The position numbers were made by a program, and so were the translations under genes. The notes beneath the pieces were generated by a model. That model saw nothing but the letters and a program-made list of their open reading frames with translations. It was not told the origin of the DNA and searched no databases. A stretch of DNA of 54,722 nt from Alphaproteobacteria bacterium (GTDB lineage Bacteria > Pseudomonadota > Alphaproteobacteria > Rhodospirillales > Magnetospirillaceae): contig JADGAL010000001.1 in assembly GCA_015232025.1 (NCBI GenBank), forward strand, positions 1 through 54,722, in the 5' to 3' direction. Every line of letters starts with the position of its first letter. The stretch's first letter is position 1. This document shows, piece after piece, positions 1-54,722 of this stretch.

Positions 1-333
1 GGCATCGCGTTGCGCGATCAGGCGCTCGCCATCGGCGCCACGATCGGCGCTCCCAGCGGCGGCATTGAGGTCCCGCGCAGCACCGGCGCCGCCTATGACG
101 CCTTCGAAGGGGACATGAGGGTTGCGGCCAAGGAACTCAAGAAGATGATGCAGGACATCCGCGACCTGTTCGAGGCCACCGGCGACGACGAGGAAAAGAA
201 AGACATCCGGAAGCTCGCCAAGGAGCTGAAGAAGGATCTCGAACAGATGAGCGACGACCTCGATCTGGGCCGGGCCGGCACCGTGGGCGTTCCGGACGTC
301 GCGGTCAGAGGGCCGGTCAGCATCCTGGTGTGA
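1..333 (+). CDS. hypothetical protein, C-terminal fragment (gene starts left of the window)
   Basis: Frame 1 is open from nt 1, with stop TGA at 331-333. Strong G/C third-position bias like the real genes here. Lys/Glu/Asp-rich helical tail (KELKKMMQDIRDLFEATGDDEEKKDIRKLAKELKKDLEQM). No family recognised. Confidence 0.45.
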   Translation, partial: GIALRDQALAIGATIGAPSGGIEVPRSTGAAYDAFEGDMRVAAKELKKMMQDIRDLFEATGDDEEKKDIRKLAKELKKDLEQMSDDLDLGRAGTVGVPDVAVRGPVSILV

Positions 334-339
334 CCCCCC

Positions 340-768
340 TCACCGCGCCGCGACGGCATTCTCCTTGTCGGCCAGCCTAGCCTGGAAGCGGTCCCAGGCG
401 ACCACGGCGCGGTCGTGGGTGCCTTCGCCGATGACGTCCACCTCGTCCTCGGCCAGCACGCGCCAGCGGATGCGGCGGCCCTCGACCGACAGGCAGGTCG
501 CCGTGACGGTCACCACCATGCCGGGTGGCGTGGCGGCCACGTGGGTGACGTCGATTCCCACCCCCAGGCTGCCCTCGCCCTCTTCGAGATGCGGCGCCAG
601 GGCCTCGATGCAGGCCCACTCCATCAGCCCGACCATGTAGCCGGTGGCGAAGACCCGCGGCATGGCGACGAACGCGGCCGATTCGGGATAGAGATTGGGG
701 ACCGTCTTGGCGTCGGTCACCGTGAAGGCGTGGCGATGGACATCGCCGGGCTTCAGGCCGTCCCTCAC
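340..768 (-). CDS. hotdog-fold thioesterase (FlK/COG5496-like)
   Basis: Only the last 143 codons of track ORF 340..1971 are coding. GTG at 768 overlaps the aminotransferase stop by 4 nt (GTGA). VFATGYMVGLMEWACIEALAPHLEEGEGSLGVGIDVTHVAATPPGMVVTVTATC...GEGTHDRAVV fits the small hotdog thioesterase pattern. Confidence 0.7.
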   Translation of the reverse strand: MRDGLKPGDVHRHAFTVTDAKTVPNLYPESAAFVAMPRVFATGYMVGLMEWACIEALAPHLEEGEGSLGVGIDVTHVAATPPGMVVTVTATCLSVEGRRIRWRVLAEDEVDVIGEGTHDRAVVAWDRFQARLADKENAVAAR

Positions 769-2135
769 GACGCGAGCACCCGCGACGCCACTTCGTCCAG
801 CGCGGCGCGCACCATCGCCAGCATCTCGTCGATCTCCGCCTCGGTGATGATCAGGGGGGGTGAGAAGGCGATCGAGTCGCCCATCATGGCGCGCAGGATG
901 ACCCCGGCGTTCTGGGCCGCCTCGACGACCTGGGCGCCGGTGCCGCGTTCGGGCGGGAAATGGGCGCGGGTCGCTTTGTCCTCGACCAGTTCGAGCGCGC
1001 CGATCAGGCCCACCCCGCGCGCCTGGCCGACCAGCGGGTGGGACTCCAGGGCCTTCAGCCCGGCTTGCAGATGCGGGCCGACCTTGGCGACGTGGCCCAA
1101 GATGTCGCGCTCGGCGAAGATGTCCAGGGTCTCCAGCGCCACCGCCGCCGCCACCGGATGGGCGGAATAGGTGTAGCCGTGGCCGAACAGGCCGATCTTG
1201 TCGCTTTGCGCGACCAGCGCCTGCCAGATGCCCTCGCTGACCATCAGGGCCGAGATCGGCAGATAGGCCGAGGACAGGCCCTTGGCGCAGGTGATCATGT
1301 CGGGCGCCAAGCCATAGGTCTGCGAGCCGAACATCCGCCCGGTGCGCCCGAAGCCGCAGATCACCTCGTCCACCACGAACATCACGTCGTGCTTGCGCAG
1401 CACCGCCTGGACCATCTCGAAATAGCCCTCGGGCGGCACGATCACGCCCCCCGCGCCCATCACCGGCTCGGCGAAGAAGGCGGCCACCGTGTCCGGCCCC
1501 TCGGCCTCGATCATCGTGTCGAGCGCGTCGGCGAGGCGGGCCGAGAAGTCCCGCTCGGTCTCGCCCGGCAGCGCCTCGGCGTAGTGATGCGGGCACTCGG
1601 TATGCAGGATGCCGGCGATCGGCAGGTCGAAATCGCGCTGGTTGGCCGGCAGCCCGGTCAGGCTGGCGGTCGCCACGGTGACCCCGTGATAGCCCTTGCG
1701 GCGCGCGATGATCTTCTTCTTCCTCGGCCGGCCCAGCGCGTTGTTGACGTACCACACCAGCTTGACGGCGGTGTCGTTGGCCTCGGAGCCGGAATTGGCG
1801 AAGAACACCTTCGACATCGGCACCGGCGCCAAGTCCAGCAGCCTTGACGCCAGTTCGATGCCGGTCTCGTGCGACTTGTGATTGAACATATGGTAGAAGG
1901 GCAGCCGCTCCATCTGGCGCCGCGCCGCCTCGGCCAGCCGCGGTTCCGAGAAGCCCAGCGCCGTGCACCACAGCCCGGCCATGCCCTCGATATAGTCGTT
2001 GCCGGCATCGTCGAACACCCGCACGCCCTCGCCGCGCGTGATGATCAGCGGCCCCTTCTCGCGATGGCGCCCGAGATGCGTATAGGGATGCAGGACCGAG
2101 GCGAGATCCTTGTCGCGCAACGAGTTCGATGTCAT
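765..2135 (-). CDS. class-III PLP aminotransferase (omega-amino acid:pyruvate / putrescine-type)
   Basis: ATG 2135 (MTSNSLRD) lies 4 nt after the gabD stop. Motifs: GEGVRVFDDAGNDYIEGMAGLWC, NSGSEANDTAVKL, VDEVICGFGRTGRMFG, ITCAKGLSSAY (PLP lysine). Confidence 0.85.
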   Translation of the reverse strand: MTSNSLRDKDLASVLHPYTHLGRHREKGPLIITRGEGVRVFDDAGNDYIEGMAGLWCTALGFSEPRLAEAARRQMERLPFYHMFNHKSHETGIELASRLLDLAPVPMSKVFFANSGSEANDTAVKLVWYVNNALGRPRKKKIIARRKGYHGVTVATASLTGLPANQRDFDLPIAGILHTECPHHYAEALPGETERDFSARLADALDTMIEAEGPDTVAAFFAEPVMGAGGVIVPPEGYFEMVQAVLRKHDVMFVVDEVICGFGRTGRMFGSQTYGLAPDMITCAKGLSSAYLPISALMVSEGIWQALVAQSDKIGLFGHGYTYSAHPVAAAVALETLDIFAERDILGHVAKVGPHLQAGLKALESHPLVGQARGVGLIGALELVEDKATRAHFPPERGTGAQVVEAAQNAGVILRAMMGDSIAFSPPLIITEAEIDEMLAMVRAALDEVASRVLAS

Positions 2136-2139
2136 CCGC

Positions 2140-3597
2140 TCACACCCCGCCCAGGCACAGATATTTGATCTCGACATAGTCGTCGATGCCGTATTTCGAG
2201 CCCTCGCGGCCGATGCCGGATTCCTTGACGCCGCCGAATGGCGCCACCTCGGTCGAGATGATGCCTTCGTTGATGCCGACGATGCCGTATTCCAGCGCCT
2301 CGGCGACCCGGAACACGCGGCCGACGTCGCGGGCGTAGAAATAGGCGGCCAGGCCGAACTCGGTGTCGTTGGCCATCGCGACCGCCTCGGCCTCGGTCTC
2401 GAAGCGGAACAGGGGGGCCACCGGGCCGAAGGTCTCCTCGCGCGCCACCAGCATGGCGGGGGTGACGTCGGTCAGGATGGTCGGCTGAAAGAAGGTGCCG
2501 CCCAGCGCGTGGCGGGCGCCACCCAGCGTCACGCGGGCGCCCTTGGCCACCGCGTCGGCGATGTGGCGCTCGACCTTTTCGATCGCCTGACGGTTGATCA
2601 GCGGCCCCTGCTGGGTGTCGCCCGACAGGCCGGGGCCGACCTTCAGCGCCTTGACCGCCTCGGCCAGCTTGGCGGCGAAGGCGTCGTAGACCCCCGATTG
2701 CACCAGCAGGCGGTTGGCGCAGACGCAGGTCTGGCCGGTGTTGCGATATTTGGACGCCATCGCGCCGGCCACCGCCGCGTCGAGATCGGCGTCGTCGAAC
2801 ACGATGAAGGGCGCGTTGCCGCCCAACTCCAGCGAGACCTTCTTCACGGTGTCGGCGCATTGGCGCATCAACAGCTTGCCCACCTCGGTCGAGCCGGTGA
2901 AGCTGAGCTTGCGGACCAGGGGATTGGCGGTCAACTCGCCCCCCACCCCCTCGGGGTCGCGCGCCGTCACCACGTTCAGCACGCCCTTGGGGAAGCCGGC
3001 GCGGTCGGCCAGTTCGGCGAGCGCCAGGGCGGACAGCGGCGTGTCCTCGGCCGGCTTGATGACCACCGGGCAGCCGGCCGCCAGGGCGGGCGCCACCTTG
3101 CGGGTGATCATGGCGATCGGGAAATTCCACGGCGTGATCGAGGCGACCACGCCGATCGGCTGCTTCAGCACCAGGATGCGCTTGCCGGCGGCGTGCTGCG
3201 GAATGATGTCGCCATAGACGCGCTTGCCCTCCTCGGCGAACCACTCGACGAAGGCGGCGCCATAGGCCACCTCGCCCATCGCCTCGGCCAGCGGCTTGCC
3301 TTGCTCGCTGGTCATCAGAACGGCGAGATCGCGTTGCGCCGCCATGATCAACTCGTACCAGCGGCGCATGATCTGGGCGCGTTCCTTGGCGGTGCGGCCG
3401 CGCCAATCGGGGAAGGCGGCCTGCGCCGCGTCGATGGCGCGGCGGGTCTCGGCCGCGCCCATCTCGGGCACCTCGCCCAGCACCCGTCCATCGGCCGGAT
3501 CGACCACCGCGAAGGTGCGCCCGTCATCGGCGCCCACCCAGGCGCCGTCGATGAAGGCCTGCTGGCGGAACAGCTTGGAATCGGTCAGAGCGGTCAT
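2140..3597 (-). CDS. gabD: NAD(P)+-dependent succinate-semialdehyde dehydrogenase
   Basis: ATG 3597 is preceded by GAGGAGGA. ALDH motifs: ITPWNFP, FTGSTEVGK, LELGGNAP, EETFGPVAP. Resembles GabD end to end. Confidence 0.85.
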   Translation of the reverse strand: MTALTDSKLFRQQAFIDGAWVGADDGRTFAVVDPADGRVLGEVPEMGAAETRRAIDAAQAAFPDWRGRTAKERAQIMRRWYELIMAAQRDLAVLMTSEQGKPLAEAMGEVAYGAAFVEWFAEEGKRVYGDIIPQHAAGKRILVLKQPIGVVASITPWNFPIAMITRKVAPALAAGCPVVIKPAEDTPLSALALAELADRAGFPKGVLNVVTARDPEGVGGELTANPLVRKLSFTGSTEVGKLLMRQCADTVKKVSLELGGNAPFIVFDDADLDAAVAGAMASKYRNTGQTCVCANRLLVQSGVYDAFAAKLAEAVKALKVGPGLSGDTQQGPLINRQAIEKVERHIADAVAKGARVTLGGARHALGGTFFQPTILTDVTPAMLVAREETFGPVAPLFRFETEAEAVAMANDTEFGLAAYFYARDVGRVFRVAEALEYGIVGINEGIISTEVAPFGGVKESGIGREGSKYGIDDYVEIKYLCLGGV

Positions 3598-3675
3598 GCT
3601 GGCATCCTCCTCAGGCACGGTAGGATGGCGCGCCGGCCGCCCCGGCGCAACGGGCTTGCGTCCTTAATTTCGCCC

Positions 3676-4074
3676 TCAGGCGCCGGGGAAGGCCGTTTCT
3701 CCGCCGGCCACCTGGCGAATGGCGTCGAGGATGGGGGCGACGTCGACCGCCTTCTCCAGGCAACCCCACGCCCCCGCCGCCACCGCGCGATCGACCGTCG
3801 CGTCGTCGAGCAGGCCGCTGAACACGATCACGCGGGTCTCGGGCCGCCGCTCGACCAGTTCGGCCAAGGCGTCGAGCGGGTCGCGGCCGGGCATCCGCAG
3901 ATCGAGCAGCACCACATCGGCGGCGCTCGCCTCGGCCTCGTCGGCGAGCCGATCGGCGCTGTGCAGGACGCCCACGCAACACATGCCGTCGGTCATGTCG
4001 ACCACTTGGCGCAGGGCGTCGGCCAGCATGGCCGTGTCGTCGACGCACAGCACTCGGATCACCGGGGGCTCCAC
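3676..4074 (-). CDS. stand-alone CheY-like receiver (response regulator without output domain)
   Basis: 132 aa, a single receiver domain: VLCVDD, VVLLDLRMPGRD, VIVFSG, GAWGCLEK. No HTH follows. Confidence 0.8.
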   Translation of the reverse strand: MEPPVIRVLCVDDTAMLADALRQVVDMTDGMCCVGVLHSADRLADEAEASAADVVLLDLRMPGRDPLDALAELVERRPETRVIVFSGLLDDATVDRAVAAGAWGCLEKAVDVAPILDAIRQVAGGETAFPGA

Positions 4075-4076
4075 GC

Positions 4077-4481
4077 CTATTCGGCCGAGATGTCGGGCAC
4101 CATCACGAACTCGCCGGCGGCGGCGCGTCGGATGGCGTCGATGATCGCCTCGGTGCCCTCGTTCTTGGAAACGTACCCCCAGGCGCCGGCCTCGACCGCG
4201 CGATCGATCAACTCGCCGCGCAGGTGACCGCTGAACATCACCACCCGAACCAGCGGCTGGAGGGTTCGCAGTTCCTCGACCACCTCGAACGGATCGCGGC
4301 CCGGCATGTCGACGTCCAGCAGCACGATGTCGGGATTGACCCGGCCCACCGCGTCGAGCAGTGGCTGGGCGTCGGACAGGCTGCCGACCAGGGCCATGTC
4401 GGGTTCAAGGGCCAATCGCGCCGACAAGGCGTCGGCGATCATCGGATTGTCGTCGACGCACAGCACGTTGACCACCGTCAT
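4077..4481 (-). CDS. stand-alone CheY-like receiver, paralog of 3676..4074
   Basis: ATG 4481 (MTVVNVLCVDDNP) sits 1 nt after the kinase stop. Motifs IVLLDVDMPGRD, VVMFSG, GAWGYVSK. The upstream part of track ORF 4077..4754 is non-coding overlap with the kinase gene. Confidence 0.8.
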   Translation of the reverse strand: MTVVNVLCVDDNPMIADALSARLALEPDMALVGSLSDAQPLLDAVGRVNPDIVLLDVDMPGRDPFEVVEELRTLQPLVRVVMFSGHLRGELIDRAVEAGAWGYVSKNEGTEAIIDAIRRAAAGEFVMVPDISAE

Positions 4482-4482
4482 C

Positions 4483-5868
4483 TCATCCTCCCGCGCCGAG
4501 GCCGCGCAACGCTTGGCGGATATCTTCGGGCCGTGGCCTGGGGCCAAGCGGCACCAGGCCGGGGCCGGCCGGAACGTCGGCGAACACCACGGCGGAGCGG
4601 CCACGCGCCTCGGCCACGAAGCCGGCCGCCGCCGCCGCGTCGTCGGTGATCCAAAGAGTGGCGCCCTCGCCATCGCCATCGACCAGCGCGTAGCCCATGG
4701 CGCGCAGCACGCCCCCGACATAGGTGCGGATGCGGGCGTCGGGCAGGGCGACATGGGCGGTGCGGTCCTCTTGCCGCGCCGCCGGATCGGTGGCGGTGCG
4801 CAGCAGCAGCGTGAACACGGTGCCCAGGCCCGGCGCCGATTGGATCTCGATCGAACCGCCCGATTGCTTCACCATGCCATCCACCAGGGCGAGCCCCATG
4901 CCGGTCGAGATGCCGCGGGTCTTGGTCGTGAAGAACGGTTCCAGGCAGCGGCGCATCACCTCGCGCGTCATGCCCGGCCCGTCATCGGCGACCGAAAGCC
5001 GGGCCAGCCCGCGCTCGGCGGCCGACAGCCGCACCGTGACGGTTCCCGCGCCGCCCTCGCGCATCGCCTCGCCCGCGTTCTGCACCAGGTTGAACACCAC
5101 CTGGGTCAGCCGATGGCGGGCGATCGCCAAGCGGGGCGGGTCGTCCGGGAACTCGCGCGCCAGTTCGACGCGGCGCGGCAGGCCGTTGCGGAGCACCGCC
5201 TCGGAGTCGGCCCACCATTCCAGCGGATCGAGATTGTCGCCGCACAGCGCGTTTTGATCGGGGTCGAGCGACAGCAGCCGCAGCCCGTTGGTCAATCGTT
5301 GCAGCAACTCGACCGATTTGCGGATCACCCGCAAATCGTCGCGCATCGGGTCGGGAATGCCGCGCGCCTCGATGGTGTCCAGGCGCACCCGCACCGGCAG
5401 CAACAGGTTGCCCATGTCGTGGCCCAACCCCGCCGACAGACAGCCCAGAGCCGCCATACGGTCCAGCCGCGCCTGCGACATCTCCCCGTCGCGCCCGTCC
5501 AAGTCGCGCTCGGCCTCGACGCGGGGGTGGATGTCGACCGAGGCTCCAAACCATCTGACGATCCGACCGGCCCCGTCGCGCTGGGCGACGGCGCGCGACA
5601 AGTGCCAGCGATAGGCGCCGTCATGGCGGCGCAGGCGATGTTCGAGGTCTTCCATGGCGCCGTCGGCGAGGGCGTGGCGCCATTTGCTCAGGGTCCGCTC
5701 GCGGTCCTCGCGATGAATGACCGACTGCCAGCCCCAGCCCAGCAAAGCGGCACGCCGCGCGCCGCTGAAGGTGGCGCCGCTTCGATTGCAGTAGTCGACC
5801 GAGCCATCCGGCGCGGCCGTCCACAGAATCGACGGTACGACTTCCGCGAGGGCCTCGAACCAGCCCAT
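4483..5868 (-). CDS. PAS-domain sensor histidine kinase with a receiver-like C-terminal tail
   Basis: ATG 5868 with GGGAGGGAG upstream. PAS (ILWTAAPDGSVDYCNRS...YRWHLSRAVAQRDGAGRIVRWFGASVDI), H-box GLGHDMGNLLLPV, N/G boxes FNLVQNAGEAM, DDGPGM, GMGLALV. About 110 extra C-terminal residues. Confidence 0.8.
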   Translation of the reverse strand: MGWFEALAEVVPSILWTAAPDGSVDYCNRSGATFSGARRAALLGWGWQSVIHREDRERTLSKWRHALADGAMEDLEHRLRRHDGAYRWHLSRAVAQRDGAGRIVRWFGASVDIHPRVEAERDLDGRDGEMSQARLDRMAALGCLSAGLGHDMGNLLLPVRVRLDTIEARGIPDPMRDDLRVIRKSVELLQRLTNGLRLLSLDPDQNALCGDNLDPLEWWADSEAVLRNGLPRRVELAREFPDDPPRLAIARHRLTQVVFNLVQNAGEAMREGGAGTVTVRLSAAERGLARLSVADDGPGMTREVMRRCLEPFFTTKTRGISTGMGLALVDGMVKQSGGSIEIQSAPGLGTVFTLLLRTATDPAARQEDRTAHVALPDARIRTYVGGVLRAMGYALVDGDGEGATLWITDDAAAAAGFVAEARGRSAVVFADVPAGPGLVPLGPRPRPEDIRQALRGLGAGG

Positions 5869-5958
5869 CCTTCGCTCCCTCCCGACCGGCCTCGCTCCCA
5901 CCCAGATGGTGATGCCAAGTCGATAGGGAAAGACGCTCTTGGAGGTAGCCTTGTCCGA

Positions 5959-7374
5959 TCAGCGCGGCAGTTGGCTCGATCCGGTCAGGAAGGCGTCGAC
6001 GGCGCGCGCCGTCTGGCGGCCTTCGCGGATCGCCCAAACCACCAACGACTGGCCGCGCCGGGTGTCACCGCAGGCGAAGACGTTGCCGACCGACGTTTGA
6101 TAGGTCGTCGTATCCGCCTCGACATTGCCGCGGCCGTCCAGCTTGACGCCCAGATCGGCCAGGATGCCCTCGCGCACCGGATGGACGAAGCCCATGGCCA
6201 GCAACACCAGATCGGCCTTGATGTCGAACTCGGTGCCGGCGATCGGCTGCATCTTGCCGTCGACCTGGATGGCGTTCAGCGCCTGGACGCGGCCGTCGCG
6301 CCCCGACAGCGAGCGCGTGCCGATGCTCCAGCGGCGTTCGCAGCCTTCCTGGTGCGAGGTCGAGGTGACCAGCTTGTGGGGCCAGTTCGGCCAGGTCGCC
6401 AGCTTGTCCTCTTGCTCGGGCGGGCGCGGCATGATCTCGATCTGGGTGACCTTGAGGGCGCCCTGGCGGATCGAGGTGCCGACGCAGTCCGAGCCGGTGT
6501 CGCCGCCGCCGATCACCACGACGTGCTTGCCGCGCGCCGTCAAATCGGGGCCGGATTGCGGCTCGTCGCCGACCCGGCGGTTCTGGCGCGACAGGAAATC
6601 CATGGCGAAATGGACGCCCGCCAAGTCGCGGCCCGCCACGGGCAGGTCGCGCGGCCGTTCCGAACCGATGGCCAGCACCACGGCGTCGAAGCGTTCCAGC
6701 AGTTCGCCCGCCGGCACGTCGCGGCCGACCCCGCGGTTGACCCTGAACTCGACGCCCTCGGCCTGAAGCTGGGCCATGCGGCGATCGATCACCCACTTTT
6801 CCAGCTTGAAGTCGGGGATGCCATAGCGCAGCAGGCCGCCGACGCGGGCGTTCTTCTCATAGACCGTGACGGCATGGCCGGCGCGCGCCAATTGCTGGGC
6901 GCAGGCCAGTCCGGCCGGCCCCGAGCCGACCACGGCGACCCGCTTGCCCGAACGGCGCGACGGCACCAGCGGCCGAATCCAACCCTCGGACCAGCCCTTC
7001 TCGACGATCGAATATTCGATGTGCTTGATGGTCACCGACTCGTCGACCAGATTCAACGTGCAGGCCGCCTCGCACGGGGCGGGGCAGACGCGGCCGGTGA
7101 ATTCGGGGAAGTTGTTGGTCGAGTGCAAGACCTCGAGCGCTTCCTTCCAGCGGCCCTTGTAGACCAGATCGTTCCAGTCCGGGATGATGTTCATCACCGG
7201 GCAGCCGTTGTGGCAATAGGGCGTGCCGCAATCCATGCAGCGCGAGCCCTGCTTCGAGCAATCCTGCGAATCCAGCGGCAGCAGGAATTCCCGCCAATGC
7301 TGGATGCGATCGGAGACCGGCGCGTAGCCGGGGGCGCCGCGCTTGATCTCCATGAAGCCGGTGGGCTTGCCCAT
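5959..7374 (-). CDS. gltD: glutamate synthase (NADPH) small subunit
   Basis: [12 protein letters not shown]..., [20 protein letters not shown] Fe-S motifs, [14 protein letters not shown] and [13 protein letters not shown] dinucleotide folds. Sits 3 nt after the gltB stop. Confidence 0.95.
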
Positions 7375-7377
7375 GGG

Positions 7378-12009
<4,632 letters not shown>

Positions 12010-12072
12010 ATCCGTTCTGATCCAAGCCCCGCGCACAGGGCGAATTGGCCAAAGGTCACATGCAATACCAAT

Positions 12073-12092
12073 CTTGGCAGCGGCTTGCCAAG
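12073..12092. promoter_or_regulatory. perfect 7-6-7 inverted repeat CTTGGCA-N6-TGCCAAG upstream of gltB
   Basis: Read directly from the sequence. Lies 64-83 nt upstream of the gltB ATG, in the 144-nt gap after the upstream kinase gene. Function unknown. Confidence 0.25.
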
Positions 12093-12153
12093 TGATTCTT
12101 GGCCATCCGGGTTAACGGACTTTATCGAAAGCGCATATTGCAGGTGCGAAGAC

Positions 12154-14463
<2,310 letters not shown>

Positions 14464-14534
14464 GCCCCCGCGCCAGCCCCTCTACGCTCCCCCCGAAGCG
14501 CAGAGGATACGCCGCGAACGCGCATTGGCACAAG

Positions 14535-14924
14535 TCAGTGCAGCGCGGCGCCCCGCTCGGTGGGGCAAGACAGCCCCCGCGGCCCGTCCTCGATCTCGTC
14601 GAGCGGCACATGCAGCACGGCCAAGCCGGTGAAGGCGGCGATCTCGGACAGCACCATGCGGACGCGCTCGGAATCGTCGCTGGCCACCGCGATCCAGACA
14701 TTGTAGCGAAGCTGCGCCTCGACCACGCACGAGGCCTCGGAATAGGCCCGCAGGGTGCGCAGGACGTGGTCGAGCGCGCTGTCGGGCACCGCCATCGCCG
14801 CCATCACGGCGACGCTGGAGCGGTCGCTGGCCGCGCGGAACAGGCTGTCCAGGCGGTGCAGGGCGGCGGGACGGTGGACCCCCAGCATGCGGGCGAAGGG
14901 GGCGACGGGTTCGAGATCGTCCAT
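14535..14924 (-). CDS. small Lrp/AsnC-type protein resembling NirD/AhbA siroheme-decarboxylase subunits
   Basis: ATG 14924 with GGAGG 5 nt upstream. VAVMAAMAVPDSALDHVLRTLRAYSEASCVVEAQLRYNVWIAVASDDSERVRMVLSEIAAFTGL follows the ...VSHNYER..YNLWF...TG pattern of that family. Only 129 aa. Family assignment is from memory. Confidence 0.5.
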   Translation of the reverse strand: MDDLEPVAPFARMLGVHRPAALHRLDSLFRAASDRSSVAVMAAMAVPDSALDHVLRTLRAYSEASCVVEAQLRYNVWIAVASDDSERVRMVLSEIAAFTGLAVLHVPLDEIEDGPRGLSCPTERGAALH

Positions 14925-15010
14925 GGTTCCTCCCGGGTTTTGGGCCATGGTAAGGCCCGGCCGCTCGGGGAGGAAGGGGGCCACCCGGACTAGCCCGAGT
15001 GGCCGAACGG

Positions 15011-15631
15011 TCAGGGCAGTCTTACCCGAATGGTGAATTCGGGCAGGCCGTAGTCCTCGACCAATTCCGGCCGGCCGGGCAGGTTGTCGCGGCAAAAGGC
15101 CAGCCAGCGCGCCGGCTCGCCCAGGTAGATCTCCGCCTCCCGCGCCGGGCCGCGGGTGCTCAACATGTTGAAGGCGTAGCCGCGCCGCGACGCGAAGGCC
15201 AGCGCCCGCATGCCCTCGGCGATGACCCTTTCCCAATCGGCGGTCGGGGCGTCGAGCTTGATGTTCCAAATCCCCGAGGCGAAGGACCAATCGGCCCCGG
15301 CCAGCGGTTGGCGGGCCACCGCGAAATTGACCCGCGGATCGGCGATTCGCGCCTTGGCCGCCTCGATCATGGCCGGCGCCGCGTCCCAGCCGTAGTAAAG
15401 CCCGCCCTCCAAGGCCGGGCGCGGGGCCAGGAAGTCGAACAGCGCGCCATAGCCGCAGCCAAGGTCGTTGATCGTCTGCCCCGTGGCGTCGGGCGGAATG
15501 ATCGCGCACAGCGTTTCAAAGGACAGTCGCTGGCGCGCCCAGTCGTTCCAGCCGACCCCCAGCGGGGTCGGGCCGTGCTCGGCCAGCATCGCGGCGTAGA
15601 TGTCGGCGACGGGGCCGATCGAGTCGCCCAT
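15011..15631 (-). CDS. class-I SAM-dependent methyltransferase
   Basis: ATG 15631 overlaps the PadR-like stop (ATGA). Motif I INDLGCGYGALFDFL, then YYGWDAAPAMI. Only the last 206 codons of track ORF 15011..16123 are coding. Confidence 0.7.
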   Translation of the reverse strand: MGDSIGPVADIYAAMLAEHGPTPLGVGWNDWARQRLSFETLCAIIPPDATGQTINDLGCGYGALFDFLAPRPALEGGLYYGWDAAPAMIEAAKARIADPRVNFAVARQPLAGADWSFASGIWNIKLDAPTADWERVIAEGMRALAFASRRGYAFNMLSTRGPAREAEIYLGEPARWLAFCRDNLPGRPELVEDYGLPEFTIRVRLP

Positions 15632-16167
15632 CACAGCCGATCGCGGAACTCTTCCAGCCACTCCAGGCGGTTTTCCAACTGGCCGATATCGTGGTCCAGC
15701 CATTCCAGCAGATGATGCCCGCCCTCGGCGACCGTCTGGCGCAGGTCGAGCAGGCGGTTCAACTCGGTCTCGCAGGACTCGATCAGCAGATCGGATTGGT
15801 TGGCCCGCTCGGCCGCGTCGAGCAGATGCAGGAAGCGGAATTTCAGCGCGATCACCAGCTTGCTGAGATCGGTCGCCGGGCGCAGCCGCGCGGTCAGCAA
15901 CGAACCCATCTCGCGCCGCCCGGCGTCGGTCAGCGCCAGCAGCGCGTCGTCCTCCATGCCGCTGCCCTCGATCGCCTCGACCAGACCCTCGTAGCGCAGC
16001 AACTCGATCGAGGTGCCCATCAGGTCGAGCGACGGCCCGATGATCCGGCTGGTCAGATGGCGCACGAAGCCGGCCAAGTCGCCGTAGCGCATCGGCCGCT
16101 CGGCCACCGCCCCCAACGCGCACAGGCGCAGGGCTTCCTTGGGCGTCAGCGTGTTGTCGGCATACAT
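15631..16167 (-). CDS. PadR-like winged-helix transcriptional regulator with coiled-coil C-terminus
   Basis: ATG 16167 (MYADNTL) with AAGGA 9 nt upstream. LRLCALGAVAERPMRYGDLAGFV...SIELLRYEGLVEAI fits the PadR wHTH. C-terminal half is helical. Confidence 0.6.
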   Translation of the reverse strand: MYADNTLTPKEALRLCALGAVAERPMRYGDLAGFVRHLTSRIIGPSLDLMGTSIELLRYEGLVEAIEGSGMEDDALLALTDAGRREMGSLLTARLRPATDLSKLVIALKFRFLHLLDAAERANQSDLLIESCETELNRLLDLRQTVAEGGHHLLEWLDHDIGQLENRLEWLEEFRDRL

Positions 16168-16334
16168 GGCAGGGTCCTTATCGATACCCACCCAATATAG
16201 GCGCTCGCGAGGCGCGCGTCGAGGGGTGCCGAAATCGCGGCGGTGGCTCGCGGCGGTCAGCGCCTCATCGGCCGGCGGCGATCCCAGCCGTGCCGCGCGC
16301 CGCGGCCTGACATTCTTCCGGTTGCACTCAAGCC

Positions 16335-17204
16335 ATGAAGCGGCGCATTCTCTCGGAATGGATGAATCGTCACGAGGGACGCCCTATGCGGCGCGCGATC
16401 ACTGGGAAGCCCATTTCCGAAGGGGACAAGGATGGCGGCAAAAGGCGCCTGACGGTCAAGTGGGCGCTCGCTCTTACGGTCATCGGGCTGTCCATGTGGG
16501 GCCTTCTGGCCTTCCTCGGGGAGGTGCTGGCGGGCGCCCGGCACCATCGGACGCAAGAGAGGATGGACGCGATCATCACGGAAATGGTCCAGTACGCAGC
16601 GGCCTACGGACACCTTCCCTGCCCGGACTTGCTGCAAACCGGCAATCAGCACAGGGGCGATGATGGGATGTGCTTCGGTGACCAGTCTCGGGGCACCGTG
16701 CCGTATCGCGAGTTGGGGATGGACCGGGAAGACGCGCTCGACGGCTACCGGAACTTCATCACCTATCGGGTTGACCCTGTACTTGCCGCATTCACGAAAG
16801 ATGCCCCGCTCAGCCTCAACATGATGATGTGCGAGACGAGCGCGGTGGACACGGGCGGCATGGTCGATTCCTGCGCCCCCGGCGTCCACCCGGCGATGTT
16901 CACGAGAGGGCGGGGGCTTATCGTCGAGAACGAACGGCGGAGGATCGCGGACCCTCAGAACAGTACCGGAGCCGCGTTCGTCCTCATCAGCCACGGCAGA
17001 GACGAGCGCGGGGCTTGCCGCGATCAGGACCGCATGACCCCACCGGCTATCGGGGACGACGCGCCGAATGACTGCGCGAACCCGGTTGCCAATGACGCCA
17101 AGACCGCATACTCGGCGCGATCGTCGGGGGATGACGAATTGCGGTCGGTGAAGGTGGGAGATATGGCCGTGCTCTCCGGCTGGGGGCCGGACATCAAGAG
17201 ATAA
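16335..17204 (+). CDS. membrane-anchored pilin-like (PilV/pseudopilin-type body) hypothetical protein
   Basis: One N-terminal TM segment (WALALTVIGLSMWGLLAFL), then YGHLPCPD...CFGDQSRGTVPYRELGMDREDALDGYRNFITYRV...AAFVLISHGRDERGAC, the body pattern of prepilin-type proteins. No G-FTLIE cleavage motif. Start is uncertain; ATG 16386 has the better RBS (GAGGGA). Lower GC than its neighbours. Confidence 0.55.
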   Translation: MKRRILSEWMNRHEGRPMRRAITGKPISEGDKDGGKRRLTVKWALALTVIGLSMWGLLAFLGEVLAGARHHRTQERMDAIITEMVQYAAAYGHLPCPDLLQTGNQHRGDDGMCFGDQSRGTVPYRELGMDREDALDGYRNFITYRVDPVLAAFTKDAPLSLNMMMCETSAVDTGGMVDSCAPGVHPAMFTRGRGLIVENERRRIADPQNSTGAAFVLISHGRDERGACRDQDRMTPPAIGDDAPNDCANPVANDAKTAYSARSSGDDELRSVKVGDMAVLSGWGPDIKR

Positions 17205-17219
17205 GGGGCGCCCAAGCAA

Positions 17220-17251
17220 GCCCGCCCGGCGCAAGTCAGGCGGACTTTTTT
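17220..17251 (+). terminator. possible intrinsic terminator after the pilin-like gene
   Basis: GCCCGCC (17220-26) pairs with GGCGGAC (17239-45) at 6 of 7 positions, followed by T6 (17246-51). Sits 16 nt after the stop codon. Confidence 0.4.
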
Positions 17252-17357
17252 ATGCCCGCATTTCGTGCGGCTTCCGCTTCTGTTGAACGACTCCCTGGTC
17301 CACACGCTCATCTATGTCGCTTTGACAGGCTGTGGAAAAGCTCGATTTTTCATCGTC

Positions 17358-17377
17358 ATTCCCGCGAAAGCGGGAAT
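17358..17377. repeat. REP-like hairpin ATTCCCGC-GAAA-GCGGGAAT
   Basis: 8-bp perfect stem with a GAAA loop. Translates as the spurious VIPAKAGIH peptide of track ORF 17265..17456. Confidence 0.7.
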
Positions 17378-17434
17378 CCATTGTACCGCCGCAACCATTT
17401 TTAGCGGATCACTCCATCTCTACACCCGACATGG

Positions 17435-17454
17435 ACCCCCGCTTTCGCGGGGGT
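17435..17454. repeat. REP-like hairpin ACCCCCGC-TTTC-GCGGGGGT (same core, opposite orientation)
   Basis: 8-bp perfect stem. The loop is the complement of GAAA. Shares the CCCGC-N4-GCGGG core with 17358..17377, which lies 57 nt away. Confidence 0.7.
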
Positions 17455-17474
17455 GACGAGCCTTAAGGGATTCG

Positions 17475-19088
17475 TCAGCCGATCGCCAATCGCGCCCGGT
17501 GGGGCGCCAGGAAGGACGGGGTGCGCGACTTCGGCACCCTTAGGATGAAATTGTGCCGGGCGACGTGGTAGCTGGGATCGAAGCCGTAGAAGTTCAGCTT
17601 CATGCGGTCCAGTTCCTCGGCGCGGTAGGCGGCGAGCGGTTTTTCGGCCTCGTCCTCGCGGCGGCCGCGGGCCTTTTCGTATAAGCGGTGGCCGATGTCG
17701 AGATCGTTGGCCAATTCGGTGGCGCCGCTCCGCACCGCCTGTTCGAAGCCGTCGCGGTCGAGGCGGGCGTCGATCAGGCCCAAGGCCAGCGCCTCGTCGG
17801 TGCCGACCGGCAGGCGGGCCTGGGTGATGCGTTGGGCGCGCTCGGGGCCGCAGCGGCGCGGCAGCAGATAGGTCCAGTATTCCGAGCCGTACAGGTTGCC
17901 CATGCCCTTGTAGTGCGGGTTGAGGACCACGCCGTCCCTTGCCCACACCGCGTCGGCGGCCAGCGCCAGGAACACGCCGCCCGCCCCGGCGTTGCCGCCT
18001 AGGGCGGCGATCACCCAGCGATCGGTGGTCTCGATGATCGCCTGGGCGAGGTCGTCCATCGCCTGGATGTTGCGCCAGGATTCGTCGGCCGGGCTGTCGG
18101 CCGCCTCGATGGTGGCGAGGTGGATGCCGTTCGACCAGAAATCCGGTCCGCCCATCAGCACCAACACGCGGGTGTCGCGCGTCAAGGCGGCGCGCCACGC
18201 GGCGAGCAGGCGTTCGCATTGCTCGGTGCTCATCGCGCCATTGTGGAAGGGGAAGTGGAGGTAACCGACCGCCCCGTCCTCCTCGTACCACAGGTCGCGC
18301 CAGCCGGGGATTTCCGGCAACTCGGCGCCCAGCGCCTTGGCGGCCGGCAGCTTCAGGCCATCGGCGCCCCGCACCCGGCCCAGCCACACCGCGCCGTCCC
18401 TGGTGGCCCGCGCCACCGCGTCGCCCGAGCGGGCCAGCAGGGCGCCCGGCTCTCCCCCCAGCCCCTCGGCCGGGCTGGCGTCGAACAGGTGGCCGAGCGG
18501 ATCGCGCAAACCGGGATCGCCATCGGCCGAGCGGATCTTGCGCAGCACGGTGGCGGTGTCGTCGCGCGTCCAATCGATGGCGCGGTCGGCTTGGCGGCAG
18601 GCCGGACGCATCGGCGCGAGCGGCACCCGGCACGGACGGGGGGAACCCGACAGCGCCTCGCGCACGCACTGGACCGCCGCCTCGGCGATTTCGTGGCGGT
18701 ACAGGCTGGATTTGGTCGCCTCGCGCATCGGGAAGCGGGCCGAGGCCCAGACCGGGCCGGCATCCATCTCGGCCTCGGCCTGCAGCAGGGTGACCCCCCA
18801 CTCGGCGCGGCCCTCCAGGATCGCCCAGTCGAGCGCCGACGGCCCGCGATCGCCCTCGGGGCCGGGATGGACCACCAGACAGGTGCGCTCGCGCCACAGC
18901 GCCTCGGGGATGGCGCGCTTGAGGAACGGCGCGATCACCAGATCGGGGCGGCACAGCGCCACCGCTTCCAGGGTGGTGGCGTCGTTGACGTCGAATTCGA
19001 CGAACACCTCGTGGCCCATGTCGCGCAGCTCGACGAACAGGCGTTGGGCCAGCGAGTTGAAGGCGTGGGTGAGCAGCAGGACGCGCAT
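17475..19088 (-). CDS. hypX: hydrogenase maturation factor HypX/HoxX (formyltransferase-like N-domain plus crotonase-like C-domain)
   Basis: ATG 19088 (MRVLLLTHAFNSLAQRLFVEL) is 2 nt after the hypE stop. N-terminal Fmt-like fold (LVIAPFLKRAIP, VVHPGPEGDRGPSALDWAI). C-terminal enoyl-CoA-hydratase-like (VLVLMGGPDFWSNGIHL, GGNAGAGGVFLALAAD). The upstream 123 codons of the track ORF are not coding. Confidence 0.85.
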   Translation of the reverse strand: MRVLLLTHAFNSLAQRLFVELRDMGHEVFVEFDVNDATTLEAVALCRPDLVIAPFLKRAIPEALWRERTCLVVHPGPEGDRGPSALDWAILEGRAEWGVTLLQAEAEMDAGPVWASARFPMREATKSSLYRHEIAEAAVQCVREALSGSPRPCRVPLAPMRPACRQADRAIDWTRDDTATVLRKIRSADGDPGLRDPLGHLFDASPAEGLGGEPGALLARSGDAVARATRDGAVWLGRVRGADGLKLPAAKALGAELPEIPGWRDLWYEEDGAVGYLHFPFHNGAMSTEQCERLLAAWRAALTRDTRVLVLMGGPDFWSNGIHLATIEAADSPADESWRNIQAMDDLAQAIIETTDRWVIAALGGNAGAGGVFLALAADAVWARDGVVLNPHYKGMGNLYGSEYWTYLLPRRCGPERAQRITQARLPVGTDEALALGLIDARLDRDGFEQAVRSGATELANDLDIGHRLYEKARGRREDEAEKPLAAYRAEELDRMKLNFYGFDPSYHVARHNFILRVPKSRTPSFLAPHRARLAIG

Positions 19089-19090
19089 GG

Positions 19091-20122
19091 TCAGCAAATC
19101 CGCGGCAGTTGCTCGCCGGCCAGCCAGTCGACGATGCGGGTGCCGCCGAAGGCCGTCTCCATCTGCACGAAATGGTGCGGGTCCTCGACCACCGCGCCGA
19201 TCATCGCGGCGTCGCGGCCCAGCGGATGGGCGCGCATCACGGCGAGCAGGCGCGGGGCGTCCTGGGCGGCGCAGATGGCGATCAGCTTGCCCTCGTTGGC
19301 GACGTAAAGCGGATCGAGCCCCAGCAATTCGCAGGCGCCACGCACCGAATCGCGCACCGGGATGGCGGCCTCGCGGATCATCATGCCGACCCCCGACTGG
19401 ACCGCCAGTTCGTTGAGCGTCGAGGCCAGCCCGCCGCGGGTCGGATCGCGCAGGCAATGGAGGTCCCGCACCGCCTCGACCATCGCCGCGACCAGCCCGT
19501 GCAGGGCCGCCGAGTCCGACAGCAAATCGGTCTGGAAGCTGAGATTCTCGCGCTTCGACATCACCGCCACGCCATGATCGCCCATCGTGCCGCTGATCAG
19601 GATGGCGTCGCCCGGCCGCGCCCGGTCGCCCGAGATGGTCACGCCCTCGGGCACCACGCCGATCCCGGTGGTGGTGATGAACACGCCGTCGCCCTTGCCC
19701 TTCTCGACCACCTTGGTGTCGCCGGTGACGATCGGCACCCCCGCCTCGCGCGACGCCGCCGCCATGCTTTCGACGATGCGGCGCAGGTCGGCAAGCGGCA
19801 AACCCTCCTCGATCACGAAGGCCGCCGACAGGGCCACCGGCCGCGCCCCGGCCATCGCCACGTCATTGATGGTGCCGTGAACCGCCAGCGAGCCGATGTC
19901 GCCGCCGGGAAAGAACAGCGGCGAGATCACGTAGCCGTCGGTGCTCATCACCACCCGCCCGGCCGGCATCGCCAAGCACGCCTGGTCATTGCGCTGGCGC
20001 AGGAAATCATTGTCGAAGGCGGCCAGGAACAGTTCCTCGACCAATTGCTGCATGGCCCGCCCTCCCCCGCCATGGGTGAGGTCGACACGGCCATTGCGGA
20101 AGTCGAGGGAGCGGGACGTCAT
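19091..20122 (-). CDS. hypE: hydrogenase maturation protein HypE
   Basis: 343 aa with a PurM-like fold. Ends with the diagnostic C-terminal PRIC. ATG at 20122. Confidence 0.95.
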   Translation of the reverse strand: MTSRSLDFRNGRVDLTHGGGGRAMQQLVEELFLAAFDNDFLRQRNDQACLAMPAGRVVMSTDGYVISPLFFPGGDIGSLAVHGTINDVAMAGARPVALSAAFVIEEGLPLADLRRIVESMAAASREAGVPIVTGDTKVVEKGKGDGVFITTTGIGVVPEGVTISGDRARPGDAILISGTMGDHGVAVMSKRENLSFQTDLLSDSAALHGLVAAMVEAVRDLHCLRDPTRGGLASTLNELAVQSGVGMMIREAAIPVRDSVRGACELLGLDPLYVANEGKLIAICAAQDAPRLLAVMRAHPLGRDAAMIGAVVEDPHHFVQMETAFGGTRIVDWLAGEQLPRIC

Positions 20123-20151
20123 GGGGCGGCCTTCGTCGAAAAGTTCGAGAG

Positions 20152-20242
20152 AAACACCAAGGACACCAAGGACACGAAGACGTCCGCGCCGTCACCCGCA
20201 GCCCGCGTCACGTCCTTGGTGTCCTTGGTGTCCTTGGTGTTT
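20152..20242. repeat. long inverted repeat built from tandem 9-mers (CACCAAGGA)n between hypD and hypE
   Basis: Left arm 20152-20183, right arm 20210-20242. 24 consecutive perfect base pairs (20152-75 with 20219-42) plus 7 more after one mismatch and one bulge. Loop about 26 nt. The right arm is TCCTTGGTG x3 exactly. Confidence 0.9.
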
Positions 20243-20246
20243 CCAA

Positions 20247-21374
20247 TCATCTTTTGCTCCGGAACCGCCCATACGTCCAGTGCGCCGCGCAGGCGCCTTC
20301 GGCGGAGACCATGCACGAGCCCATTGGCGTCTCGGGGGTGCAGGCGGTGCCGAACAGTTTGCAGTCGGCGGGTTTCTTGACGCCGCGCAGGATGGCGCCG
20401 CATTCGCAGGCCTTGTTGTCGGGCGGGCTGTCGGCCGGCACCGCGAAGCGGCGCTCGGCGTCGAATTCGGCCCACTCGTTCTTGATGCGCAGGGCGCTGT
20501 AGGGCACCACGCCCAAGCCCCGCCATTCGAACGAGCGGCGCAGCTCGAAGATTTCGGCGACCAGGGCCTGGGCCTTGTGATTGCCGTCGCGGGTGACGGC
20601 GCGGCTGAATTCGTTCTCGACCTCGTGGCGGCCCTGGTTGACCTGACGCACCAGCATCAGGATGGCCTGCATCACGTCGAGCGGCTCGAAGCCGGCGATC
20701 ACCACCGGGCGGCGGTATTCCTCGGCGAAATATTCGTAAGGCCGGCTGCCGATCACCGTCGAGACGTGGGCCGGGCCGATGAAGCCCTCGAGCGGCACCA
20801 GCCCCAACTCGCGCACCTCGGGGCTGTCCAGAATGTTGGCGATCGCCGAGGGCGTCAGGACGTGGTTGCAGAACACCGAGAAATTGCCCAGCCCCAGCGC
20901 CCGCGCCTGACGGATCGCCACCGCCGTGGGCGGCGTGGTGGTCTCGAAGCCGATCGCGAAGAACACCACCTGTCGGCCCGGCTCGTCCTGTGCGATGCGC
21001 AGCGCGTCGGCGGTGGAATAGACCATGCGGATGTCGCAGCCCTCGGCCTTGGCTTTGAGCAGGCTGGTGCGCTTCGAGCCCGGCACGCGCAGCATGTCGC
21101 CATACGAGCACAGGATCACCCCCGGCTGGCGCGCCAGATGGATCGCCGCGTCGATCCGCCCGATCGGCAGCACGCAGACCGGGCAACCCGGCCCGTGGAT
21201 CATGCGCACGTTTTCGGGCAGCAGATCCTCGATGCCATAGCGCGAGATGGCGTGGGTGTGGCCGCCGCAGAATTCCATGAAGTGATAGCGCCGCTCGGGG
21301 CGCGCCTCGGCGGCGATGGCGCGGGCCAGGCCGCGCGCCACCTCGCCGTCGCGGAACTCGTCGACATACTTCAT
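20247..21374 (-). CDS. hypD: hydrogenase maturation protein HypD
   Basis: MKYVDEFRD..., FCGGHTH, GPGCPVCV, GFETT, GPAHVS. ATG 21374 overlaps the hypC stop (ATGA). Confidence 0.95.
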   Translation of the reverse strand: MKYVDEFRDGEVARGLARAIAAEARPERRYHFMEFCGGHTHAISRYGIEDLLPENVRMIHGPGCPVCVLPIGRIDAAIHLARQPGVILCSYGDMLRVPGSKRTSLLKAKAEGCDIRMVYSTADALRIAQDEPGRQVVFFAIGFETTTPPTAVAIRQARALGLGNFSVFCNHVLTPSAIANILDSPEVRELGLVPLEGFIGPAHVSTVIGSRPYEYFAEEYRRPVVIAGFEPLDVMQAILMLVRQVNQGRHEVENEFSRAVTRDGNHKAQALVAEIFELRRSFEWRGLGVVPYSALRIKNEWAEFDAERRFAVPADSPPDNKACECGAILRGVKKPADCKLFGTACTPETPMGSCMVSAEGACAAHWTYGRFRSKR

Positions 21375-21592
21375 GCCAGGGCGGCCATTTCGGCGAACAA
21401 GGCCAGGGTCTTGGCGGCCTCGTCGGGATCGACCTTGGACAGCGCGTAGCCGACATGGACGATGACGTAGTCGCCCTCGGCCACGTCGGCGACCAGGGCC
21501 AGCGAGACCTCCTTGCCGACGCCGCCCAGTTCGACGACCGCCATGTCGTCGGGCAGGAGCCGCGTCACGCGGGCGGGCAAGGCGAGACACAT
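21371..21592 (-). CDS. hypC: hydrogenase maturation chaperone HypC
   Basis: 73 aa with N-terminal MCLALPARV (essential Cys2). GDYVIVHVGYA. Confidence 0.9.
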   Translation of the reverse strand: MCLALPARVTRLLPDDMAVVELGGVGKEVSLALVADVAEGDYVIVHVGYALSKVDPDEAAKTLALFAEMAALA

Positions 21593-21601
21593 GACGACCT
21601 C

Positions 21602-22699
21602 TCAGGACAGGGCGTGAAGACCGGCGATCCAGGCTTGGCCCAGGCTGACCGCCGGATCGCCCGGCGAGGCGAGCAGCGGGCGCAGCACCCGGACGCCGCG
21701 GGACCGCAGGGCCGGCGGCAAGCTCGCCCCCAGCACCTTGTTGAAGAAACACCCGCCGCCCAGGGCGACGGTCGCCACGCCGGTTTCGGCGGCGGCCTCG
21801 GCCACCCACTCGGCCAAGGCGGCGGACAGGGTGCCATGAAACAGATCGGCGCCCTCGGCCGGATCGGCAAGGTCGGCGAGATGGGCGAGCAACGGCAGCG
21901 TATCGAGCACGCCCGCCTCGATCGACCAGCTTCCGTACAGCACCCGCGGCACCCGCACCATGGCCTCCAGCGCCATCGGCGCCTGGCCCTCGAAATCCGC
22001 GACCGGATGCACGCCCAGCAGCCCGCAGGCGGCGTCGAACAGCCGCCCGCACGAGGTGGTCGGCGGGCTGTTCACCCCCTTGTCGATCACCTCGGCCAGC
22101 AGGGCCGCCGCGCGGAACTGTGCGAATCGACTGGCGATCTCGGCGCCGCGCGCCATGCGGTGGAGCGCCGCCGCCGCCATCCGCCACGGCTCGCGCGCCG
22201 CCAGATCGCCGCCGGGTTGGCGCAGCGGCGCCAAGTGACCGAGGCGGCGCCACTCCGGCCCATCGACCAGCAGCAACTCTCCCCCCCAGGATTCGTTGCC
22301 CGGCCCCAGCCCGAAGCCATCGAGCGACAACCCGAGCACCGGCCCGAGATGGCCGTTCTCGGCGGCCACGGCGGCGGCGTGGGCGTGGTGGTGCTGCACC
22401 GCCAGGATGGGCAGGCCGCTCGCTCCGGCCCAACGGGTGGAGTGGAAATCGGGGTGCAGATCGTGGGCGACCAGCACCGGCTCGGCGCCGACCGCGTCCT
22501 TCAGGCGCGCGATGGCGTGCTCGAAGGCGGCGATGGCGGCGGCGGTGTCGAGATTGCCGCAGGGCGCGCTGACATAGGCGCGGTCGCCCGCCGTCAGGCA
22601 GACGGTGTTCTTGAGAAAGGCCCCGACCGCCAGCACGCAAGGCACCGCCTTAGGCAGCACCACTTCCAGTTCGAAGGCGTAACGCGGCGCTCCATCCAT
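21602..22699 (-). CDS. hypF: short HypF: Kae1/ASKHA-like carbamoyltransferase domain only
   Basis: 365 aa. VLAVGAFLKNTVCL, VAHDLHPDFHST, VQHHHAHAAAV, ESWGGELL, GGGCFFNKVL align to the C-terminal half of HypF. ATG 22699 lies 6 nt after the hypB stop, leaving no room for acylphosphatase, Zn-finger or YrdC-like domains. Confidence 0.8.
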   Translation of the reverse strand: MDGAPRYAFELEVVLPKAVPCVLAVGAFLKNTVCLTAGDRAYVSAPCGNLDTAAAIAAFEHAIARLKDAVGAEPVLVAHDLHPDFHSTRWAGASGLPILAVQHHHAHAAAVAAENGHLGPVLGLSLDGFGLGPGNESWGGELLLVDGPEWRRLGHLAPLRQPGGDLAAREPWRMAAAALHRMARGAEIASRFAQFRAAALLAEVIDKGVNSPPTTSCGRLFDAACGLLGVHPVADFEGQAPMALEAMVRVPRVLYGSWSIEAGVLDTLPLLAHLADLADPAEGADLFHGTLSAALAEWVAEAAAETGVATVALGGGCFFNKVLGASLPPALRSRGVRVLRPLLASPGDPAVSLGQAWIAGLHALS

Positions 22700-22705
22700 C
22701 CCGGA

Positions 22706-23584
22706 TCAGTCCTCGATGCTTTGACGCACGGCCCGCAGCTTGGCTTCCAGCGACGCCGCGCGCCGGGCCAGCGCCGTCTTGCGGCCGGCGGCGATCCAGT
22801 CCAGCCAAGCGTCGAAGCCCTGCCGCGTCTTGGCCGACAACTCGATCACTTTGATCCCCGGATTGACCTGCCGGGCATAGCCCACGCAGCGCGCCACATC
22901 GAAATCGAGATGGGGCAGCAGGTCGATCTTGTTCAGGATCATCAGGCCGGCGGCATGGAACATGTCGGGATATTTCAGCGGCTTGTCTTCGCCCTCGGTG
23001 ACCGACAGCACCACCACCTTGGCGTCCTCGCCCAGATCGAAGGCGGCGGGGCAGACCAGATTGCCGACATTCTCGACGAACAGCACGCCCTCCTCGGGCG
23101 GACCCAGCCGGTCGAGCGCGTGGCCGACCATATGGGCGTCGAGATGGCAGCCCTTGCCGGTGTTGACCTGCACGGCCGGCGCGCCGGTGGCGCGGATGCG
23201 GTCGGCGTCGAAGCTGGTCTGCTGATCGCCCTCGATCACCGCGACGGGAAAGCGGCCCGACAGCGCGCCGATCGTCTCGACCAGCAGCGTCGTCTTGCCC
23301 GAGCCGGGGCTGGAGACCAGGTTCAGCGCGAACACCCCCGCCTCGGCGAGGCGCTGGCGGTTGGTGGCCGCCAAGGCGTCGTTGTGTCCTAAGATGTCCT
23401 TCTCGATCTGCACGATGCGCTTTTGGCTAAGGCCGGGGACGTGGACCCCCGCCAGCCCGGCGCCCCAATGCTGGTGGTCGTGGTCGTGGTGATGATCGTG
23501 GTCGTGGTCATGGTCATGGCCGTGGTCGTGACCATGATCGTGGGAATGCCCGTGCGTGTCGCCGCAGCCGCAGACCGTGCACAT
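22706..23584 (-). CDS. hypB: hydrogenase nickel-incorporation GTPase HypB with a His-rich tract
   Basis: MCTVCGCG N-terminal metal site. [29 protein letters not shown] tract. P-loop [21 protein letters not shown] 23584 overlaps the hypA stop (ATGA). Confidence 0.9.
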
Positions 23585-23925
23585 CACTCGACCTCCATTT
23601 CCTTGACCCGCATTTCCTCGCCGCCGATCACCTGAAGCTGATGACCGCCGCAGTGTGGGCACGCGTCGTAACGCTGGGCCACCGCCACCTCGACCCCGCA
23701 CGGCAGACAGAACGCCCGGCCCGGTGGGCGCAAGATCTCCAACACCGCGCCCTCGGCGATGGTGCCGCCCTTGATCGCCTCGAAGCAGAAGCGCATCGAT
23801 TCGGGATCGACCTGGGAAAGCTCGCCGATTTCCAGCACCACCGCCTTGACGCGGGCGAAACCCTGCGAGGCCGCCTGATCGTCCAGGATGCGGAATACGC
23901 CTTCGGTGAGGGACATCTCGTGCAT
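23584..23925 (-). CDS. hypA: hydrogenase nickel-insertion protein HypA
   Basis: 113 aa. MHEMSL N-terminus. Zn site CLPCG...CPHCGG. Confidence 0.9.
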
Positions 23926-23986
23926 GGCCGAATGGTAGCCAATCCGAGGGGCTTAGGGGAACGGGAATCAGGCGTTCACAAAGCCG

Positions 23987-24352
23987 CTAGTGCGGAAGGA
24001 CCTCGAAAACCACTTCGGCGGCGATATCGACCGCTTCCTTGGCGTGGCCCGCCGTGAAGGAGCGATCCAGGTGGTAATCGGCGATGATCCGGAGCGCTCG
24101 CAGTCTGGGAAGGGCACCGTAGCCCAATCGCCGCAGCGTCTGATCGCTCGATTGCTTGAGAAACTCGATCAGACCCTGATGATCCTTTCCACTGTGATCC
24201 GGCCTGAACTCCGCCATGCACGGATGGAGTCTCACATGATGATGCGCGGCGCGGTAAGCCGCACCCGCGGCAATTCTGGCGCGCGGCTCGGAAACGGCCG
24301 CGGCGATCATCGCGCCGGCCTCCTCCAGTATATCCTCAGGAGCGACCGCCAC
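23987..24352 (-). CDS. small HEPN-like protein (R-x5-H motif)
   Basis: 121 aa from GTG 24352, or 107 aa from ATG 24310, which has GGAGGAGG 8 nt upstream. All-helical pattern: AAGAAYRAAHHHV, GKDHQGLIEFL, LRALRIIADYHLDRSFTAGHAKEA. Low-GC relative to flanks. Confidence 0.55.
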   Translation of the reverse strand: MAVAPEDILEEAGAMIAAAVSEPRARIAAGAAYRAAHHHVRLHPCMAEFRPDHSGKDHQGLIEFLKQSSDQTLRRLGYGALPRLRALRIIADYHLDRSFTAGHAKEAVDIAAEVVFEVLPH

Positions 24353-25076
24353 GGTGCGGCACTCCCGTCGGCCCGTGCGCCGTATGGCTCATTACCAGCG
24401 TGACCAACGGCAGCGCATCCTGCGGTTGCCCGAATTCCGCCGCGACCTTCGCGGTCGCCTCGTCGATCACCTCCTCGAGCTTGCGGCGATAGGCGCGATC
24501 CCCCTTCACATAGATCATGAAAATGCTGCCCACGGCATCGCCCACCGATTCGGCAAAGTCGATGTCGAGTTGCACGTCCGCGACGACCTCCCGGATCGCC
24601 CTTTGGTGGGCGAGGAAGTGGTCATGGCGGCCAAGGAGGTATTCGGCGGTGTCGTGTACATGTCCGGGGCCTGGAAAAAAGCTGCGCAGCAGCTTCGCAT
24701 CGCCAAGGCCTACCGCCGCCTTGATACGACCCGTCGCGACATCTTCGGCGTCTTGCAAATCATTGGCCAAGAGGATGGCATCCTCGTACAAGCCAACGCA
24801 CAGCAGATTTTGCCAAAATGACATCGCCAGTTGCGAGTCCATTTGGCGCCACCAATGGATTAAGTCGGTGGCCTCCATGCGGGCCTCGGATGCTTCGCCC
24901 GCGCAGATCAAACAATGAAGATACGCCACGGCCGTCTGCAAATCGGCCGGCATCTTCCGCCTGTCGATCTTCAGGCGCCACAGCATCTTCCCAATCTCCT
25001 CGGTCTCGGACCAAGGCAAAGCGATCAGCCGGTTGTACTCCTCCAACGCCCGCTTGGCGGGGGCAGGGGCAACCAT
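24336..25076 (-). CDS. hypothetical protein, no family recognised (partner of the HEPN-like ORF)
   Basis: ATG 25076 with GGAGG at a 6-nt spacer. The track start at 25133 is a TTG and is less likely. 246 aa: helical TPR-like N-terminal half, alpha/beta-looking C-terminal half. No NTase, HTH or hydrogenase-accessory motif seen. Low GC (52-57% in sampled lines). Confidence 0.55.
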   Translation of the reverse strand: MVAPAPAKRALEEYNRLIALPWSETEEIGKMLWRLKIDRRKMPADLQTAVAYLHCLICAGEASEARMEATDLIHWWRQMDSQLAMSFWQNLLCVGLYEDAILLANDLQDAEDVATGRIKAAVGLGDAKLLRSFFPGPGHVHDTAEYLLGRHDHFLAHQRAIREVVADVQLDIDFAESVGDAVGSIFMIYVKGDRAYRRKLEEVIDEATAKVAAEFGQPQDALPLVTLVMSHTAHGPTGVPHRGGRS

Positions 25077-25149
25077 TGATGACCTCCACGCTGATGCAAT
25101 TCTCATCAAAGCAGGTCGAGGCCGGCCCGTCAACGCGGCATGGCGACTG

Positions 25150-26154
25150 TCATACCCCCTCCACCACCACCTCGCATCCCACGCAGGGATCGAGCGCCAG
25201 CACGGCCAAGCGCGCCAGGAACACCGGATCGCCGCCGGCCGGGCCGATCAGGCCGCGGGCCAGGGGGCCATCGGGGGCGAAGTTGATTTCGGGGGGGGCC
25301 TCGACCCGCCAAGCCATGATGCGGCCGTCCGTCAGGGTGACGTGGTGCGACAAGGCGCCGCGCGCCGCTTCGAGGGTGGCGTGGCCGGGGCCGTCGCCGT
25401 GCGGGGGCGCGGGCCAGCCGGGATCGGGGTTGAGGACGATGCGGTCCATCTCGGCCAGACATTCGTCGAGATCGGCCAAACGGGCGACCAGCCGGGGCAG
25501 TACGCCGTTGCCGTGGCGGGCGACCAGCGGGGCGACCAGGGGATGGTCGCGGCGGCGGGCGAAGGGGCCGGTTTCGGGTGGTTCGGGGTGGCTGCGGCAG
25601 AGGTCGGCGAGGCCGCGTTCCTTGACCACGCGCGGCAGCGAGGGATCGGCGATGGCGGCGCGCGCCGCCGCACGGACGGCGGTCAGGCAGGCGGCGATCA
25701 CGCCCGCGTCGGGATCGAGGCGGCCGCCGCCCGGCGCCGCCCAGTCGTCATCGGGGTACAGCGCCTTGCGCAATGGGGACAGCGCGCCGCGTAGCGCGCG
25801 GATGCCCTCGGCGCGGATCGGTTCGCCCAGCAGGGCGGGCCAGTCGCGCAGGATGCGCACCCCATGCTCGCCCACCGTCTCGGCGAGCAGCAGCAGGCGG
25901 CGGGCGGCCAATTGGGCGGGCGACGGGCGGATGCCCAGGGCCGCCTCGCAGGCGCCCAGGCCGGCTTGAAGCTGGGCGGTGCCGCACAGCGAGAACATCA
26001 AGGGCACGAGGCGCAGGGCGTCGGCGATCGGCTTGCCGACCAGGGCGGAGGCGGCGTCGAGAGGGCGGTCGTTGGCGATGGTCACCGCGTCGATGCGGCC
26101 TTGGACGATCCGCAGGCGGACGGTCAGGCCGCCCTCCAGCGCGGCCAAGCTCAT
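25150..26154 (-). CDS. hupK: HupK/HoxV-like large-subunit-related scaffold protein
   Basis: 334 aa from ATG 26154, which overlaps the upstream stop (ATGA). MFSLCGTAQ takes the place of the large-subunit RxCGxC motif. C-terminal LDPCVGCEV resembles DPCxxC. Confidence 0.7.
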   Translation of the reverse strand: MSLAALEGGLTVRLRIVQGRIDAVTIANDRPLDAASALVGKPIADALRLVPLMFSLCGTAQLQAGLGACEAALGIRPSPAQLAARRLLLLAETVGEHGVRILRDWPALLGEPIRAEGIRALRGALSPLRKALYPDDDWAAPGGGRLDPDAGVIAACLTAVRAAARAAIADPSLPRVVKERGLADLCRSHPEPPETGPFARRRDHPLVAPLVARHGNGVLPRLVARLADLDECLAEMDRIVLNPDPGWPAPPHGDGPGHATLEAARGALSHHVTLTDGRIMAWRVEAPPEINFAPDGPLARGLIGPAGGDPVFLARLAVLALDPCVGCEVVVEGV

Positions 26155-26381
26155 GCGGCGGCGCCGGCCAGCACGTCGGCGAGCACGGCCAGCGCCTCCT
26201 CGGCTTGATCGGCCGGCACCTTCTCGGCGGCGAAACCGCCGGCTTGGACCAGCACGTAATCGCCGGGCGCCACCGCCTCGTTCAGCAGCATCAGGCTGAC
26301 CACGCGGGTTTCGCCGAAGCATTCCACCGTGGCGTTGCCGTTCTCGATGGTCTGGATGCGGGACGGGATGGCCATGCACAT
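26151..26381 (-). CDS. HypC-family chaperone, second copy (HybG/HupF-like)
   Basis: 76 aa. MCMAIPSRI (Cys2). GDYVLVQAGGFA. Confidence 0.85.
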   Translation of the reverse strand: MCMAIPSRIQTIENGNATVECFGETRVVSLMLLNEAVAPGDYVLVQAGGFAAEKVPADQAEEALAVLADVLAGAAA

Positions 26382-26384
26382 GGA

Positions 26385-26867
26385 TCAGGCGCCCTTGCGC
26401 GTGGCGGTGAAGCCTTGGCCCTCGATCTCTTCGATGATCAGGGCGATCACCTCGTCGATCTTGGCCTCGACCTCGGGCGACAGGGCCATGTTGGTGCCCA
26501 GGGTGACCGGCTGCACGCCGACCAGGGCCAGCGAGACGGGTTGCTCGTCGGTCAGGATCAGCGTCGCCAGCACGTCGGACAGCCCGATTTGATGGGGCGA
26601 CAGCTTGGTCTTGAAGAAGGCCGGCACCTCGTCGCCGGTCAGCTTGAACACCGTGCCGGGCGGGCGGTGGGCGCGCACCGCGTCGACCACCACCAGATGC
26701 CCGGCGCCCGCGATGTGGTCGAGCAGTTCCATCCCCATGGTGCCGCCGTCGATCACCTTGACCTCGGGCGGCAGGGTCCAGCGTTCGACCAGGGCGTCGA
26801 CGGCGCGCACGCCGATCCCTTCGTCCGAGAGCAGGATGTTGCCGATACCAAGAACGACCACCTTCAT
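26385..26867 (-). CDS. hybD: hydrogenase maturation endopeptidase (HybD/HupD family)
   Basis: MKVVVLGIGNILLSDEGIGVRAV, DGGTMGMELL, VVVDAV, SPHQIG. Confidence 0.9.
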   Translation of the reverse strand: MKVVVLGIGNILLSDEGIGVRAVDALVERWTLPPEVKVIDGGTMGMELLDHIAGAGHLVVVDAVRAHRPPGTVFKLTGDEVPAFFKTKLSPHQIGLSDVLATLILTDEQPVSLALVGVQPVTLGTNMALSPEVEAKIDEVIALIIEEIEGQGFTATRKGA

Positions 26868-26928
26868 CGGACCCCCGCGCGCCAGGAAAAAAGGAACCAC
26901 GGAGAGTAGCCGCTCCGTGGTTCGTGGG

Positions 26929-28629
26929 TCAAAGAGCCTTCACCTGAACCACCGAATCATGTTCGAGATCGGTGACGTGGACCGCGCAGGCCAGGCACGG
27001 GTCGAACGAGTGGACGGTGCGCAGAACCTCCAGCGGCAATTCGGGATCGGCCACCGGATTGTCCATCAGCGCGGCCTCGTAGGGGCCGATGGCGTCGTCC
27101 TCGTTGCGCGGCGCGGCGTTCCAGGTGGTGGGCACCACCGCCTGATAGTTGGTGATCTTGCCGTCATTGATGACGCACCAATGCGACAGCACGCCCCGCG
27201 GCGCCTCGTGGAAGCCGACGCCCTGGATTTCGCCCTTGGGGAAGGTGGGCTTGTTGAAGGTCTTGACGTCGCCCTTGCCGATATTGTCGATCAGGGCCAT
27301 CCAGTTCTTCTGCAAGACCTCGTGCAGCACCGCGCAACGCACCGCGCGGGCGGCGTGGCGGCCGATCGTCGAATGCACGCCGGCCAGCGGGATCTTGGTG
27401 CCGGCCAAGCTGCCCGCCGTGTCGAGCACCAGATTGAGATAGGTCAGGGTCGGCTGGTGGCCGGCCGCCGCCATCGCCAGCACGTTGGCCAGCGGCCCGA
27501 CCTGCTGCGGCTTGCCGTAGAAGGTCGGCGACTTCACCCAGGAATACTTCTCGTTGTCCTTGAAGTCGGTGTATTGCGGCACCGTCTCGCCCTTGTAGGG
27601 GTGCAAGGCGCCCTTGCCACCCTGATACCAGCTATGCTTGACGCTTTCCGCCACGCCGTCGCGGAAATAGGCGTCGTTGAAGCTTTTGATCGGCTTGTAG
27701 CCGGCGAGATCGCCCTTGGTGATCTGGCCGCCGGGCAGATCGAACATGGTGCCCTTCTCGTCGGTCGGGAAATCGGGCACCGACAGGTAGTCGGTGATGC
27801 CCGCGCCGTGGCCCAGCCAATCGGCGTAGAAGGCGCCGATCGCCGAGACGTCGACCAGATAGACGTTGCGGATGAAATCGCCCAATTGGTCGATCATCTG
27901 CTTGATCATCATCAGGCGCTCGATCGACAGCACCGACTGGCTGTCGGTCGAGATCGGATTGGAGACGCCACCCACCGCCATGTTCTGCACATGCGGGCTT
28001 TTCGAGCCCAGGATGCCGACGATCTTGTTGGCGTAGCGCTGCACCTCGAGGGCCTGGAGGTAATGCGCCACGGCCAGCAGGTTCACCTCGGGGGTGAGCT
28101 TCATCGCCGGATGGCCCCAATAGCCGTTGGCGAACACGCCAAGCTGCCCGGTGCCGACGAAGCCGGCCAGACGCTCCTTGACGGCGCGCATGGCGTGCTT
28201 CGAGTTGCCCGGCCAGGACGACAGCGTCTCGGCCAGCGCGGCGGTCTTGTCGGGATCGGCCTTCAGCGCCGAGACCACGTCGACCCAGTCGAGCGCCGAC
28301 AGGTGATAGAAGTGCACGATATGATCGTGGATGGCGTGCGCCGCCGAGATCATGTTGCGGATGTATTGGGCGTTCAGCGGCACCGGAAGCTGCAACGCGT
28401 TCTCGACCGCGCGCACCGAGGTGATGGCGTGGACGGTGGTGCAGACGCCGCAGATGCGCTGGGTGATGGCCCAGGCGTCGCGGGGGTCGCGGCCGAGCAG
28501 GATCTGCTCGACGCCGCGCCACATCTGGCCCGAGGACCACGCCTTGGACACCTTGCCGTTGTTCACCTCGACGTCGATGCGCAGATGGCCTTCGATGCGG
28601 GTGATGGGATCGATGGTGATTCTGGTCAC
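26929..28629 (-). CDS. hybC: [NiFe]-hydrogenase large subunit
   Basis: GTG start with AAGGAGAG upstream. ITIDPITRIEGHLRI, RICGVCTTVH, and C-terminal DPCLACAVH followed by a 15-residue extension for protease cleavage. Confidence 0.95.
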   Translation of the reverse strand: MTRITIDPITRIEGHLRIDVEVNNGKVSKAWSSGQMWRGVEQILLGRDPRDAWAITQRICGVCTTVHAITSVRAVENALQLPVPLNAQYIRNMISAAHAIHDHIVHFYHLSALDWVDVVSALKADPDKTAALAETLSSWPGNSKHAMRAVKERLAGFVGTGQLGVFANGYWGHPAMKLTPEVNLLAVAHYLQALEVQRYANKIVGILGSKSPHVQNMAVGGVSNPISTDSQSVLSIERLMMIKQMIDQLGDFIRNVYLVDVSAIGAFYADWLGHGAGITDYLSVPDFPTDEKGTMFDLPGGQITKGDLAGYKPIKSFNDAYFRDGVAESVKHSWYQGGKGALHPYKGETVPQYTDFKDNEKYSWVKSPTFYGKPQQVGPLANVLAMAAAGHQPTLTYLNLVLDTAGSLAGTKIPLAGVHSTIGRHAARAVRCAVLHEVLQKNWMALIDNIGKGDVKTFNKPTFPKGEIQGVGFHEAPRGVLSHWCVINDGKITNYQAVVPTTWNAAPRNEDDAIGPYEAALMDNPVADPELPLEVLRTVHSFDPCLACAVHVTDLEHDSVVQVKAL

Positions 28630-28640
28630 GGCGACTCTCC

Positions 28641-29831
28641 TTATTCAGCAGCAACGGCCGCCGCGACGGCGGGCTCGGACTTGTTCGGATGCAGGACGGG
28701 CAGAACCCGGACGAGCACGATGTAGGCCAGCACCTCGAAGGCGATCAGGCCGATGGTGACCATCAGTTCGGGCAGCGACGGGAAGTAGGTCCAGCCGGCC
28801 CCCGTCTGATAGGCGACCAGGAAGCCGTCCATCCGGTACAGCCCGCCGCCCAGCAGCATGGAGACCGCGCCGATGAACAAACAGCGCGCCCGATTGCGCC
28901 GCGCCCCCTGGAGCAACAGAAGCGGCAGGGCGAAGAAGGCGATTTCCAGCCAGAACATCAGCGACAGGAAACCGCTGGAGAACGCCAGCCCCAGCTTGCC
29001 CGACACCGCGAGGTCGCCGAAGCGGACCACCAGATAGGCCGCCAAGAGCCCGTTCATCACCGAGGCGATGCCGGCCAACAGCCGCGTCTCGGATTTGAGC
29101 CGAAAGCCGCTGGTCGCCAGGGTGGATTCGAACACCACCACCGCGAAGCCCATGGCGATCGCCGAAAGCAGGAACAACAGCGGCAGCAACGGCGTCTGCC
29201 ACAGCGGATGGATCTGATGGCCGAACACCACCAGAAGCGAGCCCAGCGAGCTTTGATGCATCGAGGGCAGCAGCACCCCTAAGCCGATGAACGCGAACAT
29301 CAGCCGCTCGACCAGGGTCTTCATGCCGGTCCAGCCGAAGCGGTCGAAGAAGGCCGGCGAGAACTCGACCCACATCACCATGATGTAAAGCGAGATGCAG
29401 ACCGCCACCTCGAACATCACCGAGTCGGGGTGGGCGAGGCCCGGCGTGAAGATGTGGTAGAAGTTCCAGTAGCGGCCCAGGTCGAACATCACCGACGCGC
29501 CGCCCAGCGTATAGCCGAACAGGCTGGCCAGCAGGGCCGGGCGGACCAGCGGGTGATAGCGCCCCTTGTTCATGATGTAGACCAGCAGCGCCATCGAATA
29601 GCCGCCGCAGGCCAGCGCCGTGCCGATCACCACGTCCCAGGCGATCCACACGCCCCAGGGGAAGCCGTCATTGATGTTGGTGACCGCCCCCAGGCCGAAG
29701 ATGAACCGCTTGGCCAGGATATAGACGGCGATCGCCGACAACAGCGCGCAGATCACGGTGACCGGGGTCACCAGACTACCGCCCAGCGGAGCCGGACGGT
29801 GGGCCGGGGAGAGGGGTTTCTGGATGCTCAT
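28641..29831 (-). CDS. hybB: HybB/NrfD-type integral membrane subunit of the hydrogenase
   Basis: ATG 29831 (MSIQKPL). Many hydrophobic segments. NINDGFPWGVWIAWDVVIGTALACGGY is typical of the NrfD/PsrC family. Sits between the hybA-like and large-subunit genes. Confidence 0.85.
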   Translation of the reverse strand: MSIQKPLSPAHRPAPLGGSLVTPVTVICALLSAIAVYILAKRFIFGLGAVTNINDGFPWGVWIAWDVVIGTALACGGYSMALLVYIMNKGRYHPLVRPALLASLFGYTLGGASVMFDLGRYWNFYHIFTPGLAHPDSVMFEVAVCISLYIMVMWVEFSPAFFDRFGWTGMKTLVERLMFAFIGLGVLLPSMHQSSLGSLLVVFGHQIHPLWQTPLLPLLFLLSAIAMGFAVVVFESTLATSGFRLKSETRLLAGIASVMNGLLAAYLVVRFGDLAVSGKLGLAFSSGFLSLMFWLEIAFFALPLLLLQGARRNRARCLFIGAVSMLLGGGLYRMDGFLVAYQTGAGWTYFPSLPELMVTIGLIAFEVLAYIVLVRVLPVLHPNKSEPAVAAAVAAE

Positions 29832-29836
29832 GGCCC

Positions 29837-30805
29837 TCACTCCTCGTCCTGATGGTTCTTGCTGGCGCGCCAAGCCAGCGCCACCAGCCCGCCCAGCGCC
29901 ACCACGGGGGCGATCAGCCCGCCATAAAGGGTGTGCTGGATGGTCTCGGAGATGCTGGAATAGGAGCGTTCGGGCAGTTCCGGCATGCCCAGCGCGACGA
30001 AGGGAACGCCGGACAGCATCATCATCTGGGTGCCGCCCAATTCCTTCTCGCCATAGACGTGGTCGACATAGCGCGGCGCCTTCTTCTCGTGGGTATCGCC
30101 CGAGCCGACGCGCTGGCGCTCATAGGCCACCATCTCGCCGGGCTTGGCGGCGCGGCGCCGGGCGATCTCGCCCTTGATCTGCTCGACGGTGCCGAACAGG
30201 GTGGCGCCCGTCGGGCATTTCTCGGCGCAGGCCGCGATCTTGCCCTCGGGCAGGCGGTGGCGGCACAACTCGCATTTGCCGATCTTGGGCTTGGGCGTGT
30301 CGTACTGGAAGCGCGGCACGCCATAGGGACAGGCGGCGACGCAGTAGCGGCAGCCGATGCAGCGGTCGGCGTCGTAGGAGACGATGCCGTTCTCGGCGTT
30401 CTTCTCCATCGCCGAGACCGGACAGGCCGACACGCAGGACGGATCGACGCAGTGCAGGCACGACCGCTTGACGAAGGCGTGGCCGTCCTTGAGCTGGTCC
30501 TTGTTCTCGCCGTTGCCGTCCTTGTACATCTTGATGACGTTGAAGGTGTAGGCCGAGATGTCGAGCGGCGTGTCCCACAGCTTCTCGTCGGTCGAAAAGA
30601 CCGGCGACAGGTCGTTGGCCTCGCGGCATGCCACCACGCAGGCCTTGCAGCCGACGCACAGCGTCGCGTCGTACAGGAGACCGATCGCCTTGGGCGGCAT
30701 CTCCAGATTGGGCCGCGCGAGCGCGGGGTCGGCCACGCCGGTCGTCGCCAGCACGGCGCCGCCCCCCGCGGCGGCCTTGAGGAAGTTGCGTCTCGATATG
30801 GTCAT
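29837..30805 (-). CDS. hybA: HybA-type Tat-exported 4Fe-4S ferredoxin subunit
   Basis: Tat signal MTISRRNFLKAAAGGGAV. Cys clusters CVGCKACVVAC, CLHCVDPSCVSACP, CIGCRYCVAACP, CELC...CAEKCP. C-terminal TM helix. Confidence 0.9.
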   Translation of the reverse strand: MTISRRNFLKAAAGGGAVLATTGVADPALARPNLEMPPKAIGLLYDATLCVGCKACVVACREANDLSPVFSTDEKLWDTPLDISAYTFNVIKMYKDGNGENKDQLKDGHAFVKRSCLHCVDPSCVSACPVSAMEKNAENGIVSYDADRCIGCRYCVAACPYGVPRFQYDTPKPKIGKCELCRHRLPEGKIAACAEKCPTGATLFGTVEQIKGEIARRRAAKPGEMVAYERQRVGSGDTHEKKAPRYVDHVYGEKELGGTQMMMLSGVPFVALGMPELPERSYSSISETIQHTLYGGLIAPVVALGGLVALAWRASKNHQDEE

Positions 30806-30814
30806 GGCGCGCCC

Positions 30815-31951
30815 CTATTCGTCGGCCTGATCCGGGTCGTCCCGCTTGCCCAGGTTGCGGGCGATGACGGCGCCCGCCCCCGCCGCCGCGCCGGCGATGC
30901 CGACCAGCGTCGCGGTCGAGGCGAAGTCGGCGCCCTTGCCCTGCTCCTCGACGATGCGGGGATAGCTGACGGGCGGCACCACGGTCTTGACGTCGGCCAG
31001 TTCGTGGATGCCCTTGGCGAAGCCGATGCCCTTCTCGGTGCAGCCGATGCAGGGATGGCCCGTTCCCACCGGCCACGAGCCCGAACCGACATCGCCGAAC
31101 AGGATGCTGGGGCAGTTGGCGTAGGTTTCGGGGCCTTTGCAGCCCAGCTTGTAAAGGCAATAGCCCTTGCGGTGGCCGTCGTCGCCGAATTCCATGGCGA
31201 AGCGGCCGGCGTCGTAATGGGCGCGGCGTTCGCAATTCTCGTGGACCAGCCGGCCATAAGCGAATTTCGGCCGGCCCAGATGGTCGACCTCGGGCAGCTT
31301 GGCGAAGGTCAGGAAATGCACGACCGTCGACAGGAAGTTGTAGGGATTGGGCGGGCAGCCGGGGATGGTGACGACCGGCTTGCCCAGCACCTCGGCGACG
31401 CCCGACGAGCCGGTCGGGTTGGGCTTGGTCGACGGCATGCCGCCCCACGAGGCGCACGAGCCGATGGCCACCACGGCGGCGGCGTCGGCCGCGCATTCCT
31501 TGAGCAGCTCCAGCGCCGTCTTGCCGCCGATCTTGCAGTAGATGCCGCCGTCCTTGGTCGGGATGGCGCCCTCGACGACCAACAGGTACTTGCCCTTGTG
31601 CTTGGCCATCGCCGCATGGCGCGCCGCCTCGGCCTGGTGCCCGGCCGCCGCGAACAGGCTTTCGTGGTAGTCGAGCGAGATCACTTCGAGGATCAGCTTC
31701 TCGATGGTCGGGTGCTCGGCGCGCAGCAGCGATTCCGTGCAGCCGGTGCATTCCTGGAAATGCAGCCAGATGACGCTGGGGCGCTCCTTGGTGGCGACCG
31801 CCTGGGCGATCGCCGCCTCGGCACCGGCCGGCAGCCCCATGGTGGCCGCCATCGCGGTACAGAACTGCAGGAAGTTGCGGCGCGACATGCCCAGCTTCCT
31901 CTCGATGACATCGAGGCCGGCGTCGTCCTCTCTCGCGCTGTCGTCGTACAT
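30815..31951 (-). CDS. hybO: [NiFe]-hydrogenase small subunit
   Basis: ATG 31951 (MYDDS...) is preferred. Twin-arginine SRRNFLQF. WLHFQECTGCTES, GSCASWGG, GCPPNP. C-terminal hydrophobic anchor. The upstream 44 codons of the track ORF are unlikely to be coding. Confidence 0.9.
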   Translation of the reverse strand: MYDDSAREDDAGLDVIERKLGMSRRNFLQFCTAMAATMGLPAGAEAAIAQAVATKERPSVIWLHFQECTGCTESLLRAEHPTIEKLILEVISLDYHESLFAAAGHQAEAARHAAMAKHKGKYLLVVEGAIPTKDGGIYCKIGGKTALELLKECAADAAAVVAIGSCASWGGMPSTKPNPTGSSGVAEVLGKPVVTIPGCPPNPYNFLSTVVHFLTFAKLPEVDHLGRPKFAYGRLVHENCERRAHYDAGRFAMEFGDDGHRKGYCLYKLGCKGPETYANCPSILFGDVGSGSWPVGTGHPCIGCTEKGIGFAKGIHELADVKTVVPPVSYPRIVEEQGKGADFASTATLVGIAGAAAGAGAVIARNLGKRDDPDQADE

Positions 31952-32078
31952 GCTGAACCCCTTTCTGTCGCCCCGGCGGCGGCCGAGGGCCCCAAATTTC
32001 AAAACCAATGTGGCGGGATCGATGCGATTCCCTCCCGATGCGGCCGTTTGTCCGGCCACCTCATTTTGCCGCTCCATA

Positions 32079-32094
32079 CGCAAACGGCATGCCG
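32079..32094 (-). promoter_or_regulatory. candidate sigma-54 (-24/-12) promoter for the hydrogenase operon
   Basis: The minus strand reads cGGCATG-ccgt-TTGCg against consensus TGGCACG-N4-TTGCW, with correct GG...GC spacing. About 130 nt upstream of the small-subunit ATG. No enhancer-binding activator gene is present in the window. Confidence 0.3.
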
Positions 32095-32299
32095 AGCCTG
32101 ATCGAATGGCGAATTCGGCGGGGATTCAGCGGCTTGCGCGACAGATCGAAAGACTGGAGGCTCATCCGAATGGAAGGGCAACTTCCAGGCATGGACAATC
32201 GCCTTTCATATCGCGGGCGGCTTGCCGAGACCGTAAGGATGGGCGCAAGATCGGAACAAGGCCGAAAAGGCGAAGCGCGATACGGAGAGGGGAAACGCC

Positions 32300-32683
32300 A
32301 TGCTGATCACTTGGACGGAAGACTACGCCACGGGGCACCGCGAGATCGACGCCGACCATCGCCGCATCGCCGATCTGGTCAACATGATGAACGACCGCAT
32401 GCAGTCGGCGCCCGACGCGATCGACGAGGCGTTCCGCACCCTGGAAAGCTATGTGGCGACGCATTTCGAGCGCGAGGAACGGCTGATGGCCGAATGGGCC
32501 TATCCCGGACTGGCCGAGCAGAAGACCGAGCACGCCGCGCTGATCCGCGAACTCCAATCGATAGGCAAGACGCTCGGCCGCGACGAAATGGCCGTCTCGC
32601 GGCTGGTGATGTTTCTGGCGAAGTGGTGGGCCGCCCATATCGGGCGCAGCGACATGAAGTACGTGCCCTACATCAAAAAATGA
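32300..32683 (+). CDS. bacteriohemerythrin-like metal-binding protein
   Basis: MLITWTEDYATGHREIDADHRRIADLVN...HFEREERLM...EHAALI...WWAAHIGRSD carries the His/Glu/Asp ligand pattern of hemerythrin. Confidence 0.85.
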   Translation: MLITWTEDYATGHREIDADHRRIADLVNMMNDRMQSAPDAIDEAFRTLESYVATHFEREERLMAEWAYPGLAEQKTEHAALIRELQSIGKTLGRDEMAVSRLVMFLAKWWAAHIGRSDMKYVPYIKK

Positions 32684-32952
32684 GCGGCGACTGGTGGACC
32701 TACGTCATCGTCAACGCGCGTGACGTCGCCTATACGGGTTGCACGCGCGACTTGGCCCGCCGACTGGCCCAGCACAACGAGGGAACGGGCGCGCGATTCC
32801 CCAGGGGCCGCGGACCGTGGACGCTGGCCCATGTCGAAGGCCCGTTCGACCATGGCGAGGCGCTGCGCCGCGAGGCGGAAATCAAGCGCGACGACGCCCT
32901 GAAGCGGCGCATCAAGGAGGCGTATCGCGGCCAACCCGCCGATGTTCGCTGA
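32680..32952 (+). CDS. small GIY-YIG (YhbQ/UPF0213-like) nuclease-domain protein
   Basis: ATG 32680 overlaps the hemerythrin stop (ATGA). WWTYVIVNARDVAYTGCTRDLARRLAQHNEG...EALRREAEIKR. Only the last 90 codons of track ORF 32008..32952 are coding. Confidence 0.8.
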   Translation: MSGDWWTYVIVNARDVAYTGCTRDLARRLAQHNEGTGARFPRGRGPWTLAHVEGPFDHGEALRREAEIKRDDALKRRIKEAYRGQPADVR

Positions 32953-33310
32953 ACACGTCGCGCAGACGGCAGAACATCTTCAGAAGCGGGCGCGGCGGCG
33001 CCGGGGTGACCTGGGCGGCCCGCCACTCGGCCACCGCCAGGGCGGGATCGGTCTGGCCCGTGAGCACCGGCTCGATGCCGCGGGCGCGCATGCGGCTTAG
33101 GAAGCCCTCGCCGGCATGGCCGGCGATCACGGCGGCCACGCCGTCCAGCGGATGCGGACCGTCATCCTTCCAGTGATGAAAGACCTGCTCCTTGGTCAGT
33201 TCCAGCCGCGCCGGCTGGGCGGCGCCCTCGTCGAACACCAGCCAGCGCCGCGCCTGCCCGGCATGGCCGGCGACGGTGACCCAATCGTTGGTGGCGACGG
33301 CGATCCTCAT
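32912..33310 (-). CDS. NifX/NifB-C-terminal-like (dinitrogenase FeMo-cofactor-binding fold) protein
   Basis: ATG 33310. MRIAVATNDWVTVAGHAGQARRWLVFD...LDGVAAVIAGHAGEGFLSRMRARGIEPV. Confidence 0.65.
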   Translation of the reverse strand: MRIAVATNDWVTVAGHAGQARRWLVFDEGAAQPARLELTKEQVFHHWKDDGPHPLDGVAAVIAGHAGEGFLSRMRARGIEPVLTGQTDPALAVAEWRAAQVTPAPPRPLLKMFCRLRDVFSEHRRVGRDTPP

Positions 33311-33330
33311 GGCGGCCCATTTTGCCAAAG

Positions 33331-34485
33331 TCACGACGCCTCGCGCAATCCCCTCCGCCCGTCGCCGATCGCCTCGATCCCGGTGCGGACCTCGAGGTAG
33401 TCGACAAGGTCGCGCAAGGCCAGCACCCCCACCAGGCGCCCCACCGCGTCGGTGACGTAAAGCCGCCCCCGTCCGCCCTCGCGCATGCGGCCCAGCGCCG
33501 TCGCGGCGTCCTCGTCCTGGCCGACCGTGTTGGCTTGGTCGCAGGGGGCCATCACCGCGCGCACCCGCCGCATCGGCCATTCCGTCCGTTCGAAATCGCG
33601 CAACGCGTCAAGCGACACGCAGCCGGTCAGCCGCCCGTCCTCGACCACCGGAAACGACTTGCGCCAATGGCGGTAGAAGTAATCGTCGACCAGCGTCTGC
33701 AAGGTGGTCTGGGCCTCGACCGCCACCGGATCGCTTCGCATGAAGCGGCGCACCGGCTGGCCCGACAGCGCGCTGCGGGCCACCTGCTCGCGATAGCCGC
33801 CGATCGCCGCGGCGCGCACGAACAGGCCGATCAGGAACCACCACACCCCCACCACCACGGCGCCCTGGATCAGGCTGAACAGGCCCAGGGCCATCAGCAG
33901 GAAGGCGAACACGCTGCCGCCCGCGCTGGCCACGCGGGTCGCCCACAGCACGTCCTTGCGCCACGCCCACAGCGCCGAGCGCAGCACCCGCCCGCCATCG
34001 AGCGGAAAGGCCGGGATCATGTTGAAGATGGCGAGCGCCAGATTGATAAAGGCGAGATAGCCGACCACCGCCGCCACCGGCCCGGCGGGCAAGGCGCCCT
34101 CGCCCAGCCGGAACAGCGCGGCCAACCCCAGACTGGTCAGCGGCCCGGCGATCGCCATCAGGAATTCAGCGCGGGGGCTGGGCGGTTCGCCGCCCATCTC
34201 GGCCACCCCGCCGAAGGCGAACAGCGTGATGCCGTGGATCGGCATGGCGTGGCGCCGGGCCACCAACGCGTGGGCGAATTCATGGACGACGATCGAGAAG
34301 GCCAGGCCAAGCAGCCCCAGCACGCCCATCCACCAATAGGCGGCCGTCGCCAGCCCCGGCGCCGCCTGGGGAAACCACCCGGCCGCCAGGCTCCAGACGA
34401 TCAAGACGGCGAGCAGCAGCCAACTGGCGTCGACCCGCACCTCGAAGCCCAGCAACCGGAACAGCGTGACACCTTGCCTGAACAA
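33331..34485 (-). CDS. M50 (site-2 protease family) zinc metalloprotease with tandem CBS domains
   Basis: HEFAHALVAR (HExxH), multiple TM segments, FNMIPAFPLDGGRV. C-terminal CBS pair. TTG start, uncertain. Confidence 0.85.
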   Translation of the reverse strand: MFRQGVTLFRLLGFEVRVDASWLLLAVLIVWSLAAGWFPQAAPGLATAAYWWMGVLGLLGLAFSIVVHEFAHALVARRHAMPIHGITLFAFGGVAEMGGEPPSPRAEFLMAIAGPLTSLGLAALFRLGEGALPAGPVAAVVGYLAFINLALAIFNMIPAFPLDGGRVLRSALWAWRKDVLWATRVASAGGSVFAFLLMALGLFSLIQGAVVVGVWWFLIGLFVRAAAIGGYREQVARSALSGQPVRRFMRSDPVAVEAQTTLQTLVDDYFYRHWRKSFPVVEDGRLTGCVSLDALRDFERTEWPMRRVRAVMAPCDQANTVGQDEDAATALGRMREGGRGRLYVTDAVGRLVGVLALRDLVDYLEVRTGIEAIGDGRRGLREAS

Positions 34486-34499
34486 TCGCTCACTCCCCG

Positions 34500-35162
34500 T
34501 CAGGGGCGGGGGCCGGGATTGGCCCGCCGCATGGCCTCGATCACCTCGTCGTCTCCGACCTGGGCGAAGTCGCGATAGAACGAGCCCACCGCCTGGAAAT
34601 CGTCGGGTTCGGCCAGGACGATCACTTGGGCAACCAAGGGGGTCAGCGCCGCCACCGTCTCGGGCGGGGCCACCGGCACGGCCAGCACCACGGCGCGCGG
34701 CCCTCCACGCAGCACGGCGCGCAGCACGGCGCGCATGGTCGCGCCGGTCGCCATGCCGTCGTCGATCACCACCACGTCGCGGCGATGCAGCGAAACCGGC
34801 GGACGGTCGCCCAGATAAAGGCTGCGCATCCGCTCGATCTCCTCCATCCGGCGGGCGGTCTCGGCCGACAGCCAGGTCTCGGGAATGGCCGCGGCGCGGA
34901 TCAGATCGTCATTCAGCACCACCTCGGCCGACTCGCCGTTGGCGACAACGGCGCCCACCGCCAGTTCCGGCTGCCAGGGAGCGCCGATCTTGCGCACCAG
35001 CGCCAATTCGAGCGGGGCGCCCAACGCCTCGGCCACCTCGGCGGCCACCGGCACGCCGCCACGCGGCAAAGCGAGGATGACCGGATCGCGGCCCGCCAAG
35101 TGGGACAGGCGAGCCGCCAGACGCCGTCCGGCATCGGTACGATCCTCGAACAAGATGGGCAT
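34500..35162 (-). CDS. phosphoribosyltransferase-family protein
   Basis: MPILFEDRTDAGRRLA...VILALPRGGVPVA...VVVIDDGMATGATM (PRPP loop). Confidence 0.8.
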   Translation of the reverse strand: MPILFEDRTDAGRRLAARLSHLAGRDPVILALPRGGVPVAAEVAEALGAPLELALVRKIGAPWQPELAVGAVVANGESAEVVLNDDLIRAAAIPETWLSAETARRMEEIERMRSLYLGDRPPVSLHRRDVVVIDDGMATGATMRAVLRAVLRGGPRAVVLAVPVAPPETVAALTPLVAQVIVLAEPDDFQAVGSFYRDFAQVGDDEVIEAMRRANPGPRP

Positions 35163-35179
35163 CGGTCGACCCTCCTCGT

Positions 35180-36202
35180 TTGTCTGAACAGCGCATGCCG
35201 CCCGGTTGTTTCCGGGGGGTGAGCGCGCGGCTGGGAATTGCCGGCGTGGACGAACGGGTGCTCGCCGCCACGCCGTTCTCGGAGCTGGTCCATCTGGCGC
35301 GCGACCGCGCGGAGCCGGCGCCGCGCCTGTTGCTGGTCGCGCCGCTTTCGGGACATCGGCCGATGGTGCTCCGCGAATTGGCGCTGGGGCTGTTGCCGGC
35401 TCACGACCCGCATCTGCTGTGCTGGCGCGACGCCGCCGAAATTCCGCCCGAGGCCGGGCCTTTCACACTTGACGAGAATGTCGGCCACATCCTGTCGGCG
35501 CTGGTCCGGCTCGGCGAGGGCGTCCATGTGCTTGGTGTCAGCCAGTCTCCCCTGCCCTGCCTGGCCGCCACCGCCTTGGCCGCCGAGCGCGGCGCGGCGC
35601 CCATGCCGGCCTCGCTGATCCTGATGGGCGGGCTGCTCGATCCGGCGCTGGGGCCGACGCCGATCGCCCGCCTCGCCACCGCCTTGCCGCGGGTGGCGCT
35701 GGAACGCATGCTGACCACGGCGCGCAATGGACGGCGGGTCTATCCCGCCACCGCGCAGGCGCTGGCCCTGACCCTTTATCTGCGCCGCCATCTGCTGCGC
35801 GGCGGCGAATTGCGGGGCAAGGCGCTGCGCGACGACGGGATCGAGCGGCGGCGCTTCCCGTTCCTGGCGCTGTTCTACGCCCTGTCGGACCTGCCGGCCG
35901 AGTTGTTCCTGGATCTGATCGACACGGTGTTCCACCACCGCCGCCTGCCCAACCGCACCCTTCTCTACGAGAACCGGCCGGTGCGCCCCGAGGCGATCGC
36001 CCACACCGCGCTGATGACCGTCGAGGGTGGCCGGGACGACGTGTCGGGGCCGGGCCAGACCCACGTCGCGCAGTCCTGGTGCCCCGACGCGCCGGCCCGC
36101 CTAATCCTGACGGTGCCCGAGGCCGGCCATTTCGGCCTGTTCCACGGCCGCCCCTTCCGCGAGACGGTGCTGCCGGCGATCACCGCCTTCGTGCGGCCTT
36201 GA
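35180..36202 (+). CDS. intracellular PHA/PHB depolymerase-like alpha/beta hydrolase
   Basis: LLLVAPLSGH, HVLGVSQSPLPCLAA, LILMGGLLDP, RRVYPA, TALMTVEGGRDDVSGPGQT, GHFGLFHG follow the PhaZ pattern as I recall it. The start is uncertain (TTG 35180, ATG 35195 or GTG 35219). Looks N-terminally short for the family. Confidence 0.65.
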   Translation: MSEQRMPPGCFRGVSARLGIAGVDERVLAATPFSELVHLARDRAEPAPRLLLVAPLSGHRPMVLRELALGLLPAHDPHLLCWRDAAEIPPEAGPFTLDENVGHILSALVRLGEGVHVLGVSQSPLPCLAATALAAERGAAPMPASLILMGGLLDPALGPTPIARLATALPRVALERMLTTARNGRRVYPATAQALALTLYLRRHLLRGGELRGKALRDDGIERRRFPFLALFYALSDLPAELFLDLIDTVFHHRRLPNRTLLYENRPVRPEAIAHTALMTVEGGRDDVSGPGQTHVAQSWCPDAPARLILTVPEAGHFGLFHGRPFRETVLPAITAFVRP

Positions 36203-36605
36203 TGGCGCGCGCCAGGGCGTCGATCTTCGGGGGAGACTCGGTCTCGCATTCCCACAGGACCAGCACCGTCCAACCGTCGGCGCCAAGCGCCGCCCGCACC
36301 TGGGCGTCGCGCTCCCGGTTGCTGCGCATCTTCTCGGTCCACCATTCGACGCGGGTCTTGGGGATGCGATGGCGGGGACAGTCCTGGTGGCCGTGCCAGA
36401 AGCAGCCATGGACCAGAACCACGATCCGCCGCGAGCGAAACACGATGTCCGGGCGCCCCGGCAGGGTCTTGTCGTGCAGCCGATAGCGCAAGCCGGCCGC
36501 CCAAAGCGCCCGGCGCACCCGCATTTCCGGCGCGGTATCCTTGCCGCGCACCCTGGCCATGATTTCGGAACGCGTCAGGGGCGCCTTTCGGGTCCGTCCC
36601 GCCAT
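36180..36605 (-). CDS. vsr: very-short-patch repair endonuclease
   Basis: SEIMARVRGKDTAPEMRVRRALWAAGLRYRLH...LPGRPDIVF...VLVHGCFWHGH. Confidence 0.9.
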   Translation of the reverse strand: MAGRTRKAPLTRSEIMARVRGKDTAPEMRVRRALWAAGLRYRLHDKTLPGRPDIVFRSRRIVVLVHGCFWHGHQDCPRHRIPKTRVEWWTEKMRSNRERDAQVRAALGADGWTVLVLWECETESPPKIDALARAIKAARRR

Positions 36606-36609
36606 CGGA

Positions 36610-37965
36610 TCACCTGGGCAGGGCGATGGTGGCGCGCAGCCCTCCGGCCGGGCGGTTGGCGAGGGTCAAGGCGCCGCCATGCGCCTGGACGATCGACAGC
36701 GTGATCGCCAAGCCCAACCCGATCCCGCCGGTCTCGCGGCTGCGCGACCCCTCCAGGCGGGTGAAGGGTTGCAGCACCCGCTCCCGCTCGGCCTCGGGAA
36801 TGCCGGGGCCGTCGTCGTCGACCGAGATGGTCACCGTCGTCGCGGTGACCTCCAAGGCGATTCGGGCCGCGCCGCCATATTTGATCGCGTTGTCGATCAG
36901 GTTGGCCACCGCCCGGCGCAGCGCCTGGGTCTGGCAGGCCAAGGTCACCGGCGGGGCTTGCTCGATCGACACCTTCAGTCCGGCGTCGGCCATGTCGTCG
37001 ACCAGACTGGCGAGCAGGGCGGTCAGATCGACCGGGCGGCGCGGCTCGGGCGTGGCGTCGTCGCGGGCGAAGGACAGGGTGGCGCCCAGCATGGCGTCCA
37101 TCTCGCCGATGGTGGCCAGCATGCGGTCGCGGTCCTCGCCCGCCTCGACGTTTTCGGCGCGCAGGCGCAGCAGGGTCAGCGGGGTGCGCAGATCGTGCGA
37201 GATGGCGGCCAGCATGGCGGTTCGATTCTCGACCAGCCGCTTGAGGCGCTCCTGCATCTGGTTGAAGGCCTGCGCCGCCCGCCGCATCTCGACGGTGCCG
37301 AGTTCGGCCAAGGGCTCAGCGTCCATGTCGCGGCCCAGCCGCTCGGCGGCCCGCGCCAAGCCGTCCAACGGCGCGGTCAGCCGCCGCACCGCCCAGACCG
37401 AGACGATCAGCAGGACCAGCCCGGTGATCGCCATCGACAGCACGAATTGCCGCGAGACGGCCGGCGCGTCGTCGGGCAGCGCCGTGGCGAACACCAGCCA
37501 GCGGCCATCGGGCAGCGCCACCGCCGCCCGCAATCCCCGCCAATGCCTGGCGCCGCGAAAGCCGGGATGCATCGGGCCGCGATGGCCGAAGCCCGGCGGC
37601 CCGGCCTCGCCCGTGGCGACCGCGACCTTGAGCCGCCGATCCGCCGTGGCCGGCAATTGGCGGGCGACGAAATCCTTGACCGCCTCGGAGACCGGGCCGC
37701 CCTCCTCGTCGAAGGTGGGGGCGGCGCCGGCCAGAGCCACCCGGAAGGTTGGATCGTTGAGCCCCGCGACGATGCGCGGGCGCCAGTCGGGCGGAGCCTC
37801 CTCGATCAGGCGGGTGTTGTTGGCGATGCGCTGGGCGACCGCCAAACCGCCGACCGCGCGCACCGCCTGCTCGCGGTCGCTGCCATAGATCCAGGCGCCG
37901 ATGCCGTGCGACAGCGCCAGCCCCAGCAGCAGGATCAATAGCGTCTGTCCGAACAGGCTTCTCAT
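36610..37965 (-). CDS. EnvZ/CpxA-type sensor histidine kinase
   Basis: ATG 37965 overlaps the regulator stop (ATGA). Two TM segments, HAMP, AAISHDLRTPLT, NLIDNAIKYG, DDGPGIP, GGIGLGLAI. Confidence 0.85.
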   Translation of the reverse strand: MRSLFGQTLLILLLGLALSHGIGAWIYGSDREQAVRAVGGLAVAQRIANNTRLIEEAPPDWRPRIVAGLNDPTFRVALAGAAPTFDEEGGPVSEAVKDFVARQLPATADRRLKVAVATGEAGPPGFGHRGPMHPGFRGARHWRGLRAAVALPDGRWLVFATALPDDAPAVSRQFVLSMAITGLVLLIVSVWAVRRLTAPLDGLARAAERLGRDMDAEPLAELGTVEMRRAAQAFNQMQERLKRLVENRTAMLAAISHDLRTPLTLLRLRAENVEAGEDRDRMLATIGEMDAMLGATLSFARDDATPEPRRPVDLTALLASLVDDMADAGLKVSIEQAPPVTLACQTQALRRAVANLIDNAIKYGGAARIALEVTATTVTISVDDDGPGIPEAERERVLQPFTRLEGSRSRETGGIGLGLAITLSIVQAHGGALTLANRPAGGLRATIALPR

Positions 37966-38672
37966 TCCTCGGCCACCTGGGCGGTCAGCATGTAGCCGCC
38001 ACCCCACACGGTCTTGATGATCTTGGGATCGCCGGGATCGGCTTCGATCTTCTTGCGCAGGCGGCTGACCTGGGTGTCGATGCTGCGATCCAGGGCGACC
38101 GCCGCCCGCCCGCGCGCCAGATCGAGAAGCCGCTCGCGCCCCAGCACTCGTTGCGGCCGTTGGACCAGCACCAGCAGCAAATCGTATTCGCCGGTGCTGA
38201 GCGGCACCGCCACGCCGTCGTCGCGCAGCAATTCGCGCGCCTCGGTATCCAGCACCCAGCGATCGAAGCGATAGCGCCCGCCCTTGGGCCGCGCCTCGGG
38301 CACCCGCCCCCGGCGCAGCACCGCCCTGATCCGCGCGATCAGTTCGCGGCTGCCGAACGGCTTGGGGATGTAGTCGTCGGCGCCCATCTCCAGCCCGATC
38401 ACCCGGTCGATCTCGTCGCCCTTGGCGGTCAGCATGATGATCGGGATGTTGGACTCGGCGCGCAACGCGCGGCACAGCGACAGGCCGTCCTCGCCGGGCA
38501 GCATCAGATCGAGCAGGATCAGATCGATCCGGCCATCGGCCAACGCGCGCCGCATCGCCTTGCCATCGGCGGCGGCGCTGACGCGGAAGCCCTCCTTGAC
38601 CAGCGCGCGGCCGACCAGATCGCGGACCTCGCGGTGATCGTCGACGATCAGGATGTGTGGCGTGGGTTCCAT
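37962..38672 (-). CDS. OmpR/CpxR-family response regulator
   Basis: Receiver (ILIVDD, LILLDLMLPGEDG, MLTAKG) plus a winged-helix output domain (LSTGEYDLLLVL...IKTVWGGGYML). Confidence 0.9.
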   Translation of the reverse strand: MEPTPHILIVDDHREVRDLVGRALVKEGFRVSAAADGKAMRRALADGRIDLILLDLMLPGEDGLSLCRALRAESNIPIIMLTAKGDEIDRVIGLEMGADDYIPKPFGSRELIARIRAVLRRGRVPEARPKGGRYRFDRWVLDTEARELLRDDGVAVPLSTGEYDLLLVLVQRPQRVLGRERLLDLARGRAAVALDRSIDTQVSRLRKKIEADPGDPKIIKTVWGGGYMLTAQVAEE

Positions 38673-38717
38673 ATCGCGATTTTACGGCGGGTGGGCCGAT
38701 GCCGCAGGGGGAAAATT

Positions 38718-38759
38718 GTCACCATTCGTGACGGGCGGCGGTTTTGACACACCCTGTCA
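38718..38759. promoter_or_regulatory. two 5-5-5 palindromes sharing a GTCAC/TGTCA half-site in the divergent regulator/LTXXQ intergenic region
   Basis: GTCAC-cattc-GTGAC at 38718-32 and TGACA-caccc-TGTCA at 38745-59. A further GGTCAC lies at 38777-82. Candidate regulator boxes. Confidence 0.3.
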
Positions 38760-38825
38760 CACATTGGAAAAACCTGGGTCACGGTTTGGGCGTCAAATCA
38801 CCGCGTCAACATGATGGAGGTTCAC

Positions 38826-39242
38826 ATGCGCATTCGTTATCTCGCCGCGGTTCTGCTGGCCGCCACCGTCCTGGGAGGCGCCGCCATCGCCGGCCCGCAT
38901 GGCCATGGGATGGGTGGTCCGCCCAATGTCGAGGCGCTGGAGAGCGAACTGGGCATCACTCCCGACCAGAAGGCCGCCTGGGACGCCTATGCCGAGGTTC
39001 TGAAGCGGAACGCGACCTCCGCCCAGGCCATGCGCCAGGGCGTCGATCCCCGCGCCATGACGCCCGACGACCGCGCCGCCTTCATGACCAAGATGATGGG
39101 CGTCCGCCAGCAGCATTTCGAGTCGGTCAAGGCGGCGGCCGAGGCCCTGCTGCCCTCGCTGAACGAGTTCCAGAAGGGCAAGGCCAGCGCGATGCTGCCG
39201 GGCTTGCGCTCCGGCATGATGGGCTGCCGCGGCCGCACATGA
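38826..39242 (+). CDS. periplasmic CpxP/Spy-like LTXXQ-motif protein
   Basis: Signal peptide MRIRYLAAVLLAATVLGGAAIA. ITPDQKAAW (LTXXQ-like). Helical and Met-rich. Divergent from the two-component operon. Confidence 0.65.
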   Translation: MRIRYLAAVLLAATVLGGAAIAGPHGHGMGGPPNVEALESELGITPDQKAAWDAYAEVLKRNATSAQAMRQGVDPRAMTPDDRAAFMTKMMGVRQQHFESVKAAAEALLPSLNEFQKGKASAMLPGLRSGMMGCRGRT

Positions 39243-39299
39243 GGGTTGACCCGGAGGCCTCGTATCGCCATTACCGGAGATCATTCCGGGAGGCCTCCG

Positions 39300-40931
39300 A
39301 TGCCCACGCTCCGCGCCCTCGCCTTCGCGTTGCTCGCCCTGATCGGCCTGACCGGGCCGGTCGGGGCGAAGGACGAGTTGGTGATCGGCATCACCCAGTT
39401 TCCCTCGACGCTGCACCCCTCGATCGACAGCATGATGGCCAAAAGCTACGTGCTGGGCATGGCGCGGCGGCCCTTCACCGCCCATGACGCGCAATGGCGG
39501 CTGGTCTGCATGCTGTGCGTCGAGCTGCCCACCCTGGAAAACGGCCTCGCCAAGATCGAGGGCAAGGGCATCGCCCTGACCTACGCCATACAGCCCAAGG
39601 CGACCTGGGGCGACGGCACCCCGGTGACCAGCAAGGACGTGGTGTTCGCCTGGAAGGTCGGGCGCGAGCCGACCACCGGGCTGGCCAATCAGGAACTTTA
39701 CACGCGGATCACGTCGATCGACGTTTTGGACGAGCGGACCTTCACCCTGCATGTCGACCGCCTGACCTTCGACTACAACGCGATCCATGATCTCGACGTG
39801 CTGCCGGCCCATCTCGAGGCCGAGGCCTTCGCCCGGCCGGCCGAGTACAACACCCGCACCACCTACCAGACCAACCCGACCCATCCCGGACTGTGGTTCG
39901 GGCCGTATCGCGTGGCCGAGGTGTCGCGCGGCTCGCATATCGTGCTGGAGCCCAACCCGACCTGGTGGGGCGCCAAACCCGCCTTCCGCCGCATCGTCGT
40001 CAAAGCGATCGAGAACACCCAGGCCATGGAGGCCAATCTGCTGTCCGGCTCGATCGACATGATCGCCGGCGAGCTGGGCCTTTCGGTGGAGCAGGCGCTG
40101 GCCTTCGAAAAGCGCAACGGCGCCCGCTTCGCCGTCACCTACAAGCCGGCCCTGTTTTACGAGCACATCGATATGAACCTGTCCAATCCCGCGCTGGCCG
40201 ATCGGCGGGTGCGCCAAGCGCTGCTGCTGGGGCTCGACCGCGAGACGATGACCCGCCAGCTTTTCGAGGGCCGCCAGCCGGTCGCCCACGGCATGCTGAG
40301 CCCGCTCGATTCCATGCACGCCGAGGTGACCCGCTGGCCGCACGATCCGACGCGCGCCGCGGCGCTGCTGGACGAGGCCGGGTGGAAGGGCGCTCCCCGC
40401 CGCAACGCCAAGGGCGAGCCGCTGGCCTTGGAACTCGTCACCACGGCCGGCAACCGCACCCGAGAACTGGTCGAGCAGGTGCTGCAAAGCCAGTGGCGCA
40501 AGCTGGGCGTCGACATCCGCATCCGCAACGAGCCGGCCCGCGTGCTGTTCGGCGAGACCCTGCCGCGCCGCCGCCTGTCGGGCATGGCGCTGTACGCCTG
40601 GATCTCCAGCCCCGAGAACGTGCCGCGTAGCACCTTGCATTCCTCGATGATCCCCGCCGAATCGAATGGCTGGTCGGGCCAGAATACCGGCGGCTACGTC
40701 AATCCCGAGGCCGATCGCCTGATCGACGCCATCGAGATCGAGTTGGACGAGGCCAAGCGCCGCGTCCTATGGCGCGCCTTGCAGGAGATCTACGCCACCG
40801 ACCTGCCCGCCCTGCCGCTGTTCTGGCGGGCCGAGGCGCATGTCTTGCCGCTTTGGCTGAAGGGTGTGACGCCGACCGGCCATCTTGGCCCCACCACGCT
40901 GTGGGTCGAGACGTGGCGGCCGGAGGGCTGA
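39300..40931 (+). CDS. ABC transporter substrate-binding protein, family 5 (peptide/nickel type)
   Basis: ATG 39300 with GGGAGG upstream. Signal peptide MPTLRALAFALLALIGLTGPVGA. Family-5 body (LVIGITQFPSTLHP...WGDGTPVTSKDV). Confidence 0.85.
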   Translation: MPTLRALAFALLALIGLTGPVGAKDELVIGITQFPSTLHPSIDSMMAKSYVLGMARRPFTAHDAQWRLVCMLCVELPTLENGLAKIEGKGIALTYAIQPKATWGDGTPVTSKDVVFAWKVGREPTTGLANQELYTRITSIDVLDERTFTLHVDRLTFDYNAIHDLDVLPAHLEAEAFARPAEYNTRTTYQTNPTHPGLWFGPYRVAEVSRGSHIVLEPNPTWWGAKPAFRRIVVKAIENTQAMEANLLSGSIDMIAGELGLSVEQALAFEKRNGARFAVTYKPALFYEHIDMNLSNPALADRRVRQALLLGLDRETMTRQLFEGRQPVAHGMLSPLDSMHAEVTRWPHDPTRAAALLDEAGWKGAPRRNAKGEPLALELVTTAGNRTRELVEQVLQSQWRKLGVDIRIRNEPARVLFGETLPRRRLSGMALYAWISSPENVPRSTLHSSMIPAESNGWSGQNTGGYVNPEADRLIDAIEIELDEAKRRVLWRALQEIYATDLPALPLFWRAEAHVLPLWLKGVTPTGHLGPTTLWVETWRPEG

Positions 40932-40937
40932 CGGCCC

Positions 40938-41882
40938 ATGTTGCGCCACCTCGCCGGTCGAATCGGCCAGTCGGCGGTGGTGCTGCTGATCATGTCGTTC
41001 GTGGTCTATGGCCTGATTGGCCTGATGCCCGGCGATCCGATCGACCTGATGATCTCGTCCAACCCCAAGCTGACCCCGGCCGACGCCGAACGCCTGCGCC
41101 GCGTGTACGGCCTGGACCAGCCGCTGCTGGGGCGCTGGTGGGCTTGGTTGGGCGCCGCGCTGTCGGGCGATTTCGGCCATTCGCGCCTCTATGCGCGGCC
41201 GGTGCTGGAGGTGATGGCGGCGCCGCTGGTCAACACGCTGCTGCTGATGGGCACCGCCCTGACCCTGTCCTTGGCGGTCGCGCTGCCGCTGGGCGTGCTG
41301 GCCGGCACCCGGCCGGGGAGTTGGTTCGACCGCGCCGCCAATCTGCTGGCCTTCGCCGGGATTTCGATGCCGGTGTTCTGGCTGGGGCTGATGCTGATCG
41401 TGCTGTTCGCGGTGCGGCTGGGCTGGCTGCCCGCCTCGGGCGTCGAGGCGGTGGGCGGCGGCGACCGCGCGCGGCACATGGTCTTGCCGGTGCTCACCTT
41501 GGCGCTGGCGGGCATCGGGCAGCATTTGCGCTATATGCGCGCCGCGATGATCGAGACCCTGCGCCAGGACTGGATTCGCACCGCCCGCGCCAAGGGCCTG
41601 TCCTGGCGCCGCGTCGTGCTGCGCCACGCCCTGCGCCACGCCCTGACCCCCGTCGCCACGGTGGTGGCCCTGGAGGCCGGCGCCCTGTTCTCGGGCGCCC
41701 TGATCACCGAGACGGTGTTCGCGTGGCCGGGAATGGGCAAGCTAATCTACGATTCGGTGATGGGCAACGACTTCAATCTCGCCCTGGCCACCCTGCTGCT
41801 GGCCACGGCGGTGACCCTGGCCGCCAACGTCGCCGCCGATCTCGCCTACGCCGCCCTCGATCCGCGGATCACTTGGCGATGA
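40938..41882 (+). CDS. ABC transporter permease (DppB/OppB-like)
   Basis: MLRHLAGRIGQSAVVLLIMSFVVYGLI..., with an EAA-like loop IRTARAKGL. Confidence 0.9.
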   Translation: MLRHLAGRIGQSAVVLLIMSFVVYGLIGLMPGDPIDLMISSNPKLTPADAERLRRVYGLDQPLLGRWWAWLGAALSGDFGHSRLYARPVLEVMAAPLVNTLLLMGTALTLSLAVALPLGVLAGTRPGSWFDRAANLLAFAGISMPVFWLGLMLIVLFAVRLGWLPASGVEAVGGGDRARHMVLPVLTLALAGIGQHLRYMRAAMIETLRQDWIRTARAKGLSWRRVVLRHALRHALTPVATVVALEAGALFSGALITETVFAWPGMGKLIYDSVMGNDFNLALATLLLATAVTLAANVAADLAYAALDPRITWR

Positions 41883-41970
41883 TGAGACGTCGCAACCTTT
41901 CTTCCAGCCGCCATTGCGGCGGCGGCCAAGCGCGCGGCACGCGCGCGCCCGGCGAGGGGCGAACCAAACC

Positions 41971-42870
41971 ATGAGTCCAGGTCGTGCCGCCTTTTCCCGC
42001 TTTATGCGCAATCGCTTGGCGGTGGGGTGCCTGATCCTGTTGGCGGTGCTGTGCCTGCTGGCGGCCGGCGCGCCGCTGATCGAGGCGATGCTGGGCATCG
42101 ATCCCGAGGCGGTCGATTTGATGGCGCGGCTGGAGCCGGCCTCGGCCGCCCATCCGCTGGGCACCGACGAGTTGGGGCGCGACGTGCTGGCCCGGCTGCT
42201 GGAGGGTGGACGGGTGTCGCTGGCGGTCGGGCTGGCCACCGCGCTGATCGCCGCCCTGGTGGGGACGCTGATCGGGGTGGCCGCCGGCTATGTGGGGGGC
42301 GCGCTGGACGCCTTGCTGATGCGTCTGACCGATGGCGTGATCGCCCTGCCGCTGCTGCCGCTGCTGATCGTTCTGGCCGCCGTCGATCCCGCCAAGCTGG
42401 GACTGCCGGCCGAGATGGTCGGCTCGCCCTGGTTCGGTCTGGCGCGCATCGTGGCGATCATCGGGTTGGTCGGGTGGACCACGGTGGCACGCCTGTCCCG
42501 CGCCGCCGCGCTTGGTCTGCGCGACCGCGATTTCGTGCGCGCCAGCCGCGCCACCGGGGCGGGTCCGCTGCGCATCATGCGCCGCCACATCCTGCCCAAC
42601 GTGGTCTCGCCGGTGATCGTCGCCACCACCTTGAGCGTCGGCAACGTCATCTTGCTGGAGAGCGCGTTGAGCTTCCTCGGCCTGGGCATTCAGCCGCCGC
42701 TGCCAAGCTGGGGCAACATGCTGAGCGGGGCGCTGGAACTGATCCACGCCTCGCCCGCCCTGGCGGTGTGGCCCGGCGCGATGATCTTCCTGACCGTGCT
42801 GGCCTTCAACTTCCTGGGCGACGGCCTTCAGGACGCCTTCGAGCCAAGGTCCCCTACAACGCGGCTTTGA
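41971..42870 (+). CDS. ABC transporter permease (DppC/OppC-like)
   Basis: ATG 41971 (MSPGRAAFSRFMRNRLAV). HPLGTDELGRDVLARL, FVRASRATGAG. Confidence 0.85.
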   Translation: MSPGRAAFSRFMRNRLAVGCLILLAVLCLLAAGAPLIEAMLGIDPEAVDLMARLEPASAAHPLGTDELGRDVLARLLEGGRVSLAVGLATALIAALVGTLIGVAAGYVGGALDALLMRLTDGVIALPLLPLLIVLAAVDPAKLGLPAEMVGSPWFGLARIVAIIGLVGWTTVARLSRAAALGLRDRDFVRASRATGAGPLRIMRRHILPNVVSPVIVATTLSVGNVILLESALSFLGLGIQPPLPSWGNMLSGALELIHASPALAVWPGAMIFLTVLAFNFLGDGLQDAFEPRSPTTRL

Positions 42871-43267
42871 GGCGTTCGGCCAGCGCGCCGATCGCCGTCC
42901 GGTCGCCGGGCGACAGCAGCCAGTTGATCGGCAACCGATCGCCCATCGTGCGCGGCAGCACATGGATATGGAAATGCGCCACCGACTGGGCGGCGCCCGG
43001 CCCGTTGGCCTGGATCAGGTTGATGCCGTCGGGCGCCAGCACCGTCTGGATCGCGCCGGCCACCCGCCGCGCCATCAGGGCGGCGGCGGCCAAGCCCTCG
43101 GGCGAGAGTCCGTGCAGATCGGCGGCGTGCTCGGTCGAGACGACCAGCACATGGCCCGGACTGGCCGGATTGATGTCCATGAAGGCGAGCGCCCGGTCGT
43201 CGCGGGCGATCTCGAAGCACGGCGCCAAGCCGGCGACGATCTTGCAGAAGATGCAATCCTCGGTCAT
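42854..43267 (-). CDS. HIT-family hydrolase
   Basis: CIFCKIV..., and the histidine triad VAHFHIHVLPR. Confidence 0.9.
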   Translation of the reverse strand: MTEDCIFCKIVAGLAPCFEIARDDRALAFMDINPASPGHVLVVSTEHAADLHGLSPEGLAAAALMARRVAGAIQTVLAPDGINLIQANGPGAAQSVAHFHIHVLPRTMGDRLPINWLLSPGDRTAIGALAERLKAAL

Positions 43268-44193
43268 GAGCCCTCCAACAAAGCGGCCGACAAGGTGGCG
43301 AGACGACGAAACGGGGATTCTCCGGCGGCCAGGGACAGAGGCCCGGCGCGGCGCAGGCCCTCGCGGCCGAAGCGCTCGCGCACCGCCTCCTCAAGCCAAA
43401 GCCGCGCCTGGGCCAGTCGCGCCGCGTCGAGCCGCCCGCCCTGGCGCAGCCATTCGGCATGCTGGTCCAGCGCGGCGATCAGCTCGGCCACCCCCTCGCC
43501 GCCCATCGAGGAGACCATCAGCACCGGCACGCGCCAGCCCTCCGGCCCGGCCTCGGCCAGGGACAGCGCGCCCAGCACGTCGGCCCGCGCCCGCGCCGCC
43601 GAAGCGCCCATGTCGGCCTTGGTCACCACCACGACATGGGGAATCTCGACGATGCCGGCCTTCATGAATTGCAGCGAATCGCCCGAGCCGGGCTGAACGC
43701 AGAACACCACCGTGTCGGCCACGCCGACCACGTCGGTCTCGGACTGGCCGACCCCCACCGTCTCGATCAGCACCACGTCGTAAAGCGCCCGCATCACCAC
43801 CATCGCCGAGACGGTCAGCGCCGCCAGCCCGCCCAGCCGGTCGCGCGCCGCCATCGAGCGGACGAACACCCCCTGATCCTCGGGATCGGTCGACAACCGC
43901 GTGCGGTCGCCCAGCAGCGCCCCGCCCGAGCGGCGCGACGAGGGATCGACCGCGATGCACGCCACCGTGCGCCCCTGCCCGCGCCACCGCCCGATCAGCG
44001 CGTTCATCAGGGTCGACTTGCCGACGCCGGGCGGCCCGGTCATCCCCACCACCCGCGCCCTGGGCGCCGCATGGGCGGCCGACAACAGCGCCACCGAGTC
44101 CTCGGAATCGGGCGCGGCCTCCAGCCGGCCCAAGGCCCGAGACAACGCCGCCTTGCCGCCGTGGCGCAGGGACTCGAGGGTTATGATGCTCAT
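43264..44193 (-). CDS. meaB: MeaB/ArgK-type G3E GTPase
   Basis: VGMTGPPGVGKSTL P-loop. ETVGVGQSE. VVVTKADM. Its stop overlaps the HIT start (ATGA). Confidence 0.85.
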   Translation of the reverse strand: MSIITLESLRHGGKAALSRALGRLEAAPDSEDSVALLSAAHAAPRARVVGMTGPPGVGKSTLMNALIGRWRGQGRTVACIAVDPSSRRSGGALLGDRTRLSTDPEDQGVFVRSMAARDRLGGLAALTVSAMVVMRALYDVVLIETVGVGQSETDVVGVADTVVFCVQPGSGDSLQFMKAGIVEIPHVVVVTKADMGASAARARADVLGALSLAEAGPEGWRVPVLMVSSMGGEGVAELIAALDQHAEWLRQGGRLDAARLAQARLWLEEAVRERFGREGLRRAGPLSLAAGESPFRRLATLSAALLEGS

Positions 44194-44255
44194 CGGGGCA
44201 TTCTATCCGGGCCGACGGCCGGGCTCCAGCCCGGCCTTGTGACGGTGGATCGCGA

Positions 44256-44270
44256 TGGCATATCATGCCA
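44256..44270. promoter_or_regulatory. 6-3-6 palindrome TGGCAT-atc-ATGCCA upstream of parD (candidate operator)
   Basis: Read directly from the sequence. Ends 25 nt before the parD ATG. RHH antitoxins usually autoregulate through such palindromes. Confidence 0.35.
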
Positions 44271-44295
44271 GACGAGACTTGATCGGAGCGACGGG

Positions 44296-44589
44296 ATGCC
44301 AACCCGCAACGTGGTCCTGACCAACCAACAAGCCGCGCTGATCGAAAGGTTGGTGTCGTCCGGCCGCTATCAGAACGCCAGCGAGGTTCTAAGGGACGGG
44401 CTTCGCCTGGTCCAGAACCGCGAATCGGAGGACGAGGCCCGCTTGGCCGCCCTTCGCGATGCCGCGCGGATCGGCATCGCCGACATCGAGGCGGGACGCT
44501 TCCTCACCTTTGAAACCCCCGCCGATCTGGCCCGACATCTGAACGTGCTGACCGATGAGGCCCTCGCGGGCGACGCGGACCCGGAGTGA
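44296..44589 (+). CDS. parD: ParD-family (ribbon-helix-helix) antitoxin
   Basis: MPTRNVVLTNQQAALIERLVSSGRYQNASEVLRDGLRLV matches the ParD/COG3609 N-terminus. Its stop overlaps the toxin GTG (GTGA). Confidence 0.85.
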   Translation: MPTRNVVLTNQQAALIERLVSSGRYQNASEVLRDGLRLVQNRESEDEARLAALRDAARIGIADIEAGRFLTFETPADLARHLNVLTDEALAGDADPE

Positions 44590-44936
44590 AGAAACGTGTT
44601 TGGCCGATCCGGCTGACCCGAGCGGCGAGCGCGGACTTCCGGAACATCGTGCGATGGACGACCGATCGCTTCGGCCACGCCCAAGCGCGGGCCTACGCCG
44701 CCATCCTGCGGGCCGCCATGGAGGCACTTGCGGAAGGGCCGCGCGTCGTCGGGGCCAAACCCCGAGACGATGTCGGAAAGGGGCTGTTCACCTTGCATGT
44801 CGCCCGATGCGGGAACAGGGGCCGGCATATCCTTGTGTTCCGGCCGAGTGCCACCGAGATCGAGATATTGCGTCTGCTCCACGACGCGATGGACCCGATC
44901 CACCACCTTGCCGGCTCGATGAACGTGGAGGAATAG
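44586..44936 (+). CDS. parE: ParE/RelE-family toxin
   Basis: 116 aa. IRLTRAASADFRNIVRWT...GRHILVFRPSATEIEILRLLHDAMD is the typical ParE pattern. Confidence 0.85.
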   Translation: MKKRVWPIRLTRAASADFRNIVRWTTDRFGHAQARAYAAILRAAMEALAEGPRVVGAKPRDDVGKGLFTLHVARCGNRGRHILVFRPSATEIEILRLLHDAMDPIHHLAGSMNVEE

Positions 44937-44985
44937 CGCGGGAACCCGCAGGCCCCTCGCCGCATTTACCGGACGAGGCAAATGA

Positions 44986-45438
44986 ATGAGGGAGGCCGTC
45001 ATGCTGCCTTCGACCGCGAACCGGGTTTCCGAGCACACCAAGCCGGCGATCAACGAGAGCATTCTCAACGCCACCGAGGCCAGCGTGCGCCATCACGCGC
45101 GCCATCCCGAGACGATCGTCGGGCGTTTGCGCGAACTGGACCAGGAATGGGACATCGAGCGGGCGCTGGAGGCCAATGCCGCCACGCTGGCCCTGATGGG
45201 CGTGGCGCTGGGCGCCACCGTCGATCGCCGCTGGCTGGCCCTGCCCGCCTTGGTCACCGCGTTCCTGTTGCAGCACGCCTTGCAGGGCTGGTGCCCGCCC
45301 GTGCCGGTGCTGCGCCGGCTGGGTTTCCGCACGGCGCGCGAGATCGAGTCCGAGCGGATGGCGCTCAAGGTGCTGCGCGGCGATTTCGACCCGCGGGTCG
45401 GCAGCCGCGAAAGCTTGGTGCGGCGCGCCCTGCACTGA
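44986..45438 (+). CDS. DUF2892 (YgaP-like membrane domain) protein
   Basis: ELDQEWDIERALEANAATLALMGVALG...FLLQHALQGWCPPVPVLRRLGFRT...ALKVLRGDF. Confidence 0.7.
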   Translation: MREAVMLPSTANRVSEHTKPAINESILNATEASVRHHARHPETIVGRLRELDQEWDIERALEANAATLALMGVALGATVDRRWLALPALVTAFLLQHALQGWCPPVPVLRRLGFRTAREIESERMALKVLRGDFDPRVGSRESLVRRALH

Positions 45439-45446
45439 CGGCGAGG

Positions 45447-45798
45447 CTACGCCGCCGACAGCGCGTCCTCCACCGCCTTGGGGTTGCGGCCGATCACCGT
45501 CAGGTAGGCGCGGGCGGCGCGGCAGCGTCCTTGTTCCCAATCCTGAAGCGGGCGCGGTGGAAAGTAGATGGGGGAACACCAAGTACACCAAGGACACCAA
45601 GGAGGCGATTCGCCCGTACCTTGCCGCCGATGGGTCAGTTCATTGGCTCGCCGGCATCAGTTCCCGAATGGCCCGCACGTCCACGTCGGGAACGACGGCG
45701 ACCTCGTGAACCGCCGCGGGTTCAATCTCGCCCGTCGCCATGGCGAGCGCCTCGCCCATCGCGTCCACCAACTCGTCGGCCACGTTCCTTTTGCTCAT
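45447..45798 (-). pseudogene. disrupted XRE/HTH antitoxin gene (two halves in different frames around a 9-mer repeat block)
   Basis: The N-terminal half (ATG 45798, strong AGGAGGAAGGG RBS) gives MSKRNVADELVDAMGEALAMATGE...DVRAIRELMPASQ, then TGA at 45640. My hand translation of 45548..45447 in another frame gives LQDWEQGRCRAARAYLTVIGRNPKAVEDALSAA*, the usual C-terminus of this antitoxin type. The repeat at 45575-45603 lies between the halves. Confidence 0.4.
45575..45603. repeat. solo copy of the (CACCAAGGA)3 repeat arm
   Basis: AA-CACCAAGTA-CACCAAGGA-CACCAAGGA. Same unit, leading AA and orientation as the left arm of the hypD-hypE inverted repeat. No opposing arm nearby. Confidence 0.8.
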
Positions 45799-45926
45799 CC
45801 CTTCCTCCTGACCTTCGCCGCGGCCTTGATGCCCGAGGCGAAATTGGCGACCGCCTTGGTCTGGTCGGGCGTCAAGTCGGCCTGCTCGCCCTTGCGATGC
45901 CACGACGAGACCCTCGCGGGCGAGGC

Positions 45927-46376
45927 TCACGCGGCTTGGCGTTCCCAAACCCCGTGAGCAAGTTCGCGAAAGGTCACGCGATCGATCCGGCTTTCGATCG
46001 CGGCGACCAAGCGCGACGTTTCGACGAATTTGCGCGGGTGCCCCGTCTCCTCCAGGTAAATCTGGCGAAGGGCGCGGTCCTCGGTTGGGGGGATGGCGGT
46101 CTTCAGCCGTTCCCATCTGGCCACGCTTTGGGCATCCTTGCCCAACAGGAAGCCCAACTCGGCTTGGGTCAAGTCGAGCAGCCCGCGAAGGAAGCGAACC
46201 TCCTGGCCGGTGAGCGCGCCTTGGTGGTCTACGATCGCCAAGGCGATCTGACGGTCCAGCGCGTCGGCGCCATCGACCTCGACCGCCGGGCCATAGCCGG
46301 TCTCATGGACCGTGAAGCCATTGAGTATATAGACGTAATCAAGGCCACACTCGATGTAGTGGTGCGGCTCATTCAT
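45927..46376 (-). CDS. XRE-family HTH antitoxin-like protein
   Basis: ATG 46376 (MNEPHHYIECGLDYVYILNGF...) overlaps the upstream gene by 8 nt. HTH LTGQEVRFLRGLLDLTQAELGFLLGKDAQSVARWER. Confidence 0.7.
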   Translation of the reverse strand: MNEPHHYIECGLDYVYILNGFTVHETGYGPAVEVDGADALDRQIALAIVDHQGALTGQEVRFLRGLLDLTQAELGFLLGKDAQSVARWERLKTAIPPTEDRALRQIYLEETGHPRKFVETSRLVAAIESRIDRVTFRELAHGVWERQAA

Positions 46377-46716
46377 CGTCGTCCTCCACCATTCGTCCGG
46401 TGCGTCGCGCCACATTGGTTTCCCAACCATAGCCCGTGATGACCAGAACCCTTTGTTCGAGGATCAGCACGGCGGCGACCTCATGCTTTTCTTCCGACCT
46501 GAAGCGGGTGACGGTCACCCGCCATCCATTCGTCTGCCTCATGTCGGGCGCCGGTCCCTCGGTGATCGATCCACGCAAGAGGCAGTTCTTGATCTCCTCA
46601 CGGGTCAGCGGATTCTTGCCCTGTGCCGGGCTTCGCACCTTGGCGTGCGCGGTCAGGGCCATGGCGCCCGCCTTGACCAGCTCTTCGATGGCGCTTTTCG
46701 CCTTGGCCCGGTCCAT
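46369..46716 (-). CDS. DUF4258-like putative toxin
   Basis: LTAHAKVRS...LTREEIKNCLLRGSITEGP...HEVAAVLILEQRVLVITGY fits the DUF4258 pattern as I recall it. Lower-GC region. Confidence 0.6.
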   Translation of the reverse strand: MDRAKAKSAIEELVKAGAMALTAHAKVRSPAQGKNPLTREEIKNCLLRGSITEGPAPDMRQTNGWRVTVTRFRSEEKHEVAAVLILEQRVLVITGYGWETNVARRTGRMVEDDDE

Positions 46717-46779
46717 CTCGACCCGTCACGATGATAGGTTGCCGTCGGCGCAGGATCAAGAGTCGACACCGGCGCGATC

Positions 46780-46816
46780 AAAATAAAAGCCAGCCTGGAT
46801 CGCTCCAGGCTGGCTT
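46780..46816 (-). terminator. rho-independent terminator after ppdK
   Basis: 13-bp perfect stem (46787-99 with 46804-16) and a 4-nt loop. On the minus strand it is followed by TTTTATTTT (complement of 46780-88). Sits 25 nt after the ppdK stop. Confidence 0.8.
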
Positions 46817-46840
46817 GATTCTCAGTCCCCGTCGTCGCCC

Positions 46841-49516
46841 TCAGGCCGTCGAGGACGCCTTGACGCCCAGCGCCGCCTGGGCGGCGGCGAGGCGGGCGAT
46901 GGGGACGCGGTAGGGCGAGCAGGACACGTAATCCAGCCCGACCGTCTGGCAGAAGGCGATCGAGGCGGGGTCGCCGCCGTGTTCGCCGCAGATGCCCAGC
47001 TTGATGCCGGGGCGGGTCTTGCGGCCGCGCTCGGCGGCGAGCTGGATCATCTCGCCGACGCCTTCCTGGTCCAGGCTGGCGAAGGGGTCGTGCTCGTAGA
47101 TGCCCTTCTGGCGATAGACTTCGAGGAAGGGCGCCGAGTCGTCGCGCGACATGCCCAGCGTGGTCTGGGTCAGGTCGTTGGTGCCGAAGCTGAAGAATTC
47201 GGCGGTCGCGGCGATGTCGCCGGCCCTGAGGGCGGCGCGCGGCAATTCGATCATGGTGCCGACGTGATAGGGCACGCTTTTGCCCTTCTCGGCGAACACC
47301 CGCTGGGCGACCTTGTCGATGCTGGCCTTCATCAGGTCCAGTTCCTTCTTGGTGCCGACCAGCGGGACCATGATTTCGGGCACCACGGTCTGGCCCTTGT
47401 CGGCGAGCAGGATGGCCGCCTCGAAGATCGCCTGGGCCTGCATCTCGTAGATTTCGGGATAGGTGATGCCTAAGCGGCAGCCGCGATGGCCGAGCATCGG
47501 GTTGCTTTCATGAAGCTGCGCGGTGCGCCCCTTGACGGTGGCGAGATCGACGCCGGCGGCGCGGGCGACCTCGTTCATCTCGTCTTCGGAATTGGGCAGG
47601 AACTCGTGCAGCGGCGGGTCGAGCAGGCGGATGGTGACCGGCAGCCCCTCCATGATCTCGAACAGATCGACGAAGTCCTGCCGCTGGAAGGGCAGCAGCT
47701 TGGCCAGCGCGGTGCGCCGGCCGGATTCCTCGGAGGCGACGATCATCTCGCGCATCGCGATGATGCGCTTGGGATCGAAGAACATGTGCTCGGTGCGGCA
47801 CAGCCCGATGCCCTCGGCGCCGAACTTGCGCGCCGTGGCGGCGTCGAGCGGGGTTTCGGCGTTGGCGCGCACCTTCATGGTGCGGATTTCGTCGACCCAC
47901 ACCATCAGCGCCGCGAAGTCGCCGGTCAGCGCCGGCTGGATGGTCGGAACGGCGCCCGACATCACTTCGCCGGTCGAGCCGTCGAGGGTGATGACGTCGC
48001 CCTCGTTGACGATCCGGTCGCCGGCCTTGAAGCGCTTGGCCGCGTAATCGACCCGCAACTCGCCGCAGCCGGCGACGCAGGGCCGGCCCATGCCGCGCGC
48101 CACCACGGCGGCGTGGCTGGTCATGCCGCCGCGGGTGGTCAGGATGCCCTGGGCGACGTGCATGCCGCCGATGTCCTCGGGGCTGGTCTCGATGCGGACC
48201 AGGATGACCTTCTCGCCCTTCTGCGCCCACACCTCGGCGTCGTCGGCCGAGAACACCACCTTGCCCGACGCCGCCCCCGGCGAGGCCGGCAGGCCGCGGC
48301 CCAGCACGTCGCGCTTGGCCTTGGGGTCGAGGGTCGGGTGGAGAAGCTGGTCGAGCGCGCCCGGATCGATGCGCTGCACCGCCTTTTCCTTGCCGATCAG
48401 GCCCTCGCGGCACATGTCGACGGCGATCTTCAGCGCCGCCTCGGCGGTGCGCTTGCCGGTGCGGGTTTGCAGCATCCACAGCTTCGACTGCTGGACGGTG
48501 AACTCCATGTCCTGCATGTCGGTGTAGTGCTTCTCGAGGGTGTGGCGCACCGCGTCGAGTTCGGCGAACACGGCGGGCATCACCTCTTCCATCGAGGGCA
48601 ACTCGGCGTGGGCCTCCTCGCGCGCCGCCTTGGTCAGGTATTGCGGCGTGCGGATGCCGGCCACCACGTCCTCGCCCTGGGCGTTCACCAGATATTCGCC
48701 ATAGAACATATTGCGGCCCGTCGAGGGGTCGCGGGTGAAGCACACCCCGGTGGCGCAGTCGTTGCCCATGTTGCCGAACACCATGGCCTGGACGTTGACG
48801 GCGGTGCCCCAGTCGGCCGGGATCTCGTGCAGGCGGCGATAGGTGATGGCGCGCTGGTTCATCCAGCTTCCGAACACCGCGCCGATGGCGCCCCAAAGCT
48901 GGTCCTGCGGGTCCTGCGGGAAGGGGCGGCCCAACTGCTCTTCGACCTTGGCCTTGTAGGCGCCGACCAGCTTGCGCCAATCCGCGGCCTTCAATTCGGT
49001 GTCGAGGCTGTAGCCGGCGTCCTCTTTCAGCGCCTCCAGCAGTTCCTCGAAGTGATGATGGTCGACGCCCAGCACCACGTCGGAATACATCTGGATGAAG
49101 CGGCGATAGCTGTCATAGGCGAAACGGTCGTCGTTCGAGCGCTTGGCCAAGCCCTCGACGGTGGCGTCGTTGAGGCCCAGATTGAGGACGGTGTCCATCA
49201 TGCCTGGCATCGAGGCCCGCGCGCCCGATCGCACCGAGACCAGCAGCGGATTGACCACGTCGCCGAATTTGGCGCCCATGATCGTCTCGACCGCGACCAG
49301 CGCCTCGGCCACCTGGCCCTTCAACTCGGCCGGATAGCTTTGCCCGTTCGCGTAATAATACGTGCAAAGCTCGGTGGTGATCGTGAAGCCGGGAGGGACG
49401 GGGATGCCCAGATTGGCCATCTCGGCCAGATTGGCGCCCTTGCCGCCGAGCAGGTTCTTCATCTCGGCGCGCCCTTCGGCACTGCCGCCGCCAAAGCTGT
49501 AGACCCATTTCGTCAT
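46841..49516 (-). CDS. ppdK: pyruvate, phosphate dikinase
   Basis: 891 aa. MTKWVYSFGGG...GGKGANLAEM. Phospho-His region GGMTSHAAVVARG. C-terminal PEP-utilising CGEHGGDP. Confidence 0.95.
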   Translation of the reverse strand: MTKWVYSFGGGSAEGRAEMKNLLGGKGANLAEMANLGIPVPPGFTITTELCTYYYANGQSYPAELKGQVAEALVAVETIMGAKFGDVVNPLLVSVRSGARASMPGMMDTVLNLGLNDATVEGLAKRSNDDRFAYDSYRRFIQMYSDVVLGVDHHHFEELLEALKEDAGYSLDTELKAADWRKLVGAYKAKVEEQLGRPFPQDPQDQLWGAIGAVFGSWMNQRAITYRRLHEIPADWGTAVNVQAMVFGNMGNDCATGVCFTRDPSTGRNMFYGEYLVNAQGEDVVAGIRTPQYLTKAAREEAHAELPSMEEVMPAVFAELDAVRHTLEKHYTDMQDMEFTVQQSKLWMLQTRTGKRTAEAALKIAVDMCREGLIGKEKAVQRIDPGALDQLLHPTLDPKAKRDVLGRGLPASPGAASGKVVFSADDAEVWAQKGEKVILVRIETSPEDIGGMHVAQGILTTRGGMTSHAAVVARGMGRPCVAGCGELRVDYAAKRFKAGDRIVNEGDVITLDGSTGEVMSGAVPTIQPALTGDFAALMVWVDEIRTMKVRANAETPLDAATARKFGAEGIGLCRTEHMFFDPKRIIAMREMIVASEESGRRTALAKLLPFQRQDFVDLFEIMEGLPVTIRLLDPPLHEFLPNSEDEMNEVARAAGVDLATVKGRTAQLHESNPMLGHRGCRLGITYPEIYEMQAQAIFEAAILLADKGQTVVPEIMVPLVGTKKELDLMKASIDKVAQRVFAEKGKSVPYHVGTMIELPRAALRAGDIAATAEFFSFGTNDLTQTTLGMSRDDSAPFLEVYRQKGIYEHDPFASLDQEGVGEMIQLAAERGRKTRPGIKLGICGEHGGDPASIAFCQTVGLDYVSCSPYRVPIARLAAAQAALGVKASSTA

Positions 49517-49522
49517 GACACC

Positions 49523-51595
49523 CTACCCCTCGATTTTTGAGAAATCGGCCACCTCTCCCATGGCCGCCCCGATGCGTGACAGAAGCGCGAGGCGGTTGCC
49601 CCGTAGTTCCGGCCGCTCGGTGTTTACCGTGACCTGGTCGAAAAAGGCGTCCACCGGCCGGCGAAGAGTGGCCAAGACGCCCATCAGCTCGCCAAACCGC
49701 TCGTGCTGGGCCAAAGCCCCGGCGGCGCCGCGCACCTCGGCCAATTGGGCCGACAGGGCGCGCTCCTCGTCTTGTTCGAACAGCGCCTCGTCGGGCTCGC
49801 CGTCATAGGTGGCGCCGTCCTTCTTTTCCTCGATCCGCACGATGTTGGCGGCGCGGCGATAGGCGACCAGGAGATTGGCGCCGTCTTCGCTGGCCAGGAA
49901 GTCGCCCAGCGCCTTCACGCGGGCGAGCAGCCGCACCAGATCGTCCTCGCCGCCCAGGGCGAAGATCGCGACGACCAGATCGTGCCGCACGCCCCGCTCG
50001 CGCAGATGCACCTTCAGGCGGTCGGCGAAGAAGTCGAGCAAGTCCGCCGTGGTGGACGCCGCGTCGCGGGGCAGCCCGCCGCCATACTGCCCATGGGCCA
50101 GCGCGAAGAAGGCGGCCAGCGGCACGCGCAGCCCGTTCTCGACGATCAGGCGGATGACGCCCAAAGCGGCGCGGCGCAAGGCGTAGGGGTCTTTCGAGCC
50201 GGTCGGCTTCTCGTCGATGCCGAAGAACCCGACCAGCGTGTCGATCTTGTCGGCCAAGGCCACCGCCACCGAGACCGGCGCGGTCGGGCAGCGGTCGTTG
50301 GGACCGGCCGGCGAGTAATGCTCGGCGATGGCGTCGGCGACCGCCGGGTCCTCGCCGTCGGCCAGCGCGTAGTAGCGGCCCATGATCCCCTGCAATTCGG
50401 GGAATTCGCCGACCATCTCGGCGAACAGGTCGCATTTGGCGAGGCGCGCCGCGCGCTCGGCCACCTGGGCGGACGCGCCGGGGATGTAGAAGGTCATGTG
50501 CCGGGCCAGCACCCGCATCCGCTCGACCTTGTCGGCCAGGGTGCCCAGCTTGGCGTGGAAGATGCTTTCGGCGAGACGCGGCAGCCGGCTTTCCAGGCTG
50601 TGCTTGCGGTCGCCGTCCCAGAAGAACTTGGCGTCCGACAGGCGCGCCCGCAGCACCCGCTCGTTTCCGGCGATGATCGCCTTGCCGCCATCGGGGGCGA
50701 AGCGGTTGGCGACCACGCCGAAGCGCGAGGCCAGCTTGCCGTTCGAGTCGAGCAGCGAGAAATACTTCTGATGCGCCCGCATCGCCGTGGTCAGCACCTC
50801 GGGCGGCACGTCCATGAAGGCGTCGTCGATGCGGCCCAGCAAGGGCACCGGATATTCGACCAGCCCGGTGACCTCGGCCAGCAGGCCCTCGTCGGGCTTC
50901 ACCGTCAGGCCCTCGGCGGCGGCCAGACTGGCCACCCCGTCGCGGATCATCGCCATGCGCGCGGCCGGGTCGAGCACCACCTTGGCGGCGTCGAGCTTGG
51001 CGGCGTAATCGGCGAATCCGGTCGCCGCGAAGGCGCCGGGCGCCATGAAGCGATGGCCCTCGCTTTGGTCCGAGGCCGTCACCGGGCCGAAGGCGATCGG
51101 CACCACGGCGCCGTCGAACAGGCACAGGATGCGGTGCAGCGGACGCACCCAGCGGACCTTGTGGGTGGCCCAGCGCATCGATTTCGGCCAGGGGAATTCG
51201 GCCAGGGCGCGGCCGATCACCTCGTCCAGCACCTGGGCGGTGGGGCGGCCCTCGCGGCGGATCACCGCGAACCAGAAGGCGCCCTTGCCGGAGTCGCGTT
51301 GCTCGCACTGGTCCAGCGAGGCCAGCCCGGCCGACTTCAGGAAACCGGCCACCGCCTGCTCGGGCGCGCCGACCCGCGGCCCGCGCTTTTCTTCCGAGAC
51401 GTCGGGCTGGGCGGTCGGCAGGCCCTCCATCACCAGGGTCAGGCGGCGCGGCGTGACGAAGCTTTCGGCGCGCGCGAAGCTTAGGCCGGCCGCCGTCAAG
51501 CCGTCGCCGATCAGGCGCTTCAAATCGTCGGCGGCGCGCGCCTGCATCCGGGCGGGGATCTCTTCCGAGAAGAGTTCGAGCAGCAGTTCCGCCAT
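49523..51595 (-). CDS. glyS: glycine--tRNA ligase beta subunit
   Basis: ATG 51595 ([18 protein letters not shown]) is 2 nt after the glyQ stop. 690 aa. Confidence 0.95.
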
Positions 51596-51597
51596 GA

Positions 51598-52500
51598 TCA
51601 GGACTCCGCCTTCGGCTGACGGCTGGCCAGCCAGCCTTCGCAGCACGCCTTGGCCAACGCGCGGACGCGGCCGATATACGAGGCCCGCTCGGTGACGCTG
51701 ATCACGCCGCGCGCGTCCAGCAGATTGAAGCGATGGCTGGCCTTGATGCACTGGTCATAGGCCGGCAGCGCCAGCTTGGCCTCGATCAGGGCTTGGCATT
51801 CCTTCTCGGCGTCGAGGAAGTGGCGCAGCAGCATCTCGGTGTCGGCCACCTCGAAATTATGCGCCGAATATTCCTTCTCGGCCTGCAGGAAGACGTCGCC
51901 ATAGCGCACGCCCTGGCCGTTGAAATCCAGATCATAGACGTTCTCGACGCCCTGGATGTACATGGCCAGACGTTCCAGGCCGTAGGTCAGCTCGACGCAG
52001 ACCGGATCGACCTCGATGCCGCCGACCTGCTGGAAATAGGTGAACTGGGTCACCTCCATGCCGTCGCACCAGACCTCCCAGCCCAGGCCCCAGGCGCCCA
52101 GGGTGGGGCTTTCCCAATCGTCCTCGACGAAGCGGATGTCGTGCAGCTCGGGATCGACGCCCAGGGCTCGCAGGCTTTGCAGGTAAAGCGCCTGCGCGTC
52201 TTGCGGCGAGGGCTTCAGGATCACCTGATACTGATAATAATGCTGCAACCGATTCGGATTCTCGCCATAGCGCCCGTCCTTGGGCCGCCGCGAGGGCTGC
52301 ACATAGGCCGTCTTCCAGGGGTCCGGCCCCAGGGCGCGCAGGGTGGTCGCCGGATGGAAGGTGCCCGCCCCGACCTCCATGTCGTAAGGTTGCAAGATCA
52401 CACACCCCTGCTCGGCCCAAAACTGGTGGAGCGTAAGGATCAGTGACTGGAAGCAGGGCTTCGCCGTGCCGTTCGTCGCCATGAGGAAAACCCGGTCCAT
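51598..52500 (-). CDS. glyQ: glycine--tRNA ligase alpha subunit
   Basis: [43 protein letters not shown]. The start is either ATG 52500 or ATG 52482. Confidence 0.95.
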
Positions 52501-52576
52501 GCTGCTTCGCGGAATGACCCCAGCACCCTAACCGCCGCCACACGGACGGTCAAGGGAGGCGCGTCCGGGTTGAGGG

Positions 52577-52825
52577 TCAGGGCGTGGGGCGGCCGAGGAA
52601 CGGGCAGTCGGGACGACCGCAGCGGCCGGGCTCGCGGGCCGGAACGAACGCGCCGCAGCGATCGCAGCGCACCGTCTCCTCGACCTGGGCGGCCGAACCG
52701 TCGGCGCGTGGGGCCGGAGCGGCGGGATCGCGGCGTTGGCCGAGTTCCACCACGCGCTGGAAATGGCGATAGCCAAACCACACGATCAGGACGATGGCGA
52801 TGAGGACCAGCCATTTGACGAGCAT
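52577..52825 (-). CDS. small membrane-anchored protein with a C-terminal CxxC...C-x4-C knuckle
   Basis: ATG 52825. N-terminal TM segment MLVKWLVLIAIVLIVWFGY. CDRCGAFVPAREPGRCGRPDCPF. GC3-rich. Confidence 0.5.
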   Translation of the reverse strand: MLVKWLVLIAIVLIVWFGYRHFQRVVELGQRRDPAAPAPRADGSAAQVEETVRCDRCGAFVPAREPGRCGRPDCPFLGRPTP

Positions 52826-52932
52826 CGACGAATGATGAGGGTGTGGGCCGCTCGGGTCAAGCGGCGCCCGCCAACGAAACCGTCACTTGAAGCGGGCTGG
52901 CAACGCGCGGCCTTTGCGGTTAGATTGTCGCC

Positions 52933-54722
52933 ATGCAGGTCGGGGGGGGACCGGTGGGGGGGCAAGAGGGATACGCGGTGTCGTGGTGGCGCGGGACGTT
53001 CCGCGACCCGTCGCTGGAGGCCGAGTACCGCGCCACGACTCTGCGCGAGGCGCGCCGCGCCCAGGTGGCCAACGCCGCCTTCGGCAGCCTGGGCTATGCC
53101 GCCTTCGTGCCGCTCGATCTGGCGATGCTCGAGGGCGCCCCGCTGTGGCTGGTGCTCGGCGTGCGCGCCGTGGTCGCCGGTTTGGGGATGTGGACGGCCT
53201 TGCGGCTGCGCCGGGTCACGACGGCGCGCGAACTGGATCGCCTGACGCTGCCGTTGTTCGGGCTGCTGTTCGCGATCGCCTTCTCGATCAGCGGCATCAC
53301 GCCGGCCTATCAGCCGCATTGGCCGATCATGGCGGCCTTCGTCGCGGTGGTGGTGCATGTCGCCTGCCCAAGCCCGCCCTTGCCCAACCTCGCCTTGACC
53401 GCGCTGATGTCGGCGTCCTGCCTGGGCGCCTGGCTGATCGGAACCGACCCGGCGCCGCGCGCCTACGACGTCGGCACCTATCTGGGCTGGCTGCTGATGG
53501 GCAACGGCTTCGGCTGGGCGATCGGAGCGCGCCTGCACCGGCTGTCGCGCGTGCAATTCGGCCACCTCGCCGACGAGCGCCGGATGGCCGAGGATCTGCG
53601 CGAGGCCAAGGCGCGGGCCGACGAGGGCGCCCGCGCCAAGTCCGAGTTCCTGGCGATGATGAGCCACGAGATCCGCACCCCGATGAACGGCGTGGTCGGC
53701 ATGGTGCGCCTGCTGCTCGACAGCCGACTGGCGCCCGAGCAGCGCGATCAGGCCGAAACCGTACTGTACTCGGCCGAGGCGTTGCTGACCATCCTGGACG
53801 ACATCCTCGACTTCTCGAAGCTCGAGGCCGGCAAGCTCGACATCGAATCGGTTCCCTTCGACCTGCACCGCTTGCTGGGCAGCGTGGTCGGCCTGATGGA
53901 GTCGCGGGCCGGCGACAAGGGGCTGGCGCTGGTGCTCGACATCGCGCCCGAATTGGCCGCCCCGGTGGCCGGCGATCCGACCCGCCTGCGCCAGATCCTG
54001 CTCAATCTGATCGGCAACGCCGTCAAATTCACCGACCAGGGCGCGGTGACGGTTCGCGCCCTGCCCGGCGGGGTTCGCGACGGCGTGCCGACCGTCCGGT
54101 TCGAGATCGCCGACACCGGCATCGGCATCGGCGAGGCGGCGCGAACCCGCCTGTTCACCACCTTCGCCCAGGCCGATGGGACGATCGCGCGGCGCTTCGG
54201 CGGCACCGGGTTGGGGTTGGCGATCTGCAAGCGGCTGGTCGATCTGATGGGCGGCGAGATCGGCGTCGACAGCGTGGAACGCCAGGGCTCGACCTTCTGG
54301 TGCGTCCTGCCGCTGCCCAGCGCCCGCGCCGCCGTCCCGGCGCACGCGGCGGCGGCGATCGACGTGGCCCGCCTGCCTCCTTTGCGAATCCTGCTGGCCG
54401 AAGACAATCCGGTCAACCAGAAGGTCGCGGTGGGCCTGCTGGCGCGGCGGGGCCATCACGTCTCGGTGGCCGCCGACGGCGCGCGGGCGCTGAGGATGGT
54501 GACCGAGGCGCCGTTCGACGTGGTGCTGATGGACATGCAGATGCCCGAGATGGACGGGCTGGAAGCCACCGCCCGCATCCGCGCCCTGGCCGGGCCGGTG
54601 TCGCGCATCCCCATCGTGGCGATGACCGCCAACGCGCTGAAGGGCGACGACGAGCGTTGTCTGGCGGCCGGCATGGATGGCTATGTCGCCAAGCCGATCG
54701 ATCCCGCCATCCTGTTCGAGGC
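52933..54722 (+). CDS. membrane-bound hybrid sensor histidine kinase (HisKA, HATPase, receiver), 3' end outside the window
   Basis: Not in the ORF track because it is open at the right edge. My translation from ATG 52933 gives several TM segments, [47 protein letters not shown], and receiver [13 protein letters not shown]...[12 protein letters not shown]...YVAKPI. Confidence 0.85.

Follow-up and report, generated by a model that had tools for sequence, protein, structure and literature searches.

The two genes that separate hupK from hypA in this alphaproteobacterial contig raise the question of whether they serve hydrogenase maturation or form a module of another kind. They lie in a stretch of 54,722 nucleotides (the window), where hupK ends with its stop at 25150, hypA starts at ATG 23925, and two overlapping minus-strand open reading frames (ORFs) fill the 1,224 nt between them. 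A sequence-only reading had taken them for a horizontally acquired HEPN toxin/partner cassette. With modest confidence, we favour the explanation that the insert is a self-contained mobile module, a HEPN effector accompanied by a repeat-protein partner and of the toxin-antitoxin or abortive-infection type, which landed in a variable slot between hupK and hypA and has no dedicated role in hydrogenase maturation.

Layout and composition of the insert

The two same-strand ORFs of the sequence-only reading were reproduced with their coordinates (Table 1), the 17-nt overlap, and the GGAGG element with its 6-nt spacer. The small ORF offers an alternative ATG at 24310, preceded by GGAGGAGG; the N-termini of relatives support GTG 24352 as its start and ATG 25076 as the start of the partner gene, and the overlap of the two reading frames makes translational coupling of the partner and HEPN genes probable. 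On the strand of the genes, no promoter-like or terminator-like site was detected in the 73-nt spacer between hupK and the cassette, and the search within and around the cassette yielded no terminator-like sites. Flanking direct or inverted repeats, att-like sites and a promoter were likewise not found around it. As no terminator was found, co-transcription of the cassette with the hup/hyp operon is plausible, as the earlier reading had supposed.

Table 1. Features of the hupK-hypA insert and its borders (window coordinates).
Feature	Position	Strand	Remarks
hupK-like flanking gene	25150..26154	-	C-terminus matches NiFe large-subunit profiles; GC 75%
hupK-cassette spacer, 73 nt	25077..25149	-	carries GGAGG ribosome-binding site at 25083-25087; ~95% identity to L001
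Partner gene, 246 aa	24336..25076	-	ORF, ATG 25076; GGAGG at 25083-25087, 6-nt spacer
TPR/PPR-like helical-repeat region, partner residues ~6-164	24585..25061	-	ten predicted helices; AF2, Foldseek, profiles
Allele divergence hot spot, partner residues 73-165	24582..24860	-	window versus sister-genome L001 alleles
Partner C-terminal domain, residues ~165-246	24339..24584	-	near-invariant R197; family alignment
Two-gene overlap, 17 nt	24336..24352	-	read from sequence
Small HEPN gene, 121 aa	23987..24352	-	ORF, GTG 24352; AF0298-like, PF05168-type
Codons D57-H58-Q-G-L-I-E-F-L-K-Q-S-S-D70	24143..24184	-	H58, candidate alternative catalytic His
Codons R83-L-R-A-L-R88-I-I-A-D92-Y93-H94	24071..24106	-	position of HEPN motif
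Pre-hypA block, 47 nt	23926..23972	-	right-hand border of variable slot; identical in window, L001, L021, L022
hypA flanking gene	23584..23925	-	Pfam HypA E 8e-36; TIGR00100

The insert has a GC content of 61.8% versus a window mean of 68.4% (SD 2.4%, 1,224-nt stretches) and no other stretch of this length in the 54.7 kb is lower; at third codon positions it reaches 71-76% GC, versus 84-92% in the neighbouring hup/hyp genes. Among the hand counts of GC in the sequence-only reading, three of five were exact and two were off by 1-2, and the low-GC insert itself stands. Both ORFs are real genes, judging from the existence of homologues for each and from dN/dS values of 0.23-0.26 for the cassette genes versus the sister genome L001 (partner gene 0.26); the ratio of about 0.25 shows that the cassette is under purifying selection. 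Between the same two genomes, dS was 0.22-1.32 in the cassette and 0.02-0.15 in the hyp genes. Within the partner gene, nucleotide identity drops to 55-75% in a hot spot (dS 1.32, dN/dS 0.23) versus 92-100% in its flanks.

A conserved gene pair

Word-indexed homologue searches returned only 1-2 relatives per cassette protein, and genome and metagenome scans only 4 and 5 loci, respectively; the partner family emerged with an exhaustive profile search (E ≤ 1e-3) and comprises 188 clusters, counted as representatives at 50% identity. Among the 150 matches listed, nearly all are 250-265 aa long (~255 aa), and members with a known organism come mostly from Rhodospirillales and other Alphaproteobacteria.

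Gene contexts were covered for about 14 of the 188 representatives, several of them on contigs shorter than 2 kb with little flank. In 13 of the 14 informative loci (window, L001-L009, L011, L015, L017), a HEPN gene comes directly after the large gene; the intergenic gap in these 13 paired loci ranges from -20 to +48 nt. Natural fusions of both parts occur in L013/L014 (393 aa) and P0038 (351 aa). An apparent disruption of the pair in L010 was traced to a scaffold gap, not decay. For the distant member L016, the ~200 nt of downstream sequence present on the contig hold no HEPN gene and are taken up by an oppositely oriented gene.

The small protein and its conserved residues

Against Pfam HEPN (PF05168), the window protein scored 14.1 bits, under the gathering cut-off of 22 bits; five of its relatives pass this cut-off with 22.6-27.1 bits (homologues 38-48% identical), and a 12-sequence profile of the small family matched the PDB entries 2hsb (AF0298; E 9e-5) and 9xbd (E 2e-4). 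By these profile matches the small protein is an AF0298-like HEPN protein of the PF05168 type, in agreement with the earlier assignment to HEPN. Its AF2 model (pLDDT 88.5) is all-helical with five helices. A Foldseek search with the model gave top matches that include the sacsin HEPN domain and AF0298 at TM 0.45-0.54, with non-significant E-values of 0.4-0.6 and mixed with generic four-helix bundles; the same search versus BFVD was uninformative.

The peptide motifs quoted by the sequence-only reading are all present in the translation. Its proposal of R-x5-H as the RNase motif is not supported: in place of H94, relatives have E, D, R or a different residue, or lack the position, so R-x5-H is not the conserved feature of the small protein, an outcome that the sequence-only reading had itself named as refuting. 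The canonical catalytic HEPN His 4-6 residues after the Arg is absent. The polar residues R26, Y33, H43, H58, K66, S68, R83, R88 and Y93 are invariant instead. In the 12-sequence alignment of the motif segment, R83, R88, A91 and Y93 do not vary and D92 is found in at least 90% of the sequences; R88 (12/12) sits near the C-terminal end of helix 71-92 of the AF2 model. In the profile alignment, the R83-H94 segment falls on 'LREESDY' in AF0298 and on 'LRNRSDY' in 9xbd. H58, which lies within the second motif quoted earlier (GKDHQGLIEFL), is kept in 12/12 small proteins and aligns with the His of AF0298 'KTHRG'. An alternative HEPN site of the AF0298 type, with an upstream His, was proposed in PMC3710099, where its RNase activity is only predicted, and R88, Y93 and H58 are located where that work puts it. 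In terms of alignment, the conserved features of the small family, R88-x3-D92-Y93 together with H58, thus correspond to the published AF0298-type alternative site.

These residues bear on the strongest competing explanation, a non-catalytic adaptor pair, which we consider unlikely but worth serious attention. The HEPN protein would have lost nuclease activity and would bind nucleotide, RNA or protein together with a TPR-like scaffold, possibly as a prophage 'moron' that acts in regulation, superinfection exclusion or anti-defence, and without toxin activity. The missing canonical His fits this explanation, its position varying among relatives (position 90: H, Q, R, E, L, I, N); so do the decayed motif of the fusion P0038 (RSLANQADD), the moron-like position of the pair in the prophage of L009, and the lack of a match for either protein among the PADLOC-DB v2 defence models at E ≤ 1. 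Non-catalytic HEPN domains are, moreover, numerous (PMC3710099). The dense set of invariant polar residues argues in the other direction, as it includes the Arg and the alternative His that form the proposed active site of PMC3710099, a work which calls inactive only those HEPN domains that have no conserved polar residues.

The partner protein

Taken alone, the 246-aa partner of the window had no match in Pfam, NCBIfam or PADLOC, and tblastn searches of the INPHARED phages and the PLSDB plasmids found none either. Its AF2 model has a low whole-protein mean pLDDT of 65.7, with values of ~65-88 over the repeat region and ten helices, and the best Foldseek matches of the model are TPR proteins (E 0.04-0.2). 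The partner-family profile matched both PPR and TPR chains in the PDB, and a Pfam search with 62 family members assigned TPR_19 to 27, TPR_14 to 10 and PPR to one of them. Based on model and profiles, the N-terminal part is a TPR/PPR-like alpha-solenoid, for which family profiles do not separate TPR from PPR. The C-terminal domain, where AF2 confidence is low, carries the conserved pattern R-x-E-R-R-x-L-E-x-x-I-D and is covered by no PDB or Pfam match (family profile; 62 members). No DNA-binding or enzymatic signature typical of antitoxins was seen in the partner. That it is not a minimal nucleotidyltransferase, as the sequence-only reading had noted, was borne out: the window protein has no nucleotidyltransferase match in Pfam or NCBIfam, none occurs among the best 25 of the 32 Pfam families matched by the 62 members, and the family alignment has no conserved acidic dyad.

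The resemblance to PPR proteins would permit a two-component, sequence-selective RNase, in which a PPR-like partner binds single-stranded RNA and brings specific transcripts to the HEPN nuclease, comparable to PRORP, and which might act on the mRNA of the surrounding operon. We regard this as improbable. It draws on the matches of the partner-family profile to PPR proteins, both designed and natural, in the PDB (dPPR E 5e-28, PPR10 E 1e-12, plant mitoribosomal PPR E 3e-6), on one family member that matches Pfam PPR_long, the PRORP repeat region, with E 3.8e-5, and on a repeat period of ~35 residues in the profile alignment. The tiny PPR E-values, however, result from one profile segment of ~70 positions being summed over many identical tandem repeats; per stretch, the PPR scores of 16-19 bits equal that of the consensus TPR protein CTPR3 (17 bits), Pfam prefers TPR_19 to PPR (27/62 versus 1/62), Foldseek places TPR proteins first, and the repeats number only ~4-5. 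Slighter still is the chance that the partner is a PPR-like RNA-recognition subunit which would make the pair a portable, two-protein 'programmable' RNase, and which could also process or regulate the hydrogenase operon mRNA from inside the hup/hyp transcript.

Mobility and the hupK-hypA slot

In 13/13 paired loci the GC content of the pair is below that of its flanks. The pair of L009 is part of a prophage, with a lysozyme/DUF29 region on one side and the terminase genes on the other, that of L007 has an IS4/5 transposase directly downstream, and at other loci it sits among unrelated housekeeping genes; hydrogenase loci among the ~14 examined are only the window and the sister genome L001. 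In a further sister genome, L022, HypC is identical and hypA DNA 97% identical, and a low-GC gene of the RhuM family is found at the cassette's end position, directly upstream of the 47-nt pre-hypA block. Across the window, L001, L021 and L022, this block is thus preceded by cassette allele 1, by allele 2 or by a RhuM-family gene. The horizontal acquisition claimed in the sequence-only reading is supported by these observations. As judged from the compared loci, the pair is a rare, horizontally mobile module and the hupK-hypA junction acts as a slot for variable cargo in this lineage; annotations should therefore not present the genes of this slot as maturation factors.

A lineage-specific accessory pair for hydrogenase maturation, for example with a TPR-like chaperone replacing the HybE or HupG-J (HoxO-T) proteins missing from the Hyb-type operon, could account for the fact that two related genomes (window, L001) have the pair on the same strand within the hup/hyp operon, for the lack of HybE or HupG-J genes in a non-systematic look at the scanned operon genes, and for the absence of a terminator between pair and operon, but it is very unlikely and already largely refuted, as neither protein matches hydrogenase accessory families in Pfam or NCBIfam (HyaE/HupG, HupH, rubredoxin and HybE among them, in line with the earlier reading of the partner), 0/12 other loci (11 pairs and one fusion, prophage included; several contigs <2 kb) have adjacent hydrogenase genes, the sister genome with near-identical hyp genes carries the RhuM-family gene upstream of hypA, the composition is foreign, and the cassette diverges independently of the hyp genes.

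Proposed function and significance

We therefore return to the mobile effector with its repeat-protein partner as the preferred explanation. The HEPN protein would be an RNase-type effector whose active site is built from R88 and the alternative upstream H58 rather than from a canonical R-x4-6-H. We infer a physical interaction in which the repeat protein would bind the HEPN protein and keep it inactive, serving as antitoxin and/or as a sensor for a trigger that comes from phage or stress; once set free, the HEPN protein would cleave RNA and arrest growth, giving the pair its presumed RNase activity, toxicity and defence function. At this locus the pair is probably transcribed passively along with the hup/hyp operon.

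The module family that the pair defines is uncharacterised and numbers ~190 clusters (representatives at 50% identity); what is new about the pair is the coupling of a non-canonical HEPN protein of the AF0298 type to a repeat protein, where a nucleotidyltransferase would be usual. Should the HEPN protein be an active toxin, the HEPN active site with an 'alternative histidine', a prediction of 2013, would become open to functional study for the first time, and the pair would exemplify a new mode of neutralising or triggering a HEPN effector. Within a maturation operon, a toxin-type module could still alter hyp expression, through polarity or by cleaving mRNA, or it could make the locus more stable.

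Comparison with known systems

Literature searches on UPF0332 with HEPN, on HEPN with hydrogenase or hypA, and on PDB 9XBD returned nothing relevant, and the AbiV and DefensePredictor papers contain no HEPN system matching the pair. Among phage proteins, the family phrog_5176, which has no annotated function, matches the small protein and its relatives over nearly the full length with E 1.7e-7 (the window protein) to 7e-15. It differs in its gene context: a relative was detectable in just one sequenced phage, Klebsiella phage MK416008, and the 245-aa gene upstream of it is non-homologous to the partner family (hhalign probability 0.7%). On Gloeothece plasmids, the place of the upstream partner is taken by a third, unrelated protein of ~119 aa, and a scan of viral contigs with the small-protein alignment yielded nothing.

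With HEPN-MNT systems (HepT/MntA) the pair shares the two-gene operon, in which the partner is 5' and the HEPN gene 3' with overlapping or adjacent ORFs, the mobile distribution, and a Tyr near the HEPN motif. In toxins of the RX4HXY type, the MNT antitoxin AMPylates a Tyr close to that motif. The partner described here has neither a nucleotidyltransferase domain nor the G-S...D-x-D signature, and in the HEPN protein the histidine of RX4HXY is missing; AMPylation is therefore not an expected means of neutralisation.

AF0298-like HEPN-T proteins (PF05168; 2hsb; 9xbd, 'HEPN domain-containing protein') are all-helical bundles of ~120 aa; the small protein has this size, is predicted to be all-helical, and has in common with them the helix-2 motif S-R-A-Y-x-A-x-F and a motif Arg that is followed by D-Y, not by His (L-R-x-x-x-D-Y). 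The window protein differs in its Pfam score under the cut-off and in having I-I where most relatives have N-H/Q. Classical members are solitary, or paired or fused with a minimal nucleotidyltransferase, whereas here the partner is a repeat protein of ~255 aa.

A precedent for the preferred explanation comes from Table 1 of PMC3710099, which lists HEPN genes that share an operon with genes for TPR/Sel1 repeat proteins or are fused to them (AbiU2 with a Sel1-repeat gene; LA2681 with TPR). Neither window protein matched the AbiU2 or LA2681 Pfam models, and both systems differ in keeping the canonical R-x4-6-H and in belonging to other HEPN clades; the likeness to the present pair lies in the combination of a HEPN protein and an alpha-solenoid repeat in one operon or polypeptide, in mobile and defence contexts.

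Layout and composition of the insert

The 1,224-nt gap on the minus strand between the end of the hupK-like gene (25150) and the start of hypA (23925) is occupied by two ORFs (see table), as the sequence-only reading had described. The large ORF is preceded by a ribosome site (GGAGG, 25083-25087, 6-nt spacer) and shares 17 nt with the small ORF, for which a second possible start, ATG 24310, follows GGAGGAGG; the N-termini of relatives favour ATG 25076 and GTG 24352. The composition of the insert is anomalous: its GC content is 61.8% (window mean 68.4%, SD 2.4%), the minimum for any 1.2-kb stretch within the window, and its GC3 is 71-76% vs 84-92% in the adjacent hup/hyp genes. The low GC content noted earlier was thereby confirmed, the hand counts per line being correct within two bases on recount.

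Features of the cassette, related loci and neighbouring genes; identity and dS are for the window vs the sister MAG L001
Feature	Position	Strand	Description	Protein identity	dS
Large ORF (partner gene)	24336-25076	minus	246 aa, ATG 25076	73% (whole)	0.77
Large ORF, residues 73-165				62%	1.32
Small ORF (HEPN gene)	23987-24352	minus	121 aa, GTG 24352	90%	0.22
Hyp proteins				97-100%	0.02-0.15
Fusion of TPR-like partner and HEPN domain	L013:75-1256, L014:3527-4708		393 aa
Distant small-HEPN relative	within L018:1750-2866		Klebsiella phage MK416008
Extra segment with hairpin	L001:1355-1400		~37 nt
RhuM-family gene	within L022:1-817		PF13310
PIN/VapC-like stretch	L006:4431-4987		frameshifted, by eye
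Hydrogenase structural genes	25150-32083		Hyb-type
hypF	21602-22699		365 aa
HypX-like gene	17475-19457		last gene of operon
Bacteriohemerythrin gene	32300-32683	plus
ParE-family toxin gene	44586-44936	plus	PF05016, E 2e-13

Since a scan of the coding strand around the cassette revealed neither terminator-like nor promoter-like sites, the pair is probably transcribed by read-through with the hup/hyp genes, and the co-transcription proposed before is plausible to that extent. Just past the HEPN gene, L001 carries an extra segment with a perfect 25-nt hairpin (ACGTGTAAGCCGGTCTTACACGT), which the window lacks. It may be the remnant of a cassette terminator, in which case its loss would favour read-through into hypA.

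Pairing of the two genes

In 13 loci (window, L001-L009, L011, L015, L017) the HEPN gene comes after the large gene in the same orientation, at intergenic distances of -20 to +48 nt; the exception is L016, a distant member whose contig covers ~200 nt downstream, a stretch that contains a gene on the opposite strand and none for a HEPN protein. Two independent natural fusions were found, one in L013/L014 and one in the family protein P0038 (351 aa, HEPN motif decayed), and a further protein, P0091 (360 aa), contains both parts and is apparently frameshifted. Judged from gene order and fusions, the two genes form an apparently obligate pair, sometimes fused and, by its spacing, often predicted to be translationally coupled.

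Distant relatives of the small HEPN gene occur in a Klebsiella phage and on Gloeothece plasmids (L019, L020). Their upstream partners (245 aa in the phage, ~119 aa on the plasmids) are unrelated to each other and to the large family; the gene placed ahead of an AF0298-like HEPN gene seems to be exchangeable.

The small protein

Against Pfam HEPN (PF05168) the window small protein scores 14.1 bits, under the cut-off of 22; five clear homologues (38-48% identical) pass with 22.6-27.1 bits, and a 12-sequence family profile matches PDB 2hsb (Archaeoglobus AF0298, HEPN domain; E 9e-5) and 9xbd ('HEPN domain-containing protein'; E 2e-4). Another match of the family is phrog_5176, a group of phage proteins whose function is not annotated. 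The AF2 model (pLDDT 88.5) is all-helical, and Foldseek ranked HEPN structures top, without significance. By these profile matches the small protein is assigned to the HEPN domain, as had been proposed, though not via the R-x5-H motif (R88...H94) named for it, which failed on conservation: H94 is replaced by E, D or R in relatives, and position 90, His in many of them, is variable.

Invariant among the 12 sequences are R26, Y33, H43, H58, I62, K66, S68, G77, R83, R88, A91, Y93 and A111, with D92 present in at least 90%. In the profile alignment, the family's L-R-x-x-A-D-Y falls on 'LREESDY' of AF0298 and on 'LRNRSDY' of 9xbd, and H58 on the AF0298 His. In the AF2 model, H58 is the first residue of the short helix that separates helices 22-42 and 71-92, and R88-Y93 lies where helix 71-92 ends. 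AF0298-like 'HEPN-T' proteins (PF05168) keep the Arg and lack the motif His, often with D in its place (Anantharaman et al., 2013; PMC3710099); likewise, the small family keeps R88, has D-Y where the His is expected, and matches the AF0298 His with H58. Its conservation pattern points to a candidate active site within the HEPN fold family. A non-catalytic adaptor or moron function of the pair is possible, given the missing canonical His.

The large protein

The window large protein had no match in Pfam, NCBIfam or PADLOC, in keeping with the earlier view that it is no MNT and carries no hydrogenase-accessory motif; assignments as a nucleotidyltransferase or as a HupG-J, HoxO-T or HybE protein were rejected. 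A word-indexed search yielded two relatives and an exhaustive profile search 188 representative clusters (96 with E<=1e-10), with lengths of 250-265 aa in nearly all of the 150 listed representatives. In a 62-sequence alignment, N15, L17, W33, L35, G60, A65, L91, G125 and R197 are near-invariant, and a catalytic-looking invariant residue set is absent. In the AF2 model, which is of mediocre confidence (pLDDT 65.7), residues 6-164 form ten helices and the last ~80 residues are not resolved; TPR proteins ranked top in Foldseek.

The family profile matches designer and natural PPR proteins in the PDB, and also TPR proteins. An RNA-targeting, PPR-like partner is an unlikely alternative that would draw on these repeat-profile scores, which do not separate PPR from TPR: the very low E-values obtained with PPR arrays add up many tandem repeats, and per stretch PPR scores 16-19 bits vs 17 bits for consensus TPR, with no advantage for PPR. 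As, moreover, Pfam TPR_19 was found in 27 of the 62 members and PPR_long in 1, the protein is called a TPR/PPR-like solenoid with a C-terminal domain of undefined type.

Mobility and divergence of the cassette

Among the loci examined, the pair lies in a hydrogenase locus only in the window and in L001 (GCA_015232435.1). L009 carries it in a prophage, with a lysozyme/DUF29 region on one side, the genes for the small and large terminase subunits on the other, and a portal gene near; in L007 (Azospirillum oleiclasticum) an IS4/5 transposase follows directly 3'; in L006, L008 and L003 it stands amid unrelated genes (CoA-binding protein, GNAT acetyltransferase, ABC-F ATPase, patatin). GC content is below that of the flanks in 13/13 loci, with differences of as much as 25 points. 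In L006, a Rhodospirillales MAG, the DNA just 5' of the pair encodes what by eye resembles a frameshifted PIN/VapC-type toxin (motif TLDTNVLVYALD), for which Pfam gave no match.

The strongest evidence for mobility is a second sister MAG, L022 (GCA_015232055.1, JADGAJ010000414.1), retrieved by exact look-up of the window HypC. Its HypC is identical and its hypA DNA 97% identical to the window's; immediately 5' of hypA, at the position that corresponds to the end of the window's cassette, it carries a low-GC RhuM-family gene (53.6% vs 69.7%), within which the contig begins, leaving the hupK side out of view. The 47-nt block before the hypA ATG (window 23926-23972) is the same in the window, L001, L021 and L022, with divergence just upstream, which makes the part of the hupK-hypA junction next to hypA a variable slot for cargo genes in the lineage. 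These contexts indicate a mobile, prophage-associated pair without a link to hydrogenase, and bear out the horizontal acquisition suspected from composition. The distribution, the foreign composition and the RhuM gene in place of the cassette all but exclude an accessory function for the hydrogenase.

Evolution of the cassette is decoupled from its surroundings, and its distribution proved fast-diverging. Divergence from L001 peaks at 24582-24860, the centre of the large gene (nucleotide identity 55-75%; dS 1.32 vs ~0.1 in the flanks), which suggests allele replacement or recombination inside the cassette. Given the high dS, allele exchange or older coalescence is more likely than relaxed constraint; cassette dN/dS is 0.19-0.27, and both genes are under purifying selection and hence functional.

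Surrounding genes

The cassette is flanked by the genes of a Hyb-type hydrogenase system: hybO/A/B/C, a maturation protease, a HypC-like and a HupK-like gene, followed 3' of the cassette by hypA, hypB, truncated hypF, hypC, hypD, hypE and a HypX-like gene. The structural genes are hydrogenase-2-like by NCBIfam, yet a HupK-like scaffold gene, typical of oxygen-tolerant Hup/Hox systems, follows; no HybE was noted in an unsystematic scan of operon genes. HypF consists of the Kae1-like C-terminal domains only, without acylphosphatase and zinc-finger N-terminus, and the HypX-like gene encodes a formyltransferase-crotonase fusion; together they resemble the HypF1/HypX arrangement in Cupriavidus necator. 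The bacteriohemerythrin gene, divergent neighbour of the operon start, may be linked to O2 sensing or protection. The ParE-family gene represents a second toxin-antitoxin-type element in the window.

Proposed function

The original reading is supported in part: the pair is indeed a mobile HEPN module whose partner is non-canonical, the R-x5-H motif fell, and the toxin role is a proposal. The HEPN protein would be the effector, of RNase type, and the repeat protein would neutralise it and/or act as its sensing partner, in a toxin-antitoxin or abortive infection logic. Linkage of HEPN genes to TPR/Sel1 proteins is known from other cases, among them AbiU2 and LA2681 (PMC3710099, Table 1). Gene order is the same as in HEPN-MNT systems, whereas the partner differs, and the neutralisation chemistry would therefore differ as well.
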